Shown: positions 1-16,277, counted from the stretch's first letter. The stretch is DNA of 16,277 bases from an uncultured Eubacteriales bacterium (GCA_964631135.1 CAZVVZ010000015.1:1-16277); one strand, 5' to 3'. Translations and numbers: made by a program. Notes: generated from the letters alone by a model not told the origin.

Positions 1-16
1 ATTCCTCCTAATTTTA

Positions 17-1444
17 TTAAACTTTCATTTCTTTACTGCCTATATATTTTTCTTCTGACTCAATAATAGGCTTAATATACTCCTCAACAAATTCTTCAAC
101 TTGCTTTGGTGCTCTGCCTATGTATTTTTCAGGAGTTAATATATCCTTCATTTCTTCTGATGTCAGAGAAAAACTGGCATCATTTTTTATCCTTTCTAAA
201 AGATCATTCTTAAGCCCAAATTCTTTTACCTGTCGGCCTGCCTCCATAGAATATAATCTTATTTTTTCATGCAATTCCTGCCTATTTCCGCCTTTTTTTA
301 CCGCCTCCATCATAATATTTTCAGTAGCCATAAACGGAAGTTCCTCTAAAACATGCTTTTCTATAACTTTCGGATATACAACCATGTCTGAAACAACATT
401 AAGGTAAATAAGTAAAATAGCATCAACTGCTAAAAATGCTTCCGAAATAGAAATCCTTCTGTTAGCAGAATCATCTAATGTTCTTTCAAACCACTGTGTG
501 CTTGCAGTCATAGCCGGATTTAATGTATCCGCCATAACATACCTTGCAAGTGAACAAATTCGTTCACTTCTCATAGGATTTCTTTTATACGGCATAGCAG
601 ATGAGCCAACTTGCTTCTTTTCAAACGGTTCTTCCAATTCTTTTAAGCTTTGTAACATTCTTAAATCATTAGCAAATTTATATGCACTTTGAGAAATACC
701 GGATAGACAGCTTATTACCCTAAAGTCTACTTTCCGTGAATAAGTCTGGCCTGTAATCGGGTACACATTTTCTACTCCAATTATTTCCGCTACCCTTTTT
801 TCAAGTTCTCTTACCTTATCGGAATCATTATTAAGTAATTCCATAAAACTTGCTTGAGTCCCTGTTGTACCTTTCACACCTCTTAATTTCATTGTACTCA
901 TTACAAAATTTAGTTCTTCATAATCTAAATACAATTCATGTAACCATAACGTAGCCCTCTTGCCTACAGTTGTAAGCTGAGCCGGCTGAAAATGAGTAAA
1001 GCCCAAAGTCGGCATATCTTTATATTCCATAGCAAAATTTGCCAATTTTTCCATAACCGCAACTAGTTTTTCTTTTATTAACTTCAGTGCATCCATCATA
1101 ATAAGTAAATCTGTATTGTCCCCCACATAGCAAGAAGTTGCACCTAAATGTATTATAGGCATCGCATTTGGACACTGAGTTCCATATGCATGAATATGTG
1201 ACATTACATCATGCTTAAATTTTCTTTCATACTCCTCTGCCACTTCATAATTTATGTCATCAATATGGGCTTTCATTTCTTCTGTTTGTTCATCAGTTAT
1301 TGGTAATCCAAATTCTTTTTCTGCTTCTGCTAAAGCTACCCAAAGTTTTCTCCATGTCCGAAACTTATTATCATCCGAAAACAAATATAACATTTCATTG
1401 CTTGCATACCTTTTTCCAAAAGGGCTTTCGTATTTATCATGCAT
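17..1444 (-). CDS. purB: adenylosuccinate lyase
   Basis: 475-aa ORF of typical PurB length. It carries the fumarate-lyase family signature [14 protein letters not shown] start with AGAGGA SD about 9 nt upstream. Confidence 0.95.
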
Positions 1445-1498
1445 TTATCTTCATTCCTCTCAAGAAAATATTCATTTTTTTATTATATTACCGATATA

Positions 1499-1527
1499 AT
1501 TATAGTAGAAATGACTAATTTAGTCAA
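1499..1527 (-). promoter_or_regulatory. sigma-A type promoter for purB (TTGACT-N17-TATAAT)
   Basis: The minus strand reads TTGACTaaattagtcatttctacTATAAT. The -10 is at 1499-1504 and the -35 at 1522-1527, with an exact 17-nt spacer, about 55 nt upstream of the purB ATG. Confidence 0.6.
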
Positions 1528-1561
1528 ATTGTTAAAAAAATAGGATATGGAGAGAATTCAC

Positions 1562-2287
1562 ATGAGGGCTAAAAACAAGCTTTTTGTAATAATTATACTA
1601 TTGCTTTTTATAAGTTTATCATTCTTTTTTTGTAAAAAAAATATTTCTTCCATTTCCAGCATAACCATTAGCTATGCTGATTCTATTTTTATACCTAAAA
1701 ATAATACTAACGAGGAGGAATATGGATTGGTTGATTTAAACTCACTTTCTAGCAACTTTATAATAGATTTAAGATATGCTTCTAAAAATAATTTTGCCGG
1801 GAAACAATTTTATCCGAAGATTGCAAAAGCATATTTACAAGAAAGCACCGCGAAAAAGCTTGTAGAGGCCAATGAAGAATTTTATCAGCTCGGATATAGA
1901 ATAAAAATATTTGATGCATATAGGCCGCGAAGGTATCAATACATGCTAAGAGAGGCCGCAGCAGAAATAAACCCTGCCACCCAGGGATATATTGCTAACC
2001 CAAAAACCGGTTCTCATCACAATCGAGGCACTTCTGTTGATATAACCCTAACAGACTTAGAAGGTCGTGAACTTGATATGCCAACAGGGTTTGACTATTT
2101 CGGTAAAGAAGCCGGTATAACTTATAACGGCTGTACCGAAGAGCAAAAAGCCAATAGAGAATTGCTGGGAACTATAATGGAAAAGCATGGATTTAGAAGG
2201 ATAAATTCTGAATGGTGGCATTTTGATGATGTCGATTTTATTGATTATCCTTTGCTTGATGTTGACTTTATTGATTTATATGAGTAA
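1562..2287 (+). CDS. M15-family D-Ala-D-Ala dipeptidase (VanX-like), N-terminal membrane anchor or signal peptide
   Basis: VanX/M15D motifs are present: YRP(R), GSHHNRGTSVD and EWWHF. The N-terminus is hydrophobic (KLFVIIILLLFISLSFFF). Start placed at ATG 1562 (GGAGAG SD 7 nt upstream) rather than the track start 1547, which has almost no SD spacing. Confidence 0.85.
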   Translation: MRAKNKLFVIIILLLFISLSFFFCKKNISSISSITISYADSIFIPKNNTNEEEYGLVDLNSLSSNFIIDLRYASKNNFAGKQFYPKIAKAYLQESTAKKLVEANEEFYQLGYRIKIFDAYRPRRYQYMLREAAAEINPATQGYIANPKTGSHHNRGTSVDITLTDLEGRELDMPTGFDYFGKEAGITYNGCTEEQKANRELLGTIMEKHGFRRINSEWWHFDDVDFIDYPLLDVDFIDLYE

Positions 2288-2314
2288 AAGATTGCTCAAG
2301 AGAATTTATTGCAA

Positions 2315-2341
2315 CAAAAAACTGCCGGTAATACCGGCAGT
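2315..2341 (-). terminator. intrinsic terminator downstream of the csp gene (also faces the convergent peptidase gene)
   Basis: 9-bp GC-rich stem ACTGCCGGT/ACCGGCAGT (2321-2341) with a 3-nt loop. On the minus strand it is followed by TTTTTT (A-run 2315-2320). It lies between convergent stops at 2287 and 2395. Confidence 0.8.
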
Positions 2342-2394
2342 ATATTGTTAAAAACGGACATCGAAATCATCTTCAAACAATATTTGTTTTTGAA

Positions 2395-2601
2395 TTAAAG
2401 AGCAACAACGTTTGCAGCTTGTGGACCCTTAGCTCCATCAACTACTTCAAATTCAACTTCTGCACCTTCTGCTAAGCTCTTATAACCTTCCATACTGATA
2501 GCTGAAAAATGAACAAATACGTCATTTCCGCCTTCTCTTTCGATAAATCCGTAACCTTTTTCAGAATTAAACCATTTAACTTTTCCTTTTTCCACTTTCA
2601 C
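2395..2601 (-). CDS. cspA: cold-shock protein (CspA family, CSD)
   Basis: [14 protein letters not shown] (RNP1) and VFVHFS (RNP2) motifs, 66-68 aa. The track start is GTG 2601, only 3 nt from AGGAGG. The in-frame GTG at 2595 (9-nt spacing) is an equally good or better start. Confidence 0.95.
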
Positions 2602-2683
2602 ATTCCTCCTAAAACATACTTTTTACCCTTATTACAAGTAAAGCTCGTGTTTATTGCCGATGTCGTACAAAAACTACTCCTTT

Positions 2684-2712
2684 AATGTATCACACTTAAT
2701 TTCTAATGTCAA
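2684..2712 (-). promoter_or_regulatory. sigma-A promoter for csp with extended -10 (TTGACA-N17-TACATT)
   Basis: The minus strand reads TTGACAttagaaattaagtgTGaTACATT, with a consensus -35, 17-nt spacer and TGn extended -10. It leaves a 5' UTR of about 75 nt, typical of csp genes. Confidence 0.6.
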
Positions 2713-2748
2713 CAGATACATAGACTAGTTTTTTAATTTTCCGAGTTT

Positions 2749-2916
2749 GTTACTAGTCAGAGTATATGCCGCTGGTCAGAGTACATGAAATAAGATATAT
2801 ATTTTATCGGAACTCAGGATTTGCGACGAAAGACTTTAAAAAATACGGGAAGTCTTTCGGCAAATATTCGTTCCTTTTAAAACATATATCTTATTTCATG
2901 TACTCTGACTAGTAAC
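2749..2916 (+). mobile_element. foldback (long imperfect palindrome) repeat element, copy 1, flanked by 8-bp direct repeats
   Basis: 168-nt hairpin-forming palindrome. Arms 2749-2764 plus 2784-2800 pair with 2884-2916. The core 2795-2889 is 93/95 identical to 9931-10025. CCGAGTTT is directly repeated at 2741-2748 and 2917-2924, exactly abutting both ends. No ORF. Confidence 0.85.
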
Positions 2917-2945
2917 CCGAGTTTTTTAATTTTCCTAAAAATCAC

Positions 2946-2974
2946 TTGTAACTTTTATATTTTTTTTGTACAAT
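2946..2974 (+). promoter_or_regulatory. sigma-A promoter for the WG-repeat gene (TTGTAA-N17-TACAAT)
   Basis: TTGTAA at 2946-2951, 17-nt T-rich spacer, TACAAT at 2969-2974, about 35 nt upstream of ATG 3010. The SD is AGGGTGGG. Confidence 0.5.
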
Positions 2975-3009
2975 AGATAAGTGTTATACTTAAGAAGGGT
3001 GGGAATTTC

Positions 3010-3906
3010 ATGTCTGTTGTTTCACCGGAGCAGTTTGCTATGTTGAAATTTGCAAATAAAGACTTTAAAAATATCCAAAAGCACTATAAAAAATTTCATG
3101 ATATAAATTCAAATAAGTACCTTGCTGTATATAAACAAGGGCTTTACGGTATTTTAGATATGGAAACTGAAAAATTAGTAGTACCTCATAAATATCAAAA
3201 GATATGTGACTTTAAAGAAAATTTTGCATGGGTTAAAGCGAAGAATAAATGGGGTTTTATAAATAAAGACCTTATCGAAATTGTTCCGCCCAAGTATGTA
3301 GATGCATTTGGATTAGATAATGGTAATTTTCAGTTAGGAGTAATACATTGTGTCGGTACCCCTCAAATAACTGATGATTTGTCCGGGCTAACAACCTGGT
3401 ACAAAGAAAATCGTAAAAAGAATCCACCTATATTATATAATAGGATTCAAGGATTCAGCGAAGGGTTAACCCCTATAAAGCTCCGTAAGAAATGGGGATT
3501 TATAGATACAAATGGGAATTTAGCCATAAAGCCAAGGTTTGAATATGCGAAGCCATTCTCTTTTGGAACTTCTGCTGTGTGTCTTAATGGAAAATGGGGA
3601 TTTATAAATAGTAAAGGTATTTTTGTTATAAAACCACAGTATGCTGACTGCACATCGTTTATGAAACATTCTCAAGCATTAGCAAAGGTGAACTTAAAAC
3701 GGCCTGCCCATAATGCAATTCTTGCATATTTATATAGTGTATTTAAAAAGGTGTACGTTCCTACAAATACCGATTCGCCGTTCGCCCAAGTAGAAATACC
3801 TTCTGAAGATATTGGAAAAATAAAAATCGCTTACATAGATCCTAATGGGATAAAAATAAAAAGAAGTGCAAAAAAAGATATTGAAGTGCACTCTGAAATA
3901 TATTAG
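3010..3906 (+). CDS. WG-repeat (KWG-type beta-propeller-like repeat) protein, cytoplasmic
   Basis: Repeated motif KWGFI(N/D)xxG three times (NKWGFINKD, KKWGFIDTNG, GKWGFINSKG), plus a degenerate LYGILDMETEK unit. No signal peptide. Confidence 0.8.
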   Translation: MSVVSPEQFAMLKFANKDFKNIQKHYKKFHDINSNKYLAVYKQGLYGILDMETEKLVVPHKYQKICDFKENFAWVKAKNKWGFINKDLIEIVPPKYVDAFGLDNGNFQLGVIHCVGTPQITDDLSGLTTWYKENRKKNPPILYNRIQGFSEGLTPIKLRKKWGFIDTNGNLAIKPRFEYAKPFSFGTSAVCLNGKWGFINSKGIFVIKPQYADCTSFMKHSQALAKVNLKRPAHNAILAYLYSVFKKVYVPTNTDSPFAQVEIPSEDIGKIKIAYIDPNGIKIKRSAKKDIEVHSEIY

Positions 3907-3927
3907 AAATAATAGTTTTACAATAAA

Positions 3928-4040
3928 GCAGATGTCATATAGTTTAACGTTGCTCAGAATTCACGGTGAAAATCTTTTATCATATGCTATAAGTCGGTTT
4001 CCTGTGAATATTCGCATCTTTTAAACTATATGACATCTGC
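3928..4040 (+). repeat. diverged member of the foldback element family (copy 3), probably acting as terminator between convergent genes
   Basis: Perfect 20-bp outer stem GCAGATGTCATATAGTTTAA/TTAAACTATATGACATCTGC. The inner part has the same internal-loop motif as copies 1 and 2 (TCAGAAT opposite ATATTC), flanked by covarying helices. It is followed by ACTATTTTTTT on the plus strand. Confidence 0.7.
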
Positions 4041-4146
4041 ACTATTTTTTTACTTACGAAGGCTTTTTCAGCAGCCTCCAATAAGCTCCTATTTTGTTAT
4101 AAAGCCATTGATATTGAACTTTACTCTGGTTAGTATCTGATAATGC

Positions 4147-4578
4147 TTAGTCTTTCCAGTCTCTATCTTCGCAAATATCACATAAGCATTGAGAAATCTC
4201 AACGTCAAAATCACAGTCTAGTGCAATATCTCCTAAAGAGACTAACCCTACCAATTTTTCGTTATCAACTATCGGCAACCTTCTAACCTGCCAGTCTGAC
4301 ATAATCTCGCAAGCCTCATCTAGAGACATATCCGGTCTCCCTGTTTTTACACCCGAAGTCATAATATCTTTAACCATAGTAGTTTCGGGATCCTTTCCTT
4401 CAGCAATATTTCTGACAACAATATCCCTATCAGTAACCAATCCAAGTAAAACCTGGTTGTCATTACATACAGGGACCACTCCTATGTCATATTTTTGCAT
4501 TATTTCAGCAGTTTTTTTAAGGTCTGTGTTAGGTGTAACCCATTTTAAATTTGTGTTCATAATTTCTTTAATTTTCAT
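4147..4578 (-). CDS. CBS-domain pair protein
   Basis: Two CBS repeats (IMxxxxxxVxPxxxL...A...M....IGxxPV and RRLPIVDNEKLVGLVSLGDI). The track start is TTG 4596, inside the upstream T-run. ATG 4578 has a GAAGGGA SD 9 nt upstream. Confidence 0.85.
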   Translation of the reverse strand: MKIKEIMNTNLKWVTPNTDLKKTAEIMQKYDIGVVPVCNDNQVLLGLVTDRDIVVRNIAEGKDPETTMVKDIMTSGVKTGRPDMSLDEACEIMSDWQVRRLPIVDNEKLVGLVSLGDIALDCDFDVEISQCLCDICEDRDWKD

Positions 4579-4594
4579 TTTGCTCATTCCCTTC

Positions 4595-4631
4595 AAAAAA
4601 AATAGACAACCTTAGTTTGCCTATTTTTTTT
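4595..4631 (-). terminator. weak intrinsic terminator after the secreted-protein gene
   Basis: Stem AATAGACAA/TTGCCTATT (4601-4609 with 4617-4625, one mismatch) and a 7-nt loop. It is flanked by an A-run and a T-run, so the minus strand has a U-tract after the stem. Confidence 0.45.
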
Positions 4632-4635
4632 GCAT

Positions 4636-5145
4636 TTATTCAGTGACTGAACCTGTCTCATAATAATTTATTGTAAATGTCACAGGGTTTGATGGCATTG
4701 AAAAAACTGAAATCGGATATTTCAACCAGCTAGGTGAGAATGTCATTCCACTAATATCCCAACCTCCAAAGTAATAATCATTAGTATTAGTTATAGCCTG
4801 AACAACTACCGGCTCTCCAACTATTTTACTTGAATTTTTTAGAACAAAAAGTCCTGTATCTATAGTTATTTCCTGTCTATCCTCAGCCATTATAGCCTCT
4901 ATTACAACATTACTCTCCGGCATAATAAACTCATCATCAGTAATCGTAACACCGCCCTCTTTTACATTCCAGCCGGTTATTTCAGGAATTTTAATGTCTA
5001 AATCTATTACCTCACCGACATCTCCCGAAACGACTAAATCTATACCTTTTATTCTTAATGTTACTGTATATGGACTGCTCACACTGGCAAAAGAAACATT
5101 TAATGCTAAAAATATAAATAAAAAAAGCGAAACTAATTTTTTCAT
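4636..5145 (-). CDS. secreted hypothetical protein with signal peptide
   Basis: N-terminus MKKLVSLFLFIFLALNVSFA is a classic signal peptide. Two loosely repeated beta-rich segments end in xTGWNV and YYFGGWDISG, faintly resembling the Listeria-Bacteroides (Flg_new) repeat. Start moved to ATG 5145 (GAGGTG SD 7 nt upstream); the track start is GTG 5160. Confidence 0.7.
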   Translation of the reverse strand: MKKLVSLFLFIFLALNVSFASVSSPYTVTLRIKGIDLVVSGDVGEVIDLDIKIPEITGWNVKEGGVTITDDEFIMPESNVVIEAIMAEDRQEITIDTGLFVLKNSSKIVGEPVVVQAITNTNDYYFGGWDISGMTFSPSWLKYPISVFSMPSNPVTFTINYYETGSVTE

Positions 5146-5224
5146 ACTATTACACCTCACTTAATCTTTAGTAGTATCGGCATTTCTAAGCTTTTACTTT
5201 ATACATTCTGTTATTTACTATTGG

Positions 5225-5944
5225 TCAAATCACTACGTCAATTCCGGCTTTTTGTGCCTGAGAATGTTGAAATTTCCTTGAAATTCTATACAACTTTTTA
5301 TTCTTTATGAATTTTGCCCCTGTTTGTTTAAATAAAAAGGGAACATTTGCTTCGATACACTGCCTTCTTATATCTAGTACCCACTCATAGTCACATATTC
5401 TTGCTTCTTCACCGGATTCTCCCCCAACAATAACTTCTTCAATATTTTCTTTCAAATAATTTTCTAAGTTAATAGACTCCAATAAAGGCTCACATATTAT
5501 TTTTTTATGCTTTATAGGTAATTCCTTATATATTGGAAGCCTTTCGTCCGCACGTTTTTGATTTTCACATGTGCAGTACATGACCACATTATCCCAGCCA
5601 TCATTCCAATCGTCTGGTAAACCCACATTAAATCTCTCAATTCGTTTTGTTATAATTAAAAAAGTGCAATCTTTTCGCTCTCTTATTATATCCCATGCTT
5701 CTTTTCGCCATTCATCCGTATCTTCCAAGAAAAAATCTGATGTAAGACAAGTATAAATCAGCTCTCCGCTTTTTACCTTATATTCGCCTTTCCTATTTTT
5801 CTCTATAGGGAGGTAAAATACTTTATTCCTTTTAACCGTACTACTATCAATATCATATTCAGAATCACGTCTATAAACATAGCAGTTCATACAGCCTTCG
5901 CTTTTTTTCTTGCAACCATGCCACAAATTCCAAGAAACAGCCAT
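5225..5944 (-). CDS. DUF5131 (phage Gp37/Gp68 family) three-Cys-motif protein
   Basis: N-terminal WNLWHGC-x6-C-x2-CY motif and C-terminal VIVGGESGEEAR...VPFLFKQTG are the hallmarks I recall for PF07505/DUF5131. The ATG directly abuts the upstream stop (TAAATG) and has an AAGGTGA SD. Confidence 0.8.
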   Translation of the reverse strand: MAVSWNLWHGCKKKSEGCMNCYVYRRDSEYDIDSSTVKRNKVFYLPIEKNRKGEYKVKSGELIYTCLTSDFFLEDTDEWRKEAWDIIRERKDCTFLIITKRIERFNVGLPDDWNDGWDNVVMYCTCENQKRADERLPIYKELPIKHKKIICEPLLESINLENYLKENIEEVIVGGESGEEARICDYEWVLDIRRQCIEANVPFLFKQTGAKFIKNKKLYRISRKFQHSQAQKAGIDVVI

Positions 5945-6283
5945 TTATCTCACCTTATCCTTTAACTTATCATACTGCTTATACATTTCCTGAACAGAGT
6001 TTTCTAAAAAATAATAATGAAAAATATATGGAACTAACAATATAGTAAAAAGAAATAAAAGTAAAGAACAGCTAAAATTTGAAGTCGTAAAAAATGCAAA
6101 TAATGCAATGATATCCATAATAGCGAACAGTACAGTAACTATAAGGTGTACAAGTCGCTCGTGCTGAAAAAACTTTACTTTTATTAAATGTGTGGAAATG
6201 GCTTCATCAATCTCTTTAGGAGAATGCTCTTCCTCTAAAAATTTATTTATTTTTTTTACATATTCACAAGCATAATTAGCCAT
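5945..6283 (-). CDS. small membrane protein (about 2 TM helices), unknown function
   Basis: 112 aa with an acidic N-terminal segment, then two hydrophobic helices (LVHLIVTVLFAIMDIIALFAFF and SLLLFLFTILLVPYIFHYYF). GGGGGGA SD. Translationally coupled to the DUF5131 gene. Confidence 0.6.
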   Translation of the reverse strand: MANYACEYVKKINKFLEEEHSPKEIDEAISTHLIKVKFFQHERLVHLIVTVLFAIMDIIALFAFFTTSNFSCSLLLFLFTILLVPYIFHYYFLENSVQEMYKQYDKLKDKVR

Positions 6284-6315
6284 ATAATCCCCCCATTACC
6301 GCATACTCCCAAAAA

Positions 6316-6747
6316 CTATATTTTCATTAAAATAAAGCCAACTAAAGCTCCGTAAATAGCTCCAACAAAAACTTGAATCGGAGTATGTCCTAAAAGCTCT
6401 TTTAACTTTTCATTCGTATCAACCTTAACCTGCTTAGAATTGATAAGCTGATTTAAAATTTGAGCTTGTTTGCCAGCTGCACGTCTTACACCTGCCGCAT
6501 CATACATAACAATAAAAGAAAAAACAAAAGAAACAGCAAACATAGGCGAATAAAACCCCTCCGACATCCCAACAGCCGTCATTAAAGATGTAACAACAGC
6601 CGAATGAGAACTAGGCATTCCTCCAGTTTCTACAAACCTTCTGAAGTTTATCTTTTTATGTATAACTGCATCTGTAAGCAACTTAAAAATCTGTACCGTA
6701 AACCATGTAACAGTTGGAATTATTAAAAATTTATACTTTAAAATCAT
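6316..6747 (-). CDS. divergent PAP2 family membrane protein (DUF212, YuiD-like)
   Basis: GGMPSSHSA and YDAAGVRR motifs with about 4 TM segments, characteristic of the acid phosphatase/vanadium haloperoxidase-related DUF212 family. AAGGAGAG SD. It starts 12 nt after ispA. Confidence 0.85.
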   Translation of the reverse strand: MILKYKFLIIPTVTWFTVQIFKLLTDAVIHKKINFRRFVETGGMPSSHSAVVTSLMTAVGMSEGFYSPMFAVSFVFSFIVMYDAAGVRRAAGKQAQILNQLINSKQVKVDTNEKLKELLGHTPIQVFVGAIYGALVGFILMKI

Positions 6748-6759
6748 ACTTTTCTCTCC

Positions 6760-7641
6760 TTAATTTTCTCGCTCTTTAATAAAAATAGCCAGTTCCTTTA
6801 AAAATGCAATATTTCTATCGGAAATATCATCTAAAACATTTATTGCTTTATCCGTAAAATTCTCCAGTCTACGGTTTGCTTCGTCTAACCCTAAAACCGT
6901 AACAAACGTCCTCTTACCGCTTTTGCTGTCATGCCCTACAGGCTTGCCTAAAACTTTTTCGTCCCCTGTTTCAGACAAAATATCATCTTTTATTTGAAAA
7001 GTAAGCCCAATTAAATCAGCATATTCCTCTAACACTTTAAGTTCCCTCTCTCCGGCTCCCGCAAGTGTAGCACCTATAAGCAGCGAAGCTTTAATTAAAG
7101 CACCCGTCTTATTATTATGCATATACATAAGCTCCTCCAAAGATATATCTTTCCCCTCTAAGTCCGTATCAACAAACTCGCCTTTTATCATATTAAAAAC
7201 TCCATTTGAAAAAATATCAAATGCTTTTATCTTATTTAACACATTCTCCCCATTTTTCATGTCGTCGGCAATTACCTTATAAGCAAAATCCAAAAGTCCA
7301 TCACCTGCTAAAATGGCTGTGCACTCTCCAAAAACTTTATGGTTTGTTAATTTCCCACGTCTAAAATCATCATTATCAATCGCAGGTAAATCGTCATGTA
7401 TAAGAGAAAAAGTATGTACCATTTCCATAGCACATGCAAAATAAAGAGCTTTTTCATAGTCAGTCTTAAATAATCTGTATCCTTCTAAAATCAAAGCAGG
7501 TCTAAGCCTTTTTCCACCGGCCATCAGGCTATATTTCATAGCCTCAATAAGCCTTTTCTCCAACCCATCTTCAGAATTAACTAATACATCTAAAGTCGTT
7601 TCAACCAGCTTACTGTACTCTTTAAGTCTCTCTTTTAACAT
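6760..7641 (-). CDS. ispA: farnesyl-diphosphate (polyprenyl) synthase
   Basis: First Asp-rich motif LIHDDLPAIDNDDFRRGK and second motif FQIKDDILS. 293 aa. Conserved position after xseB. Confidence 0.92.
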   Translation of the reverse strand: MLKERLKEYSKLVETTLDVLVNSEDGLEKRLIEAMKYSLMAGGKRLRPALILEGYRLFKTDYEKALYFACAMEMVHTFSLIHDDLPAIDNDDFRRGKLTNHKVFGECTAILAGDGLLDFAYKVIADDMKNGENVLNKIKAFDIFSNGVFNMIKGEFVDTDLEGKDISLEELMYMHNNKTGALIKASLLIGATLAGAGERELKVLEEYADLIGLTFQIKDDILSETGDEKVLGKPVGHDSKSGKRTFVTVLGLDEANRRLENFTDKAINVLDDISDRNIAFLKELAIFIKEREN

Positions 7642-7653
7642 ATCCGCTCCCCC

Positions 7654-7869
7654 TTACATATCTTCTTCGACCAATTCTCCATTTTTTTCTAAAATTATAG
7701 TTATTTTCTTCTCTGCATTATCTAAAATTTCACTGCAATGTTTAGACAGTTTCATTCCATCTTCAAATCTCTTCATACTTTCCTCTAAAGTCATGTCTCC
7801 ATTTTCCAACTCATTAACAACTTTCTCCAGCTCAGCAATGCTGTCTTCAAACGTCTTATCCATAATCAT
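7654..7869 (-). CDS. xseB: exodeoxyribonuclease VII small subunit
   Basis: About 70 aa coiled-coil protein (FEDSIAELEKVVNELENGDMTLEESMKRFEDGMKL), overlapping the xseA stop (ATGA). The second ATG at 7863 (7 nt from GGAGG) is an alternative start. Confidence 0.9.
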   Translation of the reverse strand: MIMDKTFEDSIAELEKVVNELENGDMTLEESMKRFEDGMKLSKHCSEILDNAEKKITIILEKNGELVEEDM

Positions 7870-9059
7870 TCCTCCCTAATCGCTTTAATTTCGCCGTCAT
7901 TTAGCCTTAATAAAAATGACTCATTTATGTCAATATCTTCTTTTCTTTTTATAACTTTTCCGTCTTTTAATGCAACTGCATATCCACGAGCTAAAGTCTT
8001 TAACGGGCTTAAAGTGTCTAATCTGCTTGTGATTTTAGCAAAATCATTTTTTTTGCTTGTAATAAGCTTCTCCTGACCATATATAAGCTGCTTTTCCGCA
8101 GTATCTAGTCGAATCTTAAGTTTATTTATAAGCTCCATAGGCTTCTTAAAATAATATGATTCACTAAGTAATCTTAACTGCTTTTTCTTATTTTCCAAAT
8201 TTCCGACTAAAGCAAGCTTCAACCTCTTCTGGAAATTGATCAGCTTATCCTCTAAATCATCTAGCTGTGGAAAAACGACCTCTGCCGCGGCAGACGGTGT
8301 AGGCGCTCTTAAATCAGAAACAAAATCACAAATAGTAAAATCTGTTTCATGCCCAACAGCGGAAACAACCGGTATCTCGGATTCGGCTATTGCATAAGCA
8401 AGCTCTTCACTATTAAAATTCCATAAATCTTCAATACTTCCTCCGCCCCTACCAATTATAATAACATCCGCAGCATTTTTTTCGTTTATTACTCTAATCT
8501 GATGTGCCAGTTCGCGGTATGCTCCTTCGCCTTGAACTGAAGCCGGAAATAATTTAATATTAGCTTTGGGAAAACGTCTTAGTGAAACATTGATAATATC
8601 TCTAATTACAGCTCCGGTAGGTGAAGTAACTACCGCAACACAAGCTGGCAAAACAGGTAATTTCTTTTTTCTTGCCTTATCAAAAAGCCCCTCTTTTTCA
8701 AGCTTTTCTTTAAGTTTTTCGTATTGGACATATAAATCGCCTACACCGTCTACCTGCATAAAATCACAATATAGCTGATACTGGCCATCTCTTTCATATG
8801 AAGAAATATACCCGGATATAACAACTTTCATTCCATCTTCCGGCCTAAATTTTAGCCCTAAAGTCTGTCCTTTAAACATCACACATCTTATCGTTGCTCC
8901 TTCATCTTTTAATGAAAAATATAAGTGCCCGGAAGAATGATTTTTAAAATTAGAAATTTCACCCTTAACCATTATATTAGAAAGGATGAAATCGTTATCC
9001 AAAATTTTCTTTATATACTTATTCACCTGTGTAACCGTATATGTATTTATATTGCTCAC
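7866..9059 (-). CDS. xseA: exodeoxyribonuclease VII large subunit
   Basis: 397 aa with an N-terminal OB fold (VKGEISNFKNHSSGHLYFSLKD) and a catalytic core (IIIGRGGGSIEDLWNFN). GTG start 5 nt after the nusB stop. Confidence 0.93.
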   Translation of the reverse strand: MSNINTYTVTQVNKYIKKILDNDFILSNIMVKGEISNFKNHSSGHLYFSLKDEGATIRCVMFKGQTLGLKFRPEDGMKVVISGYISSYERDGQYQLYCDFMQVDGVGDLYVQYEKLKEKLEKEGLFDKARKKKLPVLPACVAVVTSPTGAVIRDIINVSLRRFPKANIKLFPASVQGEGAYRELAHQIRVINEKNAADVIIIGRGGGSIEDLWNFNSEELAYAIAESEIPVVSAVGHETDFTICDFVSDLRAPTPSAAAEVVFPQLDDLEDKLINFQKRLKLALVGNLENKKKQLRLLSESYYFKKPMELINKLKIRLDTAEKQLIYGQEKLITSKKNDFAKITSRLDTLSPLKTLARGYAVALKDGKVIKRKEDIDINESFLLRLNDGEIKAIREE

Positions 9060-9064
9060 CCACT

Positions 9065-9454
9065 TTACTCAATCTGCCCAAGTAAACCATTGATAAATCT
9101 TGAAGAATCATCACTGCCATACTTCTTAGCAAGTTCAACAGCTTCATTTATACTAACCCCTACAGGAATATCCTCTCTATGCTTAATTTCATAAATGGCA
9201 ACCCTTAAAATAGGCAAATCCATCTTTGCGATTCTGTCTATAGTCCAGCCTTTAGCTTTGCTTTCTATTATTTCATCAATCTCTTTTAATGAATTTAGTA
9301 CTCCATTTATTATTTCAAGGAAATAATCTTTATCATAATTAGACTCACCATATGAAACTATAAAATTCTCAACCTGCTCTTTAACGTTTTCCTTTTGAAA
9401 CTCAACCTGAAACAAAAAGCAAACTGCCATCTCTCTTGCTAATTTTCTACTCAC
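9065..9454 (-). CDS. nusB: transcription antitermination factor NusB
   Basis: SRKLAREMAVCFLFQ is the canonical NusB N-terminus. Start re-placed at GTG 9454 (GTGGGGG SD 8 nt upstream). The track ATG 9478 has no SD and overlaps asp23. Confidence 0.88.
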   Translation of the reverse strand: MSRKLAREMAVCFLFQVEFQKENVKEQVENFIVSYGESNYDKDYFLEIINGVLNSLKEIDEIIESKAKGWTIDRIAKMDLPILRVAIYEIKHREDIPVGVSINEAVELAKKYGSDDSSRFINGLLGQIE

Positions 9455-9470
9455 TTTACTAACCCCCACT

Positions 9471-9815
9471 TTAAGCATTTTTCTTTTTAAAATTTATACC
9501 CTGAATATGAATATTAACTGCCGTAACAGTCATTCCAACCATTTCTTCAACAGTCTTTTTAACCTTGTCCTGAACATCCCATGCAATATCCGGAATTTTA
9601 ACACCATACTCGACAATTAAATATATATCAATAGAAATAGACTTATCCCCCATGTCTACTTTTATACCTTTAACCCTTTTCGTACCAAGCATATTAGTAA
9701 TTCCATCAATAATTCCACCATTGATATCGTATATTCCCGGAATAGACATAACAGTCTTTTCAACTATCGTAGAAACAACTTCCTCAGAAACAGTCAAATT
9801 TATATTATTTTCCAT
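9471..9815 (-). CDS. Asp23/Gls24 family envelope stress protein (DUF322)
   Basis: 114 aa. The VVSTIVEKTVMSIPGI...V.V.I..G..I.DIA..VQ..V pattern is typical of the alkaline shock protein 23 family. AAAGGAGG SD. Conserved position upstream of nusB. Confidence 0.88.
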   Translation of the reverse strand: MENNINLTVSEEVVSTIVEKTVMSIPGIYDINGGIIDGITNMLGTKRVKGIKVDMGDKSISIDIYLIVEYGVKIPDIAWDVQDKVKKTVEEMVGMTVTAVNIHIQGINFKKKNA

Positions 9816-9842
9816 ACCTGCCTCCTTTATAAAACATAATGT

Positions 9843-9871
9843 ATTTTACCATGTTTTTACTCATATTTCAA
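9843..9871 (-). promoter_or_regulatory. sigma-A promoter of the asp23-nusB-xseAB-ispA operon (TTGAAA-N17-TGgTAAAAT)
   Basis: The minus strand reads TTGAAAtatgagtaaaaacaTGgTAAAAT, with a 17-nt spacer and extended -10, about 28 nt upstream of the asp23 ATG. Confidence 0.65.
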
Positions 9872-9897
9872 TATCGGATTTTAGTAATGGAAAATGC

Positions 9898-10059
9898 AAT
9901 GAAACTGCCCGGATTACTATATAAAATAATATATATGTTTTATCGGAACTCAGGATTTGCGACGAAAGACTTTAAAAAATACGGGAAGTCTTTCTGCAAA
10001 TATTCGTTCCTTTTAAAACATATATATTATTTTTATATAGTAGCCCGGGCAGTTTCATT
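9898..10059 (+). repeat. foldback repeat element, copy 2, nested in a GC-rich terminator-like palindrome downstream of sigE
   Basis: 162-nt hairpin. The outer 15-bp stem AATGAAACTGCCCGG/CCGGGCAGTTTCATT encloses an element homologous to copy 1 (ATTACTA...TAGTAGC). The core 9931-10025 is 93/95 identical to 2795-2889. Confidence 0.85.
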
Positions 10060-10083
10060 ATAGGGACACTAATCAAACATAAG

Positions 10084-10791
10084 TTACATCATCTTTGAAA
10101 TTTCCTTTCTTAATCTTTTTATAATCTTTTTCTCTAACCTAGAAATATATGACTGGGAAATACCCAGCATATCTGCAACCTCTTTTTGTGTCTTTTCCTT
10201 ACCGCTCTTTAGTCCAAACCTAAGCTCCATAATATTACGTTCCCTTCCGGTAAGTTTATCAATAGCATTATTAAGAAGTTTCATATCCACTTCATTTTCA
10301 ATATCTTTATTAACTGATTCAGGATCACCGCCCAAAATATCTGATAATAGCAGTTCATTTCCGTCCCAGTCAACATTTAACGGCTCATCGATAGAAACTT
10401 CGTTTCTTATTTTAGTCATCTTTCTAAGATGCATTAAAATTTCATTTTCAATGCACCTTGATGAATATGTCGCAAGTTTAATATTCTTATTGGCATCAAA
10501 AGTGTTTATAGCTTTAATAAGCCCAATAGTACCGATAGAAATCAAATCTTCAATACCCACACCGGTATTTTCAAATTTTTTTGCAATATATACAACCAAA
10601 CGTAGATTATGCTCAATTAAAACCGGTCTTACTTCCTCGCCACATCTTAATAACCTTAAATAATGTTCTTCTTCACTCGGCTCAAGAGGTGGCGGTAATG
10701 TGTCACTTCCACCTATATAATAAACCGAATTGTCCTGATCATTTCTAAATATAGGCTCCAAGAATTTCATAAAAAATTTTTTAATGTCCAT
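10084..10791 (-). CDS. sigE: sporulation sigma factor, pro-sigma-E
   Basis: [13 protein letters not shown] follows a pro-sequence of about 23 aa. [41 protein letters not shown] and the region 4 [18 protein letters not shown] match SigE rather than SigK or SigG. Start moved to ATG 10791 (GGAGG SD 5 nt upstream). The 21 extra codons in the track lack an SD. Confidence 0.88.
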
Positions 10792-10825
10792 ATACTCCTC
10801 CATCCCGCATGCCTTTGCGTAACTT

Positions 10826-10871
10826 AATTTATATCTAGAGTATATAAGCATCAAAACGTAAAAATTGTCAC
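10826..10871 (-). promoter_or_regulatory. candidate sigE promoter region (two alternative -35/-10 readings)
   Basis: On the minus strand either TTGATG-N17-TAAATT (10849-10854 and 10826-10831) or GTGACA-N21-TATACT (10866-10871 and 10839-10844). Neither reading is strong. Confidence 0.3.
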
Positions 10872-10881
10872 TTAGTGCATC

Positions 10882-10918
10882 AAAAAAGGCGAAAAATTTT
10901 TCATTTTTCGCCTTTTTT
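10882..10918 (-). terminator. intrinsic terminator of typA (bidirectional architecture)
   Basis: Stem GGCGAAAAA/TTTTTCGCC (10888-10896 with 10904-10912) and a 7-nt loop, flanked by A6 and T6 runs. It begins right after the typA TAG stop. Confidence 0.85.
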
Positions 10919-10919
10919 C

Positions 10920-12743
10920 CTACTTCATTTTGCTTTCAAACTTAGCTCTTTGTTCTTTATTTAATATTCTCTTTCTAAGCCTTATATTTAAAGGTGTAAC
11001 TTCAACCAGCTCATCATCTGCAATAAATTCTAAAGCCTGCTCTAAAGATAACTGTCTCGGAGGGGAAAGCCTTAATGCCTCATCAGAACCGGAAGCACGC
11101 ATGTTGGTAACATGCTTTTTCTTGCATACATTAACAACAACGTCCTCATTTTTAGCATTAACACCAACAATCATGCCCTCATAAACCTGAGTACCCGGAG
11201 TAATAAATAATTCTCCTCTCTCTTCAGCATTATACAGTCCGTAAGTAACAGCTTCACCTGTTTCAAAAGCAACCAGAACACCTCTTAATCTTGAATGAAT
11301 CTCACCTTTAGATGGTTGGTACCCATCAAACAAATGATTCATTATTCCCGTTCCCTTTGTATCCGTTAAGAACTCTGAACGATATCCGATAAGTCCACGA
11401 GAAGGTATTTTAAATTCCAATCTTGTGTAACCTTGAGTACCCGGAGCCATATTGATCATTTCAGCTTTTCTGAGGCCTAATTTTTCTAAAACACACCCCA
11501 TATATTCTTCAGGAACATCTATAACTAAATGTTCAACCGGTTCGCACATAACACCGTCAATCTCTTTATAAATAACATTCGGACGAGATACCAATAGCTC
11601 AAATCCCTGTCTTCTCATATTTTCAATCAAAACAGAAAGATGCAACTCGCCACGGCCTGAAACCTTGAAAGTATCTGCTGAATCAGTTTCTTCAACTCTT
11701 AAGCTTAAATTGGTCTGTACTTCTTTAAATAGTCTGTCTCTAATATGTCTTGATGTAACAAACTCGCCTTCTCGCCCCGCAAAAGGTCCATTATTAACCC
11801 CAATCGTCATTGTCAAAGTCGGTTCATCAATATTAACAAACGGCAATGGCTCAATACAGTCAGGAGAGCATACAGTATCTCCGATATTAACATCAGCAAT
11901 ACCGGAAAATGCAACAATATCGCCCATTCCGGCTTCATCAATTTCTACTCTCTTAAGTCCTGAATATGTAAATAATTTACCGATTTTAGCAGATTTATTA
12001 GTATTATTATGTCCACCACATAGGACAATATTTTGACCATTCTTAATAGTACCACGTTCAATCCTTCCAACTGCAATCCTTCCGATATAATCGTCATAAT
12101 CAACATTAGAAACCAATACCTGCAAAGGCTCGTCCATTTCTCCCACAGGGCACGGAACTTTATCTAAAATAATATCAAATAGAGGCTTCAAATCTGTAGC
12201 TTCCCCATCAATTTCAGTCTTAGCGACACCTGTTTTTCCTGAAACATAAATAATAGGAAAATCCAACTGGTCATCATTTGCCTCAAGCTCAATAAATAAA
12301 TCCAATACCTTATCAACAACCTCAAGAGGTCTGGCATTTGGCTTATCGATTTTATTTATAACAACAATAGGCTTTAAATTAAGCTTTAATGCTTTACTTA
12401 AAACAAACTTAGTCTGTGGCATAGGCCCTTCAAATGCATCAACCAGTAATAAAACTCCGTCAACCATTTTAAGAACACGTTCAACTTCACCGCCGAAGTC
12501 AGCATGTCCCGGAGTATCTACAATATTTATCTTCGTATCCTTATAATGAATAGAAGTATTCTTAGAAAGAATAGTAATACCTCTTTCCCTCTCCAAATCA
12601 TTAGAATCCATCATTCTCTCTGATGTTTGCTCATTATCACGAAAAGTTCCACTCTGCTTTAGCATAACGTCTACCAACGTAGTCTTACCATGGTCGACGT
12701 GGGCAATAATCGCAATATTTCTAATATCTTTTCTCTCTCCCAT
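10920..12743 (-). CDS. typA: translational GTPase TypA/BipA
   Basis: [14 protein letters not shown] (G1), DTPGHADF (G3) and NKID (G4), with EF-G-like domains and a BipA-specific C-terminus. Start moved to ATG 12743 (AGAGGTG SD 6 nt upstream); the track start is GTG 12752. Confidence 0.95.
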
Positions 12744-12775
12744 TTTTAACACCTCTAAAAAATATATTCATTCAC

Positions 12776-12818
12776 AAAAAATGTAGGAATAAGTACCTCT
12801 TTATTCCTACATCTTTTT
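12776..12818 (-). terminator. intrinsic terminator after rpsA
   Basis: Perfect 12-bp stem ATGTAGGAATAA/TTATTCCTACAT (12781-12792 with 12801-12812) and an 8-nt loop. The minus strand has TTTTT after the stem (A-run 12776-12780). Confidence 0.8.
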
Positions 12819-12851
12819 GCAATTATTCATAGAACAAGAACTACCACTAAA

Positions 12852-14000
12852 TTATTCTTCAGTAACTTCCTCTTTAACAGGCTCAGCTACTGTTTCCTTA
12901 GCTTCAGAATTTTCTTCCTTAACCTCCAAATCAATAGTAGGTTCTTCTAATTCTTTCATGCTAAGCTCAATTTTCTTTTTCTCTAAATCAATCTCCATAA
13001 TTTTAGCATTAACATATTGGCCTACCTTTAATACTTCAGCAGGAGCACCAATTCTCTTATGAGAAATTTGAGAAATATGAATTAACCCTTCTAATCCAAT
13101 TTCAATCTGTGCAAAAGCTCCAAACGGAACAAGTCTTTCAATCTTAACCTCAACGGTATCACCAACATGATATTTTTCTTCAACCTTATTCCAAGGATTA
13201 TCTTCGGCTCTTCTATATCCTAAAGAAATCTTTTTCTTCTCAGGATCAACAGATAACACATAAACATTAACTACCTGTCCAACAGACAAAACCTCACTAG
13301 GAGATTTAATTCTTCCCCAAGATAATTCAGAAATATGAACAAGTCCGTCAACTCCGCCTAAGTCAATAAAAGCTCCAAACTTTTCAATCTGCTTAACTGT
13401 GCCTTTAAGCTCAGCTCCTTCAGTAATATGACTCCATGCTTCAGCTTCTCTCTGTTCTTTAGCTTCTTTAGCAATTACTCTCTCGGAAGCAACAACTTTT
13501 CTTCTTTCCTTATTAGCCTCTAAAAATCTAACAGTAACATTTCTTCCAACATAATCCTCTAGTCTGGCATCTCTTTCAGCAAGCTGAGAAGCAGGGATAA
13601 ATACCTGAATGCCATTTTTATTTGCAAGTAAGCCTGCTCCGACTTCACGAATAACCTTTACGTTAACAGGTTTCTTACTTTCAACCCAACTATCTATTTC
13701 ATCCCACATTTTCATTCCTTCAACTTTACGTCTGGATAAAAGGACTGTTCCATCCATATCATTTACTCTAACAACATATGCTTCCATTTCCTGACCAACT
13801 TTTAGTTCTTTTTCAGGATTACTATCAGCTTCGTCTGAATATTCGGAATACGGCATAATACCATCATACTTTAATCCTAAATCTATAATAATATTGCCAT
13901 TAGCAACATTTGCGACTACTCCTTTTGTAATACTTCCTGAATGAATCTCTTTCAAAGATTCTTCCAACATTTTTTCAAAATCCATTACTTCATTACCCAC
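12852..14000 (-). CDS. rpsA: 30S ribosomal protein S1 homologue (four S1 domains, YpfD-type)
   Basis: 382 aa with four S1 repeats (G..V.G.V..v...G.fv.l..g..Gl.h.Sel) and an acidic C-terminal tail. The track start is GTG 14000; ATG 13985 is an alternative and SD evidence is ambiguous. Confidence 0.9.
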   Translation of the reverse strand: MGNEVMDFEKMLEESLKEIHSGSITKGVVANVANGNIIIDLGLKYDGIMPYSEYSDEADSNPEKELKVGQEMEAYVVRVNDMDGTVLLSRRKVEGMKMWDEIDSWVESKKPVNVKVIREVGAGLLANKNGIQVFIPASQLAERDARLEDYVGRNVTVRFLEANKERRKVVASERVIAKEAKEQREAEAWSHITEGAELKGTVKQIEKFGAFIDLGGVDGLVHISELSWGRIKSPSEVLSVGQVVNVYVLSVDPEKKKISLGYRRAEDNPWNKVEEKYHVGDTVEVKIERLVPFGAFAQIEIGLEGLIHISQISHKRIGAPAEVLKVGQYVNAKIMEIDLEKKKIELSMKELEEPTIDLEVKEENSEAKETVAEPVKEEVTEE

Positions 14001-14015
14001 GTCTTATCCATCCCT

Positions 14016-14849
14016 TCATAGTTCTTTTTGCTTCAAATTCTCGACAACCTGGTCAATAAGGCATTGAGGCGTGGAAGCCCCAGCCATAACAACTATTTTA
14101 CACGATTGTTCCAAAAAATTCAAGTCTAATTCATCAATATTTTCAATAAATTTCGAATTGCACATATTTTTAGCAATATCATACAATCTATTAGAATTAG
14201 CACTGGCTTTATCGCCAATAACTATAACATAATCGGCATCTGCCGCCAATATCTTTAACTCTTTTTGGCGATGTTCCGTTGCTCGACAAATCGTATCAAA
14301 AATAATGCAATTCTTCGCAGCAGCCCTTATTTTATCTACAATAGTTTTATTAAGTTCAACATTCATAGTAGTCTGAGAAACGACACAAACATTTTCTAAA
14401 TTACATTTTTCTACGTCCATAGCACTATTTATAACTTTAAAATTGCCGTCAGTCCATCCTGAAATCCCAATGACCTCAGGATGAGCCTCATCCCCAATTA
14501 TTATAATATAATAGCCATCTTTAGAATATTTGTGTACTATATCATGAATATTTTTAACATTCGGACAAGTTGTATCAACAATATTCAAATTCTTTTTTCG
14601 GCATTCTTCAAACTCTTTGGCAGTAATACCGTGAGCTCTGATAATAACATTACTGTTATCCGGGACATCTTCAACCTTGTCCACAAATATTAAGCCTTTT
14701 TTTCTAAGGCCATCGTTAACAAACTTATTATGGACTATACTCCCAACACTATACACCGAGCTTTTCCCTTCTAAAGCCTTTTCAGTAAGGTCAACGGCAC
14801 GTTTTACCCCAAAGCAGAAACCAGCAGTTTTCGCAACAACTACCTCCAA
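14016..14849 (-). CDS. ispH: 4-hydroxy-3-methylbut-2-enyl diphosphate reductase
   Basis: AKTAGFCFGVKRAV N-terminus, conserved Cys ligands (CFGV, TTCPNV, DTICRAT) and HPE motif. Start re-placed at TTG 14849 (AAGGGGTGA SD 5 nt upstream), which gives the family-typical N-terminus. The track GTG 14858 overlaps the plsC stop. Confidence 0.9.
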   Translation of the reverse strand: MEVVVAKTAGFCFGVKRAVDLTEKALEGKSSVYSVGSIVHNKFVNDGLRKKGLIFVDKVEDVPDNSNVIIRAHGITAKEFEECRKKNLNIVDTTCPNVKNIHDIVHKYSKDGYYIIIIGDEAHPEVIGISGWTDGNFKVINSAMDVEKCNLENVCVVSQTTMNVELNKTIVDKIRAAAKNCIIFDTICRATEHRQKELKILAADADYVIVIGDKASANSNRLYDIAKNMCNSKFIENIDELDLNFLEQSCKIVVMAGASTPQCLIDQVVENLKQKEL

Positions 14850-14854
14850 AAATA

Positions 14855-15454
14855 TCACCCCTTAACAGAATCAATAGCCTTCTGAACTGCTATTTCAAGC
14901 TGATTCGTTAACTCATGTAAATCATCTTTTTTTAACGTTTTACCATAATACTCATTAAAATATATAGGCTCTCCATAAACGATATGCACCTTTGATCTAA
15001 ACTTATAATTATCCTCTGCCACAACTCCAACAGGCACAACAGGAACCTTAGCCTCATAAGCAACCATCGTAGCACCGGGTTTAAATCTCAACTTTTCGCT
15101 CTGCTTATTCCTTGTCCCCTCAGGAAATATACAAATTGCATTCCCATTTTCGACAAGCTGTACAGCTTTCTTTATCGCCATAAAATCCTTCTTCCCTCTA
15201 GCGATAGGGAATACTTTTAATATTCTTAACAATCCGCCTATGAGCTTATTCTTAAACATCTCTTCTTTCGCCATCATATACATAACTCTCTTGGTCTTAG
15301 CCGGAATAATAATCGTTTCCCAAGCAGATATATGATTTGGAGTAACTACGCATCCACCTTTTAACCTTTCAAACCTTTCGCAATTAACAACATCTATCTT
15401 AAAATACACACTTAAAAATATCCTAGCTAAAAATGCACACACTTTTCTAAACAT
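14855..15454 (-). CDS. plsC: 1-acyl-sn-glycerol-3-phosphate acyltransferase
   Basis: LPLAT motifs PNHISAWE (NHx4[D/E]) and FPEGTR, 199 aa. ATG with AGGGGA SD. Confidence 0.85.
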   Translation of the reverse strand: MFRKVCAFLARIFLSVYFKIDVVNCERFERLKGGCVVTPNHISAWETIIIPAKTKRVMYMMAKEEMFKNKLIGGLLRILKVFPIARGKKDFMAIKKAVQLVENGNAICIFPEGTRNKQSEKLRFKPGATMVAYEAKVPVVPVGVVAEDNYKFRSKVHIVYGEPIYFNEYYGKTLKKDDLHELTNQLEIAVQKAIDSVKG

Positions 15455-15466
15455 TATACATATCCC

Positions 15467-16138
15467 CTATTTGTTTCTATTAACAATATTTATAACTTCA
15501 GTTACAACTTCTGTTAACGACTTATTCGTCGTATCAAGTTCAATTGCATCATCAGCCTTTTTCAGTGGGGAAGCCTCTCTTGACATATCGTTGTTGTCCC
15601 TTTTAATAATATCATTCTTAACCTCATCAAGGGTAACTTTCTGACCCTTATTTATTAACTCTTTATACCTTCTTTCAGCTCTAACGTCTAAACTTGCAAT
15701 CAAAAAAATCTTAGTAGTAGCATTAGGCAAAACTACCGTACCTATATCTCTGCCATCCATAATTACGCTCTTAGAAGCAGCGAGATTTCTTTGAATGTTT
15801 ACTAATTTTGTTCTAACTTCCGGAATCGCCGAAACGTCAGATGCAGCCATAGAAATCTCCGGTGTTCTAATCAATTTAGTAACATCTTCTCCGTTTAAAA
15901 AAATCATCTGACCTTCAGCCGAAAGTTTAACATCTAAATTTATTTCATCTAACACACTATTTACGTCATCAGAATTCTTTGGATTCAACCCCTTTCTAAC
16001 AACATATAAACCAACAGACCTATACATAGCTCCCGTATCAATATAAATTATATTAAGTTCTTTAGCCGCTATTTTAGCAACCGTACTTTTACCCGCACCG
16101 ACAGGCCCATCTATTGCTATCAAAAATTGTTTTTCCAA
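15467..16138 (-). CDS. cmk: cytidylate kinase
   Basis: IAIDGPVGAGKST P-loop, IDTGAMYR and DGRDIGTVV motifs. Start re-placed at TTG 16138 (AAGGAG SD 8 nt upstream); the track GTG 16147 overlaps the SD itself. Confidence 0.92.
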   Translation of the reverse strand: MEKQFLIAIDGPVGAGKSTVAKIAAKELNIIYIDTGAMYRSVGLYVVRKGLNPKNSDDVNSVLDEINLDVKLSAEGQMIFLNGEDVTKLIRTPEISMAASDVSAIPEVRTKLVNIQRNLAASKSVIMDGRDIGTVVLPNATTKIFLIASLDVRAERRYKELINKGQKVTLDEVKNDIIKRDNNDMSREASPLKKADDAIELDTTNKSLTEVVTEVINIVNRNK

Positions 16139-16169
16139 AGTCAACACTCCTTATAATTTTTTCACATAA

Positions 16170-16198
16170 ATTATACATATTTCGCCTAAATACGTCAA
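16170..16198 (-). promoter_or_regulatory. sigma-A promoter of the cmk-plsC-ispH-rpsA operon (TTGACG-N17-TATAAT)
   Basis: The minus strand reads TTGACGtatttaggcgaaatatgTATAAT, with an exact 17-nt spacer and consensus -10, about 30 nt upstream of the cmk start. Confidence 0.65.
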
Positions 16199-16199
16199 G

Positions 16200-16223
16200 T
16201 TTAAAGTCTTTCGTTGCAAATTC
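16200..16223 (-). repeat. fragment of the foldback element core (inverted relative to copies 1-3)
   Basis: The minus strand GAATTTGCAACGAAAGACTTTAAA matches the core GGATTTGCGACGAAAGACTTTAAA (2818-2841 and 9954-9977) at 22/24. Weaker similarity continues through the cmk promoter. The window ends at 16277, so the upstream arm is truncated. Confidence 0.6.
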
Positions 16224-16277
16224 TTTATCTTTGAAATGTGATAATGTCTTAAGTGTTGAAATGAAAAAATGTCCCAA

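Follow-up and report, generated by a model that had tools for sequence, protein, structure and literature searches.

How do two nearly identical hairpins come to lie in unrelated spacers of one chromosome region, and what kind of element are they? The window analysed here, that is the whole stretch of 16,277 nt, comes from the low-G+C chromosome of an uncultured Clostridia species of the gut or rumen and covers a housekeeping region with genes for purB, a VanX-like dipeptidase, cspA, a WG-repeat protein, CBS, ispA, xseB, xseA, nusB, asp23, a SigE-like sigma factor, typA, an S1 protein, ispH, plsC and cmk. The features referred to below are as follows (positions in the window).

2749-2916, + strand: copy 1, full main-type; termini GTTACT...AGTAAC, core 2795-2889, covariance model match from 2768 (154 bits)
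9898-10059, + strand: copy 2, full main-type; shared module at about 9913-10045 (176 bits)
2727-2742, + strand: 16-nt direct repeat AGTTTTTTAATTTTCC left of copy 1, overlapping the 8-nt CCGAGTTT at 2741-2748
2920-2935, + strand: 16-nt direct repeat right of copy 1, with the 8-nt CCGAGTTT at 2917-2924
3922-4046, + strand: hairpin 3, diverged subfamily, same strand; covariance model 56 bits, E ~2e-10
16200-16224, - strand: 25-nt left-half core fragment AGAATTTGCAACGAAAGACTTTAAA, fused directly to the cmk -35 box

The two hairpins of the window

Segments 2782-2896 and 9918-10032 are 95% identical over 115 nt, with six mismatches between copy 1 and copy 2 (2784, 2787, 2794, 2801, 2859 and 2890). 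Because just 2801 and 2859 fall inside 2795-2889, the 95-nt core named in the original prediction (2795-2889 vs 9931-10025) is indeed identical at 93 of 95 positions. Each core had also been described as the centre of a long imperfect palindrome, and arms were located at both loci (2749-2768/2897-2916 and 2772-2806/2878-2912 for copy 1, 9898-9926/10031-10059 for copy 2). The fold proposed there was recovered, namely an apical stem CGAAAGACTT/AAGTCTTTCG followed by a GA bulge, TTGC/GCAA, an internal loop, GGAAC/GTTCC and an AT-rich stem. This rod-like fold has an energy of -73.8 kcal/mol in copy 1 (z -11.0) and -79.2 kcal/mol in copy 2 (z -14.4), and none of 200 shuffles was equally stable in either case. 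All three double substitutions said to keep the pairing were found (G2794:C2890/T9930:A10026, G2787:C2897/A9923:T10033 and C2784:G2900/T9920:A10037). The outermost 'compensatory' pairs of copy 2 were set aside, because they are decided by whether GAAACTGCCCGG is homologous to GTTACTGGTCAGAG or of local origin. It may be noted that positions 2749-2771 of copy 1 are an additional, strain-variable partial duplicate of the left end, and that the outer stem AATGAAACTGCCCGG/CCGGGCAGTTTCATT of copy 2 is perfect over 15 bp, locus-specific and terminator-like.

The statement that the element holds no ORF is correct for copy 1, which no ORF of at least 60 aa overlaps, and fails for copy 2, which a mechanical 74-aa ORF (9839-10063) overlaps; as copy 1 lacks an equivalent, the element is non-coding. 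We also considered that the core is a coding fragment, since one core frame reads NSGFATKDFKKYGKSFGKYSF and a stretch within the first 60 nt of the WG-repeat gene (3047-3070, peptide FANKDFKN) matches the core at 21 of 24 positions. This idea was dropped because the remaining core frames contain stops and in L012, a contig free of the element, an almost unchanged DNA stretch codes for this WG peptide, so that the match is incidental.

Family members, module and fold

Contigs of the same species were recovered through exact look-ups of the window proteins in ENA, Logan and JGI samples, and the resulting ~47 kb of non-redundant host DNA was searched with BLAST and with a covariance model built from five copies. 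Twelve family-derived loci were obtained, all of them intergenic: four full main-type copies (copies 1 and 2 of the window, hereafter also c1 and c2, c4 at L096:6356-6512 and c7 at L110:1895-2045), hairpin 3, and seven truncated copies or remnants. Hairpin 3, put forward earlier as a diverged member, is placed in the family by its covariance model score; it retains the internal loop TCAGR/ATTC, its helices covary, and it has relatives at L092:13466 onwards, L001:1215-1310 and L110:5030-5074. Among the truncated main-type copies, c5 (L001:2217-2322) ends in the internal loop and c6 (L101:2365-2448) precisely at the apical loop, and terminal remnants lie at L001:3559-3588, adjoining the 25-nt half-core upstream of cmk, and at L110:8040-8073. 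The relation of the 16200-16224 fragment to the core likewise stands, with 23 of 25 positions matching against a chance expectation of 0. The neighbouring cmk promoter has its -35 box TTGACG at 16198-16193 and TATAAT at 16175-16170; the 25-nt motif is not a native part of it, as L012 and L014 keep the promoter and not the motif. Two candidates were left out of the count, a 45-nt BLAST hit at 1445-1546 of AT-rich low complexity and a hairpin in L014, considered as a degenerate member, in which the generic AT-rich stem alone matches (21 bits).

A sister species was reached through a holA homologue of 84% identity, and its contig L114 carries three full copies (s1, s2 and s3; 100-120 bits) within 14.5 kb. 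The core is thus not confined to the two loci at which it was first seen, and the prediction of a dispersed family with many members is borne out by the 12 host loci together with these three copies; any copy number for the genome is an extrapolation from the ~47 kb of host DNA. Many short metagenome contigs stop inside the element, which is what a repeat should produce.

All copies share a unit of ~120 nt, which consists of the core and an AT-rich inner arm of ~25 nt on each side. The core originally given as the unit therefore holds as its central part and has to be widened by the inner arms, and outer arms are sometimes locus-specific (the outer stems of c2, c7, s2 and s3 differ and are unique to their loci). 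At the tip is a stem-loop whose loop varies; below it follow a bulge and the second helix, then the asymmetric internal loop (5' CTCARG / 3' AATATTCG), and lastly helix three and the inner arms. The subfamily ends GTTACTRGTCAGAGTAC...GTACTCTGACYAGTAAC occur, whole or in part, at seven loci. Copies are 149-168 nt long with a G+C content of 29-35%, and their folds range from -56 to -81 kcal/mol (z -11 to -14).

To test the fold, nine copies of the two species were aligned with MAFFT independently of structure. This alignment has 36 consensus pairs with 93.5% of the cells paired, and 16 of the 36 pairs show compensated double changes; none of 500 shuffles matched the observed values on any of five measures, and on sliding the partners by 1-3 columns the compensated pairs fell to 2-5. 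The internal-loop motifs CTCA and TATTCG are invariant in 9/9 copies, the apical loop is the most variable part, and conservation peaks at the centre of the element, not at its termini. By inspection, the internal loop matched neither a kink-turn nor a loop E nor an IHF site. The compensated changes are consistent with palindrome maintenance at the DNA level as well as with selection on structure, since paired changes can stem from arm-to-arm correction or from subfamily-specific terminal repeats. That the internal loop is asymmetric in every copy argues against wholesale arm-to-arm copying.

Strong covariation and invariant loop motifs would also be expected of a structured-RNA family (small RNAs, or cis-regulatory or processing elements) whose covariation reflects selection on an RNA fold, which the original prediction had offered as an alternative to a MITE-like element. 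Copies at gene 3' ends would get transcribed, and MITE-derived small RNAs and RNase III sites have precedent (PMC10969869). However, mismatch-type cells in the alignment show no strand bias (six G-T vs six A-C, loop-closing pair excluded), both strands of the element are about equally stable when folded, and copies differ in their direction with respect to the gene ahead of them (antisense for copy 2, sense for copy 4). Copy 1 sits between divergent -35 boxes (at 2712 for cspA and at 2946 for the WG gene, whose promoter is kept in L012), hence upstream of both flanking promoters, and is therefore probably not transcribed; no promoter internal to the element was consistent among the copies inspected. 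A covariance search of Rfam at E up to 1 returned zero matches for any element, in line with the earlier remark that no Rfam motif is recognisable, and the family is missing from genera at 76-81% XseA identity. Given the lack of strand preference, the mixed orientation and the place of copy 1 between divergent promoters, a foldback element at the DNA level fits better than a dedicated strand-specific RNA. We thus abandon the structured-RNA half of the original alternative, which we now hold to be quite improbable, and retain MITE-like as the best label for an element that is short, AT-rich, intergenic and hairpin-forming with subfamily termini.

Outside the two species the family was searched for in several collections. 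The exact pattern TCAGRATTTGCRACGAAAGACTT had 0 matches in 185,579 species-representative genomes, three exact patterns had 0 matches in viral contigs, BLAST of the element against plasmid and phage collections gave no match, and the family was not found in ~130 kb of syntenic DNA from eight MAGs (XseA identity 50-81%), whose orthologous spacers hold plain terminators or unrelated hairpins instead of the element. One exact match to the 20-nt core pattern GGATTTGCRACGAAAGACTT turned up in JGI metagenomes, on L011; it falls in the N-terminal part of an integrase-like ORF (3589-4797; …ESGFATKDLASS…), forms no hairpin there, and was rejected because one match is about the chance expectation at that collection size. 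This is a previously undescribed family of the well-known species-specific stem-loop repeat kind, of which 92 families were listed in 29 genomes (PMC2267715).

Some relatives carry long hairpins of their own. A related MAG (L017) has an unrelated rod-like hairpin repeat in two copies (13178-13332 and 16115-16288) that share GGGACMAAAAAGCAATTTTTGTTTC... in opposite orientation, one of them in the CBS/WG spacer that hairpin 3 occupies here. L012 has a perfect 37-bp hairpin (14360-14447) and a near-perfect 32-bp hairpin (595-663), both intergenic and of unique sequence. Unusually long terminator-like palindromes may thus be common in the clade even without the module.

Possible mobility, strain differences and palindrome growth

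On applying published MITE criteria (PMC10969869, section 2.1), we found an element below 500 bp that is non-coding, forms a stable stem-loop and is present in multiple dispersed, AT-rich, intergenic copies. As for terminal inverted repeats of about 4-30 bp common to the copies, the GTTACTRGTCAGAGTAC/GTACTCTGACYAGTAAC ends or their terminal part recur at seven loci, and copies 2 and 7 as well as s2 and s3 have other outer stems. Flanking direct repeats are present at copy 1 only (8 + 16 nt, overlapping); there are none at copies 4 and 7, and the flanks of copy 2 and of s1-s3 are inverted, not direct. No IS with matching ends was seen in the examined DNA or in plasmid, phage or viral collections, and no clean filled-vs-empty allele was found among strains, although orthologous sites of relatives are element-free and two sites are common to the host and sister species. 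Membership of the MITE class is thus plausible and unproven, because direct repeats flank copy 1 only and neither a matching IS nor a clean empty allele was found. Conservation that is highest at the centre rather than at the termini is unusual for a MITE; in ERIC the central inverted repeat is the best-conserved part.

The closest known systems are the long-palindrome MITEs, such as ERIC/IRU, Correia/NEMIS, YPAL, Bcr1, Efa-1 of E. faecalis and QMITE2 of C. burnetii, which affect transcription or mRNA processing (PMC10969869; PMC2267715). Like these, the present family is 100-200 nt long, non-coding, AT-rich, intergenic, multi-copy and species- or clade-specific, and it forms long imperfect hairpins near gene ends with both full and truncated copies. 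Unlike these, it has an invariant asymmetric internal loop amid covarying helices and, in many copies, locus-specific perfect outer arms; sequence similarity was absent from every collection searched, and neither a consistent target duplication nor a parent IS was found. SPRITE of S. pneumoniae has a rho-independent-terminator-like structure, and SPRITE, BOX and RUP cluster and insert into one another (PMC10969869). They too are small repeats of a Firmicute, but their sequence is unrelated, and in our family the A/T runs and the GC clamp belong to the locus-specific arms and not to the module.

Three further classes of folded elements were considered. REPINs (BIMEs) are REP doublets mobilised by RAYT; they are intergenic hairpins, often at 3' ends, without target duplication, whose hairpin is kept by compensatory change and which are thought to move as a folded single strand, and they are known mainly from Proteobacteria. 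In a REPIN the stem base with its GTAG head is conserved and the middle variable, whereas in our family it is the outer stem that varies and the centre that is kept. Accordingly, GTAG head and stem-base conservation were absent from our copies, which have the termini GTTACT...AGTAAC and their most conserved part at the centre, and no RAYT (Y1 HUH) gene was seen in the ~60 kb covered from the two genomes. Integron attC sites are imperfect palindromes of 57-141 nt that are recognised as folded single strands, with structure and unpaired bases conserved and sequence variable. The elements differ from them in having GTT...AAC ends, the reverse of 5' RYYYAAC...GTTRRRY 3', in the lack of an integrase, and in their neighbours, as nusB, xseA, typA and cmk are housekeeping genes and not cassettes. 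Xer (dif-like) sites have 11-bp arms around a centre of 6-8 bp and a conserved XerD arm TTATGT; by inspection, the apical repeat here is 10 bp with a 13-nt spacer and the TTATGT arm is absent. The family thus lacks the defining features of REPINs, attC and dif sites.

An insertion sequence does touch one member, and its transposase is the only one nearby. Upstream of the cmk half-core, window positions 16225-16277 and L100:1-200 belong to an ISNCY/IS1202-family IS, of which they form the left end. The N-terminus of its transposase (MRKVVLTLKEENKYQVIKKLVETNGN) is 69% identical to annotated ISNCY transposases on Clostridium plasmids, and the TGATAATGTC boxes of the IS end also occur in a C. estertheticum copy. 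At the exact junction point, two different sequences were seen in other strains. The 25-nt motif is not a terminal repeat of this IS, since it is IS-free in two strain contexts and the IS end starts beyond it; IS1202-family ends (TGT...ACA) also differ from those of the element (PMC10132070). IS1202 relatives target recombinase-bound sites (PMC10132070; bioRxiv 10.1101/2022.12.17.520857).

That an IS1202-family IS abuts a half-core is one reason to ask if an enzyme that works on folded single-stranded or cruciform DNA (an HUH/Y1 enzyme such as RAYT, an IS200/IS605 type or a recombinase) recognises the module, with the internal loop as determinant, and sets it at the apex of terminator hairpins. 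Covarying helices around an invariant internal loop in nine copies of two species, target duplications that are not consistent, copies that sit within locus-specific stems bracketed by A/T runs, and half-elements that stop precisely at the apical loop would all agree with this. Yet a candidate enzyme gene is absent in ~60 kb, the 10-bp apical inverted repeat with its 13-nt variable spacer is unlike known recombinase core sites, breakpoints between strains lie outside the spacer, and the s2 arm is explained by flank duplication (see below) and not by insertion into an existing hairpin. We consider an enzyme-recognised structure unlikely.

Comparison of strains showed where the elements change. 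Between the window and L001 there are 34 differences in 13,454 aligned bases, and seven of the nine intergenic ones are within three elements, five of them in apical regions. Against L003 only six differences occur in 12.7 kb, three of which are in apical loops. The left end of copy 1 (2749-2774) has an added partial duplicate of the terminus, GTTACTAGTCAGAGTATATGCCG, ahead of CTGGTCAGAGTAC; it differs from L002 at five of 13 nt (2762-2774), has another version in L094 and is absent from L001. A block from cmk to the WG gene has different neighbours in two strains, with both edges at element sequence, and the DNA ahead of the cmk half-core was seen in three different contexts, one being the ISNCY/IS1202-like IS. 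Both strain differences and rearrangement breakpoints are concentrated in the elements. In one sample (ERZ27279216) L110:20244-20301 and L103:19-44 also differ in the context upstream of the cmk half-core, so that either more than one strain is present there or the motif occurs at more than one locus.

The apical loop of copy 2 (9972-9984) reads TAAAAAATACGGG, the copy 1 allele, in the window alone, and TAAAAAATATTGG in six other samples. This points to gene conversion between copies or to assembly collapse, so that part of the identity between copies 1 and 2 has that source. Hypermutation of the apical loop was rejected, as each locus has two alleles only and one of these resembles inter-copy conversion; the loop is best described as the least constrained part of the element and not as a site of programmed variation.

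The converted loop raises the further reading that the whole family spread by homologous exchange (gene conversion) among AT-rich terminator hairpins, the inner arms providing the homology. Homology common to all copies reaches no further than the AT-rich inner arms, outer arms are locus-specific, and a relative's hairpin at the copy 2 site matches the inner-arm stem only. But recombination would have very little homology to work with in ~25 nt of AT-rich sequence, the spacers that hold copies 1, 5, 6 and 7 have divergent promoters and are not terminator sites, and the GTTACT...AGTAAC termini, which lie beyond the inner arms, are common to seven loci. Such an origin by exchange therefore appears improbable to us.

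The outer arms are best seen in the sister species. There the palindromes are 221 nt (s1), 286 nt (s2) and 228 nt (s3) long, and the extra positions of each arm are complementary at 35/35, 62/63 and 33/34 positions, respectively. These outer arms have A6...T6 brackets and no second occurrence in the examined DNA. In s2 the left arm takes in the end of an adenosine deaminase gene, namely its final ten codons and the stop. The Pfam domain of the encoded protein extends to residue 346 of 351, and the tail pattern xKIKKxxGxx is common to homologues of other organisms (65-67% identical). The tail is thus native, and the right arm (L114:6736-6766) is, judged from these alignments, the inverted duplicate of the gene 3' end. 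In E. coli, inverted duplications are documented that start from a palindrome and have it at their centre (PMC3315005; PMC4245961). The interrupted palindromes of that system (SbcCD/RecA) resemble s2 in nucleating the inverted duplication of a flank; they were however engineered, in laboratory strains, and gave large rearrangements, whereas here short natural extensions of 35-63 nt per arm are fixed, and this at several loci.

Breakage is seen at the unpaired parts, with truncation points in the apical loop (c6 and the cmk fragment) and in the internal loop (c5). At two sites a full copy in the sister species corresponds to a remnant or half-element in the host species. On comparing L114:5456-8759 with L110:10928-12022, the patatin/AsnRS interval of the sister species was found to contain two added genes, for the adenosine deaminase and for a 559-aa protein, each followed by a full foldback copy. 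The host species has a half-element alone at patatin/AsnRS, which suggests an element-associated deletion.

Gene ends and the origin of the family

Most copies lie directly downstream of genes. Copy 2 lies 25 nt past the sigma-factor stop codon (10084), and it is the only terminator candidate found between this stop and the asp23 promoter (-35 at 9871); L012 has an ordinary terminator at this site. Copy 4 lies 15 nt past flhB. The WG-repeat and CBS genes converge on hairpin 3, which has T7 behind it; L015 has a plain terminator there. The relatives of hairpin 3, the remnant upstream of prfB and s1-s3 are likewise downstream of genes, and the cmk fragment stands where L014 has the terminator of the upstream gene abutting the -35 box. 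The spacers with divergent promoters hold c1, c5, c6 and c7, and intrinsic terminator features are absent at copy 1. The U-run after the stem is T7 at hairpin 3, T6 at s1-s3 and weak at copy 2 (TTTCATTGCATTTT). Judged by their position, the gene-end palindromes probably act as, or replace, bidirectional intrinsic terminators.

If each copy were an ordinary long terminator that evolved in place with no common origin, unrelated long hairpins in the same spacers would be expected, and relatives do have them. However, 115 nt at 95% identity across unrelated loci, and 12 related loci, are not independent events, and several copies lie outside terminator positions. An origin in place is hence refuted and hardly deserves credence; co-option as terminators stays part of the main explanation.

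Some neighbouring features were recorded in passing. The typA/S1-protein spacer has a clean bidirectional terminator hairpin (12776-12817; AATGTAGGAATAA...TTATTCCTACAT, with A and T runs), which on either strand gives a weak match to a plastid 3' UTR family. The Rfam cspA thermoregulator is matched below threshold at 2319-2535 (- strand; 30.7 bits vs a gathering score of 78); this match spans the cold-shock coding region and the terminator at 2321-2341, and is most likely driven by these two. The sigma factor gene (10084-10854, - strand) has typA on one side and asp23 on the other, with no spoIIGA-like gene adjoining it; its product has a 13-residue motif typical of pro-SigE/SigK and is shorter (235 aa) in other assemblies.

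Taken together, we favour, with some confidence, a dispersed family of non-coding foldback modules with MITE- or REPIN-like spread, whose palindromes at gene ends grow and break. Spread would most likely be that of a non-autonomous mobile element of the MITE or REPIN type, with the folded shape rather than the helix sequence under constraint. The module, once in place, would form the apex of a longer palindrome; these palindromes stand mostly behind genes, where they may serve as terminators. They would grow outward by inverted duplication of their flanks, as observed for one sister-species copy, and would break at unpaired loops, leaving the half-elements and terminal remnants that we observe. 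The unusual features of the family are the conserved centre, the invariant asymmetric loop amid covarying helices, and the locus-specific arms, at least one of which arose by inverted duplication.

In a bolder version, which we think rather unlikely, the folded module is recognised through its internal loop by a putative enzyme for single-stranded or cruciform DNA, is set at the tips of terminator hairpins and there nucleates palindrome growth. If that were true, gene 3' ends would be continually remodelled into long bidirectional terminators, and the family would be a Clostridial counterpart of REPIN-RAYT with the conserved and variable parts swapped.

For the favoured foldback family the meaning lies closer to what the copies themselves display. 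Small palindromic repeats influence transcription ends, mRNA stability and genome rearrangement, and nearly all the families studied are from cultured Proteobacteria and a few pathogens, while this one belongs to uncultured gut or rumen Clostridia. The conserved fold with its invariant internal loop predicts a specific binding partner. Natural palindromes have here been extended by copying flanks, including the 3' end of a gene, a process studied mainly with engineered palindromes. Most of what separates near-identical strains between genes is explained by the elements, as are two rearrangement edges and many contig breaks, and these element-linked strain differences matter for the assembly and comparison of metagenome-derived genomes in this group.
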